From Planctomycetaceae bacterium (GTDB taxonomy: Bacteria > Planctomycetota > Planctomycetia > Pirellulales > UBA1268): a stretch of 64,000 bases of DNA. The translations under genes and the position numbers were made by a program. The DNA is taken from positions 21,408 to 85,407 of the forward strand of contig CANHCU010000002.1 of the NCBI GenBank assembly GCA_947459185.1. The letters are read 5' to 3'. A model generated the notes under the pieces. That model ran no database searches, was not told the origin of the DNA, and saw only the letters and a list, made by a program, of their open reading frames with translations. This document shows positions 1 to 64,000 of the stretch, piece after piece. Within the stretch, counting starts at the first letter, position 1, and the number at the start of each line of letters is the position of its first letter.

Positions 1-703
1 CGTCAGCCGCGGGCTGCACGACCGTGCCGCTGTACTGCGACGGCAGGAATCCAGCGTCCCAGTTCTTCACGCCGTTGGACCCGTAGCCCCGGTGGTCGGG
101 GAGCACGACGAAGGTCGGCAGGTTGTCGTTCATCGAGCCGAGCGCGTAGCTCACCCAGCAGCCGGCGCCGGGGAAGCCGGGCAGCACGAAGCCGGTCGTC
201 TGCAGGAGCGTGGCCGCGGAGTGCACGCCGGATGTGCTCACCATGTTGTGGATGAACGCCATCTGATCGACCACGTCGCCGAGCGCCGCGACGGGCGTGG
301 AAAGCAGCTTGCCGCTCTGGCCATAGGGCTTGAAGTCCCAGATCGGCTTGAGCCAGGGGCCCAGGCCGTTCTGAAACGCCTCCACCGGCTCGCCAAAGTC
401 ACTCGGCTTGCCATGGTGCTTCACGAGATCTGGCTTGTAGTCCCAGAGATCAATGTGGCTGGCGGCCCCCGCCATGAAGAGCTGCACCACCCGTTTTACT
501 TTTGGCGGATAGATGCAGGCCGAATGCAGGCTGACGCCAGCCTCAGCGGTGCCCCCAGCCACCGCATCGCGGTCGCCAGCCAGCATCGCCGCCAATGCCA
601 GCGAACCAAAACCGCAGCCCGAGCGGGCCAGCAGCTCGCGGCGGGTCAGGGCACTCGAGGTCGAGCCGTGCGACGAAGCGTGATAGGGCGAGGTGTTTTT
701 CAT
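1..703 (-). CDS. DUF1501 family protein (partial, 3' end runs off the window)
   Basis: Manual translation from ATG at 703: MKNTSP...LTRRELLARSGCGFGSLALAAML...KVKRVVQLFMAGAASHIDLWDYKP. This is a Tat-like RR leader plus the DUF1501 N-terminal signature, directly downstream of a PSD1/DUF1553 gene as usual in planctomycetes. Confidence 0.85.
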   Translation of the reverse strand, partial: MKNTSPYHASSHGSTSSALTRRELLARSGCGFGSLALAAMLAGDRDAVAGGTAEAGVSLHSACIYPPKVKRVVQLFMAGAASHIDLWDYKPDLVKHHGKPSDFGEPVEAFQNGLGPWLKPIWDFKPYGQSGKLLSTPVAALGDVVDQMAFIHNMVSTSGVHSAATLLQTTGFVLPGFPGAGCWVSYALGSMNDNLPTFVVLPDHRGYGSNGVKNWDAGFLPSQYSGTVVQPAAD

Positions 704-725
704 ACGGTCCCTCAATCCATTTCTT

Positions 726-3710
726 TTAATCCACGAAGGAGAATTCGTTGAGGTTCAGAATTACACGGCAGACGTTGGCGAGACCATGGGCGTTCGCGAC
801 CTCGACGAGCGCGGCAGCCTCCTCGGCATCGGGATCGCGGCCCATCGCCAGTGCAAACGCCCGCTTCACCTGGGCCGCAGGATCGTCGCCCGCCTCCCGC
901 ACCACGCGGTCGGCGAACTGTCGGGCCTGCACGACCATGAAGCCGTTGTTCAAGAGCGCCAGCGCCTGCAATGCCGAGATACTTTCATTCCGCTTCTCGA
1001 CCCGCATCGAGGGATCGGCACAGTCGAGGCAGGTCATGAAGGGCTGCGTCTGGCTGCGAACGATGAACCGGTAGACTCCCCGCCGCCAGGTCTTCTTGTC
1101 GTCAGGGTCAGCGAGGTCGTAGCGGTAGTGGGGCGAGTGCTGCGGATGCTCGACCTTGAAATCCTGCCAGCCCGGGCCGCCCATCGTGAGGTCGAGCGTG
1201 CCGGCCGCGGCGAGCACGGCGTCGCGGATGCCCTCGGCCTCGAGCTTCCGGCGGTTCTGCCGCCAGAGATACTGGTTGTCGGCATCGATTGCGGCACAGT
1301 CTTCCCGCGCCGTGCTCGCCTGCCGGTAGGCGGCACTCGTGACGATCAGCCGGTGGAGGCTCTTGAGCGAGCCGCCTCCGTCGCGGAATTCAGCCGCCAG
1401 CCAGTCGAGCAGTTCGGGATGCGTCGGCGCGGCGCCCATGCGTCCGAAGTCACTCGCCGTCGCGACGATGCCCCGGCCGAAGTGATACTGCCAGACACGG
1501 TTGACGATCGACCGCCAGGTGAGCGGGTTGTCGGGGCTGGCGATCCAGCGGGCCAGTGCCACGCGGCGGTCTCCCTCGGCATGCTCCGGCGGGAGGTCGA
1601 ACCGGCTCGGCAGCGTTTCGACGGCGGCGAGCGACCCGGGCTTCACCTCATGCGCGGGGGCGAGCACGTTGCCGCGGGAGAGCACATAGATCGTCCGTGG
1701 CTTTCCCTGCCGCACTTTCGTCGAGGCTGCATAGACAGACGAGAGCGGCGGCAGCGCCTTCTGCTCGGCGTCGGTGGCAGTGACCTTCTGCTTCACCTCA
1801 TCGCGTTCGGCCGTCAACTTCGGATCGACCGTCTTGGCCACGAGCGCCTCCCGCTCTTGCCGTAGCAGCGCCGCTTGATCGGGAAACTCAGCCGGGCTCT
1901 CGCCATCGACGATATTCTGCCGCGCCCACCGCGGGGCCGCCTCGATCGAGTCGAGCGACGTCACGACGGCCTTGGCCGCGAGGTTCACACCGTCGGCCCC
2001 GAGCACCTGCAATTCGGCCATCGCCAGAATAAAATCGTTCGACCGCGGGGCGAGCTTCGTGGCCGTGACGCGGACATACCGGCCCACGCCCCCGGCCGAG
2101 TGTGACTGCGGCTTGGTGCCGGGGTTGGCTAAGTCGGCGTCGGCGAACGCGGCGACCGTCGTCACGCCATCGCGAAACTCCGGGGCGTTGGCCACTTCCA
2201 CGCGATACCGCAGTGGAAACCCGAAGCCGGCCCCGATCCCGTTAAAATTGTCGAAGCAGGGGTGGAGCACGATCTCCTTGATCGGCAGCTCCCGGCCCAG
2301 GTCGACCTGCACCCACTTCACGGTGTCGGCTGCCGGGGCGATCCCGCTGTGGTAGCCGTAGGCCGGGCCGGGATTGCCGTCGGTGAGCTTCGGCGTCTCC
2401 TTGATCAGTTTGTCGATTTCGGCCAGCCGCGGGCCGGCCGCCTTGGCGATCTCCGCCTCGATCTCCTTGCTGCGGGATTCGAGCGACTGCTTCTTGGCGT
2501 CGAGCGTTGCATGCTGCCGCATTAACTCCGGATCGGCCGAATACTTCCGATCCTCGCGGTCGATCGCCGCGAAGACAGACTGCAGCGAGTAGTAGTCATC
2601 CTGCGTGATGGGATCGAACTTGTGGTTGTGGCACTGGGCGCAGTGGATCGTGACGCTCGAGAACGTGCCGATCGTGTTGGCCACCATGTCGTCGCGGTCG
2701 AGGTGGCGGGCGATCTTGCCGTCGGTCTTGGTCTCAGGCACCTCGCGGTGGCCGATCAGATCCCATGGTCCGGCTGCGATGAAGCCGATCGCCTCCTGTC
2801 CGTCGGTCGAATTGGGAAAGAGCACGTCGCCGGCGATCTGCTCCTCGATGAACCTGGCATAGGGTTTGTCGGCATTGAGCGAGCGGATGACGTAGTCGCG
2901 ATAAGGCCAGGCATTCGGGCGGGGCTGGTCCTTGTCGTAGCCGTGTGTGTCGCCGTAGTGGACGACGTCGAGCCAGTGCCTGGCCCAGCGTTCGCCGTAG
3001 CGGGGCGAGGCCAGCAGGCGATCGACAAGTTTCTCGTAGGCCGCTGGATCGGCGTCGGCGACGAAGGCATCAACCTCTTCGGGCGTCGGCGGCAGGCCCG
3101 TCAGGTCGAATGCGAGCCGGCGGATGAGCGTGCGGCGGTCGGCCACGGCCGACGGCGACAGCTTTTTGTCGGGAAGCGTCGCGCGGACGAAGAAGTCGAT
3201 GGCGTTGCGTTCGGCTTCGACGCCGGGCAGCGTTGCGAACGCAGCGACCTGATCCGGCACCGGCGGCTTTGCGATCGCCTTCCAGGCCCAGTGGTCGAGA
3301 CGCGGATCGCGGGTGGCGGCGGGCGAGTCGTCGGAGCCGGGCCAGGGTGCATCCGCATCGATCCAGGCGGTGATGGCGGCGATCTCTTCTTTCGAGAGCC
3401 GTTCGCCCTCGGGCGGCATCATCTGTTCAGGGTTCGTCGTCGTGATCCGCCGAACGAGTTCGCTGGCGGACCCCTTCCCCGCAACGATCGCCGGGCCAAA
3501 GTCGCCCCCCTTGAGCATGGCGGCCCGCGAGTCGAGCCGCAGGCCCGATTCCTGGGAGTCGGCCCCGTGGCACTCCACGCAGCGGGCCGCGACTACCCCC
3601 CGGGCGGGGGCGTCCTGCGCATCGTCAGCCGCGGCATGCGACCCACCCCTGGCAGTGGCACACACTACCAGCAGGCAGACTAAAACCGACGATCGCTGCG
3701 ACTGAGTCAT
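726..3710 (-). CDS. Planctomycete cytochrome c / DUF1549 (PSCyt2) / DUF1553 (PSD1) protein with an internal F5/8-like (discoidin-type) domain
   Basis: CxxCH motifs CVECH and CAQCH. Signatures RYGERWARHWLD, NPLTWRSIVNRVWQYHFGRG, HPELLDWLA. WVQVDLG...GRYVRV segment. Start placed at ATG 3710 after a GGAGGAG RBS. Confidence 0.9.
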   Translation of the reverse strand: MTQSQRSSVLVCLLVVCATARGGSHAAADDAQDAPARGVVAARCVECHGADSQESGLRLDSRAAMLKGGDFGPAIVAGKGSASELVRRITTTNPEQMMPPEGERLSKEEIAAITAWIDADAPWPGSDDSPAATRDPRLDHWAWKAIAKPPVPDQVAAFATLPGVEAERNAIDFFVRATLPDKKLSPSAVADRRTLIRRLAFDLTGLPPTPEEVDAFVADADPAAYEKLVDRLLASPRYGERWARHWLDVVHYGDTHGYDKDQPRPNAWPYRDYVIRSLNADKPYARFIEEQIAGDVLFPNSTDGQEAIGFIAAGPWDLIGHREVPETKTDGKIARHLDRDDMVANTIGTFSSVTIHCAQCHNHKFDPITQDDYYSLQSVFAAIDREDRKYSADPELMRQHATLDAKKQSLESRSKEIEAEIAKAAGPRLAEIDKLIKETPKLTDGNPGPAYGYHSGIAPAADTVKWVQVDLGRELPIKEIVLHPCFDNFNGIGAGFGFPLRYRVEVANAPEFRDGVTTVAAFADADLANPGTKPQSHSAGGVGRYVRVTATKLAPRSNDFILAMAELQVLGADGVNLAAKAVVTSLDSIEAAPRWARQNIVDGESPAEFPDQAALLRQEREALVAKTVDPKLTAERDEVKQKVTATDAEQKALPPLSSVYAASTKVRQGKPRTIYVLSRGNVLAPAHEVKPGSLAAVETLPSRFDLPPEHAEGDRRVALARWIASPDNPLTWRSIVNRVWQYHFGRGIVATASDFGRMGAAPTHPELLDWLAAEFRDGGGSLKSLHRLIVTSAAYRQASTAREDCAAIDADNQYLWRQNRRKLEAEGIRDAVLAAAGTLDLTMGGPGWQDFKVEHPQHSPHYRYDLADPDDKKTWRRGVYRFIVRSQTQPFMTCLDCADPSMRVEKRNESISALQALALLNNGFMVVQARQFADRVVREAGDDPAAQVKRAFALAMGRDPDAEEAAALVEVANAHGLANVCRVILNLNEFSFVD

Positions 3711-3759
3711 CGACGCTCCTCCGCAACAGTATGAGCCGCTGGAAGCACTATTGGCACTC

Positions 3760-3889
3760 AAAAAGGCGTCAGGCACTTAAAAGAAGGGGGCGGGACTCAG
3801 TTTCAGACTGCCCTCCCATCCAAGCCCGAAGCGCGAGCGAGGGAATCCGCGACCCAAAGGTGTCACCACTGGTCCTGCCACCTTTTTTT
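3760..3889. repeat. Composite REP-like element: family-2 inverted arms around a family-1 REP
   Basis: AAAAAGGCGTCAGGCACTT (3760-3778) and TGGTCCTGCCACCTTTTTT (3870-3889) are imperfect inverted arms. Inside lies ATCCAAGCCCGAAGCGCGAGCGAGGGAATCC (3818-3848), which recurs at 10.9, 12.7 and 60.7 kb. Confidence 0.7.
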
Positions 3890-3891
3890 AA

Positions 3892-4326
3892 TCACGCCAC
3901 GCACGGGTTGCGGGTGCGGAGGGCTGGAAAGCGGCTGAAATCACGGTCGGCTGTCCAAAGCTCCGTCACGCCGTGAGCGAGGCAGACTGCCGCGATCCTG
4001 GCGTCGTGAATCCTCGGCCCGGCGACCTTGGTCTCCGTCACGAGTTGTCGCAAGATCGGCCAGTATCCCGGCCCCTCGGCGATCAGTCGGGCGGTGGGCG
4101 ATTCAAGCAGCGCATCGATGGCGTCGGCTGCATGCTGCGGCGACAGCGGCTCCCGGAAGATTCGCGGGTTGGTCACCACGGCCAAGAGCTCGTGCACGCA
4201 GGGCCACGGCAGAGCCCACGGAGAACTGCCCTCGGCGAGTTCACGAACCCGTGCAGCCGCCCGCTCGTGATGCTCGTATTCCGACCGCAGGGCAGCCACG
4301 AGGATATTCGTGTCGACGGCAATCAC
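3892..4326 (-). CDS. vapC: VapC family PIN-domain toxin
   Basis: MIAVDTNILV start, E in CVHELL, HDARIAA and LWTADRDF acidic PIN residues; overlaps the antitoxin stop codon. Confidence 0.9.
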   Translation of the reverse strand: MIAVDTNILVAALRSEYEHHERAAARVRELAEGSSPWALPWPCVHELLAVVTNPRIFREPLSPQHAADAIDALLESPTARLIAEGPGYWPILRQLVTETKVAGPRIHDARIAAVCLAHGVTELWTADRDFSRFPALRTRNPCVA

Positions 4327-4571
4327 GTCCCGCGGCCCCGATAGATTTCGTCCCGGATCCGCTGCCAGTCGCCATCCGCAAATTCCGGCTGGAAACCGCC
4401 ACCACCCGGCTCGATCGACCGCAGGCGGAACGGCTTCCGGGCCGGCCGCCGGTCATCGATCACCCTCCGAAGCCCCTCCTGCACGAGTTCGCGGAGCGTC
4501 GTGTGATCGCGGGCGGCGATCTGCCTCGCCTCCTCAAGCAGCGAGTCGGCAACATCAATTGTTGTCTTCAT
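4323..4571 (-). CDS. vapB: VapB family antitoxin (ribbon-helix-helix type)
   Basis: MKTTIDVADSLLEEARQIA...TLRELVQEGLR; small gene immediately upstream of the PIN toxin. Confidence 0.85.
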   Translation of the reverse strand: MKTTIDVADSLLEEARQIAARDHTTLRELVQEGLRRVIDDRRPARKPFRLRSIEPGGGGFQPEFADGDWQRIRDEIYRGRGT

Positions 4572-4607
4572 GTTGCTAACAATATTCCTGGCCCGTGCGC
4601 GAGTCAA
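4572..4607 (-). promoter_or_regulatory. Sigma70-type promoter for a probably leaderless vapBC transcript
   Basis: Minus strand reads TTGACT (4607-4602), 17 bp, TATTGT (4584-4579), 7 nt, then ATG. A small palindrome TGTT-GCT-AACA overlaps the start. Confidence 0.6.
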
Positions 4608-4725
4608 GCAGGCGAAAGGGTCGGTACTAAAACCGCCTCATTTCGCACAAACTTCTTCGGAGGGCTGTCCGCTGCTTGCGGCCCTCTCGCGACCCAAACC
4701 CGGCCCGGCCCCTCGGAACTGCCCC

Positions 4726-5289
4726 ATGCCGCCCGATCGCTCCACCCGACGCCCTGCCGACCGGAAGGATGACTACGAGGAATTCCTCGGGCTCTTCTCC
4801 CGGAACCAGTCCCGCGTGCAGGCCTACATCCGTTCGCTCGTGCCCGACGCCGCCCATGCCGACGATGTGTTTCAGGCAACGAGCCTCGTCCTCTGGCGGA
4901 GTTTCGCAACCTTCGATCGCGACAAAGACTTCCTGCCCTGGGCCTTCGGGGTCGCACGACACCAGGTGCTGATGTTCTGGCGGACGAAGCGGCGCGACCG
5001 GCACGTCTTCAGCGAGACGCTGATCGCGACCCTCGCGGACGACACGCTGGGCCGCGCCGACTTCGCCGCCGACCGGCAGCGGGCCCTCGATGCTTGCGTG
5101 GAGGGCTTGCCACCGCGGCAGCGGGATTTGATCCGGATGTTTTACGGCGAAAACAAATCGGCCGACACGATCGCCGCCTCGTGGGACCGCACCGTCCACG
5201 CCGTCTACAAGGCGCTCAAGGTGATGCGAAAGAGCCTGCTTAAATGCGTGGAACGCCGACTCGCCACGGAAGGCCTGCTGCCCGAGTGA
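4726..5289 (+). CDS. ECF sigma-70 factor
   Basis: Region 2 (ADDVFQATSLVLWRSF...FLPWAFGVARHQV) and region 4 (LPPRQRDLIRMFY...VYKALKVMRKSL); followed by a FecR-type gene. Confidence 0.9.
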   Translation: MPPDRSTRRPADRKDDYEEFLGLFSRNQSRVQAYIRSLVPDAAHADDVFQATSLVLWRSFATFDRDKDFLPWAFGVARHQVLMFWRTKRRDRHVFSETLIATLADDTLGRADFAADRQRALDACVEGLPPRQRDLIRMFYGENKSADTIAASWDRTVHAVYKALKVMRKSLLKCVERRLATEGLLPE

Positions 5290-5299
5290 ACCCCTCACC

Positions 5300-7009
5300 A
5301 TGAACGACCAGCACGTGCACGACCAGAACATGCCAAACCACGACATGCCAAAAGACGACCAGCACCGCGACGATCGAGAGCGACTCCCGTCGCTGACGGC
5401 CGACTATCTCAACGGCACGCTTGATCCGGCGGAGACCGCCGAACTGGAATCGCTGCTCACCCAGGATCCGATCGCGCGGCAGATGTTCCTCGACGCTTCC
5501 TTGCTCCACGCCCAACTGGCCGCCACGCCCGTGGCGCTGGGGTATGAACGCCTAAAAGGTGACAGGCACCTTGTACAAAAAAGTGTCCTCGAGCGTTCGC
5601 TGCCGGGTGCCGCCGCTCTCGCCGCAGGCCTGCTCTTGGCCGCCGCCTGCCTGGCGCTCATCGTGACGGAGCCGGCGGCGCCACGATTGGCCGTCCCCGA
5701 TCGTCTCGCGGTGCCCGCCGTTGCCCCAGCCGAGCCGAACGATCTGCACTACGACAACCGGCAGTTGCCGATCACGACCGTGGCGGTGCTGCACGACGAC
5801 GACGATTCGCGGACCGACGCGGCCGACACTACGGCAGCCGGCCGGGACATCACTCCCTCCACCCTCGAGTCTGCCGCCGGCGGTATGCGGCTCACGTCTT
5901 CCGACGGCGCCGACGTGCGGCTGGAAGGGTTGTCGCGGTTCGGGTTTGCCAGCGGCGATTCCGGCGCCCTCTTCAGTGGCAGCGTGCGGGCCCGGGTCGA
6001 GGATCCCACGAAGACGTTCTCCGTGGTGACATCCAATCTCCGTGTGGTCGATCTCGGCACTGAATTTCGCGTCAGCCAGTTGGATGCCGACCGCGTGGCG
6101 GTGACGGTGTTCGATGGCGATGTCGAGGTGCAGTCTCGCGTGCGACTGCCGGTCTGCTACTGGCCGTTTGACGATCTGGAAAAAGACCAACGCGTCACGA
6201 CCGACGCGGTGCAGTCGCTGCCGGCGGCGTTTGGCGATGTCCTGCAACGCTGCGATGGCATCGTCGGCCCAGGCGCGCTGCGGTTCGACAATTCCAAGGG
6301 CTCATTCGCCCGCGTGCAGGGCGGCACCGGCGAGAAGGTCGGCCTCGGCACACTTTCGGCCGCCGAGGGGATCGCGGTCGAGGCGCTGATCATCTCGCAC
6401 TGGACCGCAGCGTCGATGGACTACGACGAGATCTATCGTAAGGAAGATGGCGACTGCCGCGTGCTGCTCAGTTTCCAGAACGACGGCATGATCCACGCAG
6501 GCCATTCGGAGCCGGCCGTGGCCCCCGGCCCCTGCCTCTCGTTCGGACTGCATCTGGCTGGTCGCGACTACAAGGAACTCGACATGCCGCTCGACGGCCG
6601 CGAGGGCCGGCCCACCGTGGCCGATCTCACCGACGGCAGGCCGCATCACGTTGTCGCAACCTACGACAGCTTCACCGGCCGCAAGGCGATCTTCATCGAC
6701 GGCACGCTCCGGTTCGAGCACGTCTATCCCGAGGGCACGCTCATCGTGAGCGGTGGACCGGAGTCTGCCTTCATCGGCAGTATGAGCGGCCGCGAAAACT
6801 TCCACGGCGTCATCGACGAACTGGCCCTCTACGACTTCGCCCTCACGGCCGACGAGATCGCCGAGCACCACGAGCGGACCCGCCGCGGCGAAACCTACTT
6901 CGGCCCGCGGCCCACCCGGCCCAACACGCCGCGGTGGCAGGCGATCACCCGCATCACCGAGGGCCAGACGCGGATCTTCAACAGCCGCACCGGCCTCGCC
7001 GCGGAATAG
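5300..7009 (+). CDS. Anti-sigma factor: N-terminal helical domain, TM helix, FecR domain, C-terminal LamG-like domain
   Basis: YLNGTLDPAETAELESLL; hydrophobic TM; VVDLGTEFRV...VTVFDGDVEV (FecR); HHVVATYD...IFIDG...FHGVIDELALYDFALT (LamG). Confidence 0.85.
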   Translation: MNDQHVHDQNMPNHDMPKDDQHRDDRERLPSLTADYLNGTLDPAETAELESLLTQDPIARQMFLDASLLHAQLAATPVALGYERLKGDRHLVQKSVLERSLPGAAALAAGLLLAAACLALIVTEPAAPRLAVPDRLAVPAVAPAEPNDLHYDNRQLPITTVAVLHDDDDSRTDAADTTAAGRDITPSTLESAAGGMRLTSSDGADVRLEGLSRFGFASGDSGALFSGSVRARVEDPTKTFSVVTSNLRVVDLGTEFRVSQLDADRVAVTVFDGDVEVQSRVRLPVCYWPFDDLEKDQRVTTDAVQSLPAAFGDVLQRCDGIVGPGALRFDNSKGSFARVQGGTGEKVGLGTLSAAEGIAVEALIISHWTAASMDYDEIYRKEDGDCRVLLSFQNDGMIHAGHSEPAVAPGPCLSFGLHLAGRDYKELDMPLDGREGRPTVADLTDGRPHHVVATYDSFTGRKAIFIDGTLRFEHVYPEGTLIVSGGPESAFIGSMSGRENFHGVIDELALYDFALTADEIAEHHERTRRGETYFGPRPTRPNTPRWQAITRITEGQTRIFNSRTGLAAE

Positions 7010-7044
7010 CCGCGTCTCATGCGCGGGCGCATATGGCGAGCGGC

Positions 7045-7401
7045 TCACTGCTTGGGAACGGAAATCCAGCGGGCCAATGAATCCCTGATGCGATCAAGGC
7101 GGGTGCCGCTGAGCCGACCTATGGCTCCCAACAGCGATGAACCGTGGCACACGGCCACGCGAGACACGCGAATCACACTCGGAGCCTTGAGTCCCGTCGC
7201 CAAAAAGTCGTCATCCGTTTCCGCGAGAGTCTCATCAAGGCCTTCAATCGCCTGGTCCAACTGCGAGGAAACCATGCAGACCAGCCAATCGTCGTAATCA
7301 CCCGGAAGTTTTCGCACGATCGCTCCCGGCCTGACCTTGGTCAGACCTCCCCCGTCAGCGTACGGGAAACGGAGCAAGACAATCTGGCCCTCCTCGATCA
7401 T
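7045..7401 (-). CDS. PemK/MazF family toxin
   Basis: GQIVLLRFPYADG...KVRPGAIV...TGLKAPSVIRVSR...IGRL; TGATG coupling to the upstream antitoxin. Confidence 0.85.
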   Translation of the reverse strand: MIEEGQIVLLRFPYADGGGLTKVRPGAIVRKLPGDYDDWLVCMVSSQLDQAIEGLDETLAETDDDFLATGLKAPSVIRVSRVAVCHGSSLLGAIGRLSGTRLDRIRDSLARWISVPKQ

Positions 7402-7613
7402 CAGAAGACTTCCCGGAGGTCATCGACTGAATACAGATCGGGTTCTCGCTCCATCCCGCGCATCGCCTGGGAGAGCGAGAAGCGGGACCATTCGTCATCC
7501 TCTTCGTGGCGACGGGAACGCCCCTGCAGGAATTCGACGAAGTCGAGCACTTCGAGTTGCGCCGACTCGGGCAAGAGGTGCACTTGCTCAGCGATCTTTT
7601 CGGAAAGCGTCAT
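7401..7613 (-). CDS. DUF2281-type antitoxin
   Basis: MTLSEKIAEQVHLLPESAQLEVLDFVEFL with an acidic tail; TATAAT -10 box at 7659-7654. Confidence 0.75.
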   Translation of the reverse strand: MTLSEKIAEQVHLLPESAQLEVLDFVEFLQGRSRRHEEDDEWSRFSLSQAMRGMEREPDLYSVDDLREVF

Positions 7614-7735
7614 AACTGAAACTGCCGGGAGAAAGGAAGCGAGTTCGCCCCGAATTATAACCATCGTTCAGGGTCGCTGTGTTTGACGGCCAATAGCCGT
7701 CTCCTGGCTGAGCGGAAAACAGGGACCGAGGCCCT

Positions 7736-7844
7736 TGCACGATTCGCGGTCGGGACATCGACGGCATGCTCCGGTTCGAGCATGTTTATCCAGCCAGCCA
7801 GTGAATCCCTGATCCGATCAAGGCGGGTGCCGCTGAGCCGACCT
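7736..7844 (+). pseudogene. Collapsed patchwork relic of a second copy of the FecR-LamG + mazF region
   Basis: 7739-7749 = 5802-5812; 7751-7759 = 5843-5851; 7756-7791 matches 6694-6729 (33/36); 7788-7844 matches 7064-7120 (53/57). Pieces are collinear. Confidence 0.8.
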
Positions 7845-7895
7845 GGGCTGTGCATGGCTGCTGTGGGCGGGTGTTCTGCGAGGCCGGGGCGGGCA

Positions 7896-8921
7896 CTAGA
7901 GCAGCCGGAGTCGCCTGAGAAGAATGACGAGTGCGATGGTGATGATCGCCGACAGCACCCAGAAGTAGGCGTAGCCGTGCGTCCAGCGGGTCTCCGGCAA
8001 GACCTCGAAGTTCATGCCGTAGACTCCGCAGAGAAACGTCAGTGGCAGGAAGATCGTGCTCACGACCGCGAGCCTGTTCATCGTCATGTTGGTGCGGTGG
8101 GCGGTGAACGTCAGCGAGAGGTTCACGGCGCTCTCCAGGATTTCCCGGTTGGCGTCGATGTCGGCGAGCAGCCTGTCGAGCGTGCCGATCATCGTCCCGA
8201 AAAACTCGAGCGTCGCGTCGCTGATCAGCGCCGTTTTCCTCGACACCAGTTCCTCGAGCACGCGGCGTAGCGGCAGCACCCGCTTGCGCAGCACCATCAG
8301 CTTGGCCGACATGTGCGACAAACGGTCGAGCGTGGTCTCGTTGACCTCGTGGTGCAGCGCGACCCGCACGCTTTCGACGTCGTGTTCGAGTTCGCCCTCC
8401 AGGGCAATGAACTGATTGATCTGTGCGTTCCAGATTTCATAAATCAGAAAGCTGGACGTCTTCGCGTACTTCTGGAAGTCGTGCTCGTAGTCGCGTCGCA
8501 CGATGGCGAGCACCGCGGACGGCCCGCGGTGCAGCGTGAGGAGAAATCCTTCGCCGATCACGACGTCGCAACGATCCCAGTCGATGCTCTCTTCCCGGGA
8601 GACAGCACCTATCAGCGTGATGTGCAGGAGTCGCTCCGAACGACGGACGGAAGTCAGCGGCTCGCTCTGGACATCACCAGCCTGGCCCGCGAGTGGCTGC
8701 AGGTGCGACCTGCAATCGTCGTCGATCGGGACCACATCCTGCAGGACATTCAGATCGGCGATCGCGAGATCGAGGTCGATCCAGATGAATTCGCCGGCCC
8801 GGATACGTGCCGGAATGTCCGGCAGGCTGGTGCGGCCGAGCACATGCTCATCGAAATTGAAATACTCCGCGACGACACCCGGCACCGACACCACGCTTGC
8901 GGCGGCAGTGTCGTGAGTCAT
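7896..8921 (-). CDS. corA: CorA family Mg2+/Co2+ transporter
   Basis: C-terminal IFLPLTFLCGVYGMNF (GMN motif) with two TM helices; WIDL motif. Confidence 0.9.
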   Translation of the reverse strand: MTHDTAAASVVSVPGVVAEYFNFDEHVLGRTSLPDIPARIRAGEFIWIDLDLAIADLNVLQDVVPIDDDCRSHLQPLAGQAGDVQSEPLTSVRRSERLLHITLIGAVSREESIDWDRCDVVIGEGFLLTLHRGPSAVLAIVRRDYEHDFQKYAKTSSFLIYEIWNAQINQFIALEGELEHDVESVRVALHHEVNETTLDRLSHMSAKLMVLRKRVLPLRRVLEELVSRKTALISDATLEFFGTMIGTLDRLLADIDANREILESAVNLSLTFTAHRTNMTMNRLAVVSTIFLPLTFLCGVYGMNFEVLPETRWTHGYAYFWVLSAIITIALVILLRRLRLL

Positions 8922-9213
8922 GGGGCACCTGCCCCACGGGAGGATTCTTGCTGAACCGGGCCGGGCGGAGAGGGCCACGGTTGAGCAGAGTGTACTCCGC
9001 CTGGGTTAGGGTCCACAGCCGCACGGGTCTTGCGACGGCTTAGCCGCACGCCGGCCCCGTCCGCTGACTAGCCGGGGGTTTGGCCCACGTGGGGCCGGGA
9101 TCGGCAGCCCAATTTGGACGGTTCGACGCCGGCGGCTACCATGAAGGTCGTCGAGATGGCCCGCACAAACGCCGGCTTCAGTCCACCCGCCCCTTCAGCC
9201 GATCAAAACCACC

Positions 9214-9609
9214 ATGGCAAAAGCAGGTCCCCGCAAAAAGCTGCCCAAGGAACTGGCCGTCATCAACGCCGACAACTGCACCGGCTGCGAGTCGTGCCTG
9301 GAAGTCTGCCCGGTTGACTGCATTTTCAAGGTGCAGCAATACGACAAGTTCCACAACCTGCAAAGCTGGTGCGAGATTGACATCGAGCGGTGCGTGGGCT
9401 GCGAGGTCTGCGTGCATATCCCGGGCAAGAAGTCGAATCCCTACGACCTGAAGGTCTGCCCGTGGGACGCCATCGAGATGGTGCCGACAGAGCAAGTGGC
9501 CCAGGTCGTCGCCCAGATCGGCGGCCCGCCGGAGTATGTCGAAAAGAACTGGGATCGGCTCGTGGGCACGGCCCAGCATCTGGCCGAACTCAAGTGCGCC
9601 ACCGGCTGA
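9214..9609 (+). CDS. 2[4Fe-4S] dicluster ferredoxin
   Basis: CTGCESCLEVCP and CVGCEVC...VCPWDAI. Confidence 0.9.
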   Translation: MAKAGPRKKLPKELAVINADNCTGCESCLEVCPVDCIFKVQQYDKFHNLQSWCEIDIERCVGCEVCVHIPGKKSNPYDLKVCPWDAIEMVPTEQVAQVVAQIGGPPEYVEKNWDRLVGTAQHLAELKCATG

Positions 9610-9715
9610 CGTGGCTGGTTTGACGCAACCGGTTTGACGCATCTGGGTCCGCGGGCTACAACGTGACAAATGTTCACGTCCGAAGCCTGAGCGTTCCTCG
9701 CCACCGTCGTGCTCC

Positions 9716-10855
9716 ATGTCGTCTCGTTCCATGTCCCCCGACGATCTCCGCAGCCATATCCGCCTCGCCTGCGTGCCGGGCATCGGCTCCCGCCTGCGGC
9801 GGCTGTTGCTTGAACGGTTCGGCACGCCCGAGGGTGTGTTCGCGGCCAGCCCCGCCGAGATCGCCTCAGTCGGCCGGATCAGCCGCAAGCTCGCCGCGGC
9901 CCTGCCCACACTCGCCGACGATCCCACCGCCGACGACGTGATTGCCCTCTGCAGGAGACGGTCGGTCGACATCCTCCTCGAGGGCCGGGATGCGTATCCG
10001 TCGCTCCTGTCGCGAATCGATGACCCTCCCGGCCTGCTCTTCGTTCGCGGCACACTCCTCCCGCAAGACTCGCTCTCGGTGGCCATCGTCGGCGCCCGGC
10101 ATGCCACGGCCTATGGGCTCAAGGTCGCCGAGCAGTTCGGTGCCGGCCTCGCCCGGGCTGGATATACGGTCGTCAGCGGACTAGCGCGGGGTATCGACGC
10201 CGCCGCTCATCGCGGGGCGATCAAGGCGGGCGGCCGGACGATCGCCGTGCTCGGTAGTGGCGTGCTCAACGTCTATCCCCCAGAGCATGCCGACCTGGCC
10301 TGCGAGGTGATCGACTCGGGTGCCCTGATCAGCGAACTACCCCCGCTGACAGACCCCAACGCGGGCACGTTTCCGCAGCGGAACCGGATCGTGTCGGGGC
10401 TCTCGCTGGGGGTGGTGGTCGTGCAGGCCGCGGACCGTTCGGGAGCGCTGATCACAGCCCGGCTCGCGACGGAACAGGGCCGGGAGGTCTTCGCGGTGCC
10501 GGGGCCGATCGACTGCCGGATGTCGCGGGGCTGCCACGGATTGATCCGCGATGGCGCCAAGCTCGTCGCGAGCGTGGACGACATCCTGGAGGAGTTCGGG
10601 CCGCTCTTCGAGACCGTCACGACCGCCGACGGCCGCGCCGTGAAGAGTGCGGCGGAATTGCAACTTGGCGACGTCGAACAGCGGGTGCTGGATGCCTACG
10701 ACGCATTGGCCGAAGGGGAATCGAAGCCTGTGATCATCGACGAGATCGTCAACTCGAGCGGCCTCGTCGCCTCGCAGGTGCTGGCCACGATCGGCGTCCT
10801 CGAAATGCGGCGGCTGATCCGGCGGCTGCCGGGCAACCAGGTTGCCCGGGCTTGA
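9716..10855 (+). CDS. dprA: DNA-processing protein DprA
   Basis: VAIVGAR, VVSGLARGIDAAAH, FPQRNRIVSGLS, SGALITA, GREVFAVPG, LIRDGAKLV. Confidence 0.95.
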   Translation: MSSRSMSPDDLRSHIRLACVPGIGSRLRRLLLERFGTPEGVFAASPAEIASVGRISRKLAAALPTLADDPTADDVIALCRRRSVDILLEGRDAYPSLLSRIDDPPGLLFVRGTLLPQDSLSVAIVGARHATAYGLKVAEQFGAGLARAGYTVVSGLARGIDAAAHRGAIKAGGRTIAVLGSGVLNVYPPEHADLACEVIDSGALISELPPLTDPNAGTFPQRNRIVSGLSLGVVVVQAADRSGALITARLATEQGREVFAVPGPIDCRMSRGCHGLIRDGAKLVASVDDILEEFGPLFETVTTADGRAVKSAAELQLGDVEQRVLDAYDALAEGESKPVIIDEIVNSSGLVASQVLATIGVLEMRRLIRRLPGNQVARA

Positions 10856-10920
10856 CTCCCGCGAAACATTCTCGCAGCCCGCCCGCCCTGGCGCCAATAA
10901 CGCCGCCGGTAGACATCAAC

Positions 10921-11127
10921 GGATTCCCTCGCTGGCACGTCGGGCTTGCATGGGAACGAGGCGAGGGTGGCTCCCTCCTCATCCAAGCCCGCAGCGCAAG
11001 CAAGGGAATGCGGGGAGCGTAATGGGAATGCCGCACGGATTCCTCTCGCTCGCGCTTCGGGCTTGTATGGGAGCGGGGCGGCGGTGACGCGCAGAACATC
11101 CAAGCCTCCACCGCAAGCTAGGGAATG
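10921..11127. repeat. BIME-like cluster of four alternating family-1 REP palindromes
   Basis: Copies at 10921-10955 (-), 10981-11010 (+), 11037-11072 (-), 11098-11127 (+); core about AAGCCCG(A/C)AGCGC(G/A)AGC(G/A)AGGGAAT. Confidence 0.85.
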
Positions 11128-11196
11128 CGGCCTCTTCTGAGCACTATGGCGCGTGTCTCCTTCTCGTCGCGGGACGAGAAGCGTAGACTCGAGACC

Positions 11197-12325
11197 ATGG
11201 ACACAGCGCTTTTCAACCGATCCGAAACCATCCGGGCCCGACTGCTTCAGCTGCGGGACTCTCTTTGACTGGGAGGGACGCAAGGCATCCGCGACCCGCC
11301 TGGAAGACGCGATGGGGCAGGCTGATTTCTGGAACGACACGGGCAAGGCACAGGCCACCGTCGCCCAGCTGAAAACCCTCAACACGCTGCTGAAGCCGCT
11401 CGACGAATCGTTGGCAGTCGGTCGCGATCTCGAGGCGTTGGAAGAACTGGCCCGCGAAGACATCTCGCTCGAAGGCGAACTCAAGCAGGAGACGGACCGG
11501 CTCGAGAAGCTCGTGGACAGCCTCGAACTCGCCTCACTCCTTTCCGGCCCGCACGACTCGAGCGATGCACTCGTCTCGATCCACGCCCGGGACGGCGGCA
11601 CCGACGCCAACGACTGGGCCGAGATGATGCTGCGGATGTATTCGGCCTGGGCCGGCAAGCATGACTACACCGTCGAACTGCTCGACCGGCAGGACGACGC
11701 GGTAGCCGGCATCCAGAGCGCCACCGTCGCGATCCGCGGCCCGTGGGCCTACGGCTATCTCAAGGGGGAGATGGGCATTCACCGGCTCGTGCGAATTAGC
11801 CCGTTCAACTCCGAGGGCAAGCGACAGACAAGCTTTGCAGCGGTCGACGTCTCCCCAGAGATCGCCGACGACGACACCGAAGTGGAAATCCGCGACGAAG
11901 ACATCCGCGAGGACGTCTTCCGGGCCAGCGGCGCCGGCGGTCAGCACGTCAACAAGACCTCCAGCGCCATCCGCCTTACACACTTCCCCACGGGCATCGT
12001 CGTGCAATGCCAGAGCGAAAGGAGCCAGCACAAAAATCGCGCCACGGCGATCAAGATGCTCCGCGCCCGAATCGCCCGGATGCAGGAGGAAAAGCGGGAG
12101 GCCGACCAACTGGCTCGGTACAAACTGCAGCCGAAGACGGGATTCGGATCCCAGATCCGCAACTACTTCCTGCACCCCGACCAGCGGGTCAAAGACCAGC
12201 GAACGGGCCATTACGTCGGCAACTTCCAGAGCGTGCTCGACGGCAACCTCGACGGCTTCTTCGACGCCTACCTGAGGTGGAAGGCGTCGGGATCGGCCCC
12301 GCAGGCCGCTGGCGACGATTCCTGA
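11197..12325 (+). CDS. prfB: Peptide chain release factor 2 with programmed +1 frameshift at 11263-11269
   Basis: ATG 11197 reads MDTALFNRSETIRARLLQLRDSL, then CTT TGA C. The +1 frame continues DWEGR...; SPF tripeptide and GAGGQHVN (GGQ) are present. Confidence 0.95.
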
Positions 12326-12478
12326 CGCCTGCCCGGAAGCCCTGACGCCTGCGTCGTCCCGTCCGCGGCTGGACTGTTTCCGGGGCCTGGATTACGATAT
12401 TTCCTGGATGCGGGCGGTTTGCAACCGTGTGCGCACGGTTTCAAACACGGTTTGGCGGAAGGATACTCAAGGATATTC

Positions 12479-12700
12479 ATGGCGGAAAAAGAACAGGCTC
12501 TCGAAGTGGAAGGGGTCGTCACCCAGGCCCTCGCCAACACGCGGTTCCGCGTGCAGATCACCGGCGGCCACATCGTCAACGCTCACGTCGCGGGCAAGAT
12601 GCGGAAAAACTTCATCCGTATCGTGCCGGGAGACAAAGTGAAGGTCGAACTCTCCCCCTACGACCTCACCAAGGGCCGTATCACGTTCCGCGAACGGTAA
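12479..12700 (+). CDS. infA: Translation initiation factor IF-1
   Basis: [14 protein letters not shown]...[37 protein letters not shown]. Confidence 0.97.
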
Positions 12701-12743
12701 ACCGGCGCTACCCAAGCACCCGACGCCGTCCAAGCCCCCTTCC

Positions 12744-12891
12744 ATCCAAGCCCGCAGCGCAAGCAAGGGACTTCGGGGGGCCTTATCTCTCGGACGCACC
12801 ACGCGGTTTCCCCCGCTCGCGCGTCGGGCTTGCATGGGAATGCGAGGGCGGCTTCCTTGCTCATCCAAGCCCGCAGCGCAAGCAAGGGACT
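12744..12891. repeat. BIME-like cluster of three family-1 REPs between convergent infA and tex
   Basis: 12744-12772 (+), 12805-12839 (-), 12863-12891 (+); the linker GCGAGGGCGGCTTCC resembles GCGAGGGTGGCTCCC at about 10961. Confidence 0.85.
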
Positions 12892-12908
12892 TGCGAGACT
12901 GAACCGCT

Positions 12909-15545
12909 TCACCCCGTCACTTCGCCGCCGGCCTCCGGCTCGGTCGTCGGAGAATCCTCGCGGGTCGTGAAGAACTGCTTCAGGTCGCCAAAGGTTCGCA
13001 GCGGTTCCTTGCCTTCCTTCATCTTCTTGGTCAATGGCTTGGCGACCTTCTCCGCGGTCGCGACGTACACCCGCGGCCCCTGCTCCCGCTGCGGAGGCCG
13101 TCCGCGTCCACCACCCTGCGGGCGTCTGCCGCCCTGCGGTCGTCCACCCCCCTGCGGTCGATCGGCCCGCGGTTCGGCCTGCGTGGCACCGCCACCGTTG
13201 GCGGTTGGCACACCGGCAGCCGGAACTCGTGGCGGACGGGCCCGTCTGCCTTCCGAACGGTTTTGATCGCGTCCGCGACCCTGCGATCGACCTTGCTCCT
13301 GTCCGTCGTCCTGCCCGTTTCCCTGTCGCTGTCCACCATTTTGCCGGCCCGTGCCTGGCTTGATCATCGTGAGCGCCACGCGGCGACGGCCCTTGTCGAT
13401 CTCCCGAACCCACACTCGGACGACCTGGCCGACACTCACCACGTCGTGCGGGTCGCGAACGTAGTCATTGGAGAGATGACTGATGTGGACGAGCCCGCTG
13501 TCATGGAGGCCGATGTCCACAAAGGCGCCAAAGTCCACGACATTGAGCACCGAGCCCAGCAGTTCCATGCCGGGCTGCAGATCCTCGAGCTTGAGCACAC
13601 CCTTTTTGAAAAATGGCTTGGGGAGATCCTCGCGGGGATCGCGGCCAGGCCGCGCCAACTGCTCCACGATGTCGGCCAGCAGCAGCCGCCCGACGCCCAA
13701 TTCGCCTGAGAGCGTCTCGAGATCGAGGGCGGCCGCACGATCCGCAAGCGACTCCGTCTGCTGTCGCCCGGCGAGATCCTCCGGTGATCCGCCCAGCCGC
13801 TCCAGCACCTTGGCGGCCACCTCGTAGCTCTCTGGATGAATCCATGTCGAGTCGAGCGGCTCGACCCCGCCGGTGATTTTGAGAAAGCCGACCGACTGCA
13901 CGAACGCCGCTTCACCGAAGCCTGGCACCTCGAGCAGCTGCCGACGGGAGGTAAACGGACCGTTCTTGGCCCGCCATTCGTGCAGGTTGCGAGCCGTGGT
14001 CTGATTGAGGCCCGACACGTAGCGGAGCAGCGCGGGGCTGGCCGTATTCACGTCCACGCCCACGTAGTTCACGCAACTCTCCACGACCGCGTCGAGCGAC
14101 GCATGGAGGTGCCGGGCCTTGACGTCGTGCTGATAGAGGCCGACGCCGATATTGGCCGGCTCGATCTTCACCAGTTCCGAGAGCGGATCCTGCAGCCGCC
14201 GGCCGATCGAGATCGCTCCGCGGACCGCGGCCTCGTGGCCGGGAAGTTCCTCACGGGCATAGCCGCTGGTCGAATAGACGCTCGCGCCTGCTTCGTTGAC
14301 GATCACGTAGGCGACGTCGAGTTCCTGAAGCCGACCTGTCACCAGTTCGGCCACGAGTGTCTCGGTCTCCCGACCCGCCGTACCGTTGCCGATGGCCACG
14401 ACGGTGCACGCATGCGTCGTGGCCATTTCGACGATCTTCTCGGCGGCGGCGGCCCGCTTCTCCGCCTTGCCAATGATGTGGAGCACCGCGTGCTCGAGCG
14501 GATTCCCGCACTCATCGATTGCCACCGCCTTGCATCCACTCTTGAAACCGGGATCGAGCGCCAGCACGCGGCGGCCAGCCACCGGAGGCTGCAGGAGCAG
14601 GTTGCGGAGGTTCCGGGCAAACACCTCGACGGCGTGAGATTCGCAGTAGTCGGTCATCTCCCGGCGGAGTTCGCGTTCGAGGCTCGGCAACACCAGCCGG
14701 GCGAGCGCATCGCCGACGCAGCCCTTGAGAAATTCAGCATGCGGATGGCCCGCAGGGACCAGCACCTCCTCGGCGGCCGCCTGCATCTCAGCGACGGGGC
14801 CGTCGATCCTGACCTTCAGGAGCTTGGCCCGCTCGCCCCGGTTGATCGCGAGGACGCGATGCGGCGGCACCCGCTGAACATGCTCGGCGTAGTCGAAGAA
14901 GTCGCGAAAATGCTTCTCGTCCTTCGACTGTGCCTTGCCCTGGCTCTCGACCCGCTGGCTGGTGAAGCGGGCCTGACGGTGCAGGATGCCTCGCAGCCGC
15001 TGCCGCACGTCGGCGTGTTCGCTGAAGTCATCGGCGATGATGTGCCCGACGCCGAGCAGCACGTCGGCGACGCTCGTCACCTGGGAATCCGGATCGAGGA
15101 AGTCGGCAGCACGTCTGTCGAGATCGGCGGCGGCTGGATCAGCCGCGATGATTTCTCGCGCCAACGGCTCGAGCCGTCTCTGCCTGGCGATCTCGGCCAG
15201 CGAGAGCTTGCGGGGCTTGAACGGGAGATAGAGATCTTCGAGTTGCTTGGAACTCCCAGCCGCGGCGATCCGGGACTCCAGCTCCGGGGTCAGCTTTCCC
15301 TGTCCCTGGATGGTTCGCAGTATGGTCTGCTTCCGATCGGCGAGTTGGCGGGCGCGGCCCACGCTTTCGGCGATCAGCCGAATACCGATCTCGTCGAGTC
15401 CGCCGGTCTGATCGCGACGGTAGCGGGTGATGAAGGGAACGGTGTTCCCCTCGTCCAGCAGGCGCACAGCCACCTCGACCGCCGCTACCGGCAACCCGAG
15501 TCGCTGGGCAATCGGCCCCAGATCGATGAGCGTTGTGGATCCCAT
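12909..15545 (-). CDS. tex: Tex family RNA-binding transcriptional accessory protein (YqgF, HhH, S1 domains)
   Basis: LLDEGNTVPFITRYRR, LEDLYLPFKP, LALDPGFKSGCK, VNEAGASVYS, RRLQDPLSELVKI, S1 domain FGAFVDIG; low-complexity C-terminal tail. Confidence 0.93.
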   Translation of the reverse strand: MGSTTLIDLGPIAQRLGLPVAAVEVAVRLLDEGNTVPFITRYRRDQTGGLDEIGIRLIAESVGRARQLADRKQTILRTIQGQGKLTPELESRIAAAGSSKQLEDLYLPFKPRKLSLAEIARQRRLEPLAREIIAADPAAADLDRRAADFLDPDSQVTSVADVLLGVGHIIADDFSEHADVRQRLRGILHRQARFTSQRVESQGKAQSKDEKHFRDFFDYAEHVQRVPPHRVLAINRGERAKLLKVRIDGPVAEMQAAAEEVLVPAGHPHAEFLKGCVGDALARLVLPSLERELRREMTDYCESHAVEVFARNLRNLLLQPPVAGRRVLALDPGFKSGCKAVAIDECGNPLEHAVLHIIGKAEKRAAAAEKIVEMATTHACTVVAIGNGTAGRETETLVAELVTGRLQELDVAYVIVNEAGASVYSTSGYAREELPGHEAAVRGAISIGRRLQDPLSELVKIEPANIGVGLYQHDVKARHLHASLDAVVESCVNYVGVDVNTASPALLRYVSGLNQTTARNLHEWRAKNGPFTSRRQLLEVPGFGEAAFVQSVGFLKITGGVEPLDSTWIHPESYEVAAKVLERLGGSPEDLAGRQQTESLADRAAALDLETLSGELGVGRLLLADIVEQLARPGRDPREDLPKPFFKKGVLKLEDLQPGMELLGSVLNVVDFGAFVDIGLHDSGLVHISHLSNDYVRDPHDVVSVGQVVRVWVREIDKGRRRVALTMIKPGTGRQNGGQRQGNGQDDGQEQGRSQGRGRDQNRSEGRRARPPRVPAAGVPTANGGGATQAEPRADRPQGGGRPQGGRRPQGGGRGRPPQREQGPRVYVATAEKVAKPLTKKMKEGKEPLRTFGDLKQFFTTREDSPTTEPEAGGEVTG

Positions 15546-15960
15546 CCAACCGGCAGTTGCATGTGCACCGAGTACACCGCAGACCGCTTCACTCCACATT
15601 TCCCTCGCCGTCCCATGCGTGCACGCACGGATCTATCAACGAGACTTACCAACGCCAAAAATCTATTGGCTACTCGGGGCAGGTGTCAAATTTGGAGGGT
15701 TGCCAGAATTCCCCCCAGACCTCCCCGCCCCCCCGAAATCATGCCGCGTCCCCTGCCCTTGACGCGGGTTCGGACTGTTTCCTATTCCCCCCGCCGGCAA
15801 ACAAAGGCCCCGGGGCACGTGCCCTGGGAAATGGTGGCCGCACTTTGGCTGTAGTGGATGTGGCAATTGTGACGATCTCGACGTTTGAGCGTGGTGCGGC
15901 AGCGGAATCGCCTGCCTGCCAAGATGCCATCGCGCTGCCGGCCCAGGAGATCAGCCCATC

Positions 15961-17289
15961 ATGACCCGTCCCACCGCCTCGTCCACGCCCGCCCGCAGCC
16001 AGGTCACGCCCACCGCTCCCGATCGCGGTGCCGACGCCAACTTCCTGCCCGCCGTGCCCCTGCTGGCACTCGATCGTCAGTATGCCGTGCTCCGCGATGA
16101 GATCCGCGGCGCGCTCGACCGCGTCTGCGATTCCGGGAAGTTCGTACTCGGCCCCGACGTGCACGAACTGGAAGCCGAACTCGCCCGGTCGCTCAGGGTG
16201 CCTCATGTGATCTCGTGTGCCTCCGGCAGCGACGCTCTGCTTTTGGCGCTCATGGCCCTCGACATCAAGACGGGCGACGAGGTGATCCTGCCGAGTTACA
16301 CCTTCTTCGCCACTGCCAGTGCCGTCACGCGACTCGGCGCGGTGCCGATCTTCGCCGACATCGACCCGATCACGTATCTGATCGACCCCGCCGACGTGAA
16401 GAAAAAGATCAGCAAGCGAACGAAGGCCATCGTCCCGGTCCATCTCTTCGGTCGCACCGCAGACATGGACGCACTGCTGCCGATCGCTCAGGCCGCAGGA
16501 CTGCCGGTCGTCGAGGACGCGGCCCAGTCGATCCTCTCGACATGGCACGGCCACTGCACCGGAGCGCTCGGCGACGTTGGCTGCTTCAGCTTCTACCCCA
16601 CGAAAAACCTCGGCGGCGTCGGTGATGGTGGCTTCCTCACGACCACCCGCGATGACATCGCGGCGAGGCTCAAGCTCCTCCGTGTTCACGGCATGGAGCC
16701 GCGGTACTACCACCAGATCGTCGGCATCAACAGCCGCCTCGACTCGCTGCAGGCCGCGGTGCTCCGCGTGAAACTGCCGCACCTCGATGCCTGGACCACC
16801 GCACGTCAGGTCAATGCCGCCCGCTACCAGGACCTCTTCGCCGAGTACGACCTGGCCGGCCACGTGGCGGTGCCCGGCGACGAGACCCGCGGCCGGCATG
16901 TCTGGAATCAGTTCGTCATCCGGGCGTCGGGTGGCCATCGCGACGCCCTGCGGAAACACCTCGCCGCGCGCGGTGTCGGTACCGAGATCTACTATCCCGT
17001 TCCGCTTCACATGCAGCAGTGCTTCGAATACCTCGGCTGGCAGAAGGGCGACCTGCCCCAGACGGAACTTGCCGCCGAAGAGACGCTGGCCCTGCCGATC
17101 TTCCCGGAACTCACGGTCGACGAGCAGCGGACGGTGGTCGGCCGGATTGCCGAGTTCTTCCACGCTCCGCAGGTCGAGCGGACGACGGACGACATCCGCC
17201 GCACCCACCAACCCGCAGCCGTCGTCGAAGAACCACATTTCGTGCGTCGCATGAACGCCGTCGGCAGAGCCGACGACGTGCGGTGTTGA
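15961..17289 (+). CDS. DegT/DnrJ/EryC1/StrS PLP-dependent aminotransferase
   Basis: SGSDALLLAL, VEDAAQS, FSFYPTKNLGGVGDGG, NSRLDSLQAA. Confidence 0.93.
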   Translation: MTRPTASSTPARSQVTPTAPDRGADANFLPAVPLLALDRQYAVLRDEIRGALDRVCDSGKFVLGPDVHELEAELARSLRVPHVISCASGSDALLLALMALDIKTGDEVILPSYTFFATASAVTRLGAVPIFADIDPITYLIDPADVKKKISKRTKAIVPVHLFGRTADMDALLPIAQAAGLPVVEDAAQSILSTWHGHCTGALGDVGCFSFYPTKNLGGVGDGGFLTTTRDDIAARLKLLRVHGMEPRYYHQIVGINSRLDSLQAAVLRVKLPHLDAWTTARQVNAARYQDLFAEYDLAGHVAVPGDETRGRHVWNQFVIRASGGHRDALRKHLAARGVGTEIYYPVPLHMQQCFEYLGWQKGDLPQTELAAEETLALPIFPELTVDEQRTVVGRIAEFFHAPQVERTTDDIRRTHQPAAVVEEPHFVRRMNAVGRADDVRC

Positions 17290-17305
17290 ATACTGGCCGC
17301 ACCGC

Positions 17306-17728
17306 CTACTTGGCGGCCGTCTTGGTAGCCGCGCTCCACTTCGGACGGCAGATGATGAACGTGCCGAGGCCGATCGCGAGCAGCATCAGCGCGTAGCTCG
17401 GGCCGTATTTCATCAACGTGTTCGTACCGCCCGCCGCAGAGGCCCCGGTCGCCGGCGCGGCGGCTGCGGCCGGGGCGCCACCGGCAGGAGCGTTCGCAGG
17501 ATTTTCCGCCACATTCGCCCCCGGCACGTTCGCCGCGGGGTTCACCGGCTTGGCGGCCTTGTCGAGCGGAGGGGCAACCAGCGCAGCCCCCGCCTGGGCC
17601 AGCAGCGGGGTCGCATTCGCCCAGGTGGCCGGCCCGACCGTTGCAAGAATCGCGATCGCGGCACCGATGCGGCGAACGCCGACGGAAGCACACACGGCCA
17701 CGATCGTTTGTGAAGCCCCCAGTGCCAT
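17306..17728 (-). CDS. Hypothetical exported protein with Ala/Pro-rich linker and C-terminal TM anchor
   Basis: ATG 17728 MALGASQ...; N-terminal hydrophobic stretch; C-terminal SYALMLLAIGLGTFIICRPK. Confidence 0.55.
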   Translation of the reverse strand: MALGASQTIVAVCASVGVRRIGAAIAILATVGPATWANATPLLAQAGAALVAPPLDKAAKPVNPAANVPGANVAENPANAPAGGAPAAAAAPATGASAAGGTNTLMKYGPSYALMLLAIGLGTFIICRPKWSAATKTAAK

Positions 17729-17891
17729 TGCTACCCTTCTCCGGAACGGAAACACGTGCCTTTCCCTGCCACGGCACTCTACCAAGCAACCGTCCCTTCG
17801 GCGAGGTACATTGCCGGGGTGTCTGGACGTCGCCACATCCCCGACCCCACGGTGGGGCCCGGATACCGCGACGACAACCGATGGATTCTCC

Positions 17892-19043
17892 ATGGCCCCG
17901 AAAACGAAACGAGCCCCAAAGTCAGCCGGCACCGCCGTAGCCAAGCTCCCGCCGGTTGACGTGAAGACCCGTGGTCTGATCATCAACCTGGCCGACGAGG
18001 TCGCCACGGCCGCCGAGAAGCGCCGCGACCCGCACCTGGAAATCCCCACCCGCAGCCTCTCGAACGTCCGCTTCAACAAGTCGCAGAAGATCATCGAGAT
18101 GGGGGGCCAGACCAACCGTCGGCAACTCTTCAACCTCTCGCAGGCCAAGAGCTACATGCAGACCCTGCTGGTGGCCACCGGCTGCAAGCAGCTCATCGAG
18201 CAGCAGAAGACCACCAGCATCCGAGGTCTCTACTATCTGCTCAAGCACACGATCGAAGGCACCCGCGAGGAGACCTTCGCCACCCAGGAGGAGTGCGACC
18301 CGATCATCGAGGATCTGGAGGTCACACTCGAGAGCCTGCGCGAGGAACTGCACGTCTACGCGAGCAACCGCGGCGGCATGGTGGGACCGATCACGCTCAT
18401 CGACTCTGGCGACGAGATCGACTGTTCCCGCATGGGCTCTGGCGGCTACAGCATTCCCTCGATCGTCGAGGCCGACATCGTGAAGTTCAAGTCGTGTGAT
18501 GCGAAGTTCATCCTGCACGTCGAAAAAGACACGGTCTGGCGCCGGTTCAACGAGGACAAGTTCTGGCGGAAGCACAACTGCCTGCTCACGCACGGCGGCG
18601 GCCAGCCGCCCCGCGGCGTGCGGCGGATGCTCTACCGGCTCCACCATGAATTGAAGCTCCCCGTCTACTGCCTGCTCGACAACGACCCCTGGGGCTACTA
18701 CATCTACTCAGTGCTCAAGCAGGGCTCGATCAACCTGGCCTACGAGTCGAAACGGATGGCGATCCCCGAGGCGAAGTTCCTGGGCATCCGGTCCCGAGAC
18801 TACGAACGCTGCAAGCTCAGCCAGAGCGTGCAGATCGCCCTCAACGACACCGACGTCAAGCGGGCCAAGCAGATCGCCGCCTACCCGTGGTTCGCGGAGA
18901 AGAAGGGCTGGCAGAAGGAGATCGAGACGATGCTGAAGAACGGCTTCAAGCTCGAAGTCGAGTCGCTGATCTCGAAGGACATCAGCTACGTGACCGACGT
19001 CTACACGCCCGAACGGCTCGAAGAGCGGGACTGGCTGGATTGA
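17892..19043 (+). CDS. top6A: DNA topoisomerase VI subunit A (Spo11/Top6A family)
   Basis: Winged-helix TTSIRGLYY (catalytic Tyr region); Toprim VEKD and LLDNDPWGYYI (DxD); GGGQPPRGVRR. Confidence 0.9.
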   Translation: MAPKTKRAPKSAGTAVAKLPPVDVKTRGLIINLADEVATAAEKRRDPHLEIPTRSLSNVRFNKSQKIIEMGGQTNRRQLFNLSQAKSYMQTLLVATGCKQLIEQQKTTSIRGLYYLLKHTIEGTREETFATQEECDPIIEDLEVTLESLREELHVYASNRGGMVGPITLIDSGDEIDCSRMGSGGYSIPSIVEADIVKFKSCDAKFILHVEKDTVWRRFNEDKFWRKHNCLLTHGGGQPPRGVRRMLYRLHHELKLPVYCLLDNDPWGYYIYSVLKQGSINLAYESKRMAIPEAKFLGIRSRDYERCKLSQSVQIALNDTDVKRAKQIAAYPWFAEKKGWQKEIETMLKNGFKLEVESLISKDISYVTDVYTPERLEERDWLD

Positions 19044-19129
19044 CTTCACACAAAACACGAGATTCTGTCGCCATGAAAGGCGGATACCTGGCCTCAGTCA
19101 GTTTCTTGGTGGGCCTCCGCCCGCTGGTG

Positions 19130-20020
19130 CTAAGCCGGGCCTCCGGCCCTGGCGCCGGGTGAAGCATCACGAGCCGACCGTCGCTTGGCGAAAGCCACGC
19201 GGATCCGACGCGCCACCCGCCGGATCGGTAATATCGCTATTTCGCCGGCGGTCGTCAGGCAGAGCCCGGGCCAGCCGGTTGGTCGGCGACGGCGAAGTTC
19301 GCGAAGACAACGAAGCCGCAGTGCGAACTCGTCGCGATACCGCCACGATGCCGTCATCGTTGCGCCGGTCCGCAGCCAGTGCTTTTCGTAGAGCACCTGC
19401 GGCACACGCACAAATTCCCCTTCCATCGCCATGTCGATGAGCCAGATCCAATCCGCCGAAAATGCGTCCGGACCGTCGACGAGGAGGCACTCGCGGCAGC
19501 GGAGAGCCGCGCTGGTTCGCATCACCCCGCGGAACGGAATCCACCAACTTCCGCGCATACGAATCAGTGACTGAAGACGTGCGGAGACATCCTGAACGCA
19601 GTCGAGAGCGGTATAGACTCCGGAAAGGGGCACGAAGTCGTTGCTGCCGAAAATCAAATCGCTGTAGGCAAGCACCGCGGACTCGTTGGCCTGCAGGGCA
19701 GCGACCAACTCGGAGAGGTATGTCGGCCGCACAACGTCGTCATGGAATGCAAAACACACAAAAGGCGTGCGGACATCGGCCACCAACGCGGCGTAGTTAC
19801 GGCACCATCCCAGGTTTCGTTCGCGGCGCACCAGCCGAAATCGAGGATCGTCACCAACAATGGACTGGCACCGTGCGAAGGTGCCGTCAGTCGAAGCGTC
19901 GTCGGCCACCACGAACTCGACGGGCTCATGGGTCTGGGCCATGAGGCCACGCAGCGTTCGCTCCACGAAGTCCGCGGCGTTCCACGTGCCCAGACAACAG
20001 GTTACGCGCGGGTGCTCCAT
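19130..20020 (-). CDS. Glycosyltransferase family 2
   Basis: VVADDASTDGT, RNLG, FHDD; TGATG overlap with the upstream gene. Confidence 0.85.
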   Translation of the reverse strand: MEHPRVTCCLGTWNAADFVERTLRGLMAQTHEPVEFVVADDASTDGTFARCQSIVGDDPRFRLVRRERNLGWCRNYAALVADVRTPFVCFAFHDDVVRPTYLSELVAALQANESAVLAYSDLIFGSNDFVPLSGVYTALDCVQDVSARLQSLIRMRGSWWIPFRGVMRTSAALRCRECLLVDGPDAFSADWIWLIDMAMEGEFVRVPQVLYEKHWLRTGATMTASWRYRDEFALRLRCLRELRRRRPTGWPGLCLTTAGEIAILPIRRVARRIRVAFAKRRSARDASPGARAGGPA

Positions 20021-21273
20021 CAGTCGTTTCCGACACCCGCCATTTGAGCCACCATCTCGCCAACTCGAACCGCGAACAGAGGCGCGGTCGTCCACTTCCC
20101 CTGATCGACCGACAGATACCCCTTCTCGACAGTGTGGAGGATTCCAATGGCGTGCCGGGAATGCAGCCGGCTCCCCGGGTCGTCGATATCACTGGCACCT
20201 CTTGCCACGATCCCTCCTGCATCAACTGCCAGCACCGCGGCCCGCGACAGGCCCGGATAGTAGGGTTCAAACGCGGCGAGCGTGGCGTGCACCACAGCCT
20301 CGGCGTCGACAGTTGCGGGTTCGCCGCGGCAGGGGTCCTCCCATTCGGCTGGAGGCTCTGCAGCGTCCGACCAACCGCGCAGACAGGCCGGATACCAACT
20401 CAGGCATCCAGTACCATCGCCACGAATGACGACGTCGCCAAACCGCCCGAGAACGATCGTGGCTGACGAGAGGCCGCGGAGGTGATTGGGAAGCGAGACG
20501 ATGACCCGATACTTGAGTCGGAGCAGGTGCCCCTTCGGGGGCACGATGCCGACGCTCCGGTCGATGGCGACCCGCGATGTCCATGCAGCGTTCACGACGA
20601 AGTCGAATCGCTCAGCCCACCGTTCGCCCATTCTACCGCCGTACACCTCGAATCCCTTCCCTGTATTGGTAACGCCCTCCACATGAGTGCCCCCAACCCA
20701 TCGGATCGCCGGCGTGGCGCTGACGACAGCGGCAAGTTGGTCACACAGGCTGTCGGTATCAAGCGCCCGCTCGACTGTTGCGAAGCCGGATTGCACAGAG
20801 GCGCGGCGGTAGGCAGACACTTCCGCCGGATCGAGCGGACGCCAGAGTCTGGGGGGCCGGTCGCCGAGGTAGTCCAGGCCTTGGGGATCGGAAGCCGCAG
20901 TTTCCTCGTACAGACGTTGCACGGCCGCGTAGTGAACCGCAAGCCTCGCGGCGTCGAGGATAGAGTCACGGTGGATGAGGTAGTGGTAAGGCGTACTCGA
21001 CGGAATCGATCGCCACGCCTCGTTACCGATCCATGACGCTACAATCCGCCGGAAAGCCAGCGCTCCCTCAAGCATCACCGCCGCCGTTCGTGCGTCATCC
21101 TCTTGGGCGTAGACGAACCCCAGATGCACCTTGCCTTCGTTGCGGCGGGCGGCCCGATTGACCGGCACCACGTCACGGTCGATCAGCGTGACAGCAATCC
21201 CCTTTCGCACGAGTTCCAAGGCGAGTCCCGACCCGAAGAGGCCTCCCCCGACGATCGCAACAGTGCAGTTCAA
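20020..21273 (-). CDS. FAD-dependent oxidoreductase (DAO-like)
   Basis: VAIVGGGLFG Rossmann motif, AARRNEGKVHLG, DFVVNAAW, GKWTTAP. Confidence 0.8.
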   Translation of the reverse strand: MNCTVAIVGGGLFGSGLALELVRKGIAVTLIDRDVVPVNRAARRNEGKVHLGFVYAQEDDARTAAVMLEGALAFRRIVASWIGNEAWRSIPSSTPYHYLIHRDSILDAARLAVHYAAVQRLYEETAASDPQGLDYLGDRPPRLWRPLDPAEVSAYRRASVQSGFATVERALDTDSLCDQLAAVVSATPAIRWVGGTHVEGVTNTGKGFEVYGGRMGERWAERFDFVVNAAWTSRVAIDRSVGIVPPKGHLLRLKYRVIVSLPNHLRGLSSATIVLGRFGDVVIRGDGTGCLSWYPACLRGWSDAAEPPAEWEDPCRGEPATVDAEAVVHATLAAFEPYYPGLSRAAVLAVDAGGIVARGASDIDDPGSRLHSRHAIGILHTVEKGYLSVDQGKWTTAPLFAVRVGEMVAQMAGVGND

Positions 21274-21518
21274 TGGCGTCTCCTGGTGGAACCAAACGTG
21301 GTCAAAGGGTACTTTCGCTGCAGTGGCTTTTCCCCAACTGTGATCCCGTTTGGAGAAACGTCAACACCATCCTGCCGCTGCCCCCAACAGCACCGCACAC
21401 TCTTGCTGCTCGGCCTCGCGATGCCACGTGCCCATTGACGAACGCCGTTCAAGGGCACCCGTCGAAAGTCGCGATGAACCGGGACTGGTGACCAGCTGAC
21501 GACGGCCACGTATCCCCG

Positions 21519-21971
21519 TCATTCCCGCTGCCGCGAGTCGCACACGATCGTCACCGGCCCGTCGTTCACGAGGTGCAACTGCATGTCGGCCGCAAACACA
21601 CCGCGAGCCGGGGGACGGCCGATCTGCTGCTCCACCACAGCGAGAAAATGCTCGTAGAGAGGCACGGCCTCGGCCGGCCGCGCCGCCCTCACGAAGCTCG
21701 GACGGTTCCCCTTTCGCGTGTCGGCCAGCAGCGTGAATTGGCTGATGACGAGCACCCCGCCGTCGATCTCGCGCACGCTGAGATTCATCTTGCCGTCGCC
21801 GTCGGCGAAGATCCGCATCTGCGCGATCTTTCCCGCCAACCACTCGGCATCGGCCGCTGAGTCTCCCACCTCGACGCCCACGAGCACGAGCAGGCCCCGC
21901 CCAATTCGACCTACGGCCTCACCGCTGATCGTGACGCTTGCCTCGGAAACTCGCTGTACAACGGACCGCAT
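21519..21971 (-). CDS. dtd: D-aminoacyl-tRNA deacylase
   Basis: MRSVVQRV, SQFTL, KGNRPSF, NDGPVT. Confidence 0.96.
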   Translation of the reverse strand: MRSVVQRVSEASVTISGEAVGRIGRGLLVLVGVEVGDSAADAEWLAGKIAQMRIFADGDGKMNLSVREIDGGVLVISQFTLLADTRKGNRPSFVRAARPAEAVPLYEHFLAVVEQQIGRPPARGVFAADMQLHLVNDGPVTIVCDSRQRE

Positions 21972-22020
21972 GGATCGCGTGCCGGCCAGACCGCCAGAAC
22001 GGCGGCCGGTGTCGGCGACG

Positions 22021-22848
22021 TCACGCCTCCTCGCGGAGGAGTTGCGGCGGCTCTTCCAGGTCTTCCAATTCCGGCGGCAGCTGGAGTTGTCGCATCGTCT
22101 CGTCGGTCCGCCGCATTCCCTCGGCCACCTCGTCCACCCGCTGGGCGATGTCGCTCATGTCCCGCTTGGCCACCGAGCCCTCGGCGAGGGCCGCGATTTT
22201 CGACTCGAGCCGTTCGATCTCCGCCGCCACGACGTCGAGCTTTCTCTTGGCGTCGTCGATGTTCTCCAGCCGCTCCCGGCTTGTCTTGAGGTGGTCTTCG
22301 ATCGTGGCCCGCAACTGCCCCGACTCGCCTCCGCCTGCCGAGAGCCTCGCCAGTCGCTTCTCGAGATCGGCGATCCTGGCCCGAATCGAACTGTCGTCGG
22401 TGTGGTCGAGAAACTCGGAGAGTGTTGCCGCCCCCCAGATCATTCGCAGGTAGCCCCAGAGCAGCCTGTCGAGCGACTCGAGCGACCCTCGATCGGGCCC
22501 CGTGACATCGGGGCCCCGCATGCTTCCTCCCAATTCCACGAGCTTCTCGCAGTGATCCCGGAGCCGATCGAACCTGGCCAGCAATGCCGGCGGCAGCTTC
22601 CGGCGAATCCGTTCGTAGGCCTCGCGAGCCCCGGCCGCTTCCTCGGCCCGTCTGGCCTTGGCGTCCTGCGCATCGACGGCACTACGGAACCGATCGTTGG
22701 TCAGCATGCTGGCGAGGTAGTAGATCTCTCCTGCCGCCACCAACGGCAGCACCACGCCCGGAAACCCGCTGATGAAAGCGGCGGCAATCCCGGCTCCGAA
22801 GAAGAGCAGATTCCATCGCGTCGCGAATGCCGTTCGGAGGTACTTCAT
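22021..22848 (-). CDS. Hypothetical membrane protein (2 N-terminal TM helices + long coiled coil), last gene of the PspA operon
   Basis: Hydrophobic WNLLFFGAGIAAAFISGFPGVVLPLVAAGEIYYL followed by charged heptad-rich helices. Confidence 0.75.
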   Translation of the reverse strand: MKYLRTAFATRWNLLFFGAGIAAAFISGFPGVVLPLVAAGEIYYLASMLTNDRFRSAVDAQDAKARRAEEAAGAREAYERIRRKLPPALLARFDRLRDHCEKLVELGGSMRGPDVTGPDRGSLESLDRLLWGYLRMIWGAATLSEFLDHTDDSSIRARIADLEKRLARLSAGGGESGQLRATIEDHLKTSRERLENIDDAKRKLDVVAAEIERLESKIAALAEGSVAKRDMSDIAQRVDEVAEGMRRTDETMRQLQLPPELEDLEEPPQLLREEA

Positions 22849-22851
22849 AAT

Positions 22852-22948
22852 GGTGCCAGCCACCAAATCTGGGGTATCTATCTTCCTGGGTATCTGAAGT
22901 GCTTCTGGCTGCCTCGCTTGCCTGAATGTGGTGGCTGACACCTTTTTT
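22852..22948. repeat. Family-2 REPIN-like inverted repeat element
   Basis: GGTGCCAGCCACCA (22852-22865) and TGGTGGCTGACACC (22929-22942) form a 13/14 inverted match, followed by a T-run. Confidence 0.7.
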
Positions 22949-23789
22949 ATCGATGGTGGGCAGCCGACTCGATCTTTTCGATCTGTTCGTGCAGCTGCTG
23001 GACCTGCTCGTGAAACCAGGGCTCCAGTTGCGTTTCGCGGGCGGGGGCCGCGGCAGCCGGCATGCGGATGTCGCCCGCGATCCTACCCGGAGTCGTGGCC
23101 ATCACGAAGACCCGATCGCCGAGGTAGACCGCCTCCTCCACCGAGTGTGTCACGAACAACACCGTCGCCTGCACCTCCCGCCAGAGCTTGACGAGCAGGT
23201 CTTGCATGTCGAGCCGGGTGGCGGGATCGAGGGCCCCGAAGGGTTCGTCCATCAGGATGATGCGGGGCCGAAGAATGAGCGTGCGGGCGATCGCCACCCG
23301 CTGCCGCATGCCGCCGGAGAGTTCATGCGGATACTTCGTCGCGTCGCGAACCGGATCGAGCCCAACCCTCTCGATCCACTCGCGGCCCTCGGCCTCCCGC
23401 TGCCGCCGCGACACGCCCCGACACTCCAGCCCGAAGGCCACGTTGTCGAGCACCGTGCGGTTGTCGAAGCTCGTGTAATCCTGGAACACCATGCCGCGGT
23501 CGGCACCCGGCCCCACGACCTCGCGGCCGAGGACCGTCACCGTGCCGCTGGTGGGCGGATGCTGCGGCTCGAGGCCGGCGACCAGCCGCAGCACCGTGCT
23601 CTTCCCGCAGCCGCTCGGCCCGAGAAACGATGAAATCTCGCCGTGATCGGGCAGGTCGGCAATGGTGAAGCTCACATCCTTGATCGCGGTGTATTCCCGG
23701 GGCGTGCCCCGGCCATAAATCTTCGTCACCCCGCGAAAGTCCACCGCAGCCGGGCGGTCTGCCGGTGTCACGTCGCTCACGTCGCTCAT
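22947..23789 (-). CDS. ABC transporter ATP-binding protein (NitT/TauT/SsuB type)
   Basis: GPSGCGKS, LSGGMRQR, ILMDEPFGALD, FVTH; ATGA overlap with the permease. Confidence 0.93.
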   Translation of the reverse strand: MSDVSDVTPADRPAAVDFRGVTKIYGRGTPREYTAIKDVSFTIADLPDHGEISSFLGPSGCGKSTVLRLVAGLEPQHPPTSGTVTVLGREVVGPGADRGMVFQDYTSFDNRTVLDNVAFGLECRGVSRRQREAEGREWIERVGLDPVRDATKYPHELSGGMRQRVAIARTLILRPRIILMDEPFGALDPATRLDMQDLLVKLWREVQATVLFVTHSVEEAVYLGDRVFVMATTPGRIAGDIRMPAAAAPARETQLEPWFHEQVQQLHEQIEKIESAAHHR

Positions 23790-24748
23790 GCAGCCCTCTC
23801 CTCCGGGCCGGGAAAGCCGTGCAGCAGGCCGCGCACGAGCCGTGGCAGCCATCCATGACCGCCATAGCGGTGCGGAAAGAGGTCGCACTGCAGCCACCAG
23901 AGCGCCCGATCGATCGCATACGCGATCAGCGGGATGATCACGAGCACGATCAGGATCGGTTCCCGCTCGCCCCGCCGCTGCGACATGTTGATGAGATCGC
24001 CGAGACCACCGGAGTCGCTGCCAAACTTCACGAGTTCCGCCAGCATGACGTAGCCAAATGCGAGCCCAAAGAGCAGCCGGAGCGAGTTGAAAATGGCTGG
24101 CGCCGCCAGCGGCACGAGCACCTTCAGAATGATCTGCAGACGCGAGGCACCAAGCGTCAGCGCCGTATCGACATACCGCTGCGGCACGTCCAGCACCGCG
24201 GCGGTCGTATCACTCACCACGAAAGCTACGCTGGCGATGAAGAGAAACATCACCTTCTGGAATTCGCCGATGCCGAACAGGAAAAACGTGAGGGGGATGA
24301 GCGCCGCCACCGGAATGTTGCGACCGAAGACGGTCAGCGGCGCAAGGAAGGCCCTTACCGCCGGAAAACAGGCGGCGAGCACTCCCAGCGGCACGCCGAC
24401 GGCCGCGGTCAGCCCGAAGCCAAAGCAGACCCGCATCAGCGTGCGGACCGTGTTCGCCACGAGCCTCCGCTCGCCGAACACCCGCGGCAGTTCGCGAAGG
24501 GTCTCACTGGGGCTTGGCAACATGGCGGGACTGATGAAGCGGGCCTCAGCATCGCCCGCCGTGGCGATGAACCAAGCCGCCAACACACACGCCACACAGG
24601 TGATCCCCCAGAGCAACGCGGTCACCGCGGGGGCGTCGCCCCGCAGGGGCCGGGCCGGTGCAGCCACGGCATTCGTGGCACATCCCGCCCCAGCCGCTGA
24701 CTCCCCCGCCATCTTGGACGCCTCCCCGGCACCACCTGACGCGGTCAT
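23786..24748 (-). CDS. ABC transporter permease (NitT/TauT/SsuC type)
   Basis: LPSP, multiple TM segments, EAA-like loop YVDTALTLGASRLQ, AELV...GGLGDLI. Confidence 0.9.
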   Translation of the reverse strand: MTASGGAGEASKMAGESAAGAGCATNAVAAPARPLRGDAPAVTALLWGITCVACVLAAWFIATAGDAEARFISPAMLPSPSETLRELPRVFGERRLVANTVRTLMRVCFGFGLTAAVGVPLGVLAACFPAVRAFLAPLTVFGRNIPVAALIPLTFFLFGIGEFQKVMFLFIASVAFVVSDTTAAVLDVPQRYVDTALTLGASRLQIILKVLVPLAAPAIFNSLRLLFGLAFGYVMLAELVKFGSDSGGLGDLINMSQRRGEREPILIVLVIIPLIAYAIDRALWWLQCDLFPHRYGGHGWLPRLVRGLLHGFPGPEERAA

Positions 24749-26577
24749 TCCTTCTCCGCCGAATAGACCTTGATCTCGACGCGGCGGTTCTTGGCGTGAT
24801 CATCCGGATGCTCGGGATCGGCGGGGCGATCCCAGCCGGCGCCATCGACCGCGAACCGGTTTTCGTCAAACTCGAATTTCCCCACCAGCGCCTCCTTCAC
24901 GGCGGCCGCCCGCTCGCGGGAAAGCTCCTTCACCATCGCCGCCGGCACCGATCCCTTCATCGAGCTGTCGGTGTGCCCCTCGATCACGATTCGAGCGTTC
25001 CCAAACTGCTTGGCGAGCACGCCCACCTCGTCGAGCACGAGATCCACGGTCGAGTCATACGGCTCCTCGACCTCCCGGCCGTTGATCCGCCGCACGATCC
25101 GCTTGCGGAGATCCCAGCTGTTGGGGAAGAAGTGGATCACCACGGTGTTGGTGAGAATCTCCTCGTTCTCGGCCCGGATCTGCGAGAGCGTCTTCGGCGG
25201 CATAGGCTTGGCGTATTCGTCCTTTGTCTCGGCATACTTCGACTCCGCCCCGAGCTTCTGGATCACCGAGAAGTCCATCACCTGATCGAACGGCACGGGG
25301 GGATTCGAGATCGCGCCGATGCGACGGTAGAGATAGTAGGACTGCTTCCAGATGCGCTCGAAGTTGGCCGGGTTGTTTCGGTTGATGAAGAACTGGTAGT
25401 TCTCGGCCCAGTTCGTGCTGTGGGCATCGCCGAGCATGGAGAGCGTGTCGGTGGCGGGAATGTTGTAGCCGGCCGACATCAGCTCGGCGGCCTTCGCCCG
25501 GGCGGATTCTGTCTTAAGGAGTTCCATCGCATCGAAGATGCCCCGCACGATCGCTTCAATCTTGTCGGGATGATCCTTGGCGAAGTCGGCCCGCGCAAAC
25601 CAGACGTCGGCGATCAGCCGGTTCGCCGTCTGGGTGGTGACGAGCATGCGGTTGCCCTTGGACTTCTCCAGGTTGTAGATGTCGGGTGCCCACGACACGC
25701 AGCCGGCAAGATCCTTCTGCGCGTTGAAGGCCGCGGCCGCCTGAAAGGCATCTTCGGTATAGACCATGTCCACGTCGCCCGGTTGCAGCCCACCGGCCAC
25801 CAGCATGTTGAGGGCAAAGAACTGACTCGGCGAATTCTGGGCCAGCGCCAGTTTCTTGCCCGCCAGATCGCGGACCGTTTTGATCCCCTCACGGACGACG
25901 ATGCCGTCGCCGCCGTTGGAGAAGTCCACCTGCTGAAACACCCGCGGCATCACGCGGGAGTCCTTCGGCGCTCCGGTACGATCGACGAGCCCCTCCAGAA
26001 ACAGCGGGATCATGTCGAGCGTGGCCCAGCCGATGTGCACCTCGCCGGCGGCGTAGGCATCACGCATCGTCACGGGGTTGTCGATGAGCACGAGTTCGAT
26101 CTTGAACGGTTTGCCGCCCGGCGCCTGCCAGACCTTTCCGGCCTTGAAGCCGTTGTTGGCGAGGATGATCGGACTCCAGCCGGCCCAGACATTCAGCGCG
26201 AAGCGAACTGTGTCATCCTCGAGCGGTTTGTAGGCACTGGTGCCCTTCACCGGCGGCAGTTTCTCGGCCGGCTTGAACGTGTATTCCTTGACCGTGGTCG
26301 GCACTACCGAATCACCAGCCTCGAAGAGTATCCCCTCACCGCCGGTGCCACCGCCGGTCGCTCCGCCCGCTGCTGTTCCAGGCCCATCGCCCGCGCCGAC
26401 CGGCCCACCACCCGCCGGCCCCGCCTGCCGGGCCGCGGCGTTGCCGCCACCGCCGGCCGGCCGCCCCAGGCCAAACTGGTCAAGCATGCCGGCCCGCCAG
26501 GCAGCGAGCGCCACGAGACTGAGAATGACGGCCCAGACAGTCAGCCAGAACGGAGCCTTGGGTTGGCCAGCCATCAA
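24745..26577 (-). CDS. Membrane-anchored NMT1/SsuA-like substrate-binding protein fused to a C-terminal OmpA-like peptidoglycan-binding domain
   Basis: N-terminal TM; DFSNGGDGIV, DLAGKKLA; OmpA motifs IEGHTD, LSRERAAAV, NRRVEI. Confidence 0.88.
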   Translation of the reverse strand: MMAGQPKAPFWLTVWAVILSLVALAAWRAGMLDQFGLGRPAGGGGNAAARQAGPAGGGPVGAGDGPGTAAGGATGGGTGGEGILFEAGDSVVPTTVKEYTFKPAEKLPPVKGTSAYKPLEDDTVRFALNVWAGWSPIILANNGFKAGKVWQAPGGKPFKIELVLIDNPVTMRDAYAAGEVHIGWATLDMIPLFLEGLVDRTGAPKDSRVMPRVFQQVDFSNGGDGIVVREGIKTVRDLAGKKLALAQNSPSQFFALNMLVAGGLQPGDVDMVYTEDAFQAAAAFNAQKDLAGCVSWAPDIYNLEKSKGNRMLVTTQTANRLIADVWFARADFAKDHPDKIEAIVRGIFDAMELLKTESARAKAAELMSAGYNIPATDTLSMLGDAHSTNWAENYQFFINRNNPANFERIWKQSYYLYRRIGAISNPPVPFDQVMDFSVIQKLGAESKYAETKDEYAKPMPPKTLSQIRAENEEILTNTVVIHFFPNSWDLRKRIVRRINGREVEEPYDSTVDLVLDEVGVLAKQFGNARIVIEGHTDSSMKGSVPAAMVKELSRERAAAVKEALVGKFEFDENRFAVDGAGWDRPADPEHPDDHAKNRRVEIKVYSAEKE

Positions 26578-26671
26578 ACACCTCCCCGCGTGCAGTGCAC
26601 TGAAACAAAAAATAAAAGCGAGATAGAAGCGTCACAGAAGAGAGCGGATCAGCCGGCCTTGGCCGGCCGCA

Positions 26672-26977
26672 TTATCCGCGAAATTTTGTCAGCGGCCGCG
26701 ACTTGCCCGCCATGTAGAAGGCATTCATGAGATCATACGCCGTCACCTCGCAGAGCAGACGCGTGACCTTGTCGTGGGCCTCCGGCGAAAGCAGCGGCTC
26801 GACCTCTTTCATGAGGGCCACGACGCGGTGTTCCTGCTCCTCGATTTCCTTCGTTTCCACGCGGCCGTCGGCCACCACGTCGAGAAACGAATCGAGTTTG
26901 CGGGCGTATTCCATGAGCATGGGGGCCTCGCTTGCCTCGTCGAACCACGGGGTCTTGCCTGCAGATGCCTTGGACAT
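26672..26977 (-). CDS. Small helical hypothetical protein of the PspA operon
   Basis: 101 aa MSKASAGKTPWFD...ADGRVETKEIEEQE...TKFRG; GAGGAG RBS; operon context. Confidence 0.75.
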   Translation of the reverse strand: MSKASAGKTPWFDEASEAPMLMEYARKLDSFLDVVADGRVETKEIEEQEHRVVALMKEVEPLLSPEAHDKVTRLLCEVTAYDLMNAFYMAGKSRPLTKFRG

Positions 26978-27043
26978 GATGGAAATCTCCTCTGGGGTGT
27001 TTTCGGGTGACTCTGGACCGACAGTTTTATCGCGCAAGCATCC

Positions 27044-28930
27044 TCACGAGGAACCGATCACCTCGCGAATCGCCGCCAATCGTTCCTGCAGGTGCGCCCG
27101 GCCACCGGGCTTCCCGACCTGCTCCTTCCAGCGCGTGGGCAGGAACCGTTTCTCGGTGCATTCGAGCACCGCGGCGATCTCCTGCATCTCCTTCTCCAGC
27201 CCCTGCGCCGAGGGCATGAAGTCGTCGAGCGCGGCCTTGAGGTCTTCCTGGGAAATGGTGTCGGGGTTGGGCAGGCCCGCGTCGGCCGCCCGCTCCAGCC
27301 CCTTCCGCTTGGCAGCCAGAACGACACTCTCGATGTCGGCACCAGAGAGCCCGAGTTCGAGGTCGATCGGCCCCGGCAGGCCCGCGGCCAATTTCGCATG
27401 ACACTTTCGTGCCATGGCGGTGAACATCGCGTCCATCTCCTGCTGATCGTGCGGATAGAAGAGCGGGATGTGCACCTCGGCCCGGCCCTGACGCTTGAGG
27501 TCGATCGGCAGCAGATCGGGACGGCTCGTGAGCAGCATCCAGACAATCTTGCCGCGATACCGCGTGTCGCCCATCTGCCGGGCGATCATCGAAAAGACTC
27601 GTGCCGAAGTGCCCGAGTCGCCATCCGACTGACGGTTGCCGAGTGCGGCGTCGGCCTCGTCGATGACGACGACAACCGGCCCGAGTCCACGGAGCACGTC
27701 GAGCGCATGCTCGAGGTTGCCCTCCGTCTCGCCGACATACTTGCTCCGGAAGTTCTTGAGCACCGCGCAGGGGATGCCGACACTGCCGGCGTAGCACTCA
27801 GCGATGAAGCTCTTCCCGGTGCCGACCGGCCCACAGATCAGGTAGCCCATCGGTGCACTCTCGAACTGGCCACGTTTGATCGCGCGGGCGTCTGACTCGA
27901 GCCTATTCTTCGCCTCGGCATGGCCGGCGACCGCGTCGAGCGTGAGCCGCGGCTGAATGAACTCGATCAGCCCCTGGCACGACCGTTCGATGAGGTCCTT
28001 TTTCTTGGCTGCGAATTCCGGCCCGTCGGGAGGTGAGCCGTCGCGGGCCGACATCGTGATCACCGATCGCAGGCTTTCGAGCGTCAGCCCGCCTGCCATC
28101 CCGGCCATCCGCTGCACTGCCTCCATCTGCGCGGCGGGCATCCCGGCCGCTTGGGCGGTCGACACGGCAAACCGCGTCCGCTCCTCGCTATCGGGGAGAG
28201 GAATACCGATCGCCGTCACAGCGGCGTTGGTGACCAGCCGCGGATGCAGTTCGGCAAGACTGTCGGTGAGCAGCACGATCGCCACGTTCACCCGCCGGAG
28301 CAGCGGATTGGTCGCCCACGACACGATCCGCACGAGCCGGCCAGCACCGGTGCGAGCGCTGGCTGCGGCATCACCCGCCGGCGCGAGATACTGGCCGTAG
28401 TCGAGCACCACGGCAATCCGCTTTCGCTGCTCGGGCGGGTCGATGAGGTTGCGTTCGAGCAGGGCATCGATCGCCGCGATTGCCTGATCGGGATCGCGTG
28501 GCCAGTTGGCGGCGTTGCCCATCCGCTCGGTGAGCCACTGCGCCATGGTTCGGAGCCGGTTGGCGTCGGGCCCGGCCAGCGGCCGCAGCCCCTTTCCCAC
28601 GTCATACGCAAGCACGATGTCCCAACGGCCAAACAGCTCCCTCGCCAGAAAATCGGGCACCGTACCCCAGCCGGCCGGCGGCTGGCCCTCAGGCGGCCCC
28701 AGTGGCACAAGGTCGCGGACATTGCCGTGCAGCAGAAACACGCAGCTCGTGCCTGAGAGATACGCGTCGCCGAGCCGTTCCGCCCACGCCGGGCACCAGG
28801 CGGGCAACGCGGCCGAGGGACCGGCCGAGGAAGCCGTACCCAGCTGCGGGGCCGCTGGCTGCGGGGCGGATGGATGCGAAGGGGCTGGCGGGGGGGCGGG
28901 CTGGTCGGCAGATGGGGCAACTTTGGTCAC
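27044..28930 (-). CDS. Classical-clade AAA+ ATPase (degenerate N-terminal AAA-like domain + intact C-terminal AAA domain)
   Basis: Walker A GPVGTGKS, pore loop SKYVGETE, Walker B VVVIDE, SRH TSRPDLLPIDLKRQGR, LSGADIE. Confidence 0.9.
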   Translation of the reverse strand: MTKVAPSADQPAPPPAPSHPSAPQPAAPQLGTASSAGPSAALPAWCPAWAERLGDAYLSGTSCVFLLHGNVRDLVPLGPPEGQPPAGWGTVPDFLARELFGRWDIVLAYDVGKGLRPLAGPDANRLRTMAQWLTERMGNAANWPRDPDQAIAAIDALLERNLIDPPEQRKRIAVVLDYGQYLAPAGDAAASARTGAGRLVRIVSWATNPLLRRVNVAIVLLTDSLAELHPRLVTNAAVTAIGIPLPDSEERTRFAVSTAQAAGMPAAQMEAVQRMAGMAGGLTLESLRSVITMSARDGSPPDGPEFAAKKKDLIERSCQGLIEFIQPRLTLDAVAGHAEAKNRLESDARAIKRGQFESAPMGYLICGPVGTGKSFIAECYAGSVGIPCAVLKNFRSKYVGETEGNLEHALDVLRGLGPVVVVIDEADAALGNRQSDGDSGTSARVFSMIARQMGDTRYRGKIVWMLLTSRPDLLPIDLKRQGRAEVHIPLFYPHDQQEMDAMFTAMARKCHAKLAAGLPGPIDLELGLSGADIESVVLAAKRKGLERAADAGLPNPDTISQEDLKAALDDFMPSAQGLEKEMQEIAAVLECTEKRFLPTRWKEQVGKPGGRAHLQERLAAIREVIGSS

Positions 28931-28958
28931 GATTGGCGGCTCCCGGGGTGGTTCAGGT

Positions 28959-29708
28959 TTAGCCCAACGTCTGCTTTGTCCGCTCGCTGCCCAGTTCCTT
29001 GTCGTCGGCCGTCACACCAGCGGTCTCAGGAGTGACCATGCCCATATCCACCTCAAACTCGCGGAGTGCCTGGTCGGCCATGTTCTTCTCAACGGCCTGT
29101 TCGGCCTTGATCTTGTCGAGGCCGTCCCCGGACAGATCAGCCGCCACGCGGACCTTGGCTCGATTGAGGCCGATCTTGTCCTGGATCACGTCCTCGATCT
29201 GGCCAAAGTCGGTGGTGATGTCAAAGTTGAAGCTGTTGGCGAGTTTGGCTAGTTCCGCCTCGGCCCGCGAGAGCTTCAGGTCAGCGTCGTACCTCTGAAT
29301 CTTGGTCTTGAGATCTCCGAGCTTCTTGGTGGCGTGCTTCACCTTGGTGACGTTGTTGTCGTAGGCGGTCTCGTGGAGTTTGAGTTGGGACTCGTTTTCG
29401 GCGAGGTCTTTCTTGGCCTTCTGGAGTTCGAGAGCAAACCGCGCCGCCGTCTCACGCTCGCCAGCCTGCAGGTAGGCCTTCACCCGGGCCTCGAGCGACG
29501 AGACATGATCTCGGCAGCTGTTCACCTGCCGCATAACCCGCTCTACCAGCGCCCGATACTGCTCAAGGCCCTCCCGACCCTCCTTCATCTGATCGACCGC
29601 CTTGTCATATTCATACTGCAACTGGGCAACCGGATCGGCCGTCCAAAAGTAGTTGGCGACCTTGTTCATCTGCGCGGCGAGCGCCTTCCAGAGTTTTCCC
29701 AGGATCAT
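28959..29708 (-). CDS. pspA: PspA/IM30 (Vipp1, ESCRT-III superfamily) protein
   Basis: Amphipathic N-terminal helix MILGKLWKALAAQ, ADPVAQLQY motif, AYLQAGERETAARFA, long coiled coils, 249 aa. Confidence 0.85.
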   Translation of the reverse strand: MILGKLWKALAAQMNKVANYFWTADPVAQLQYEYDKAVDQMKEGREGLEQYRALVERVMRQVNSCRDHVSSLEARVKAYLQAGERETAARFALELQKAKKDLAENESQLKLHETAYDNNVTKVKHATKKLGDLKTKIQRYDADLKLSRAEAELAKLANSFNFDITTDFGQIEDVIQDKIGLNRAKVRVAADLSGDGLDKIKAEQAVEKNMADQALREFEVDMGMVTPETAGVTADDKELGSERTKQTLG

Positions 29709-29978
29709 GTTCGATGGCTCCGCGAACGAGGGGCGGGAGGAATAGAGGTTGAGGCCTGTGAACGTGTGATACCGCTCTCGGCGGGGTCCGTCAAACAGCC
29801 CGTAAAAACAGCCTCGTCGTTCAAAATCTGCCCGCGATCACCCCTCCCTGAAGGCTAGCCATCGCCAGCCTGACAGATTACGATCTCGGCTAGAACTGCT
29901 CGTTCGTTGCCGCAGCGGGCCCAGTGCACCCCCGTCCGCGTCTTATCTTCGCTGCACAGAACATCTCGGGATCCCCTC

Positions 29979-31508
29979 ATGCCCTCCACCTCGCGTCGCA
30001 GCTTCATTCAGACAGCATCCATGGCCGGTGCCGGCTATTTTGTCGCCGCTGGCGGCCGCCAGGCATGGAGTCAGTCGGCCGGTGAGCAGCTCAACGTCGC
30101 CTGCATCGGCGTGGGCGGCAAAGGGGGCAGCGACTCCGACAACGCGGCCCTCTTTGGCAACGTGATCGCGATCTGCGACGTGGACCGCAACACGCTCGAG
30201 AAGAAGGGCGGCTCGGAAAAGTTCAAAGATGCCGAGCGGTTCACCGACTACCGCGAGCTGCTTGCCAAGCACGGCAAGAACATCGACATCTGCACGATCA
30301 GCACGCCGGACCACATGCATGCCCCGGCAACGCTCGACGCGATGCGGCTGGGCATCAGCTGCTACACGCAGAAGCCGCTGACGCGAACGATCTACGAGGC
30401 GAGGCTGCTGGCGAAGGTCGCGGAAGAGATGGCGGGCAAGGGCGTCGCCACGCAGATGGGCAACCAGGGCACGGCGCTCGACACCTCCCGCGAAGCGATT
30501 GCCCAGCTCCGATCGGGCGTTCTCGGAGCGCTGAAGGAGGTCTACGCCTGGTCGAATCGTCCCGTCTGGGCCCAGGGCCCGAATCGCCGCGTGAATATGC
30601 GGAAATACCAGACGCAGGCGATGTCGGAGGTGGACGGACAGGAGGATCCGACGACGACTGCTGAGGAGGTGGCGGAGATCGTCCAGGACTTGCTCAAGAA
30701 GAAGCAGCAGGAGATCGGCAAAGCGCTCGAGCGGCTGGACTGGAAAAACTGGCTCGGCGTGGCACCGGCTCGGGAATACTGGCCCGGCCTCTACCATGCA
30801 TTCCAGCACCGTGGCTGGTGGGACTTCGGCACGGGGGCCCTGGGCGACATGGCCTGCCATCAGCTGACGGTGCCCTTCGCCTCATGCGGCCTCCGCGACC
30901 CCATCTCGGTGGTGGCGAAGACCACGGGCCACGATTTCGACAGCTTCCCGGCCAGTTCGATCATCAAGTTTGAATTTCCCGAGACAAAGGAGCGGCCGGC
31001 GATTCCGTTCTGGTGGTACGACCGCAAGGGCAACAAGCCGCCGGCGGAAATCTTCTCGAAGTGGGGCATCGACAAGGTCTCCGACAGCGGCGTGCTCATC
31101 GTGGGCGAGAAGGGTGCCTTCTACAGTTCCGACGACTACTGCGGAAAATACGAACTCAAGGGCGTCGAGAAGGCGACCGTCGAGTACGAGAAGGCGGAGG
31201 ACCAGGGGAAGGGCAACGACGTCAACAACATGTTCGAATTGTTCCGCGCCAAGCGGGCAGGCGACCCCAAGATCTGCAAGTCGAACTTCGTCGATCGCGG
31301 TGGCCCGCTCACCGAGACCATCCTGCTGGGTAACCTCGCCGTCTGGGCGGCAGCCAAGGGCGGATCCAACGGCGAGATGGGCGACTGGGGCGAGAAGGTC
31401 GAGTGGGATGCCAAAGACCTGAAGGTCACGAACCTCGAAGCCCTCAAGACGCCCCGCGTGGCCGATCTGATCAAGCCGACCTATCCGCAGGGATACCGGC
31501 TCGACTGA
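29979..31508 (+). CDS. Tat-exported Gfo/Idh/MocA oxidoreductase
   Basis: SRRSF twin-arginine leader, ACIGVGGKG, STPDHMH, YTQKPL, WWDFGTGALGDMACH. Confidence 0.92.
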   Translation: MPSTSRRSFIQTASMAGAGYFVAAGGRQAWSQSAGEQLNVACIGVGGKGGSDSDNAALFGNVIAICDVDRNTLEKKGGSEKFKDAERFTDYRELLAKHGKNIDICTISTPDHMHAPATLDAMRLGISCYTQKPLTRTIYEARLLAKVAEEMAGKGVATQMGNQGTALDTSREAIAQLRSGVLGALKEVYAWSNRPVWAQGPNRRVNMRKYQTQAMSEVDGQEDPTTTAEEVAEIVQDLLKKKQQEIGKALERLDWKNWLGVAPAREYWPGLYHAFQHRGWWDFGTGALGDMACHQLTVPFASCGLRDPISVVAKTTGHDFDSFPASSIIKFEFPETKERPAIPFWWYDRKGNKPPAEIFSKWGIDKVSDSGVLIVGEKGAFYSSDDYCGKYELKGVEKATVEYEKAEDQGKGNDVNNMFELFRAKRAGDPKICKSNFVDRGGPLTETILLGNLAVWAAAKGGSNGEMGDWGEKVEWDAKDLKVTNLEALKTPRVADLIKPTYPQGYRLD

Positions 31509-31526
31509 CAACAATTTGAGGAACTC

Positions 31527-32783
31527 ATGACGACTTCGGTGCGATGCGGCCGACTGGCTCGGCTGGTGCTCTTGCTCGTGGCTGCGTGCGCGGTGCCCGC
31601 CGCAGGCGGCCGGTTCGCCGCGGCGCAGCCCGTGGCCGGCGATGTGGCGACGGCGAAAACCCGCCTCGAATGCCTCGGCAAAGATGCCAAATACAAGCTC
31701 GACGGCGACGGCCGCCTCACCGAAATCGCGATCGAGGATGGTGCCGAAATCACAGCCGACGACGTGGCACTCTTCGGTCGGCTCGGCGAGCTGCAAACGC
31801 TGCGGATTCTCAACTGCCGTGTTCTCAACGATGAGATGGTAGAGCAACTCACCCGCTTGAAGAACCTCGACACGCTGGCGCTGACCAACAGTGCCATCAC
31901 GGATGCGGGGGTTGAGAAGATCGTGCAGTCGTTTCCAAACCTCGTCGAACTCGACCTCTCGTCCAACACCAACATGACGGGCGCGGCGATGAAGCTGATC
32001 GCCAGCCTCGGGAAGCTCGAGCGGCTGACGCTCCTGCAAAATCGGTTCAATGATCTCAACACCCGCCGGCTCTCGAAGATGCCGGAGCTGCGTTCCCTCG
32101 ACCTGCGGGGCAACATGGAGGCGGGCGACATGACGCTCGAGGTGGTCGGCAAGCTGCCCAACCTCACCGCGCTTAAGCACCGCAGCACGGCTGTCACCGA
32201 TGCCGGCCTCGAGGGGCTGGCCGAGAGCAAGACGCTCGAGTCACTGCTCATGCAGGATTTCGTGATCACGAACGAGTCGGGACCGCATCTTGCGAAGCTG
32301 TCGAAGCTTTCGTCGCTCGAAGTTTTCCGCTGCCAGGGGATCGGCACCGACGGTGTCCTTGCTTTCGCGGGCCTGCCGCTCACACGTCTGACGCTGCGGG
32401 ACCTGCCCGACGTCGGCGATCCGGCCCTGGCGGTGGTGGCAAAGCTCCCGCGGCTCAAACGGCTCTATCTCCACGAGCTGGCAAGCCTCGGCGACGAAGG
32501 GCTACGTCAGCTCACGGCGGCAAAGGACCTTGAGGTGCTCGACATCTGGAGTCTGCCGAAGATGACCGACGCATCGGTCGCCGTGATCGCGGCACTGCCC
32601 AACCTGAAGGAACTTTCGATCCGGGAGACCGGCGTCACGGAGTCCTCCGTCGAAAAACTTGCTGCGATGCCGAAGCTGCAGTCGCTGACATTCAAGAACA
32701 ACGGCCCTCTCTCGGCTGGCAATGCGGCCAAGCTCACTGGCCGAAAGTGGAGCAAGCTCGATCTGGGTGGCGCCGGCAAATAA
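31527..32783 (+). CDS. Exported leucine-rich repeat protein
   Basis: Signal peptide followed by about 24-25 aa LxxLxLxxxxxTDxG repeats. Confidence 0.88.
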   Translation: MTTSVRCGRLARLVLLLVAACAVPAAGGRFAAAQPVAGDVATAKTRLECLGKDAKYKLDGDGRLTEIAIEDGAEITADDVALFGRLGELQTLRILNCRVLNDEMVEQLTRLKNLDTLALTNSAITDAGVEKIVQSFPNLVELDLSSNTNMTGAAMKLIASLGKLERLTLLQNRFNDLNTRRLSKMPELRSLDLRGNMEAGDMTLEVVGKLPNLTALKHRSTAVTDAGLEGLAESKTLESLLMQDFVITNESGPHLAKLSKLSSLEVFRCQGIGTDGVLAFAGLPLTRLTLRDLPDVGDPALAVVAKLPRLKRLYLHELASLGDEGLRQLTAAKDLEVLDIWSLPKMTDASVAVIAALPNLKELSIRETGVTESSVEKLAAMPKLQSLTFKNNGPLSAGNAAKLTGRKWSKLDLGGAGK

Positions 32784-32889
32784 GCCGACCTGTGATTTCA
32801 TTCGGGTCGGAACGTGTAGGCGACCGCATTGCCTCGCCTGCGCCGTCCTCAGGACGGTTTCCGTTCTCACTTGAAGGACTCTGAACCAG

Positions 32890-33117
32890 ATGAATCCCGG
32901 CAGTCTGTTGATTCTGGCTGGACTCCTTGCCGTGAGCCTCGGACTGTGGTGGAAATTCGCTCCGGAAAGTCTGCCACGATTTCCACTCGGTAATCTGCCG
33001 GGCGATATCCGAATTGAGCGGGAAGGATTCCGCTTGTATGTGCCGGTGACGACCTGCATCGTGATCAGCGGCCTGTTCTGGCTGGCGCAGATTCTTATGA
33101 ACCGCAGCGGCCAGTGA
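32890..33117 (+). CDS. DUF2905 family small membrane protein
   Basis: LGNLPGDIRIEREGFRLYVPVTTCIVIS signature. Confidence 0.85.
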   Translation: MNPGSLLILAGLLAVSLGLWWKFAPESLPRFPLGNLPGDIRIEREGFRLYVPVTTCIVISGLFWLAQILMNRSGQ

Positions 33118-33167
33118 CCGGGATTACAGCTTCACGCGTGAAGATCCCGGACGGACCGAAAAGAAAG

Positions 33168-33242
33168 GGTGGCTAACGGGACTCGAACCCGCGACCCCTA
33201 GAATCACAATCTAGTGCTCTAACCAGCTGAGCTATAGCCACC
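33168..33242 (-). tRNA. tRNA-His (GUG)
   Basis: GGTGGCTATAGCTCAGCTGGTTAGAGCACTAGATTGTGATTCTAGGGGTCGCGGGTTCGAGTCCCGTTAGCCACC. Encoded G-1 and C73; the CCA end is not fully encoded. Confidence 0.96.
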
Positions 33243-33320
33243 GCGCAAGACGGAGAACTCCGTCCGAAGCAGTTTAGCACACTTTTTATTCCGTCCACGC
33301 CCCTCCCGTAGGCCCCCGCC

Positions 33321-35495
33321 TCACGGCCCTGCGTGCGGATCCACAGGCAGATTCGCAGGCGGAATCACCGGCGGATGCGGCCCGGTCGCCGTGAGCAGAA
33401 AGCCAGCCCCCTGCTCCTTCGGATCCGTGCGGAGAAACTGCGCGAAAATCAGGCCGTCACCCGGCCACTCCTCCGTAGCGGTCAGCCGCACCCGCACCCA
33501 GATCCGCCTGCCGCCGGCCACGATCCGGCCGATGTCGTGCGCAGCCGTGTTGAAGCCGCCGGCACCGGCCTTGAGTTCCACGAGAGTGGTCCATGCCTCA
33601 CCGTCGGGTGAGACGTCGAGGGCGGCGCGGGCACCGGGGTCATAGGGAAACGGATCGCCGGTCGTCCAGACGGCCAGCGGCGCGGTGAGCGTTGCATCCT
33701 GGATCGTGAAGGGAATGTCGAATCGCAGCGTGATCACCCCTTCGCGGCCCGCCACCGTGGGGCGGATGAACGTCGTCGCCCCGGCGTGAGTTTCGGTGTA
33801 GCGATCCACGCCGACGAGCGATACCACGTGCCGCTCCCAATCGTCGTCGATCGGGGTGAATCGGATCTCGCGATAGGGTGGGCTTCGCCACTTCGTCTGA
33901 CCCGATATGGCCAAGACCCTGCCGACCGCATCGACCGGCGACGCTCGCGTGCCAACGGCCGCCAGCGTGTAGTCGCCGGCCTCGGAGGTGAGCGCCGCCA
34001 GACCACCGATCCTCCAACTCTGGGGCCCGCCCGTGACAGTCAGGCCCGCGACGTCGATCGCCACACCATTCCGCGTGAGTCGAAAGTCCTCGGCAACCAA
34101 CCCAGAGATATCTTCTTCGCACTTGAGATCCACCCACTCCAGCGGCGTGGTGCGGCCACTTGAGACGTTGGCGAAACGGAAGGTGACAGGCCGGGCTGCA
34201 AGGCCGGCTGCCGCGGCGGATGCCGAACGAACAGTCGCCCCCGCTGACGCCTGTGGCAGTCGGCGCCACCATGCCATCCCCACGATCGCCGCGCACAGCC
34301 CGGCCGCTGCAAGAAGGGCGACAGTCAGTCGTCGGGGCCATCTGCCACTTCCTCGGAACACCTCCGCCAATACGGTGCGGGCCGGTGCGGCAGCGAGCGG
34401 CTCGCCCGCCAGCAGGCGTAGCAGGTCTGCAGCCACGGCGGCCGCCGATGGATAGCGGGCCGCCGGATCTTTGTGCAGGCACGTTCCTGCGATCGCGTCG
34501 GCACCACGGATAAGCCCACGGTCGGCCGTTGTCGCTCCGGCGATGGCCAGCCGGGCGGGCATGGTCTCCCGGACAATCCTCGCTGTCTCCACGAGCGACT
34601 TGCCCGCCACGTCATACGGCAGGCGACCGCTAAGCAGTTGGTGCATCACCACGCCGATCGCATAGACATCGGTGCGGGCATCGATGGTCGCGCGGTGCTC
34701 CATGAACTGCTCGGGGGCCATGTAGGGCCGCGTGCCGATGAACTGCCCCGTCTCGGTTCGCGGCCCGTCATCGTCGGCTGCGGCACCGTCCATCCTCGCG
34801 ATTCCAAAATCGATGATCTTCGGCCGCCCTTCGGCATCGACGAGGATGTTGCCCGGCTTGAGATCGCGATGCACGATGCCCTCCGCATGGCCGTGGGCCA
34901 CCGCCTCGCACACCTCCAGCAGGAGCTCGAGCCGACTGCGCAGCGGCACTCGGCGGCGCTCGCAGGCCTGCACAAGCGATTCCGCACCGGGAATGAACTC
35001 CATCACGTAGTAGGGCACGTCAACGATGCCCAGACGATGGCAGCCGGCTGTGAAGATCTGGGCGATGCCGGGATGACGGAGCCTGGCGAGCGCGTCGGCC
35101 TCACGGCGGAACCGCAACTGCGCGGCAACACCGGGCGATGACGTGCGCATCGCCTTCACTGCCACGGTGCGGGCTGGGTTCGTCTGCCGTGCCTCGTAGA
35201 CGCGGCCCATGCCCCCTTCGCCGATGTGCCGTTCGATGAGGACGCCCCCCAGATCAACGCCGATCAGCGGATCGGGGCCGGTCGCGAACCGGTCGGCCGC
35301 CAGGCCGAAATCGGCCGACCGCTGCGAGAGCTGGTCACCCGAAGCGTGAGTGTCGGAGGTCGGAGCAGTCGATGGCGGGCTCTGGTCCGGCGTCACGGCG
35401 GCCGGGCCATGCAGTCCGTCGTGCGGCTGAGGAGACTCGGCACGGGCCATGACCGGCATACGCTCCGACTGCAGATGGTGGGGCAGATGGCCCAT
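33321..35495 (-). CDS. Hanks-type Ser/Thr protein kinase with TM helix and extracytoplasmic domain
   Basis: IGEGGMGRVY, VAVK, HRDLKPGN, IDFG, YMAPEQ, DVYAIG; TM around LTVALLAAAGLCAAIVGMAWW. Start codon uncertain. Confidence 0.92.
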   Translation of the reverse strand: MGHLPHHLQSERMPVMARAESPQPHDGLHGPAAVTPDQSPPSTAPTSDTHASGDQLSQRSADFGLAADRFATGPDPLIGVDLGGVLIERHIGEGGMGRVYEARQTNPARTVAVKAMRTSSPGVAAQLRFRREADALARLRHPGIAQIFTAGCHRLGIVDVPYYVMEFIPGAESLVQACERRRVPLRSRLELLLEVCEAVAHGHAEGIVHRDLKPGNILVDAEGRPKIIDFGIARMDGAAADDDGPRTETGQFIGTRPYMAPEQFMEHRATIDARTDVYAIGVVMHQLLSGRLPYDVAGKSLVETARIVRETMPARLAIAGATTADRGLIRGADAIAGTCLHKDPAARYPSAAAVAADLLRLLAGEPLAAAPARTVLAEVFRGSGRWPRRLTVALLAAAGLCAAIVGMAWWRRLPQASAGATVRSASAAAAGLAARPVTFRFANVSSGRTTPLEWVDLKCEEDISGLVAEDFRLTRNGVAIDVAGLTVTGGPQSWRIGGLAALTSEAGDYTLAAVGTRASPVDAVGRVLAISGQTKWRSPPYREIRFTPIDDDWERHVVSLVGVDRYTETHAGATTFIRPTVAGREGVITLRFDIPFTIQDATLTAPLAVWTTGDPFPYDPGARAALDVSPDGEAWTTLVELKAGAGGFNTAAHDIGRIVAGGRRIWVRVRLTATEEWPGDGLIFAQFLRTDPKEQGAGFLLTATGPHPPVIPPANLPVDPHAGP

Positions 35496-35650
35496 TGGGA
35501 GAACTTCCCAAGCCTATCGTACGAGCGGTCGTGCTCCCTGCCAGAGGGCCTCTCCTCTGCCCACACCAGCCTTCCCGAATTGACATTCCACGACCGCGGT
35601 CGATTCGATTCAATGGTGGACCCGTCAATCGCCGGACAGGAGAGCCCGCC

Positions 35651-36475
35651 ATGCCGAGCCATGCCCCGATCGTCACCAGGAGCCGGTTCACCGCGGCCCG
35701 CGGCTGCATCAGCGATGTGGCCCGGCTCGCCCAGGAGATTCCGCTGTTTCCCGTCGAGCGGACGATGCCACTGGGCCCGCTCGCGGCGGCCCGCGTTGCC
35801 GTCGGGACTACAGCTTCCGCCAAGCATCCAGCTGGCACCGCGCGAATCGGCTGGGCGGCAGTCTTCCTCAAGGCATATGCACTCGTCGCCCGCGAGATGC
35901 CCATGCTCCGCACCTGGCTGGTGCAAGGCTTTCCCGGCCCCCGCCTGGCCACCGCCGCTGAGAGTGTGGCCACGCTGGCCGTGAATCGCATCGAGGATGG
36001 CGAAGACCGGCTCTTCTGGGCGCGGCTCGCCGCGCCCGACGCAAAACCCCTTCCCGAGATTCAACAGTTCATCGTCGACTGCGCGACAAAGCCGGTCGAG
36101 GAGATGTTCAAGCGGCAGTTACAACTGGAGATGGTGCCAGGGTTCCTGCGGCGGACGATCCTGCGGTGGAACATGAACTCGTTCTCCCGGAAGCGGGCCA
36201 CCCGGATCGGCACCTTCAGTCTCTCCACGCTGGCGGGCATGGGGGCAACCAACCGCTTCCATCCCACGATCTGCACGACGAGCCTCTCCTACGCGCCGCT
36301 CGACGACGACGGCAACTGCCTGGTGACGCTGATCGCCGATCATCGCGTGCTCGACGGCGCCGTGGTGGCCCGGGCGCTCGCCCGGCTGGAAGAGGTGCTC
36401 TGCCACGAGATGCTCGCGGAACTCCGCGGGCGGGCTGACGTCAGCCCGGCGGCGTCGGGCAAAGCCTGCGCCTGA
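35651..36475 (+). CDS. Stand-alone 2-oxoacid dehydrogenase E2-like (CAT-fold) acyltransferase domain protein
   Basis: GTFSLSTL and ADHRVLDGA (DHRxxDG) motifs; no lipoyl domain. Confidence 0.7.
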   Translation: MPSHAPIVTRSRFTAARGCISDVARLAQEIPLFPVERTMPLGPLAAARVAVGTTASAKHPAGTARIGWAAVFLKAYALVAREMPMLRTWLVQGFPGPRLATAAESVATLAVNRIEDGEDRLFWARLAAPDAKPLPEIQQFIVDCATKPVEEMFKRQLQLEMVPGFLRRTILRWNMNSFSRKRATRIGTFSLSTLAGMGATNRFHPTICTTSLSYAPLDDDGNCLVTLIADHRVLDGAVVARALARLEEVLCHEMLAELRGRADVSPAASGKACA

Positions 36476-36490
36476 CCAGCGGATACTCCG

Positions 36491-36509
36491 TTTGCCGATT
36501 CCGCCAATG
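36491..36509 (+). promoter_or_regulatory. Candidate response-regulator operator, copy 1
   Basis: TTTGCCGATTCCGCCAATG, 18/19 identical to the copy upstream of the DUF1559 gene. Confidence 0.6.
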
Positions 36510-36615
36510 CCGCGTGCGGATGGGAGCGGACATACTCACTTTTTTGGAACCGCGGGGCGTCGGATTCCGATCGGATCCCTTGAGCGTTCCTGCGTTTCCA
36601 TCGGCAGCCATCATC

Positions 36616-38166
36616 ATGCGTCAACAGCCTCCGGAATCTCACCGTCCGCATCTCCTCTTTGGCAACCCGGCTCCACGCCGCCGCGTCCGTGAAACCCCCA
36701 CGGTTTTCCTGGCAACGGGATGGTTGTTCATCTTCGTCGCCTGCATCGGGGCTCTGGCCACCGCTGCGGATGCACCGATCGTGATCACGCCCGAGGAATC
36801 CAGCGAACTTTTGGCAAATCCGGGCATCGGCTGGGAGACCTTCGGCTACCCAGCCAAGGCAGACAAGAACCTGCCGAAGGGGATTCCTTCCACGATTCTC
36901 TACGTCCGCTGGGGCTGGGCCCAACTCGAGCAGCAGCCTGGAAAGCTCAACACCGAACTGCTGAACGGGACCCTGAAAAATGCCCGGGATTCGGGCCAGA
37001 AACTGGCACTGCGGGTGAAGTGCTGCAACCCGCGGAAGGGAACCATCGAGCACCCGTCCTGGCTCAAGGACGTTGGCGGCCGGGAACTGCTGGTGGACTA
37101 CGGCGACGGCCCCGCGGAAATTCCGATTCCAGACTTCGACGATCCCGTCGTCCTCGAACGGCACCTCGACTTCATCAAGCGGCTGGGGGCTGCCTACGAC
37201 GGCCATCCCGACTTCGACCACGTCGATCTGGGCTCGCTCGGCTGGTGGGGCGAGTGGCACATGAGCCGCTGCAAGACAGCCAAGATGCCGAGAATCGCAC
37301 ACTGCCACAAGGTGATCGATGCCTACCTCGCAGCCTTCAAGAAGACTCCACTTCTGATGCCCAATCCGGTCAATCCATGCATCGCCTACGCCGTCTCCCA
37401 TGGCTCCGGATGGCGGGCCGATTCTCTTGGCGACCTTGGCAGCTTCTCACCGAAGTGGAACCACATGCGCGACGCCTATCCGGCCGCCATCAAGAGCAAC
37501 AAACTCCAGGACGTCTGGAAAACCACCCCCATCTCGTTCGAGGCCCCCCATAACGTCTCCGAATTCTTTGAGAAGCGGTGGCCCGTGCGGAGTATCTTCA
37601 ACTACGCCCTCGCACTCCACGGCAGCTCCTTCAATGGCAAGTCGGCGCCGCTGCCAGAAGACCCGAAGTTCCGCGCGGAGCTGGATCGCTTCCTCAGCCG
37701 CCTCGGCTACCGCTTCGTGCTCAAGGAGTTCGTCCACCCGGCGCAGGTGAGTGCTGGTGGCTCACTCAACCTGTCGATGCAGTGGCAGAACGTCGGCTCC
37801 GCCCCCTGCTACCGGCCCTACCGGGTGGCCTATCGGCTCACCGGCCCAGACGGCTCCAAACGCATCATTGTCGGCACGACCACGGTCAACGCCTGGATGC
37901 CCGGATCAATCGAACTCTTCACCGCCGATTTTCCAGACAACGTGCCTGATCTGCCGCCGGGCGACACCCACGCTGTGACCGACAGCCTCGAACTCCCCGC
38001 CGACCTCTCGCCGGGAGACTACTCGCTCGCGATCGGCGTTGTCGGCGTTGTCGGCGTTGTCGGCGTTGTCGGCGAGAAGGACGATACGCCCGTCGTGCAG
38101 CTGGCAATCAAAGGTCGCACCAACGACGGATGGTATCCGCTCGGCACGCTAACGGTCATTCGCTGA
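36616..38166 (+). CDS. DUF4832-domain glycoside hydrolase-like exported protein
   Basis: LANPGIGW, YVRWGWAQLE, SLGWWGEWH, RLGYRFVL, WQNVGSAPCY. Confidence 0.75.
   Translation: MRQQPPESHRPHLLFGNPAPRRRVRETPTVFLATGWLFIFVACIGALATAADAPIVITPEESSELLANPGIGWETFGYPAKADKNLPKGIPSTILYVRWGWAQLEQQPGKLNTELLNGTLKNARDSGQKLALRVKCCNPRKGTIEHPSWLKDVGGRELLVDYGDGPAEIPIPDFDDPVVLERHLDFIKRLGAAYDGHPDFDHVDLGSLGWWGEWHMSRCKTAKMPRIAHCHKVIDAYLAAFKKTPLLMPNPVNPCIAYAVSHGSGWRADSLGDLGSFSPKWNHMRDAYPAAIKSNKLQDVWKTTPISFEAPHNVSEFFEKRWPVRSIFNYALALHGSSFNGKSAPLPEDPKFRAELDRFLSRLGYRFVLKEFVHPAQVSAGGSLNLSMQWQNVGSAPCYRPYRVAYRLTGPDGSKRIIVGTTTVNAWMPGSIELFTADFPDNVPDLPPGDTHAVTDSLELPADLSPGDYSLAIGVVGVVGVVGVVGEKDDTPVVQLAIKGRTNDGWYPLGTLTVIR
38033..38074 (+). 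repeat. In-frame 9-bp tandem repeat (TCGGCGTTG) x about 4.7
   Basis: Encodes GVVGVVGVVGVVG. Confidence 0.9.
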
Positions 38167-38199
38167 CAGAGACCGATCGCCCGCTGCAGCCTGCGTTCA

Positions 38200-38673
38200 C
38201 TACTGGCCAGGTCGTTCATCCTTCGAACCATCTTTGTAGGCGGCGACCTCGCCAGCGGTCACTTCCAATGTCTTGAGGCCGAAAAAGAAAACGTTGACCT
38301 TGCCGCCCTGGCCCTGCGATTCGAATACCACCGCCTGTTGCAACCCACCTGCATATGGAATTCCGTACCGTATGGAAAAAGGCTGCCCATCGCGCTCAGA
38401 GATGAAAAGCTTGTCGATGCTTCCCGGGGCAACTCCTATCTCCTCGAGGGAAGCCGGACTCTTCGCGGCGATATACTTCTTAAAAATAACATCGGACTTT
38501 GGGCCACTCCCATACTCACCCTGATACTGGGCGTACAGATTCACAAGACGCCTGCCGTTGCTGCTGTTTATCTTCTGAACGAACGCCTTGGCGTCGCCCT
38601 TCGTGGGGCCACAGCCGCTCAGAATCCCAACGAGAAGAACGACGAGTACCGCCGCGCGATGGTTGATGTTCAT
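38200..38673 (-). CDS. Hypothetical lipoprotein downstream of DUF1559
   Basis: MNINHRAAVLVVLLVGILSGC lipobox; FISERDGQPFSIRYG. Confidence 0.75.
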   Translation of the reverse strand: MNINHRAAVLVVLLVGILSGCGPTKGDAKAFVQKINSSNGRRLVNLYAQYQGEYGSGPKSDVIFKKYIAAKSPASLEEIGVAPGSIDKLFISERDGQPFSIRYGIPYAGGLQQAVVFESQGQGGKVNVFFFGLKTLEVTAGEVAAYKDGSKDERPGQ

Positions 38674-38833
38674 AGACAGTCTTTTGACGCTTCTCTCATT
38701 TGGAAAACAACCCGGCTCTCCAGAGACCCGGAACACCATCGGCCAATCGCACAGTGGCGACAGGTCATGACGGGGCAATCGTTCACCGTGCTGTACACAC
38801 CCGTGCTCTTGCAGGCCCCACCCACCGCGACCA

Positions 38834-39904
38834 CTACTCGATCTCAGCCGCCCGCCCTGCCCCATCAGCTCGCTTGCCGATCGTCGACAGCACGGTGCGG
38901 GACGTGTTGTAAGAAAAAGTCTGCACGCTGCCATCAGCCATCACGCCGTTGAACCCAGTTCGATGCGCCGACCCAAAGCTACGATCCTTGGTATCCGGGC
39001 GACCGGGTGTCGTGCTGGCATTATCCGGCAGTGGAATGTAGGTCGAACCAGTGTCGTAGACGGTCCGCACGGCGTTTTGGCAGCCATTGAATAAGGCGAC
39101 GAAAGAGCCGTCCTGGTAACCACCGTTCACCGTCATATCGCCGGTGTAGCGATCCGTGGCCACTTGTTTTTCCGCAAACATCAACGTGTTGGACGTGCCG
39201 TCCAGCACGTTCGACGTCTTGATGGGCGAGGCGATCACAAAGTTGGTGTATGTATTATTCCCGACGGTATCGTAGCCACCTGGAGAAATAACTCCTCCCC
39301 ATGTCGCGTCACAACTGGCGGAGGTACGTCCGCTGCTATAGCTGTTCATGTTCCACGACGTGGTAGAGTCCAGGGTTGCAAAAGCTGCGTAGTCATGCAA
39401 CGCCACAGCCGCTCCACTGAGAATGCCATACCGGAATGGCGGCCGACTCGGGCAGGTGTAGGCTGCCACGTGTCGCGCATTGAGCCCAGAGGAGGACGTG
39501 TCGGTGTAGCCTGTCCCCTTAAACCGTAGCTCGTAGGTAGTGTTCTCTTCCATGTAGGGAAGCATCTGCCAGAAATGATTCAGCAAGGGGGTGTTGAGGA
39601 CGTCGGCTACCCTGATCGAGGGCGTCCCACTCCAGGTCGCACTGGACGACCCGTTCGTAAACCCATATGGCACGATTCCTGCAGTTGGGTAACGTTTCTT
39701 CGCCGACTCGACGTTGAGTGCCGCCAGCCCCATCTGCTTCATGTTGTTCTTGCAGCTCGACATCCGAGCCGCCTCCCGGGCCGATTGCACGGCCGGCAAG
39801 AGCAGCCCCACGAGCGTGCCGATGATGGCGATCACGACGAGCAGTTCCACGAGCGTGAAGGCTCGCCGCCCCCGCGGCAGGACAAACGAAATCAGGGGTG
39901 TCAT
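38834..39904 (-). CDS. DUF1559 prepilin-like protein
   Basis: [57 protein letters not shown]. Confidence 0.95.
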
Positions 39905-40071
39905 GGGAAACCTCCGAGTAAGATACTTGGAATCAACAAACTTGATTATATGTCACGGACATCTGCCTGCGGGCGAGAAAAGCGAATGCACTCGTGCGTG
40001 GAGGGCATCGGTCCCGGTCGGACATTCCCCGCTGATTCCCCTCAAAGGTATTGCCCGATTTCAGTCACCGC

Positions 40072-40090
40072 CATTGGCGGATTCGGCAAA
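40072..40090 (-). promoter_or_regulatory. Candidate response-regulator operator, copy 2
   Basis: Minus strand TTTGCCGAATCCGCCAATG upstream of the DUF1559 gene. Confidence 0.6.
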
Positions 40091-40161
40091 ATGATCGAGG
40101 CAGACCTCTGTCCCCGCCGCCACGAATGTCGGTACTTTTGCCGACGAGTATCGGTCGGTTG

Positions 40162-40836
40162 TTACTGGCTGCCGCGGCTGGCCGAGGGGGTGAATTTCAG
40201 CAACCCCAACTCAAATCCCTTGGCTACCGCCTCGGCCCGATGGGCGCAGTGGAGTTTTTCCTTGATCGCCCCGACATGCGAGCGGGCAGTCCGCTCAGAA
40301 AATCCCAGCAGGTTGCCGATTTCGAGATTGGTAAACCCCTGTCGCAGGAGCCCGAGCACTTCGAGTTCTCGACGCGTCAGCAGGCCGGCGTTCGCCTCGC
40401 CGCCACCTGATCGGAGCCGTTTGGCGATCGGCCTGCCGCCGGCGTGCACCTCGCGGATCGCGGCCACCAGTTCGTCATAGACGACGTTTTTGGTGAGATA
40501 GCCCTGAGCCCCAGCCTCCACAGCCTGCTCCATGTCTTCTGCCGAGTCGGACGAAGTGAGCATCAGCACGCGGGCTGTGGGCGTGATCGCCTGAATCCGA
40601 CGGAGCGTTTCGAAGCCATCCATGCCGGCCATGGTCACGTCGAGCAGGCAGACATCAGGCTGCTTCTCACGCCACAGTCGCAGGGCCGACCCGCCGTCAT
40701 CAGCCTCTCCTACGATCTCGAAGTCTTTTTCGAAGCTGAGCAGGTTTGCCAATGCCGCCCGCATCACCGGATGGTCATCGACCAGCAGGAGCCGGATCAG
40801 CTTTTGGGCCGGGGTTGGCTCGAGGACGGCCTGCAT
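40162..40836 (-). CDS. NarL/LuxR family response regulator
   Basis: LLLVDDH, LLDV, GYLTK; HTH LTRRELEVLGLLRQGFTNLEIG. Confidence 0.93.
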   Translation of the reverse strand: MQAVLEPTPAQKLIRLLLVDDHPVMRAALANLLSFEKDFEIVGEADDGGSALRLWREKQPDVCLLDVTMAGMDGFETLRRIQAITPTARVLMLTSSDSAEDMEQAVEAGAQGYLTKNVVYDELVAAIREVHAGGRPIAKRLRSGGGEANAGLLTRRELEVLGLLRQGFTNLEIGNLLGFSERTARSHVGAIKEKLHCAHRAEAVAKGFELGLLKFTPSASRGSQ

Positions 40837-40936
40837 CGGTTTCACCTTCCCAATGGTGGCGACAGATCGCCTGAGGATTCCAGCGTACGACCGCGAAACT
40901 CTTTCATGCATCGTTTCTCATCCCAATCCGGTCGGC

Positions 40937-40955
40937 CACTGGCGGTTTCGGCAAC
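40937..40955 (-). promoter_or_regulatory. Candidate response-regulator operator, copy 3 (autoregulatory position)
   Basis: Minus strand GTTGCCGAAACCGCCAGTG, 16/19 identical to copy 2. Confidence 0.5.
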
Positions 40956-40983
40956 TGGTGGCCGGCGGCGGTCTGCCGGTCAA

Positions 40984-43317
40984 TCACTCCCCCACTATCT
41001 CCTGATCATACGGCAGTGCGCGGACCCGGGCGTGGATGGTTGTGCCCTGCCCGGGCCCGCTTTCGACCCGCAGGGTGCCGCCGAGCCGTTCGACTCGTTC
41101 TCGCATGCCCTGCATGCCGAAATGGCCCTGGAGAGGCCCCGCCTGAGTGCCGGGTGCGAACCCCCTTCCATCATCCCGCACCGACACGTCGATCGCATCG
41201 GCGGCCGGATCGAACGACAGCGTGACCTCGATCGTAGCTGGCTGCGCGTGCTGCAGGGCGTTGTGGACTGCCTCCTGAATCACGAGAAGCAGATTGCCGG
41301 CAACAAAATCAGAGACGGTGGTCTCCGGACCGATCATCGCCACATTGATCCGCGTCTCATAGCCTTCCTCAAGGTGGGCGGCGAGCGAGCGAACGGCCTC
41401 CGGAAGCGACTGCCCCTTGAGTGGGAAGCTCCGCAATGCCCAGACCGATTCCCTGAGTTCGCCGACCGCGTGATCGACCATCCGCCGGGCGAGCCCGAGA
41501 TGGTTGGCCGCCGGCCTGCCACCGTCTCGCCCGCTCAGTTCGCACGACTGCAACTGCATGCCGATCGCCGACATCGTCTGCAGCAGCGTGTCGTGGAGAT
41601 TGGCGGCCAGCCGATTGCGTTCCCGAATCGTGGCGTTGAACTCGACGGCGGCCTCGTGCCTGCTCTGCATTTCCGCCGCCAGACTCGCCACCGTCTTCGA
41701 CACGCGACGGCGCAGCAGCCACACCCAGCCGAGCGATCCGGCAAGGACGCCGATCGTTGCCGCCAGTGCGCCGACCAGGCGTTGCGGCGTCCACCACGAG
41801 GGCCGCGTCAGCACCCGCACGTCGGCCACCGACCGCACAAACAGATCTATCCGCTCGACGGCCGGCAGCAGCCAGATCGGACGAGAGCCCTGCTCCGGCT
41901 TCAGGTCCACCTGCACGATGCCGGTGATCTGCAGATCGCTGCCCGGTTCGAGTGTTTTCAGCAGTTCGAAAGTGCTTCCATGCAGTGCGGCATTGACCGT
42001 TGATTTTCCACTGGAGATGAGCAGAACGCCCCCCATGACGCCGCGGCGGACCTCCACGAGGCGGCCATTGAAGGTGACCAGGCAGCCGTCGTAATCGCCG
42101 GGCGCTGCGATGAGGCCATTCCGCAAGGCCTTGGCATTGACGGCCACAATCTCGTCGGGCGAGATAGACGCCGGCTGGGGCGGAACGCCGCTGCCGATGC
42201 GTTGAACGACGGCCTCGACCAGCCCAGCGGCCTGCGAAACCCCCACCTGCACCCGTCGGCGGTCGATGAACCCCGCCACCTCAACGAGTTCGCCCGGTTG
42301 CAGCAGTTCATCGGATGGGGTCTCCACCCGCACGCCGAACGCCCCGTCTTGAAGATAGAAAAACTCGCCGGGCTGGGCATGGGTCACGACCCCCTCCGTC
42401 CGCACGCGGTGGCCGCTGGGGGGATCCCGCTGGAAGCGGGCCAAGCGTGCCACTGGCAGCTTGGGCGACGCAAACGCCGACGCCCGCGGCTGTTCGATCA
42501 CGTCGATGTCGGCGGCGCTGCCGACAAGCAGCATGAGCGACACAAACTCGCCGCGGGTGGTGAACCGCGCCGCCGTCACGCCCCGCAGTCGCATGCTGCC
42601 GTCGACGAGATGGGCGGGATCTGGCTGGAGCATGGTGTCGGGCACGGTGACCAGCCAGCGATGGCCGTCTGTCTCCATGACGAGAATCCACCGACGGGAT
42701 GCCTTACGAAATCCCTGCAAGATCCCTTCGATCTCGATCCTCTGGCAGTTGTCGGCGCCGTTGAATATCCGGTCCATCACCGCCGGCGTCGCTTCGGGAA
42801 GCGACAGTTCCTCGGAGACGACGGCCACGGATTGCGGAATCATCATCGGAGAGAAGACGTCACGATCGACGAGCCCCTCGACCTCGACGAGCATGCCGGG
42901 CACCAGGCCCGCGAGCACCTCCTCGTCTCCCCGCCATACGCCCCGCTCCCGGGCCACCTTGACGTTCACCCAGATGCCCGACGAGTCGTCCTGCACGACG
43001 CAGTGGTGACCATCGGCGGGCCGGGGGGACATCCAGGTGAGCCTGCCCCGGATTCGCGAGGCCGCAGGCATGCTGCCCGGCAGTCTAGGCTCGCCGCCCG
43101 CGGCCGAGTCTTCAGCGGTGGCATTGCCGTACCGCAGCGTGGCGATGCTTGAGACGCCGGCGTCCTCGCACCGGACGGGAGCGGCAAGCCACAACGTACA
43201 AACAAGACTCAACAGACAAACTCGCACGCGTGCATGCTCCCCACGAAGGCTCTTGATCGCAGGATAGACCCTCTCGCGGCAGGCGGCAAATTGTGGCAGG
43301 CCACCCGTTGACCTCAT
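40984..43317 (-). CDS. Membrane sensor histidine kinase (HisKA_3) with large extracytoplasmic repeat region
   Basis: ERNRLAANLHDTLLQ, QEAVHNALQHA, DDGRGF, HFGMQGMRER, GQGT. Start codon uncertain. Confidence 0.9.
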   Translation of the reverse strand: MRSTGGLPQFAACRERVYPAIKSLRGEHARVRVCLLSLVCTLWLAAPVRCEDAGVSSIATLRYGNATAEDSAAGGEPRLPGSMPAASRIRGRLTWMSPRPADGHHCVVQDDSSGIWVNVKVARERGVWRGDEEVLAGLVPGMLVEVEGLVDRDVFSPMMIPQSVAVVSEELSLPEATPAVMDRIFNGADNCQRIEIEGILQGFRKASRRWILVMETDGHRWLVTVPDTMLQPDPAHLVDGSMRLRGVTAARFTTRGEFVSLMLLVGSAADIDVIEQPRASAFASPKLPVARLARFQRDPPSGHRVRTEGVVTHAQPGEFFYLQDGAFGVRVETPSDELLQPGELVEVAGFIDRRRVQVGVSQAAGLVEAVVQRIGSGVPPQPASISPDEIVAVNAKALRNGLIAAPGDYDGCLVTFNGRLVEVRRGVMGGVLLISSGKSTVNAALHGSTFELLKTLEPGSDLQITGIVQVDLKPEQGSRPIWLLPAVERIDLFVRSVADVRVLTRPSWWTPQRLVGALAATIGVLAGSLGWVWLLRRRVSKTVASLAAEMQSRHEAAVEFNATIRERNRLAANLHDTLLQTMSAIGMQLQSCELSGRDGGRPAANHLGLARRMVDHAVGELRESVWALRSFPLKGQSLPEAVRSLAAHLEEGYETRINVAMIGPETTVSDFVAGNLLLVIQEAVHNALQHAQPATIEVTLSFDPAADAIDVSVRDDGRGFAPGTQAGPLQGHFGMQGMRERVERLGGTLRVESGPGQGTTIHARVRALPYDQEIVGE

Positions 43318-44660
43318 CCCGGCGGCGCATCTCCCTTGAGCCGCCGTCTGATCTCGGCGAGCCGCTCGGAAAGATCCCGCTCGAAGCCGCGGTCGGTCGG
43401 CTCGTAATACCGTTTTTCCACCCCCAGATATTCGCCAAGGTAGTCCTGCGCCGCGATGCCTTCGGGCGCATCGTGCGAATACGCGTAGCCCTGGCCGTGA
43501 CCAAGCTGCTTGGCACCGGCATAGTGCTTGTCCTGGAGATGACGCGGCACCGGAATCACCGCCTGCTCACGAACATCGCGGCGGGCCGCGCCGATCGCCG
43601 TCGTGCAGGCATTGCTCTTGGGAGCGAGTGCCAGATAGGTGACCGCCTGCGACAGCGAGAGCTGACATTCGGGCAGCCCCACAAACTCCGTCGCCTGCAT
43701 CGCCGCCACGGCAATCATGAGGGCCCGAGGATCGGCGTTGCCGATGTCCTCGCTGGCCAGAATCACGAGACGCCGCGCGAGAAACCGCACGTCCTCGCCC
43801 CCCTCCAGCATCCGCGCGAGCCAGTAGAGCCCCGCATCAGCGTCGCTGCCCCGGATGCTTTTGATAAGGGCGCTGGCACAGTCGTAGTGGGTGTCGCCCG
43901 AGTCATATGTGATCGCCTTTCGCTGGACACTCTCCCGGGCGAGTTCCACCGTGAAGGCGAGCGGCCGCTGCGGACTCGAGAGCACGCCGATCTCGAGGGC
44001 ACCGAGCGCCCGCCGCGCGTCGCCGTCGGACGTCTCCACGAGCAGGGCGACCGCCTCCGGCGTGAGATCGATTCGGTCGTTGCCCAGACCATGCTCGCGG
44101 TCGGCCACCGCCCGCCTGAGGATGTCTGCGATGTCGTCCCGCGACAGGGCCTCCAGTTCGAAGATACGACTGCGGCTCACGAGGGCACTCGTCAGCGCGA
44201 AGAAGGGATTCTGCGTGGTCGCCCCGATCAGCGCAATCACGCCGTTCTCCACGTCGGGCAGGAGCACGTCCTGCTGTGCCTTCGAATAGCGGTGGATCTC
44301 ATCAACGAAGAGGCAGGTCTTCTGGCCATCGTCTTCGAGCCGTCGCCGGGCCGCTTCGAGCACATCGCGGACATCCTTCACGCCCGAGGCCGTCGCGGAA
44401 AGCTCCACAAACCGTCGCTTCGTCTCGCGGGCGATGATTTCGGCGAGCGTCGTCTTCCCGACGCCGGGAGGCCCGTAAAGAATCACCGACCCCAACCGGT
44501 CAGCCTCGATGAGCCGCCGAAGGAGCGTGCCGGGTCCCACCACCTTGGCCTGCCCGACATAGTCGGCCAGCCGCCGCGGCCGCATCCGCGCAGCCAGCGG
44601 CGCGGCCCGAGCAACATTGGCGGCCCGCGAAGCAGAGAAGAGATCGGGAGCCGGCATCAC
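43314..44660 (-). CDS. rarA: Replication-associated recombination protein RarA/MgsA
   Basis: PLAARMRP, GPPGVGKTT, DEIHRY, SALIKSIRGSD, ASEDIGNADP. Confidence 0.95.
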   Translation of the reverse strand: MMPAPDLFSASRAANVARAAPLAARMRPRRLADYVGQAKVVGPGTLLRRLIEADRLGSVILYGPPGVGKTTLAEIIARETKRRFVELSATASGVKDVRDVLEAARRRLEDDGQKTCLFVDEIHRYSKAQQDVLLPDVENGVIALIGATTQNPFFALTSALVSRSRIFELEALSRDDIADILRRAVADREHGLGNDRIDLTPEAVALLVETSDGDARRALGALEIGVLSSPQRPLAFTVELARESVQRKAITYDSGDTHYDCASALIKSIRGSDADAGLYWLARMLEGGEDVRFLARRLVILASEDIGNADPRALMIAVAAMQATEFVGLPECQLSLSQAVTYLALAPKSNACTTAIGAARRDVREQAVIPVPRHLQDKHYAGAKQLGHGQGYAYSHDAPEGIAAQDYLGEYLGVEKRYYEPTDRGFERDLSERLAEIRRRLKGDAPPG

Positions 44661-45070
44661 GCACCCAGCCAGACGAACTCGATCGCCGCATCGATCTCAG
44701 AGGATAGGCTTTTGTGCACAGGACACGTGTGGGCCGCCTGCTCGAGCAAGGGCCGCTGCGGGTGATCGGGCGGCAGCGGGATCGTGAGCGTGGTTCGCAG
44801 GCTGGCGATCCGCCGCGGGAGGTCCTTGCTCATCTCCTTCACGGTTTCGGCCTTCATGCCGACGAGATTGAGACCATGCCGCTCTGCCGCGATACCCATG
44901 ATCGTCATCATGCAGGAGCCGAGCGCTGTGGCGACCAGATCGGTGGGTGAAAAGCTCTCCCCCTTGCCATGGTTATCCACCGGCGCGTCGGTAATGAGCG
45001 TGGTGCCGGACGGACCGTGTGTGGCACGGCACCGCAGCCCGCCTTCGTAGGTACTCGTGAGACTGACCAT
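44657..45070 (-). CDS. OsmC family protein
   Basis: TDAPVDNHGKGESFSPTDLVATALGSC and CPVHKSL. Confidence 0.9.
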   Translation of the reverse strand: MVSLTSTYEGGLRCRATHGPSGTTLITDAPVDNHGKGESFSPTDLVATALGSCMMTIMGIAAERHGLNLVGMKAETVKEMSKDLPRRIASLRTTLTIPLPPDHPQRPLLEQAAHTCPVHKSLSSEIDAAIEFVWLGA

Positions 45071-45108
45071 AGAATGACTGCTCCTGAGGAAAGGGATGTC
45101 GCAACAGT

Positions 45109-46887
45109 TTACCGCGCGGTCCCGTCGGGCAGTTGCTGGCTGCGGATCACGATCGTCCGCAGGTACGGCGGTCGCCACCACGCGGTGAACGTAAACCGCG
45201 GGAAGCCGCCGCTGGCGCCCGGTGTGATCTCCCGCTCATCGACCACCATGAAGTCGGGACGCAGGGTGGGAAAATTTTTGCGGAACTTCGGGTCTGGGTA
45301 GTCATACGGCACGTCGGCTCGATAGGCATCGACGGGCACCTGAATACGCGGGTCGTTGATGAAGCCAGCCCGCTCGACCTGTTCCCAGCCGTCGACCACC
45401 CACTTCGAGGTGATCCGCTCTCGGGGCACTCCCTTCTGTTGCAGCAGCGCGATCGCGTCCAGCCTCGTCCGCGTGTCGGCGAATTCGTCGTGCAGGATCG
45501 CGATGCCGCGCAGCGCAAAAAAGGCGACCAGCAGCCAGCCCAGCATCGAGCGGCGGTCAGCGGCGGCACCCGAGTGCGCGGTCGGCAACGAGCGGGTGCA
45601 GGAGAGGAGCCCGCAGGTCAGCGCCGGCAGGAACGGGAGATAGTAGCGGGGGAAAATGCCGTCGGTGGTCTGCGAGACAAGCAACAGGGAAGCGCCGTAG
45701 GGCACGAGGTAGGCCAGTGGCAGGATGACCGCGGGCGGCAGTCGCCTCGCAGCCGCGGGCAGTGAACGGGCACGACCCGTCGCCACGGTCGCGGCCACGG
45801 CCACCGCGACGGTCACTCCCAGCACACCGCAGCGGATGAGGCCCACGCCCGCATCATGCAGAGCATGCCCGGTCGGTCTCCAACTGCCAGCGAGCAGGCC
45901 CAGCGGTCCTTCAAGCGACTGAGTCAGGGTTCCCGCCAGCACCCCCGCCATCGCGAGGGCCGTCACGCCCGCCGTGATGCGACCCCACCGCGTTCGCAGG
46001 CCGGTGGACACGTGCTCCACGATCCAGGGCAGGCAGAAGAGCATGGCCGGCAGCACCTTGAGCGCACATTCAGTGGCCACGGTCACCGCCTCCCGGGCAA
46101 TCGACGCAAGCCCGAAATGAGCGACGGCTTCGAGCGTGGGGAGTTTGGTGGGAATCGCATACGGTTGCTGACTGAACCATCGGGTGCCGACAACCAGCGC
46201 CACCATGCCGATCACCCCGCAGAGCAACGAGGCCAGTCGAAAAACCCGGCGATCGGAACGGTTCAGGCCGCCGAACCGCCACAGGCAGAGCACGGCCGCA
46301 CAGGCGATCGGTGCAAACCAGACCGGCTGCCGGATCGTACCTCCGAGCACGCCAAAGAGTGTGCCGATCGCCAGCCATGCCAACGCCCACCACGGCACGA
46401 CGTGACTGCTCCGTGCTCGTGAATCCTCGGCAGCATCGGCCGCCCGCGTGAAGCCATAGAGGCAGGCCAGCAGAAAGAAGAACCCCGGAATATCGGTCAT
46501 GAACGTCGGCGCCAGCGGCAGAAAGAGCGTGCTCAGGCCCGTCAGGAGCGCAGCGAACAGGCTGTCAGCGGGCGAGAGGCTCGCGCGGCGGGCGATGAGA
46601 TACACAAGCGCCACCGCCCCGAGCGCAAGTGGCCACACGCTCAGCCGAACGAGCGTGAAAGAGAATCCAAAGAGCCAGATCCACGCCGCCCCCCACCACA
46701 CCTGGATGCCGAGCATCGCGGTCGGCCAGCCGTTGTAGGCGAATCGGCCCGTCTCCGCGAGCGATTTAGCCATGTGGATGTAGGAGAAGTCATCGATGTA
46801 GCCGCCTTCGGCGAACGGCCAGGCGACGAGGATCGCCAAGAGGGTGACCAGCACGCAGAGCAGCAGGTTTCGGGTATCAACGCTCAT
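45109..46887 (-). CDS. Polytopic membrane GT-C (family 39/83-like) glycosyltransferase
   Basis: DDFSY in the first loop, FMTDIP, IRQ, PRYYLP; many TM helices. Confidence 0.7.
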   Translation of the reverse strand: MSVDTRNLLLCVLVTLLAILVAWPFAEGGYIDDFSYIHMAKSLAETGRFAYNGWPTAMLGIQVWWGAAWIWLFGFSFTLVRLSVWPLALGAVALVYLIARRASLSPADSLFAALLTGLSTLFLPLAPTFMTDIPGFFFLLACLYGFTRAADAAEDSRARSSHVVPWWALAWLAIGTLFGVLGGTIRQPVWFAPIACAAVLCLWRFGGLNRSDRRVFRLASLLCGVIGMVALVVGTRWFSQQPYAIPTKLPTLEAVAHFGLASIAREAVTVATECALKVLPAMLFCLPWIVEHVSTGLRTRWGRITAGVTALAMAGVLAGTLTQSLEGPLGLLAGSWRPTGHALHDAGVGLIRCGVLGVTVAVAVAATVATGRARSLPAAARRLPPAVILPLAYLVPYGASLLLVSQTTDGIFPRYYLPFLPALTCGLLSCTRSLPTAHSGAAADRRSMLGWLLVAFFALRGIAILHDEFADTRTRLDAIALLQQKGVPRERITSKWVVDGWEQVERAGFINDPRIQVPVDAYRADVPYDYPDPKFRKNFPTLRPDFMVVDEREITPGASGGFPRFTFTAWWRPPYLRTIVIRSQQLPDGTAR

Positions 46888-46946
46888 CGGACAGGCTCGC
46901 CGAGCACCATCTCTATTCCTCAAAGGCCCCCGATACTACCCAGTTT

Positions 46947-46965
46947 TGGTGGCTGTCACCTTTTT
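46947..46965. repeat. Solo family-2 REP-like arm
   Basis: TGGTGGCTGTCACCTTTTT, one mismatch from the arm starting at 22929. Confidence 0.6.
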
Positions 46966-47000
46966 CTGGGGACGGACTACCATGGTGGGAAGAAAACCTC

Positions 47001-48911
47001 ATGGGATTCCGCTCACTCCAGGCCTGTGCCGCCGCCCTCCGCCGCGAGCGGGAACTCGTCGAGATTGCGCATCCGGTCGATCCCCACCTGGAGATTGCCG
47101 AGATTCAGCGGCGGCTGTTTCGCGTTGGAGGCCCGGCCGTCCTCTTCACGAACCCGCGGGGCTCGGCCTTCCCGATCCTCATCAATCTCTATGGCACGAA
47201 GCGTCGGATCGAGCGGATCTTCGCCGACTCGCTCGATCGCGTGAAGCGGCTGGTCGAACTCAAGATCGATCCCACCCAGGCACTGGCCCGGCCCTGGCGA
47301 TACTGGCGAAGCCCGATCGACGCCCTCTCGATGCTGCCCAGGCGGGTGCGGTCGGGGCCTGTGATCGCGCATGAGATTCCGCTCTCACGCCTGCCGCAGG
47401 TGACGAGTTGGCCCGGAGACGGCGGTCCCTTCATCACCCTGCCGGCCGTCTACACCGAGGATCCACGGCACGCTGGAACGCGGCGGGCACTCGTGAAGTC
47501 GAACCTCGGTATGTACCGCGTGCAGCTCGCGGGTAACGACTACGAGACCGACCGCGAGGTCGGTCTCCACTATCAGTTGCACCGTGGCATCGGCCTGCAT
47601 CATGCCGCGGCGCTTGAGCGGAAAGAACCGCTGAGGGTGGCGATCTTTGTCGGCGGCTCGCCTGCGCTTGCCGTCTCAGCCGTGATGCCGCTGCCCGAGG
47701 GACTCTCCGAACTGACATTCGCGGGCGTGCTGGCTGGCCACCGACTGCCGATGATCACCCGCGGCCACAGTCCGGCGATCTATGCCGACGCCGACTTCGT
47801 GATCGAGGGCACGATCTCGACCGGAGCCACCAAGCCGGAGGGACCGTTTGGCGACCATCTGGGCTACTACGCGCGGCGGCACGACTTTCCCGTGATGCGG
47901 GTCGAGCATGTCTGGCATCGCGAAGGCGCAATCTGGCCGATGACCGTCGTCGGCCGCCCCCCGCAGGAAGACACGCTCTTTGGCTGGCTCGTGCACGAAC
48001 TCACCGGCCCCGTCATTCCCACCGTGCTGCCGGGCGTGTCGAGCGTGCACGCGGTTGACGCCTCCGGGGTCCACCCCCTGCTCCTGGCAGTCGGCAGCGA
48101 ACGCTACATGCCCTGGAAGCGGTCGGGCCGGCCCGCCGAACTGCTCACACAGGCCTCGGCAATCCTTGGCCAGGGACAACTCTCACTGGCCAAGTATCTC
48201 TTCATCGTAAACGGTGGCGATGCCCCTGGCCTCGACGCCCACGACGTGGCCCCCTTCCTCGCGATCCTGCTCGAGCGGGTGGACTGGCGACGCGACTGCC
48301 ACTTCCACACCGAAACCACGATCGACACCCTCGATTACTCCGGCAGCGGCTTCAACGCCGGCTCCAAACTCGTGGTCGCGGCCCGCGGCCCAGCCGTTCG
48401 CACACTGCCTCGCGAACTCGCAGCCGGCATCTCGCTGCCCGATGGCTTCCGCAATCCACGGGTCTGCCTGCCTGGCGTCGTGGCGGTCGAGGGGCCGCGG
48501 ATCGAGCCACGGCCGAGGCTTGAGTCACCGAACGATGACAGCATCTGGGCGACGGCCACGACCGCGCCGTGGTCGGCCGACATCGAACGGCTGACGGCGG
48601 CGATGTCTTCCGACCATCCGCTGCGGTCCTGGCCGCTGGTCGTGGTCGTCGATGACAGCGACTTCGCCGCCGCGAGCCTGGAAAACTTCCTCTGGCTGAC
48701 GTTCACACGGTCAAACCCCGCGGCCGACGTGCATGGCGTTGATGCGGCAGTGCACCAGAAGCACTGGGGCTGCCGTGGGCCGCTCGTGATCGACGCCCGG
48801 CTCAAGCCGCATCACGCCCCGCCGGTCGAAGAGGAACCGGCCGTGTCAGCCCGCGTTGACGATCTCTGCCGCCGCGGTGGCCCGCTGGCCGAGATACTCG
48901 GCCGGGCGTGA
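47001..48911 (+). CDS. UbiD family (prFMN-dependent) decarboxylase, long form
   Basis: NLGMYRVQ, PEGPFGDHLGYY, VGRPPQED, DTLDYSG. Confidence 0.92.
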   Translation: MGFRSLQACAAALRRERELVEIAHPVDPHLEIAEIQRRLFRVGGPAVLFTNPRGSAFPILINLYGTKRRIERIFADSLDRVKRLVELKIDPTQALARPWRYWRSPIDALSMLPRRVRSGPVIAHEIPLSRLPQVTSWPGDGGPFITLPAVYTEDPRHAGTRRALVKSNLGMYRVQLAGNDYETDREVGLHYQLHRGIGLHHAAALERKEPLRVAIFVGGSPALAVSAVMPLPEGLSELTFAGVLAGHRLPMITRGHSPAIYADADFVIEGTISTGATKPEGPFGDHLGYYARRHDFPVMRVEHVWHREGAIWPMTVVGRPPQEDTLFGWLVHELTGPVIPTVLPGVSSVHAVDASGVHPLLLAVGSERYMPWKRSGRPAELLTQASAILGQGQLSLAKYLFIVNGGDAPGLDAHDVAPFLAILLERVDWRRDCHFHTETTIDTLDYSGSGFNAGSKLVVAARGPAVRTLPRELAAGISLPDGFRNPRVCLPGVVAVEGPRIEPRPRLESPNDDSIWATATTAPWSADIERLTAAMSSDHPLRSWPLVVVVDDSDFAAASLENFLWLTFTRSNPAADVHGVDAAVHQKHWGCRGPLVIDARLKPHHAPPVEEEPAVSARVDDLCRRGGPLAEILGRA

Positions 48912-48964
48912 ACACCTGTCCGCAGTGGCGAATCGTGAAGGACGAGACCGAAGGAGTTCGACCC

Positions 48965-49031
48965 GTGGCCACGAGTTTTTAACTTGTGGAATCCGCTCCC
49001 GGACACGGACAAGTTGAAAACGTGCCGCCAC
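48965..49031. repeat. Family-3 REPIN-like inverted repeat
   Basis: GTGGCCACGAGTTTTTAACTTGT ... ACAAGTTGAAAACGTGCCGCCAC. Confidence 0.55.
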
Positions 49032-49096
49032 GAGGAGGAACACCCAGCGCCAGGCCCGGAGGGCCGGGTCAGAACCAGCCGACGGAGGTCGGCCAA

Positions 49097-49126
49097 GGCA
49101 AGGTCGGCACGATGCCGAGCCTTGCC
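49097..49126. terminator. Strong hairpin between convergent ubiD-like gene and rplU
   Basis: GGCAAGG-TCGGCA-cga-TGCCGA-g-CCTTGCC; no clear U-tract. Confidence 0.4.
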
Positions 49127-49137
49127 ATGAAGCGGCC

Positions 49138-49512
49138 TCAACCGATCGATGCGATCCGAACCGTCGTCGAGATCGAGCGATGGCCGGTGCGACGACGGTA
49201 ATTCTTGCGGCGAGCGAACTTCTGAACGTAAATTTTCTTGCCCTGCACGACCCCAACCACTTCGGCCTTCACTTTCGCACCCTTCACGACCGGCGCGCCG
49301 AGCGTCAACACGCCCGCCTTGCTCACCGCCAGAACCTCGTCGAACACCACCTCGCTGCCGGCCGGCAGGTGGCGGAAGTCGATGTCGAGCACCTCGCCCT
49401 CGCTGACACGATACTGCCGACCGCCATCGACAACGATGGCGTAGTGGTAGCCGGTGCCCGCCATGGTGGATGCGGACGTCGAGGAATCGCTGGTCGATGC
49501 AGACTTGGCCAT
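49138..49512 (-). CDS. rplU: 50S ribosomal protein L21 (alternative start at 49464)
   Basis: YAIVVDGGRQYRVSEG, GKKIYVQKFARRKNYRRRTGHR. Confidence 0.93.
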   Translation of the reverse strand: MAKSASTSDSSTSASTMAGTGYHYAIVVDGGRQYRVSEGEVLDIDFRHLPAGSEVVFDEVLAVSKAGVLTLGAPVVKGAKVKAEVVGVVQGKKIYVQKFARRKNYRRRTGHRSISTTVRIASIG

Positions 49513-49654
49513 GGTGGTCACCGCTGTGAAAGGACGTTGGGGAAAAGACGGGAAGGAAAACAGTCAACGCGACCCAAAACGGGCTTTTTTTACGAGCCTC
49601 TCAGCGTAGCAATGGACCGGCCCCGGGTCGAGTGGGGCTCGAAAACATGGGTTT

Positions 49655-51271
49655 TTACGGGAACCGCACGGTGCGGCCGGTCGAATCCCAGGCTTCGATG
49701 AGCAGGTGCTCGGGCGAGGCGCTCTCCTTGCCGGTCACATGCAGCTGCACGTGCGTGGCATCTTCAAACTGGGCAATTTCGCGACGCTTCCGGTTGTTGA
49801 TCCAGGTCGCCACCTCGTCGTGCACCGTCACGTTGAGCCGGGCGATGTCGTCCCGCGTCGCGGAAAGCTGGAGCGTCCGCATCACCTCGATCGCCATGCT
49901 CTCGGCGGTCTTCACGATGCCGGTGCCCGAACAGGTGGGACAGTCGCGGAAGATGCTCTTCCGCAGCGACGGACGGATTCGCTGCCGCGTCATCTCGATC
50001 AACCCGAAGGGGCTCGTCCGCAGGATCTTGGTCCGGGCACGGTCCCGCTTCATGGCGTCGTGCAGCGCCTTTTCAACCCCGCGACGGTATTTCTCGCGCC
50101 GCATGTCGATGAAGTCGTTGACGATCACGCCACCCAGATCGCGGAGCCGCAGTTGGCGGGCAATCTCCTTCGCCGCGATCAGGTTCATCTGGTAGGCGTT
50201 CTCCTCCGCCGACTTCTCGGTGCGGAAGCTGCCCGAATTGACGTCGATCGCCACGAGCGCTTCGGTGGTGTCGATCACGATCGAACCGCCACCCTTGAGC
50301 GGCACCTTCCTTTGATGGATGCGGCTGATTTCCTCCTCCAGGCCGTAGCGATGGAAGAGCGGCTCCTTGCCTTCGTAGAGTTGCAGCCGCGAGACATACT
50401 TCGGCATCACGAGTTCAAGAAACTCCCTGGCCCGCTCATAGGCGGCAGGCTCGTCGATCAGAATCCGCCCCACGTCTTCCGTGAACATGTCACGGATCGT
50501 GCGGATGATCATGTCCGACTCCTGGTAGATGTCGATCGGCGCGGAATACTTCCGCATCCGTCGGACAATCGACTTCCAGAGCCGCAGGAGATAGGCCATG
50601 TCTCGGGCCATCTCCGACTTGGTCCGTTCGGTGCCCGCGGTGCGCACGACAAACCCGACCCCCTTCGGCGGCCGGAGGTCGAGCATGATGTCGCGGAGCA
50701 CCCGCCGCTCATGCTCGTCGTCGATCTTCTTTGACACGCCCACGCGGCCCAATGGCGGCATGAGTACGAGGTAGCGGCCCGGGATCGAGATGTAGGTGGA
50801 GAGCGTGGGCCCCTTGGTGCCAAAGCCCTCCTTGATCACCTGGACGAGCACCTCGTCACCGCGTCGCAGGACATCCTGAATGGGTGGCTTCACCCGCGGC
50901 CGGTCGCCGAGGCGGGGCTTCCGCCGCGTGGCAGTCTTGGGTCGCCCGTCTGCATCGCTCTCCTCGATGTCGGCACCGCGAGTGCCGGCCTCCCCCGCCT
51001 CGAAGGCCTTGTCGGGATCGAGGCCGCCCTGACGGTAATACTGAGGCTCGACGTCGCTGATGTGGAGGAAGCCGTTGCGACCCACGCCGAAGTCGACGAA
51101 TGCCGCCTGGATGCTCGGCTCGATGTTGACGATCCGACCCTTGTAGATGTTGCCGACGAGATTGTCCTGGCTGGTCCGCTCGACGTAGAGCTCTTCCAGC
51201 ACGCCGTCTTCCATGATCGCGATCCGGCACTCTTCCGGCTGCGACACGTTGATGAGCATTTCCTGTTTCAT
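49655..51271 (-). CDS. rng: Ribonuclease E/G family
   Basis: VGNIYKG, AAFVDFG, IDVNSG, LRLRDLGGVIVNDFIDM, GLIEMTRQR, CPTCSG Zn-link. Confidence 0.93.
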   Translation of the reverse strand: MKQEMLINVSQPEECRIAIMEDGVLEELYVERTSQDNLVGNIYKGRIVNIEPSIQAAFVDFGVGRNGFLHISDVEPQYYRQGGLDPDKAFEAGEAGTRGADIEESDADGRPKTATRRKPRLGDRPRVKPPIQDVLRRGDEVLVQVIKEGFGTKGPTLSTYISIPGRYLVLMPPLGRVGVSKKIDDEHERRVLRDIMLDLRPPKGVGFVVRTAGTERTKSEMARDMAYLLRLWKSIVRRMRKYSAPIDIYQESDMIIRTIRDMFTEDVGRILIDEPAAYERAREFLELVMPKYVSRLQLYEGKEPLFHRYGLEEEISRIHQRKVPLKGGGSIVIDTTEALVAIDVNSGSFRTEKSAEENAYQMNLIAAKEIARQLRLRDLGGVIVNDFIDMRREKYRRGVEKALHDAMKRDRARTKILRTSPFGLIEMTRQRIRPSLRKSIFRDCPTCSGTGIVKTAESMAIEVMRTLQLSATRDDIARLNVTVHDEVATWINNRKRREIAQFEDATHVQLHVTGKESASPEHLLIEAWDSTGRTVRFP

Positions 51272-51336
51272 ATCCGTTTTCCTTTCGATGACTCTGTCCT
51301 TCCCGGAGGAAGGGTGTCACGTTGGCAGCCCTGCTG

Positions 51337-53076
51337 CTACGCGACCGTTTCTGCGAGCAGCCGACGCAACTGGTCGCGCAGGTAGGCCTTCACCTCCCGG
51401 GCGGCGTCCATCGTCAGCGCTTTCTCCGCAATCGCGCGGCATTCGGCGGCCGAAACACTTCGGACCACCTGCTTGACTTCAGGGATGGCGCTCGCCGGCA
51501 CACTGAGCTGCCGCAGGCCCAATCCCAGAAGCAGCTGCGTGTACATCACGCTGCCGCTCATCTGACCACATACCGTCGCCGGCACGCCGGCCTCGGTTGC
51601 CACGTCCAGCGAGCGGCGCAACAGCCGCAGCACCGCTGGATCACAGGCGTTGTACAGTTCGGCAACCTCCTTATTGCCCCGATCGACCGCCAGCGTGTAC
51701 TGGATCAGGTCGTTGGTGCCGATCGAGACAAAATCGACCTCCTTGATGAATGCGTCGAGCATCATCACGGCGGCGGGCGTCTCCACCATCATGCCGACCG
51801 GCATCTTCGCGTTGAACGCGATGCCGTGCTCGGCCAGATCTTCCATTACGTCCGCCAGGACCATGCGGGCCTGGCGCAATTCGACGATCGTGGAGACGAG
51901 CGGAAAGAGCACCCGCACGTCCCCCAGGGCGCTGGCCCGCAGGATCGCCCGTAACTGCGTGCGAAACATCGGCAACTGCCGCAGCGAGAGCCGGATGCTA
52001 CGGAGGCCGAGGCAGGGATTCCGCTCCTCCTCCGACTGGGTCTCCGTGTGCATCTTGTCGGAGCCAAGATCGAGCGTGCGAATGACCACCGGCATGCCGG
52101 GCATCGCCTGCACCACGTCCTTGTAGGCGGCGAAGTGGTCTTCTTCGGTCGGCTCACGCCGGCTCGTCAGATAGAGAAACTCCGTCCGGTAGAGGCCGAT
52201 CCCGTCGCAACCCCTGCTCAGGCACTGCTCGGCCTCACTGGGAAACTCGATATTGCCCGTGATCTGGATTCGCACGCCGTCAGTGGTGACTGCCGGCAGA
52301 TCCCGCAGCCTGTCGAGCTTCTTCGCGACGGTGCGGGCCGCCTCTACCTCGAGCCGATAGCGGGCGATCGTCTCCTCATCGGGCTGGAGAATCACGATCC
52401 CCTGATTGCCATCGAGGATCACCGGCTCGCCACCCGACACGTCGGCGAGGAACGGACCGATGCCCACCACCGCTGGAATCTCGAGACCCTCGGCCACGAT
52501 TGCCGTGTGGCTGCCAGGCCCGCCCAACTCCGTGGCGAAGCCCTGCACGAACCGCCGGTCGAGATTGGCTGTTTCGCTGGGCGTGAGGTTGTGGGCCAGA
52601 ACGATCACCGGCTGCGAGATCGCGGCAAGCGTCTCACGCCGCTGGCCCAGCAGGTTGCGGAGCAGGCTCTTCTCGATGTCGTAGATGTCGTGCGCCCGCT
52701 GCGAAATGTGATTGTCGAGGTTCTGAAAAACCTTCGCGTAGCGGCGGAGCGTGCGGCTGACGGCATACTCCGGCCACCAGTTGCGGTCGCGGACGGCCGT
52801 CGCCAACTCATCCTGCAGCTTGGCGTCGTGGAGCATCGCCAGATGGGCGTCGAAGATGGCGGCGTACTGCTCGCCCAACTCAGCCCGGATCGCATCGCGG
52901 TTCCGCTCGATCTCGCGGGCCGTCTCGGCCACGGCGTGATTGAGCCGGGCAAGCTCTGTATCAACGGCGCTCCGTTCCACGAAGCGGCGCGGAATCCGGA
53001 AGCCCTCGCTGTCGAGGACAAGTGCCTCGCCGATCGTGACGCCGGGCGAAACGGCGATTCCCTGGAGTTTTAGCAT
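51337..53076 (-). CDS. ptsI: PTS enzyme I (PEP-protein phosphotransferase)
   Basis: GGPGSHTAIVA (phospho-His), GIGLYRTEFLY, SIGTNDLIQY. Confidence 0.95.
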   Translation of the reverse strand: MLKLQGIAVSPGVTIGEALVLDSEGFRIPRRFVERSAVDTELARLNHAVAETAREIERNRDAIRAELGEQYAAIFDAHLAMLHDAKLQDELATAVRDRNWWPEYAVSRTLRRYAKVFQNLDNHISQRAHDIYDIEKSLLRNLLGQRRETLAAISQPVIVLAHNLTPSETANLDRRFVQGFATELGGPGSHTAIVAEGLEIPAVVGIGPFLADVSGGEPVILDGNQGIVILQPDEETIARYRLEVEAARTVAKKLDRLRDLPAVTTDGVRIQITGNIEFPSEAEQCLSRGCDGIGLYRTEFLYLTSRREPTEEDHFAAYKDVVQAMPGMPVVIRTLDLGSDKMHTETQSEEERNPCLGLRSIRLSLRQLPMFRTQLRAILRASALGDVRVLFPLVSTIVELRQARMVLADVMEDLAEHGIAFNAKMPVGMMVETPAAVMMLDAFIKEVDFVSIGTNDLIQYTLAVDRGNKEVAELYNACDPAVLRLLRRSLDVATEAGVPATVCGQMSGSVMYTQLLLGLGLRQLSVPASAIPEVKQVVRSVSAAECRAIAEKALTMDAAREVKAYLRDQLRRLLAETVA

Positions 53077-53245
53077 GGGGGCGCATTTCCCCCGCGGGCT
53101 GCGTTGTGTCGGCCTGGGAGATCGCGCTCATGTCATGCTGGGCATGGCGGCTGCGATCATGATCCCGGCGGCACTCGCGCCTCGCGGTTCGTTGCGGCTC
53201 CTTACGTTGTATGGACTGCGTTTGGACTGGGTATGAACTGCGTAC

Positions 53246-53272
53246 AAAAAATCCGGCTGGCCGTGGCCGCCG
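53246..53272 (-). terminator. Possible intrinsic terminator between ptsH and ptsI
   Basis: Minus strand CGGC-GGCC-ac-GGCC-a-GCCG followed by GATTTTTT. Confidence 0.45.
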
Positions 53273-53287
53273 ATCATCACAAACCTT

Positions 53288-53331
53288 GAATCCTCGACGT
53301 CCTGAATCCTCGATTGACGAGAATCCTCGTC
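53288..53331 (-). repeat. Three CGAGGATTC repeats, one in a hairpin
   Basis: GAATCCTCG at 53288, 53304 and 53321; hairpin GACGAG-GATT-CTCGTC. Confidence 0.7.
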
Positions 53332-53348
53332 GTCTTGACGGGCCGACT

Positions 53349-53645
53349 TTATCGGCCGTCGTTCCTTTCCTGTTCGTTGAAATTGCGGTCGAAGAGGCTA
53401 CCAATGGCCTCGAGCGCCTCGCGGGCATCGGGCCCCGTTGCCTCCACGACCAATCGCGTGCCCGCCTCGGCGGCGAGCGTCAGCACGTCGAGGATGCTTT
53501 TTCCATCGACCCGCTGCGAATCACTGAGCAGTTCGATCCGTGACTGCCACTTCCGGGCCTCGCGCGCGAGTTGGTCTGCCGGCCGGGCGTGCAAGCCCTG
53601 CGACATCCCAACCACGACCTCGCGCGAGACCACCTGCTCACTCAT
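53349..53645 (-). CDS. ptsH: HPr phosphocarrier
   Basis: GLHARPA (His15) and DGKSILDVL (Ser46). Confidence 0.93.
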   Translation of the reverse strand: MSEQVVSREVVVGMSQGLHARPADQLAREARKWQSRIELLSDSQRVDGKSILDVLTLAAEAGTRLVVEATGPDAREALEAIGSLFDRNFNEQERNDGR

Positions 53646-53698
53646 GCTGTCCCGAATTTCTATCAACCGTGCCTCATTTTCCCGCGTCACAACGGGGT

Positions 53699-54175
53699 TC
53701 ACGACGCCACCCCGTGGCTGTCGGCCTCCTCCAAGAGGTGCTGGATGTCCATCGGCCCCTTGGCAGACTTGAGCTGCCGGCAGAACGCTTCGTCGCGAAG
53801 CTGCCGAGAGATGTTTTCCAGAGCCCGCAAATGATCGCCGGGCCGGTCCGGCGGCGACACAAGCAGGAAAAACAGCTGCACAGGCTCTCCATCGAGGCTC
53901 TCGAAATCGACGCCGTCATGGCTCACGGCCACCGTGCCGACCAGCCGGTTCACGCTGGGATGCTTGGTGTGAGGAACGGCCACTCCGCGGCCGATGCCGG
54001 TGCTGCCAAGGTCTTCCCGCTTCATGATGGCCTTGACGATGCTCTCCAGATCACCCGCAGCGATACTGCCGGCGTCAACGAGCGACTGGGCCATCTCCCG
54101 GATGACGCCGTCCTTGGTATGGGCATCGACGTGCGAACGGATAGCATCCGTGGCCACAAAATCGGAAAACTTCAT
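53699..54175 (-). CDS. ptsN: PTS IIA component (Ntr/fructose-mannitol type)
   Basis: REDLGSTGIGRGVAVPH, VDFESLDGEPV, HLRAL. Confidence 0.9.
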   Translation of the reverse strand: MKFSDFVATDAIRSHVDAHTKDGVIREMAQSLVDAGSIAAGDLESIVKAIMKREDLGSTGIGRGVAVPHTKHPSVNRLVGTVAVSHDGVDFESLDGEPVQLFFLLVSPPDRPGDHLRALENISRQLRDEAFCRQLKSAKGPMDIQHLLEEADSHGVAS

Positions 54176-54187
54176 GCGTCTGCGAGT

Positions 54188-54508
54188 TCAGGATTCGCGC
54201 GTGTTGTGCACGTGCTTGTGATCCAGAACCTTCTCCTTGTGTTTTCTGAGCTGTTGCTCGAGCTTTTGGACGGCCCCATCGACACTCCGCCAGAGCTGGC
54301 CGGAGTGTTCCCGGCTGACCATGTCGTGAAAATGCTCTGCCGAAGCGACGATTTCCACCGTCGGCAAGGCTTCATTTTCGAGGTCAACGGTCACATTCAG
54401 GGCTGTGAGACGGCTGAAGTACCGCTTCAGACGCGAGACCTTCGACACAATTTTTGACTGCGTGGCGCCGCTGAGCTGACCGTGCCTTGCTGAAACGTTG
54501 ATCTGCAC
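54188..54508 (-). CDS. hpf: Ribosome hibernation promoting factor (HPF/RaiA, short form)
   Basis: GTG start VQINVSARHG...VDGAVQKLEQQLRKHKEK; upstream of the PTS IIA gene. Confidence 0.88.
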   Translation of the reverse strand: MQINVSARHGQLSGATQSKIVSKVSRLKRYFSRLTALNVTVDLENEALPTVEIVASAEHFHDMVSREHSGQLWRSVDGAVQKLEQQLRKHKEKVLDHKHVHNTRES

Positions 54509-54541
54509 TCGGGATTTCCCTTCTCTGGCAAAACTTTCCGG

Positions 54542-54608
54542 CGATTCCCTGTCCTGCGACTCGTCCCGCAACTCCCTGTCCGGCGACTCCCTGTCCCACG
54601 ACTCACTG
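54542..54608 (-). repeat. Degenerate 15-bp tandem repeat in the hpf leader
   Basis: CGATTCCCTGTCCTG / CGACTCGTCCCG / CAACTCCCTGTCCGG / CGACTCCCTGTCCCA / CGACTCACTG. Confidence 0.75.
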
Positions 54609-54787
54609 CGAAACCACGGCCGGACCACGCCCGGCCCTCAGGGCCCGCCAGAGGAGATCCCCGGGCTGGGCCATCTCCGGCTCCGGCGGCGAATCGCCTC
54701 TCAATTCGCCGATCATAGCACCCCTCGCTCCGCCGACACAAACCGTCCGCATGCCGCGGCCTCAGGCCGCACAAAACGACTGCATAC

Positions 54788-57088
54788 TCACTCCTCGACG
54801 GGCTCCTCGGCCGGCCCCTCAGCAGGGCTCTCGGGTGATTCCTCGGCCCTCACGGCCGGTTCGCCCGCCGCGCGGGCCGCGCTGCCAGAGGCCAGACTCC
54901 CGCGACGGATCTGCCCCTTCTCAAGCTGATTTTTCCACCAGAGCACGCCCTCCCGCCGCATGTCTGGCTGACCATCGGGGCGATACCTCGTCCGGTCTAC
55001 GGCGGTTGGCTGCGTGATGTCGATGAGCGCCTTGCTCGCATACCGCCGCACCACCAGGCTGGGGTCGTCGAGGGCCTCGACGAGCGCGCGATCGGCTCCA
55101 GCGACCAGCTCCTCGTCGGTGAAGCCGCGGGCCATCGCCCAGATCGCATCGGCCTTGCCGTGTGGCCCCCGATTGACGAATGAATCATAGAGCCGGGTGG
55201 CGGCATTGCCGCCCCGCGCCAACGCCAGCGGCACCGTGGCGTTCTGGAGCTGCGACCACTGTCGCTGCTCCAGCTTCCGTCCGGGCGACTCCGCCGAGAG
55301 TTGTTCGATCAGGTCGTCAAATTCGCCGATCAGCGCCAGTGTGGACGCCGCCAGCATTCGGTTTTCGGCTCGCTTGTCGGCGGCGAGTTCCCGCAAGGCA
55401 CGGGCCAGCGGGGCCGTGGCCGCAACCTTGGCGGCCAACGCCTCACCGGCCGCCTTCTCGAGCCGTTCGGGCCTCACTCCCGACTCGATCCAGGAGGGCA
55501 GCACGCGATTGCGGACGACGGCGACCCGGCCGGGACCGTTGCTGCTCCATTCGAGCGACATGCCCGCGTCGAGCATCCCCTGCGCATCGATCCCCTCCAG
55601 CGGCCGCTCCACCGGCAGCCCGCCCGCGGCCGTCTGCCGCCACGCGAGTCCGCGGGACGCCGCGTAGATCCGCGACCGTACCAGCGGCGGCGTGCTGGCG
55701 GGATCAGCGCCGGGAAAGCGATCAAGTTGCGCCTCGATCGCCACCGGGTTCAACAGCCCGGCATCGACCGTACCGAGCAGCCCGCCCGCGGTGATGCCCA
55801 GCCGCGCGTCGGCCCGACTGGCCCGCGCCACGGCGCGTCCAAACACCACCTCGATTCGCGGCACGCCATCCGCATCGAGCGAAAGCACCGCCCGGGTTTC
55901 GGGAAGCAGGCGAATCGTCACACCACGGACGTGGAGTTCGGGCTGAAACGCCGGCGGCACGAGCAGGTCTTCGCGTTTCTGAAGCGGGGATCCCACGGGA
56001 AAGAAGCTCCACGCCGTCGTTTCCGACGACTCCGTCAGATGGAGGAGCACGCCCTCGCCACCCACGAATCCCACCGCATCCTGGGGCTCAGCGGAGCTGG
56101 CTGCCTGCTCCGCACCCTGCAGGGCTGCCGGTGGCGTGGCTTCCGCAGCCGGTTGCACGGCCGCCATCGCGACCGGCGGCACGGCCGGATCGTTCAGGGG
56201 CTCCACCGCAGTGACCGCCGCCACGGGTTGTGCAGGCGGCGCCGCCTCCTGTGCCGGCTGAGCCGGGGGAACTTCCGTTGTCGCTCCAGTGGCGACTGAA
56301 GCCTCCGGCGGAGGGCTCGCGTTCTCAACGGCGGGGGCTGGCGGCGGCGGCTCCACGCTTGCCACCTCCTGTGACTCACGCCCCCCTGCCCCGGTGAGAT
56401 TTCCACCAAGCAGCGACCAGGCTAGCACCCCGGCCAACGTCAGCAGCAGGGCAACCGCGACCGCCGCGGCCGCCCATGCCGCAAGCGACGATCGCCCCGC
56501 CGCTGGCCGGACTGGCTGCCGCTGGGGATCGGCGACACTCTGCACCGCGGCCGCGGTCGGCCTCCGCGCGGCCGTCGACGCTGCCACCGCATCGCGGATG
56601 GCGTGCGCCGTTTCCCGCGACTCGTGGTGGCCGTCGCCGGCGGATTTCGTCGCCCCATGTTCCGTTGCAGCCCGATCCTTCAAGCCTGCCAGCAGGCCCC
56701 ACAGCCGCTGCTGAATCCGCTGCCGCTCATCGCCGTGCAACCCGTGCTGCACGGTGGGATCGCGGGCCAACTCCGCCAGCAGTCCGTGACAGGCGGCCAC
56801 CTCCGCCAGATGCAGTTCCGACTCGATGCAGATCCGTTCGAAGGCCTCCAACTGGTCGGAGGAGAGCGTGTTGTCGAGATATTCAGCCACGGAGTTGGGG
56901 TCTTCCGTGAGACCACGGCCATCTGTTTTGGGTGCGCCGATCGCAGTCCGGCCGACGGCCGTGCGGATGCGGTCCACGAGGTGCGTGGCCACCACGCTGG
57001 ATGAAACCTTCGCCCCCAACTCCTGCTGTTCACCGTCGGGAAGAACGCCGTCCAGCCAGGCCAGCAGGGTTCGGAGTGTGAGACGCAT
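54788..57088 (-). CDS. Planctomycete hypothetical membrane protein (anti-sigma-like N-terminus, TM, Pro/Ala linker, HEAT-like C-terminus)
   Basis: MRLTLRTLLAWLD...AEYLDNTL...HLAEVAACH; TM AAAVAVALLLTLAGVLAW; LVEALDDPSLVVRRYA. Confidence 0.75.
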   Translation of the reverse strand: MRLTLRTLLAWLDGVLPDGEQQELGAKVSSSVVATHLVDRIRTAVGRTAIGAPKTDGRGLTEDPNSVAEYLDNTLSSDQLEAFERICIESELHLAEVAACHGLLAELARDPTVQHGLHGDERQRIQQRLWGLLAGLKDRAATEHGATKSAGDGHHESRETAHAIRDAVAASTAARRPTAAAVQSVADPQRQPVRPAAGRSSLAAWAAAAVAVALLLTLAGVLAWSLLGGNLTGAGGRESQEVASVEPPPPAPAVENASPPPEASVATGATTEVPPAQPAQEAAPPAQPVAAVTAVEPLNDPAVPPVAMAAVQPAAEATPPAALQGAEQAASSAEPQDAVGFVGGEGVLLHLTESSETTAWSFFPVGSPLQKREDLLVPPAFQPELHVRGVTIRLLPETRAVLSLDADGVPRIEVVFGRAVARASRADARLGITAGGLLGTVDAGLLNPVAIEAQLDRFPGADPASTPPLVRSRIYAASRGLAWRQTAAGGLPVERPLEGIDAQGMLDAGMSLEWSSNGPGRVAVVRNRVLPSWIESGVRPERLEKAAGEALAAKVAATAPLARALRELAADKRAENRMLAASTLALIGEFDDLIEQLSAESPGRKLEQRQWSQLQNATVPLALARGGNAATRLYDSFVNRGPHGKADAIWAMARGFTDEELVAGADRALVEALDDPSLVVRRYASKALIDITQPTAVDRTRYRPDGQPDMRREGVLWWKNQLEKGQIRRGSLASGSAARAAGEPAVRAEESPESPAEGPAEEPVEE

Positions 57089-57322
57089 GGGTGTTGCTCC
57101 TGGCCGCCGTTGCGGAGGGGGGAAGGAGGGGCTTCTCCTTTAAGAGTGGCGGCCTGCCAGGATTTTCGTGCGGAAATCGGAAAAAAACAGGCGAAATGGC
57201 AAAACCGGCCGGCGGCGACCCTTCCGCCCCGGATCTGCGTAGAGAAAGAAGTGCAGACGTTCCGTCTCGACGGACTACACTTCTGCAGGTTCGTGAAGGG
57301 CTTCTGGAGACACTCCGCATCC

Positions 57323-57886
57323 ATGACCGCCATGCCCCGACATCGTCGCCAAGCCATCCTGCGAGAGGCGTCCGGCTACATCGAGTTGGGCGAACTGCTC
57401 GTGCAGCAGGACACCCCCGTGCCGCCGAGCGGCCAGAAGTTGCTGCATCGTGCGCTCGATCTCTTGGCACTGCTGCCTGAGCCGACGCGGTCGATGGCAA
57501 TGGCGAAACTGCTCGAGGGAGAAGCCCTGCGGGCGCTGGGCCGCTTTGAGGAGGGTCTGGTCGCGCTCCGTCTGGTGACCGAGCAGGAGCCCAAGCGGCT
57601 GGAAGCATGGCTGGGCATGGGCTGGTGCCTGAAGCGATTGGGGCGGCTTGAAGACGCGATTGGTTCGCTTGAGCAGGGACTGCACGCCTCGCCTCGGGAG
57701 CCGATCCTGCTCTACAATCTCGCCTGCTATCATTCGCTCGCCGGCCGAGTGCAGGCCGCCATCGAGCACCTCACAAAGGCCATCTCGCTTGACGATCGCT
57801 ATCGGGACCTCACCGGAGCCGAGCCCGACTTCGATCCCATCCGGCAAGATCCGCGGTTTGTTGCAGTCACGCACGTCACGGTTTGA
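57323..57886 (+). CDS. Tetratricopeptide repeat protein
   Basis: AWLGMGWCLKRLGRLEDAI, LYNLACYHSLAG, EPDFDPIR. Confidence 0.85.
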   Translation: MTAMPRHRRQAILREASGYIELGELLVQQDTPVPPSGQKLLHRALDLLALLPEPTRSMAMAKLLEGEALRALGRFEEGLVALRLVTEQEPKRLEAWLGMGWCLKRLGRLEDAIGSLEQGLHASPREPILLYNLACYHSLAGRVQAAIEHLTKAISLDDRYRDLTGAEPDFDPIRQDPRFVAVTHVTV

Positions 57887-57901
57887 ACGTGGCAATCCAC
57901 C

Positions 57902-58747
57902 ATGACGAGCATGACGAGCCCAGCCCTTCAGGAAGTCGTCGCCCTGTTGGGCTGCCCGGCAGCGGGGAATCCCGCACAGTATCTCTTTGAGCGGATGATC
58001 GCCGCGGCGGGTCTCGACTGGCAGTTCGTCTCGCTCGACGTGCAGCCCGAACGGATTGCCGAAGCGATCGCGGGCACGTCTGCGATGGGGTTTCGTGGCT
58101 GCCTGCTCGCAGGTCCGCTGCGGGCTGCGGCTCTCTCGGCCGTCGCGTCGGCCAGTCCGGCGGCCACGTTCGCCGGCGCGGTCGGCCTGGTCGAACGGCA
58201 GCCTGCTGGTCCTGCGGGCCACATCACCGACGGCCGAGGAGTGTTGGAGGCGATCCGGTCGCACATCGATCCGGTGGGCGCTCACGTGCTCATCGTCGGC
58301 GCCGGCGCGGCGGCGAGGGCCGCGGCGCTCGAACTGTCGTTGGCCGGCGTCGCCGAGATCATCATCTGCGATCGCACGCCGGAGCGGGCAGCGTCGCTTG
58401 TCGATGCGGTCACTGCGATGGCCGCTGCCCCTGCCTCGGCTCTCCCCTGGGAGGCGGCGATCGCGATCCCCGACCGGGTCGGCATCGTCGTGACGGCGGT
58501 ACCGGCCGATGGCCAGAAGCCGGCTGCACCGCTGGCTGGCCTGCGTCCTGACCTCGTGGTGGCGGACCTCGCGCTGGTCAGTCAGCCCGCCCCGGTGGTG
58601 ACCGCGGCCCGTGCCGCCGGGGCCTGCGTGATCGACGGCCTCGAAATCCATTGCGAGCGGACGGCGATCGACTTCCACCTGCTGACTGGCCTGGAGGCCG
58701 ACACGGAGATGCTCCGCGACGCCCTCGACGAATTCTTCAGCGCCTGA
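57902..58747 (+). CDS. Shikimate dehydrogenase-like (AroE fold) protein with degenerate active site
   Basis: VALLGCP, TDGRG, LIVGAGAAARA, VIDGLE; several canonical substrate residues are absent. Confidence 0.75.
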   Translation: MTSMTSPALQEVVALLGCPAAGNPAQYLFERMIAAAGLDWQFVSLDVQPERIAEAIAGTSAMGFRGCLLAGPLRAAALSAVASASPAATFAGAVGLVERQPAGPAGHITDGRGVLEAIRSHIDPVGAHVLIVGAGAAARAAALELSLAGVAEIIICDRTPERAASLVDAVTAMAAAPASALPWEAAIAIPDRVGIVVTAVPADGQKPAAPLAGLRPDLVVADLALVSQPAPVVTAARAAGACVIDGLEIHCERTAIDFHLLTGLEADTEMLRDALDEFFSA

Positions 58748-59758
58748 TCAGCCCGCCGCGGCCGGCTTGGCGAGCCGCTCGATCTTCTTGAGAAGCGCCG
58801 TGGCGCTCGACCGCACGTCACCCACGGGATCACGCGTGAGCTGCTCCACGAGGTCGAGCAGTTGTCGGGGCGGCGGCTCGTGGGTCGCATCGACGAGCAA
58901 CGCCACCCCTCGCAATGCGTTGACGACCACGAGGGCCCGCTTGTAACGCCGCGACTGAGCGGCCGGATCGGCCGCCGCGTCGGGCCCCATGACGACGTCG
59001 GGGAGAGCGAGCATTTCCGCAATCCCCTCGAACGATTCCGCACGGCCTTGGCGAGCCATCGCGAGCGCCGCGTTGAATCGCACGTCGTCGGCCGTGTCGC
59101 CGATGAGTTGCTCGAGACGTTCGATAGCCGCGGGGCCGCCGAGCACGCCGAGCGTGAAGGCAGAGGCCGACCGCAACTGCACGTCGTCGCTCTGCGAGGC
59201 TGCGATCACCGCCGCGGTCACGACGGATGCATCGTCGAACGATCGGTCCGCTGCCACGAGGTTTGTCGCCAGCACTGCAAGCGCCTCGACGGCCGCGCGG
59301 GCCGTCTGCGGATCGGAACCACCGCGGGCTCGCGCCACCAGCGGCCCGGCGGCAGCGGGAATGGCGAATTCGCCCAGAGCCCGGCAGAGATAGAGCCGCA
59401 GGGTCTGCGACTGCTCACCGGTGCGGCCACTGGCAGCTTCGTCGTCGAGGATGCGGCCCAGTTCCGTGGCGAGCGACTCGTCCGATTTGAGTGCGGCGCC
59501 GCCGGGGCCACGGAGGTCATTGGCAAGATTGAGGGCCGCCTGCCAGCGGCCTTCGTTGTCGCGGCGGAGCGTCTTCACATAGGCCTGCGGGTCGCTGCCG
59601 AGATGGGCCAGCCAGTGGAAGGCCAGCCATACGCCGACGATGATGGCGACGATCACGCCGGGCACGAGAAACAACTGGACGAGAAACGCCGCATTGGGCG
59701 GCTCGACGGGCGGCAGCGAGTCGTCTTGGGAGACGGTCCGGCGGGTGGAGTCGGCCAT
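58748..59758 (-). CDS. Membrane-anchored HEAT-repeat protein
   Basis: LPPVEPP...FLVQLFLVP TM; RWQAA, LRSASAFTLG, VRFNAALAMAR repeats. Confidence 0.8.
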   Translation of the reverse strand: MADSTRRTVSQDDSLPPVEPPNAAFLVQLFLVPGVIVAIIVGVWLAFHWLAHLGSDPQAYVKTLRRDNEGRWQAALNLANDLRGPGGAALKSDESLATELGRILDDEAASGRTGEQSQTLRLYLCRALGEFAIPAAAGPLVARARGGSDPQTARAAVEALAVLATNLVAADRSFDDASVVTAAVIAASQSDDVQLRSASAFTLGVLGGPAAIERLEQLIGDTADDVRFNAALAMARQGRAESFEGIAEMLALPDVVMGPDAAADPAAQSRRYKRALVVVNALRGVALLVDATHEPPPRQLLDLVEQLTRDPVGDVRSSATALLKKIERLAKPAAAG

Positions 59759-59962
59759 GAAGGGTGTGTCAGCCAGATGACGTGCCGCACGCTTTGCGAC
59801 GCGAGGGGTGGTGGAAGGACAGCGATCAGCAAGAATCAGGGGGCCGGGTATGGCATGCTTGGCCACGCCCTCTCGAGCACTCTCGCTACACCAGCAGTCT
59901 AGGTGGTCACCCCTGTGCGTCAACGTCCGGACCTTTCCGAAGTCCCCCCCCCTGCCCCGCCA

Positions 59963-60724
59963 ATGCCCGCGGTCTGGCTCGATGTGTCGCTTCCAACGGT
60001 CGAGGAAAATCTCGCGCTCGACGAGGCCCTGCTGGAACTGGCCCACGAGGGGCTGTCACAGGCGACCTGCGTCCGCACATGGATGGCGGCAACGCCCGCC
60101 GTCGTGCTCGGCTCGTCGAGCCGCATCGACGAGGAGGTCGATCCGCAGGCCTGCGCGGCGGCGGGCGTGCGGGTGGTGCGTCGGCCCAGCGGCGGGGCCA
60201 CCGTGGTGCTCGGGCCGGGCTGCCTGATGTGGTCGGTGATCACCCCCTATGCCGAGGGCGTGCCGCCGATCGAGGCGATTCATGTGGCTATGCTCGAGCC
60301 GTTGGCCGCTGCGATTAATGACGCGTTGCCCACGCCGGGCACGCCGGGCAGCCGGCGGGTGGCCCGCCGCGGCACGAGCGATCTGGCGGTTTTCACAGAT
60401 TGCGACATGACCGAACGGAAGGTGTCGGGCAATGCGCTGCGAGTGCGACGGCACGGGGTTCTCTACCACGGCACGCTGCTCGACCGTTTCGATCTTGGAC
60501 TCGTGGGGACAGTGCTCAGGCATCCGCCCCGCGAGCCCGACTATCGATCGCGACGGCCGCACGGCGAGTTCCTCGCCAATCTGGGCCTCGGCCGAGAGGC
60601 GCTTGAGCAGATCGTTCGAGCGGCGTTCCACGCCACGCTCACCGACGGCGAGTGGCCCCGCGACCGCGTCGCCCGACTCGTCGCCGAACGCTACGGCACG
60701 AGCGCGTGGACAAGCCGGTTGTGA
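59963..60724 (+). CDS. Lipoate-protein ligase A / BPL-LPL family protein
   Basis: NLALDEALL, RRPSGGATV, RKVSGNA, YHGTLL. Confidence 0.9.
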   Translation: MPAVWLDVSLPTVEENLALDEALLELAHEGLSQATCVRTWMAATPAVVLGSSSRIDEEVDPQACAAAGVRVVRRPSGGATVVLGPGCLMWSVITPYAEGVPPIEAIHVAMLEPLAAAINDALPTPGTPGSRRVARRGTSDLAVFTDCDMTERKVSGNALRVRRHGVLYHGTLLDRFDLGLVGTVLRHPPREPDYRSRRPHGEFLANLGLGREALEQIVRAAFHATLTDGEWPRDRVARLVAERYGTSAWTSRL

Positions 60725-60725
60725 T

Positions 60726-60932
60726 GCGTCATCCCATCGCTCGCGCTCCGGGCTTGTATGAATCGCCGCGTCATCCCATCGCTCGCGCTCCGGGCTTGTT
60801 TGAATCGCCGCGTCATCCCATCGCTCGCGCTCCGGGCTTGTACGAATCGCCGCGTCATCCCATCGCTCGCGCTCCGGGCTTGTTTGAATCGCCGCGCCAT
60901 CCCATCGCTCGCGCTCCGGGCTTGTACGAATC
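60726..60932. repeat. Tandem array of five 42-bp units built on the family-1 REP
   Basis: Unit GCGTCATCCCATCGCTCGCGCTCCGGGCTTGT(A/T)(T/C)GAATCGCC at 60726, 60768, 60810, 60852, 60894; no unique spacers. Confidence 0.93.
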
Positions 60933-60935
60933 CAT

Positions 60936-60960
60936 AAAAGCCCCCGGCGCAAGCCGGGGG
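60936..60960 (-). terminator. GC hairpin with T-tract on the minus strand (terminator or REP-like hairpin)
   Basis: AAAAG-CCCCCGGC-GCAA-GCCGGGGG. Confidence 0.55.
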
Positions 60961-61025
60961 ACTGCCCTGGCAGCCTGGGCAAGATAATCGGAAAGTGGGG
61001 GATGGGGGGTCTGCCGATCGCAAGG

Positions 61026-61210
61026 TGATCGAGTTCACCGAAATCCGCCGATCCTCCCTATGGCGGATGGGATTCGGTGTCGGGACCGTGGCCGATGGTC
61101 GAAAGAAAACAGTCTTTCGGCAGCGGCTGCTCCTGAGTAGGGTTCCCGACCCGATCGACAGGAAGTCGTTCGAAAGTTCGCTCCAGCGACAGCCCGCAAC
61201 AGGAGGTTGC
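61026..61210 (+). ncRNA. Candidate structured cis-regulatory RNA leader
   Basis: Nested stems CACCGAA/TTCGGTG, ATCCGCC/GGCGGAT, GTCGGGA/TCCCGAC, GTCGAAAGA/TCTTTCGGC, GTCGTT/AGCGAC, and GCAAC/GTTGC around the AGGAGG RBS. No known family recognised. Confidence 0.4.
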
Positions 61211-61215
61211 CAACT

Positions 61216-61485
61216 ATGCGTTTGCACATGAATGCCGCGGACGTGCGGCGATTGGTCACGCATTACTTCCTCGATCTCGGCGTGGACAGCGCCGAAGTCG
61301 ATGACGTCCAGGAAAACATCCGGATCGACAGGGGCCGCTGCGTGGCCCGCTGCTACCGCGTCGCGGAGATGTTCGCGATGTGGATGATCGATGTCGGTGT
61401 CCTGCAGTTCTACGACGCCGACGGCGAGATGCTGCACACCGTGAACCTGTTCACGGAACTCCAGCCGCAACGGGCCGCCGCCTGA
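61216..61485 (+). CDS. Small hypothetical protein
   Basis: AGGAGG RBS; 89 aa MRLHMNAADVRRLV...WMIDVGVLQFYDADGEMLHTVNL...RAAA. Confidence 0.75.
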   Translation: MRLHMNAADVRRLVTHYFLDLGVDSAEVDDVQENIRIDRGRCVARCYRVAEMFAMWMIDVGVLQFYDADGEMLHTVNLFTELQPQRAAA

Positions 61486-61665
61486 TCGCGGCGACGCTGC
61501 GAGGGCCTCGGGCATAGTCCGGCGCGACCGCTGTGCCGGCATGCCTGAGCGAGTATTCGATCATGTTCTGAAATAGTGGCGGTGCGGTGTCTGGGGGGAG
61601 AGTGCGCGCGGAGGCGGAGCCACCGTCGCGCTGTGGGGGTGGCCTGATGGCCGGGGGAACTGGCG

Positions 61666-62727
61666 ATGTCTGACACGTTTGATCTGGTGCGATCGCCGCG
61701 TTTGTCGATCGTCATCCCCACTCCTGCCGACACTGCGGCCATGGAGGAGACGCTCGTCAGCGTTCTGGAACACCGGCCCGACGACTGCGAAATCGTGGTG
61801 TCGCTCGGCTGCGAGTACGCCGACCCGTGGAATATCCGCGAGGAGGTGCGGTTCGTGCAGGCGCCCGCCGGATCGACTCTGGTGGGCTGCGTGAATCTCG
61901 GCGTGGCGGCCAGCGAGGGCGAGGTGGTGCATGTCCTCGCCGCGGGCTGGCGGGCCACGGAAGGCTGGACCGATCGGCCGATGGAACGACTCGAAGATGA
62001 CGATGTGGGGGCTGTCGTGCCGCTGGGAGTGGCGGGCGACAACCGCGATCACGTGGTGTCGGCGGGCGTGCGATGTGCCGTCGGGGGGCGGCGAATCGAC
62101 GTGGCCGCCGACACCAGGTGGCGCAAGGCGAAGGCGGCTGAGTGTCCGCCAGCCGGCGCGACGGCGCCGCAGGGACCGGTGCTCGAGGCCGGCTTCTGGC
62201 GGTCTGACGTGTTGAATCTCGCCGGCCGTGGCTTCACGACGGTCTGTGGCGATGCGACAGCCGACGCCGACATGGCGATCACACTGTCGCGGAGTGGTCT
62301 TCGCGTGGTACTGGAACCGTATTCCCACGTCATCGCTCCGGCAGCGACATCGGGCAGCGTTCGCACGCGGTCGTTCACGGCGGGGCTGCACGCGGAGCGG
62401 CTCTTCTGGCGGAGCGTGGCGGGGTCTTCGTTCGTGTCGGCGCTGGTGATGCATGCGGTGGAGATCGTGCGGCATGCGGTGACGAGGGCGCCGCTGGGCA
62501 CGCTTCCGATGCTGGTGGGCCGGATGGTGGCGGTGCTGCAGTTCGGGTCGTATGTGTCCCGCTATCTGCAACTTCGCCAGGTCATCCGGCAGGCGGCGGA
62601 CTCGGGTCGTGTCAGGCAGGGTGACGAGGACCGGCAGACGATCCGGATCGACGAGTCGCACGCCGGAGTCGGTCGGCCGCGGCATCGCGCCGCGCGTGAG
62701 GCAGCTCCGCTGCGAAAGTCGGCCTGA
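61666..62727 (+). CDS. GT2-fold glycosyltransferase-like protein
   Basis: PRLSIVIP, TLVSVLEHRPDDCEIVV, NLGVAASEGEVVHVL, ADADMAITL; no clear DxD. Confidence 0.7.
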   Translation: MSDTFDLVRSPRLSIVIPTPADTAAMEETLVSVLEHRPDDCEIVVSLGCEYADPWNIREEVRFVQAPAGSTLVGCVNLGVAASEGEVVHVLAAGWRATEGWTDRPMERLEDDDVGAVVPLGVAGDNRDHVVSAGVRCAVGGRRIDVAADTRWRKAKAAECPPAGATAPQGPVLEAGFWRSDVLNLAGRGFTTVCGDATADADMAITLSRSGLRVVLEPYSHVIAPAATSGSVRTRSFTAGLHAERLFWRSVAGSSFVSALVMHAVEIVRHAVTRAPLGTLPMLVGRMVAVLQFGSYVSRYLQLRQVIRQAADSGRVRQGDEDRQTIRIDESHAGVGRPRHRAAREAAPLRKSA

Positions 62728-62739
62728 ACGCACGCCGCG

Positions 62740-64000
62740 TCACTCCCCCTCCGCCGTCGGTGCAGATGTGTCTTTCTCACTGTCCTGTGCCGCGAACGGC
62801 AACAGGCGTTGCGGATCCTTGGCTGGCAGAGCCTTCCGCCGCGGGCCGCTCCGGCCGAGCGTGCGCCGCACCGGATCCTGCTGCATCGCCCCGCGCCGGT
62901 CACGGCGGCTGCCGTGCCGCTCAGCCACGCCGCGGGCCTCGCTGCGTGCCGCGGGGCCGCTGCGCACGATCGCCAGACGGCGTTTCGCCTCGCGAATCGC
63001 CTTGGCGTGATCGACGATCGGCAACGGATACTCGTGGCCGATTACGCAGCCGGCCGACCGTTGCACGTCTTCCGGCATCGTCCAGGGCATGTGCACATAC
63101 GCCGGTGGCACGCCGGCGAGTTCGGGCACCCAGCGGCGGATGAACACGCCGCGGGGATCCTGCTCGACCGCCTGCTTCGTCGGATTGTAGATCCTGAGTG
63201 TGTTGATGCCGGTCGTGCCGCTCTGCATCTGGAGCTGTGACCAGTGGATACCCGGCTCAAAGTCGAGGAAGTGGCGGGCGAGAAACAGGCCCGTAGGCCG
63301 CCAGTGGAGCCACAGGGAATAACTGGCGAACGACACGACCAACGCCCGCATCCGAAACGTGAGCCAGCCGGTGGCGACGAGGCTCCGCATGCAGGCATCC
63401 ACGAGCGGATAGCCCGTGCGCCCCGACTGCCAGGCGTCGAGCCACTCGGGGCGGACCTCGGTTTCGCGCAGGCCGTCGGCCGCCCGGAGCATGTTGTGAA
63501 ACTCGATCGCCGGTTCATCCTCGAGCTTCTGCATGAAGTGACAGTGCCAGTGGAGCCGGGATTGCATCGCCTTCACGCTCCGCTGCCAGGCCTTAAGGCC
63601 GGCACGGTCGCGCGGGCTCGTGGCCGTGAGCAGGCTCGCCTGCACCTCCCGCCGGCGGGCCTCGCTCTCCTGCCAGACGGTTCGCATCGAGATCGCGCCG
63701 AATGCCAGATACGGACTCAACCGCGAGCAACTCGTCGGCGCCGACAGCGGGCTCGAGATGCCGCCGGAGTAGTGCCGCCCGCGGCTCGACAGGAAGTCGT
63801 CGAGCACGTCGCCCGCCGCGCGCTCGCCACCCCGCTGGCGGTCCTTCGTGTCTGCGGGATACCCTAGCCCGCGGCAGTCAAGCACGCCGGCCGTGGCTAG
63901 CCGTGCGACGGTCGTGAGGCCGCCGCGACCGATACTCCGCGGCACGTTGGCACGGTCAGCCTCCATCCGCTTTTCCCACAGCCTGTTCCAGCCGTTCCGC
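62740..64000 (-). CDS. Cryptochrome/photolyase family protein (5' end outside the window)
   Basis: CSRLSPYLAFG, RLHWHCHFMQKLE, GRTGYPLVDACMR, FLDFEPGIHWSQ, RIYNP, FIRRWVPEL; the frame stays open to the window edge. Confidence 0.92.
   Translation of the reverse strand, partial: RNGWNRLWEKRMEADRANVPRSIGRGGLTTVARLATAGVLDCRGLGYPADTKDRQRGGERAAGDVLDDFLSSRGRHYSGGISSPLSAPTSCSRLSPYLAFGAISMRTVWQESEARRREVQASLLTATSPRDRAGLKAWQRSVKAMQSRLHWHCHFMQKLEDEPAIEFHNMLRAADGLRETEVRPEWLDAWQSGRTGYPLVDACMRSLVATGWLTFRMRALVVSFASYSLWLHWRPTGLFLARHFLDFEPGIHWSQLQMQSGTTGINTLRIYNPTKQAVEQDPRGVFIRRWVPELAGVPPAYVHMPWTMPEDVQRSAGCVIGHEYPLPIVDHAKAIREAKRRLAIVRSGPAARSEARGVAERHGSRRDRRGAMQQDPVRRTLGRSGPRRKALPAKDPQRLLPFAAQDSEKDTSAPTAEGE

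Follow-up and report, generated by a model that had tools for sequence, protein, structure and literature searches.

An operon pairing PspA with a tandem AAA+ ATPase in a planctomycete as a candidate for Vps4-like polymer recycling

The operon described here encodes a PspA-family protein and a tandem AAA+ ATPase together with five further genes (Table 1), and we give about even chances to a mechanism in which a PspA polymer on the stressed inner membrane is recycled by this partner ATPase, which would be Vps4-like in role only. It lies in a 64,000-nt window, which is the whole stretch of DNA that was analysed, where ORF calling identified seven tightly spaced minus-strand ORFs in one direction at 22021–29708, just as an earlier sequence-only reading had described. 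All evidence is genomic. Both the layout of the operon and the ESCRT-III/Vps4-like idea were already predicted in a published genome survey (Ravi et al. 2024, PMC11237479). The window operon is a new member of this predicted system, to which it adds supporting detail, and not a new system.

Table 1. Features of the operon and their positions in the window
Feature	Coordinates	Strand	Basis
275-aa protein: N-terminal hydrophobic helical hairpin, all-helical body, Pro-containing tail	22021..22848	-	hydropathy, structure model
ABC ATPase, TauB-like, 280 aa	22947..23789	-	ABC_tran; ATGA overlap with permease
ABC permease of the TauC/NitT type (320 aa) with six hydrophobic segments	23786..24748	-	BPD_transp_1; ATGA overlap with upstream gene
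Binding protein, 610 aa: hydrophobic anchor at the N-terminus, flexible linker, TauA/SsuA-type solute-binding domain, OmpA-like domain at the C-terminus	24745..26577	-	NMT1, OmpA
101-aa three-helix protein, no known family	26672..26977	-	GAGGAG before ATG; 470 homologues
628-aa tandem AAA+ ATPase with degenerate N-terminal AAA domain and intact classical-clade C-terminal domain	27044..28930	-	PF00004 at residues 364-489
PspA/IM30-family protein (ESCRT-III superfamily), 249 aa, amphipathic N-terminal helix	28959..29708	-	PF04012, 52.6 bits
PspA tail motif K-E-L-G, residues 237-240, beyond last helix and variable linker	28989..29000	-	K-x-[LIMV]-G pattern

The intergenic distances from the PspA gene to the 275-aa gene are 28, 66 and ~94 nt, two successive ATGA overlaps, and 98 nt. 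The start of the ABC ATPase was corrected, most likely to ATG 23789, and that of the last gene to ATG 22848, while the binding protein starts at TTG 26577 or ATG 26574. The PspA gene was directly upstream of the AAA gene in 70/70 close loci, and the small gene was directly downstream of it in 71/71, counting those loci with room to judge the neighbor; this arrangement is hence not due to chance, and the synteny on which the sequence-only reading had made its proposal depend is conserved for PspA, AAA, and the small gene. No sigma-70-like promoter was found, the terminator-like sites were at chance level (5 versus 6.0 in shuffles), and Rfam detected no riboswitch in the window, its sole match being a tRNA. 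The gene diverging upstream of the operon encodes a Gfo/Idh/MocA oxidoreductase and not pspF, and the PspB and PspC profiles had zero matches in the source genome (90% complete). Hence, the absence of pspB and pspC that had been noted before holds genome-wide, and that of pspF at the level of the locus.

All components by which the predicted system was defined were found in one co-directional unit, namely PspA, PBPB+OmpA, permease, ABC ATPase, TM-helical protein, and inactive plus active AAA, and all six genes of the published example (OGG56892.1, Handelsmanbacteria) are common to the window operon (Ravi et al. 2024). The two differ in that the AAA gene is here second instead of last, and in the additional 101-aa gene. 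For this system, ATP-dependent membrane remodelling tied to solute transport has been proposed, with OmpA binding peptidoglycan (Ravi et al. 2024, PMC11237479). The string "planctomycet" is absent from the main text of that paper and appears once in the supplement, with reference to a different ATPase. A literature search, whose scope did not extend to subscription papers, found no experimental study of the operon.

The score of the 249-aa protein is above the PF04012 cut-off of 33.9 bits, and it is the single PF04012 match in the source genome. Its family profile matches Vipp1/PspA structures with an E value of 3e-13, and the hydrophobic moment of residues 2–19 is 0.48 compared to a median of 0.28. 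By its Pfam match, its likeness to solved structures, and its predicted amphipathic N-terminal helix, the protein is assigned to the PspA/Vipp1 family.

The first ~40 residues of the ATPase are Pro/Ala-rich and poorly conserved. The motifs GPVGTGKS (367), KYVG (397), VIDE (422), LLTSRP (466), and KRQGR (479) are all present, which bears out the intact Walker A/B, KYVG pore loop, and Arg finger reported previously. The comparison of the N-terminal with the C-terminal half using hhalign gave a probability of 93 and an E value of 3e-7, in agreement with the degenerate AAA-like domain that had been proposed to precede the active one, and the Walker B motif of the N-terminal half reads VLDY. Judged by these motifs, the first AAA copy is catalytically dead, and the second has intact catalytic and pore-loop motifs. 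Walker A/B, pore loop 1, a polar sensor 1, and the arginine finger, which are features of classical-clade remodellers, were all found; sensor 1 is Ser here and Cys in several relatives, and Ser is described as permitted at this position in the classical clade (PMC5039278). The aromatic-hydrophobic pore loop and the arginine fingers are conserved across 26 diverged family members, and such a pore loop is described as typical of protein translocases (PMC5039278).

The ATPase is, however, not a Vps4: an MIT domain is absent, and the sequence around its arginine finger is KRQGR. Neither MIT nor Vps4_C was detected in any of the 26 members at an E value of 0.01, and there was no MIT match in the source genome, while the positive control matched in Sulfolobus. 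The mark of the Vps4/meiotic clade is described as an extra arginine directly preceding the arginine finger (PMC5039278); this tandem RR is absent from the 26 members, in which R-x-G-R is invariant. Unlike Vps4/CdvC, the ATPase also has two AAA domains, and its CdvC score is 42 bits versus a cut-off of 650. A search for a true Vps4 gave no match over the cut-off in any of the 301 Planctomycetota genomes. The likeness to the ESCRT-III/Vps4 (CdvB/CdvC) systems lies in a polymer gene that adjoins a classical-clade threading ATPase, and in a short conserved C-terminal tail motif in the polymer. Since the MIT domain and the tandem RR of the Vps4 family were both absent, "Vps4-like" can be valid only as a functional analogy. 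Hence, what stands of the ESCRT-III/Vps4-like pair of the sequence-only reading is the PspA–AAA+ pairing by linkage and co-occurrence. According to a 2025 review, a Vps4-like ATPase appears to be absent in bacteria (PMC7619361), and ESCRT-III+Vps4 systems are given as confined to archaea and eukaryotes in a 2024 survey (PMC10936438).

In an AAA tree of 71 rows, obtained by a quick IQ-TREE search and including no bona fide Vps4, the family formed its own clade (support 86), which clustered with three plasmid ATPases, two from Bacillota and one from Nostoc, away from Cdc48 and FtsH (support 98). The planctomycete ATPases with the best CdvC scores, all of the RPGR type, were placed across the 98-support branch from the family. 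The phylogeny that had been suggested earlier is thus answered with respect to Cdc48 and FtsH, for a tree without bona fide Vps4. The Nostoc plasmid ATPase forms a long branch in this tree; we presume it to be Ycf46 from its DUF1257/DUF2997 neighbors. The best solved relatives of the ATPase are VAT/Cdc48, and plasmid records contained only distant ATPases (~25% identity) with unrelated neighbors. The tandem architecture is common to the Ycf46-like proteins, the Bacillota-plasmid tandem AAAs, and Cdc48/VAT, but Cdc48 D1 is unlike the catalytically dead first domain of the window ATPase.

The distribution of the two proteins was compared using PspA, membrane-protein, and binding-protein profiles built from ATPase-linked members, with counts that include non-independent kin. 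The data showed that the PspA subfamily was present in 57 of the 301 sampled Planctomycetota genomes, and that all 57 also held the ATPase family (51 by single-protein search, 5 adjacent, and 1 further at the locus). The single-protein search found the ATPase in 55 of the 301 genomes, and 52 of these held the PspA subfamily, which was not found in the other three (89–94% complete). There was no clean case of ATPase loss beside a retained PspA subfamily among the 57 genomes. The pair persists when it is split over contigs, and the same parts are kept in at least eight gene orders. Minimal loci, consisting of PspA, AAA, and the small gene, made up 10 of the 80 close loci, and searches of such genomes failed to detect the binding protein in 5/5 and the membrane protein in 4/4. 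These data suggest that PspA and the ATPase form the core of the operon. On the other hand, canonical PspAs of the same phylum had no ATPase nearby in 30/30 control loci, and therefore PspA is not generally dependent on the ATPase.

The strict co-occurrence would be explained equally well if PspA kept the ATPase inhibited in the way it inhibits PspF, and membrane stress freed the ATPase for another cytoplasmic target. PspA–PspF is the sole established bacterial PspA–AAA+ interaction (PMC7619361), and the proteobacterial pspFABC system resembles the window operon in combining PspA, an AAA+ protein, and membrane partners. However, PspF is an NtrC-type transcription activator, while the window ATPase is a threading-type classical AAA; there was no DNA-binding or protease domain in the 26 family members, and no other gene matches PspA as the constant neighbor of the ATPase. 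We therefore regard inhibition as improbable.

The C-terminal tail of PspA is a likely candidate for a handle on which the ATPase docks. The K-x-[LIMV]-G motif occurs within the final 25 residues of 71/71 close PspAs, versus 2/30 canonical planctomycete PspAs. Among 40 same-locus PspA–AAA pairs, the tails were KxhG in 23, LPE in 12, QKIxE in 2, and of other types in 3. The PspAs with LPE tails pair with AAAs on one side of a 100-support branch, and the tail type tracks the AAA subclade. Plain co-inheritance would equally make the tail type follow the ATPase tree. A bolder form of the recycling model, which we put forward only tentatively, is an independent bacterial counterpart of Vps4, in which a tandem AAA+ outside the Vps4 clade would read a subclade-specific PspA tail code (K-x-h-G, LPE, QKIxE) and disassemble the polymer, and in which the hairpin protein, together with the binding protein that reaches from membrane to peptidoglycan, would serve as a transporter-free sensor of wall distance or ligand.

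The small gene, wherever present, is always immediately 3′ of the AAA gene, including 6 of the 40 distant loci, and its 101-aa product is a candidate adaptor. The protein had no Pfam family over the cut-off, and the Atlas names no family for it. Its model (pLDDT 75.8) consists of three helices, for which there was no fold match (best Z 4.6). The protein contains a D-x-x-A-D-G-x-V-x-x-x-E loop, which we had taken as a hint of a TerB or EF-hand fold, and this assignment was dropped given the unmatched model and the lack of an Atlas family. Kinship with a 200-aa protein located 3′ of the AAA gene in other lineages was ruled out (probability 0.2).

The 275-aa protein had one strong segment by hydropathy, and two N-terminal helices (11–27 and 30–50) in the model, which means that its earlier description as a 2TM protein agrees with the model and not with the hydropathy. 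There was no Pfam family over the cut-off. By its position, the protein corresponds to the gene that Ravi et al. (2024) labelled "SIG+TM+Snf7"; PF03357 gave no match, hhalign against PspA gave a probability of 12.8, and there was no Snf7 among the best 25 of 104 Pfam families for 26 members. The fold search returned generic helical bundles, the best of which was VirB6 (Z 10.0, rmsd 4.2 over 149), with no ESCRT-III subunit among the top matches. The nearest named Atlas cluster was Rv2743c-like (0.88, with 185 features in common and the family on 40% of members), while PF25587 (PspM) did not match the 275-aa gene in a genome search with a loose first pass, in which the controls also gave nothing over the cut-off. 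The mycobacterial ClgR-PspA-PspM operon (Rv2744c/Rv2743c) is similar in that PspA has an integral membrane helical partner, but, as listed, it is without the ATPase or transporter of the window operon. PspM is described as holding a form of PspA at the membrane (PMC13622631), and by analogy the 275-aa protein is a likely membrane anchor for PspA.

The membrane components could instead be the substrates of the ATPase, which would remodel or extract the 275-aa protein, the binding protein, or the permease, or assemble their complex, with PspA merely patching the adjoining membrane. This explanation agrees with the fact that all 37/37 genomes holding the 275-aa family also hold the AAA, that its gene is often directly 5′ of the AAA gene, and that the Pro-containing tail is conserved. 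In L085, one of the three ATPase genomes in which the PspA subfamily was not found, the genes for the membrane protein, AAA, and the small protein also stand in a row. However, the 275-aa family was not found in 18 of the 55 ATPase genomes, and close relatives retain PspA, AAA, and the small gene without the membrane block, which makes this explanation rather unlikely.

The best solved relatives of the binding protein are TauA and Omp38, and its hydrophobic segment spans residues 8–26. The protein contains the motifs GHTD, LSRERA, and NRRVE. The Asp of GHTD and the Arg of LSxxRA in OmpA-like domains bind the stem peptide. Both residues are kept in its OmpA domain (PF00691), consistent with peptidoglycan binding, and the protein is predicted to be tethered to the cell wall. 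The components of a TauABC/SsuABC-type importer are complete, with a binding protein, a permease with an EAA-type loop, and an ABC ATPase with intact Walker A, Q-loop, LSGGM, Walker B, and H-loop. These motifs, and the translational coupling from the binding protein through the permease to the ATPase, would also suit an operon devoted mainly to wall-pinned uptake of a solute of the sulfonate, nitrate, or small-nitrogen-compound type, which PspA and the tandem ATPase would accompany as guards of the membrane. In agreement with this, the best families were TIGR03427, SsuA, and TauA, and at two loci apart from PspA (L178 and L179) the binding-protein family is likewise accompanied by permease and ABC genes. 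Every family score was, however, far under its cut-off (68.5 versus 333.9 bits for TIGR03427, 62.3 versus 163.5 for SsuA), which assigns no ligand class, the binding protein was without adjoining permease and ABC genes at 8 loci, of which 2 lie at contig edges, as seen among distant loci, and the block of binding protein, permease, ABC, and membrane protein was missing as a whole from 10 of the 80 close loci. We consider uptake as the main function to have a low probability. In the genomes without a linked permease, the best permease match had an E value of 2.7e-53 or weaker, versus 1.2e-63 or stronger for linked permeases of the subtype. Of 45 genomes that are not on the ATPase list, 10 also contained the binding-protein family, which has other neighbors at the loci examined there. 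These data suggest that the ABC transporter is optional, the permease/ABC pair being the most dispensable part, and that the coupling of the ESCRT-III-like pair to a wall-tethered sensor or transporter, is looser than the sequence-only reading had implied.

With 189 relatives of its ATPase, the operon is well conserved in the lineage, and a tether from membrane to wall could shape invaginations, which would be in line with a role of the operon in building or maintaining the invaginated cytoplasmic membrane of planctomycetes. However, besides its limited presence in the phylum, the ATPase was found in 21 of the 101 class genomes with a completeness of 90% or more, with 0/23 and 0/22 in two families. 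Related contexts are known from Handelsmanbacteria, Clostridium, Archangium, and Salinibacter (PMC11237479), and related loci were also found in viral contigs; the main text of a huge-phage preprint (10.64898/2026.10.24.761521) does not contain "AAA". This distribution does not support the relevance to the invaginated membrane suggested earlier, and makes such a role very improbable.

In the recycling mechanism, PspA would polymerise on the stressed inner membrane, where the 275-aa protein would fix it, as PspM does in mycobacteria. The ATPase would grip the PspA tail, recognised by the dead AAA domain or by the 101-aa protein, and pull subunits through its pore, so that the polymer is recycled in the way of Vps4 by an enzyme that is not one. 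The anchor–binding–OmpA protein would reach from the inner membrane to the peptidoglycan, so that the machine is tied to sites of wall attachment, and the ABC pair would import its small ligand. If this is true, ESCRT-III would have been paired convergently with a threading ATPase, and for bacterial ESCRT-III disassembly this operon type offers a two-protein test, a four-residue handle, and natural minimal versions consisting of PspA, AAA, and the small protein.

The data showed that 22021-29708 is occupied by seven minus-strand genes with intergenic gaps of 28 to 98 nt, and the permease gene overlaps each of its two neighbors by ATGA. The operon is adjoined upstream by a divergent oxidoreductase gene. 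The position of the D-aminoacyl-tRNA deacylase gene varies in close relatives, where it lies upstream, downstream, or straight after the small gene encoding the 101-aa protein. The only PF04012 match in the genome is the operon's PspA, and a genome profile search of this 90%-complete assembly gave no matches to PspB, PspC or MIT profiles. The sequence-only reading had described the gene content, the spacing and the lack of PspB and PspC accurately. The operon is real and conserved. Elsewhere in the window, the ORF at 17418-19043 has C-terminal ~360 residues which, by eye, we take to resemble a topoisomerase VI subunit A/Spo11-type protein.

Features of the operon, its flank and related units on two IMG/VR contigs
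Feature	Position	Strand	Details
PspA	gene 1 in transcription order	minus	249 aa, PF04012 over cut-off
K-E-L-G motif	PspA residues 237-240		after last helix and variable linker
AAA+ ATPase	gene 2	minus	628 aa
101-aa protein	gene 3	minus	
NMT1/SsuA-type binding protein fused to OmpA	gene 4	minus	610 aa
Permease	gene 5	minus	320 aa
ABC ATPase	gene 6	minus	280 aa from ATG 23789
275-aa protein	gene 7	minus	start ATG 22848
D-aminoacyl-tRNA deacylase gene	21519-21971	co-directional with operon	starts 49 nt downstream of operon
vWA-PspA-binding protein-permease-ABC-membrane protein-AAA unit	L292 1565-9720		contig of 91 kb
vWA-PspA-binding protein-permease-ABC-membrane protein-AAA unit	L293 1610-9730		contig of 186 kb

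A gene-neighborhood survey of the best 80 of 189 related loci showed constant adjacency of PspA, the AAA gene and the small gene, where PspA immediately precedes the AAA gene in all 70 judgeable loci and the small gene comes right after it in 71 of 71. At least eight gene orders were observed among the neighborhoods of 40 of the 56 ATPase matches and loci added later, and some of these orders include an extra vWA gene or a gene for a 200-aa helical protein. Within a single set of 301 Planctomycetota genomes, the ATPase was found in 55 (single-protein search), the PspA subfamily in 57, the binding protein in 45 and the membrane protein in 37. The ATPase was present in all 57 PspA-subfamily genomes, divergent subclade included (51 by single-protein search, plus 5, plus 1), the PspA subfamily was present in 52 of the 55 ATPase genomes, and 37/37 membrane-protein and 35/45 binding-protein genomes fell within the ATPase list; because the profiles were made from ATPase-linked members and relatives are not independent, these counts express linkage and are not a statistical test.

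The C-terminal domain of the ATPase contains Walker A (GPVGTGKS), the pore loop KYVG, Walker B (VIDE), a serine as sensor 1, and KRQGR, and its catalytic residues are conserved in 26 members at 25-51% identity. The N-terminal half, which aligned to the C-terminal half with probability 93 (E 3e-7), has no Walker A and has VLDY at the Walker B position. The best solved relatives are VAT/Cdc48. Neither MIT nor Vps4_C was matched in the family members examined, and the tandem arginines, which an excerpt of PMC5039278 gives as the defining feature of the Vps4 clade, are missing from the family. The score against CdvC was 42 bits (cut-off 650), lower than those against CDC48 and PAN. In a 71-row tree from a quick search, containing 21 chosen family rows and no true Vps4, with two poor own-genome rows omitted, the family formed a single clade (support 86). 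Its neighbors were a long-branch Nostoc ATPase and two ATPases from Bacillota plasmids; Cdc48, FtsH and the planctomycete proteins with the best CdvC scores lay on the other side of a branch with a support of 98. Because of the missing MIT, Vps4_C and tandem arginines and the low CdvC score, the ATPase, which also differs from Vps4 in its dead-looking N-terminal AAA half, is placed by its sequence outside the Vps4 family, and the term Vps4-like of the sequence-only reading could apply to it only as regards function. The closest outside relatives, tandem AAA ATPases on Bacillota megaplasmids (L154:5989-7566 and L155:5986-7608), sit among hypothetical genes with no PspA annotation there. Several planctomycete genomes also contain neighboring pairs of single-domain classical AAA+ genes of ~400-520 aa (L126, L146, L147, L152), in which one partner has the Walker B FLDEFE and no RxGR motif.

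All 71 close homologues carry the K-x-[LIMV]-G (KxhG) motif of the PspA tail, as against 2 of the 30 canonical planctomycete PspAs compared; no gene of the ATPase family was found within ~1.5 kb of any of these 30. Forty same-locus PspA-ATPase pairs had tails of the KxhG (23), LPE (12) and QKIxE (2) types, with 3 unmatched, and in the ATPase tree a branch with a support of 100 sets the LPE pairs apart from the others. According to the excerpt of PMC5039278, Vps4 binds a C-terminal ESCRT-III helix. By analogy, the KxhG motif, which is short, conserved and located in a disordered tail, is a candidate docking site. Plain co-inheritance could yield the identical pattern of tail types in the tree, and no case of ATPase loss was found to weigh docking against co-inheritance. 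A PspF-like inhibition of the ATPase by PspA is regarded as improbable. LPE-type tails also occur in a longer sister operon (L175, L176, L276-L281) with the order binding protein-vWA-binding protein-TM helical protein-PspA-binding protein-permease-ABC-AAA, whose TM helical protein gave a weak alignment with the 275-aa family (probability 63).

The model of the 275-aa protein (pLDDT 79) begins with two helices at the N terminus and continues in long helices. Ravi et al. (2024; PMC11237479) gave the gene that corresponds to it by position a Snf7 label; fold and profile searches yielded generic bundles only, so that the label is a putative one here. The nearest named Atlas cluster was Rv2743c/PspM (0.88), a likeness absent from the Pfam search. 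As an excerpt of PMC13622631 describes, PspM holds a form of PspA at the membrane, and from this analogy we infer that the 275-aa protein may keep PspA there. It is rather unlikely that the ATPase acts on the operon's membrane parts. Fold and family searches gave no match for the 101-aa protein, which consists of three helices and was found in 6 of the 40 distant loci, each time straight after the AAA gene. At 12 loci without it (L093-L102, L107, L111), a ~200-aa helical protein (e.g., L093:8662-9270) is encoded in or near the operon. No informative Pfam match was found for this protein, and its relatedness to the 101-aa protein was not detectable.

The transporter is the loosest part of the operon. 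Its linkage to PspA and the ATPase is looser than previously proposed from the sequence: of the best 80 of 189 loci, 39 contain all four downstream genes, 10 contain none, and in 31 the end of the contig truncates the block, and eight loci pair the binding protein with the membrane protein in the absence of permease and ABC genes (L104, L106, L163, L166, L167, L171, L177 and L291, with the contigs of L166 and L291 ending nearby). In genomes of loci with only the PspA-AAA-small core, whose completeness is not given, a search for the binding protein was negative in 5 of 5 (no positive control), as was one for the membrane protein in 4 of 4 (own genome as control). The best permease match in the genomes of the eight loci was E 2.7e-53 or weaker, or none, while linked permeases of the window's subtype scored 1.2e-63 or better with a profile that is biased toward them; two permeases of a divergent subtype, also linked, scored only 1e-31 and 1e-38. 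Seven weaker permease sites that were fetched had their own ABC ATPase (7/7) and often their own binding protein without OmpA (4/7). That solute uptake is the operon's main job is likewise improbable. The best families of the binding protein were TIGR03427, SsuA and TauA, each far under cut-off. Because its OmpA domain retains GHTD and LSxxRA, the binding protein likely tethers the membrane anchor to the wall. At six further loci (L180-L184, L190), a member of its family is located downstream of two membrane-anchored coiled-coil genes, and the retrieved sequence contains no ATPase; a PspA-like register is weakly visible in the first of the two (hhalign probability 17), and they are possibly an exported PspA-like pair.

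Searched with the family profile, 21 of the 101 class genomes with a completeness of at least 90% had the ATPase, and two families had none (0 of 23 and 0 of 22 genomes). The operon is thus not a planctomycete hallmark, and these counts argue against the previously suggested link to the invaginated planctomycete membrane, which makes an invagination machine a very remote prospect. Occurrence outside Planctomycetota rests on the table of Ravi et al. (PMC11237479), who reported shorter versions in Clostridium, Archangium and Salinibacter, and on Atlas taxa. The L293 unit sits among phage-type replication genes, with exonuclease, clamp-loader and sigma-factor PHROG matches nearby, and its AAA gene is broken into two ORFs; at a further locus, L294, PspA and AAA are both LPE-type.

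Ravi et al. proposed ATP-dependent membrane remodelling, comparable to Snf7/Vps4 and tied to solute transport (PMC11237479), and no experimental study of the PspA/tandem-AAA operon was found in the literature searched. The operon is a further instance of the system predicted in 2024 (PMC11237479). We give an even chance to the reading that a dedicated tandem AAA+ motor would recycle the PspA polymer; the 275-aa protein, as membrane anchor, and the binding protein, tethered to the wall, would often accompany the two, and the importer would be an optional part.
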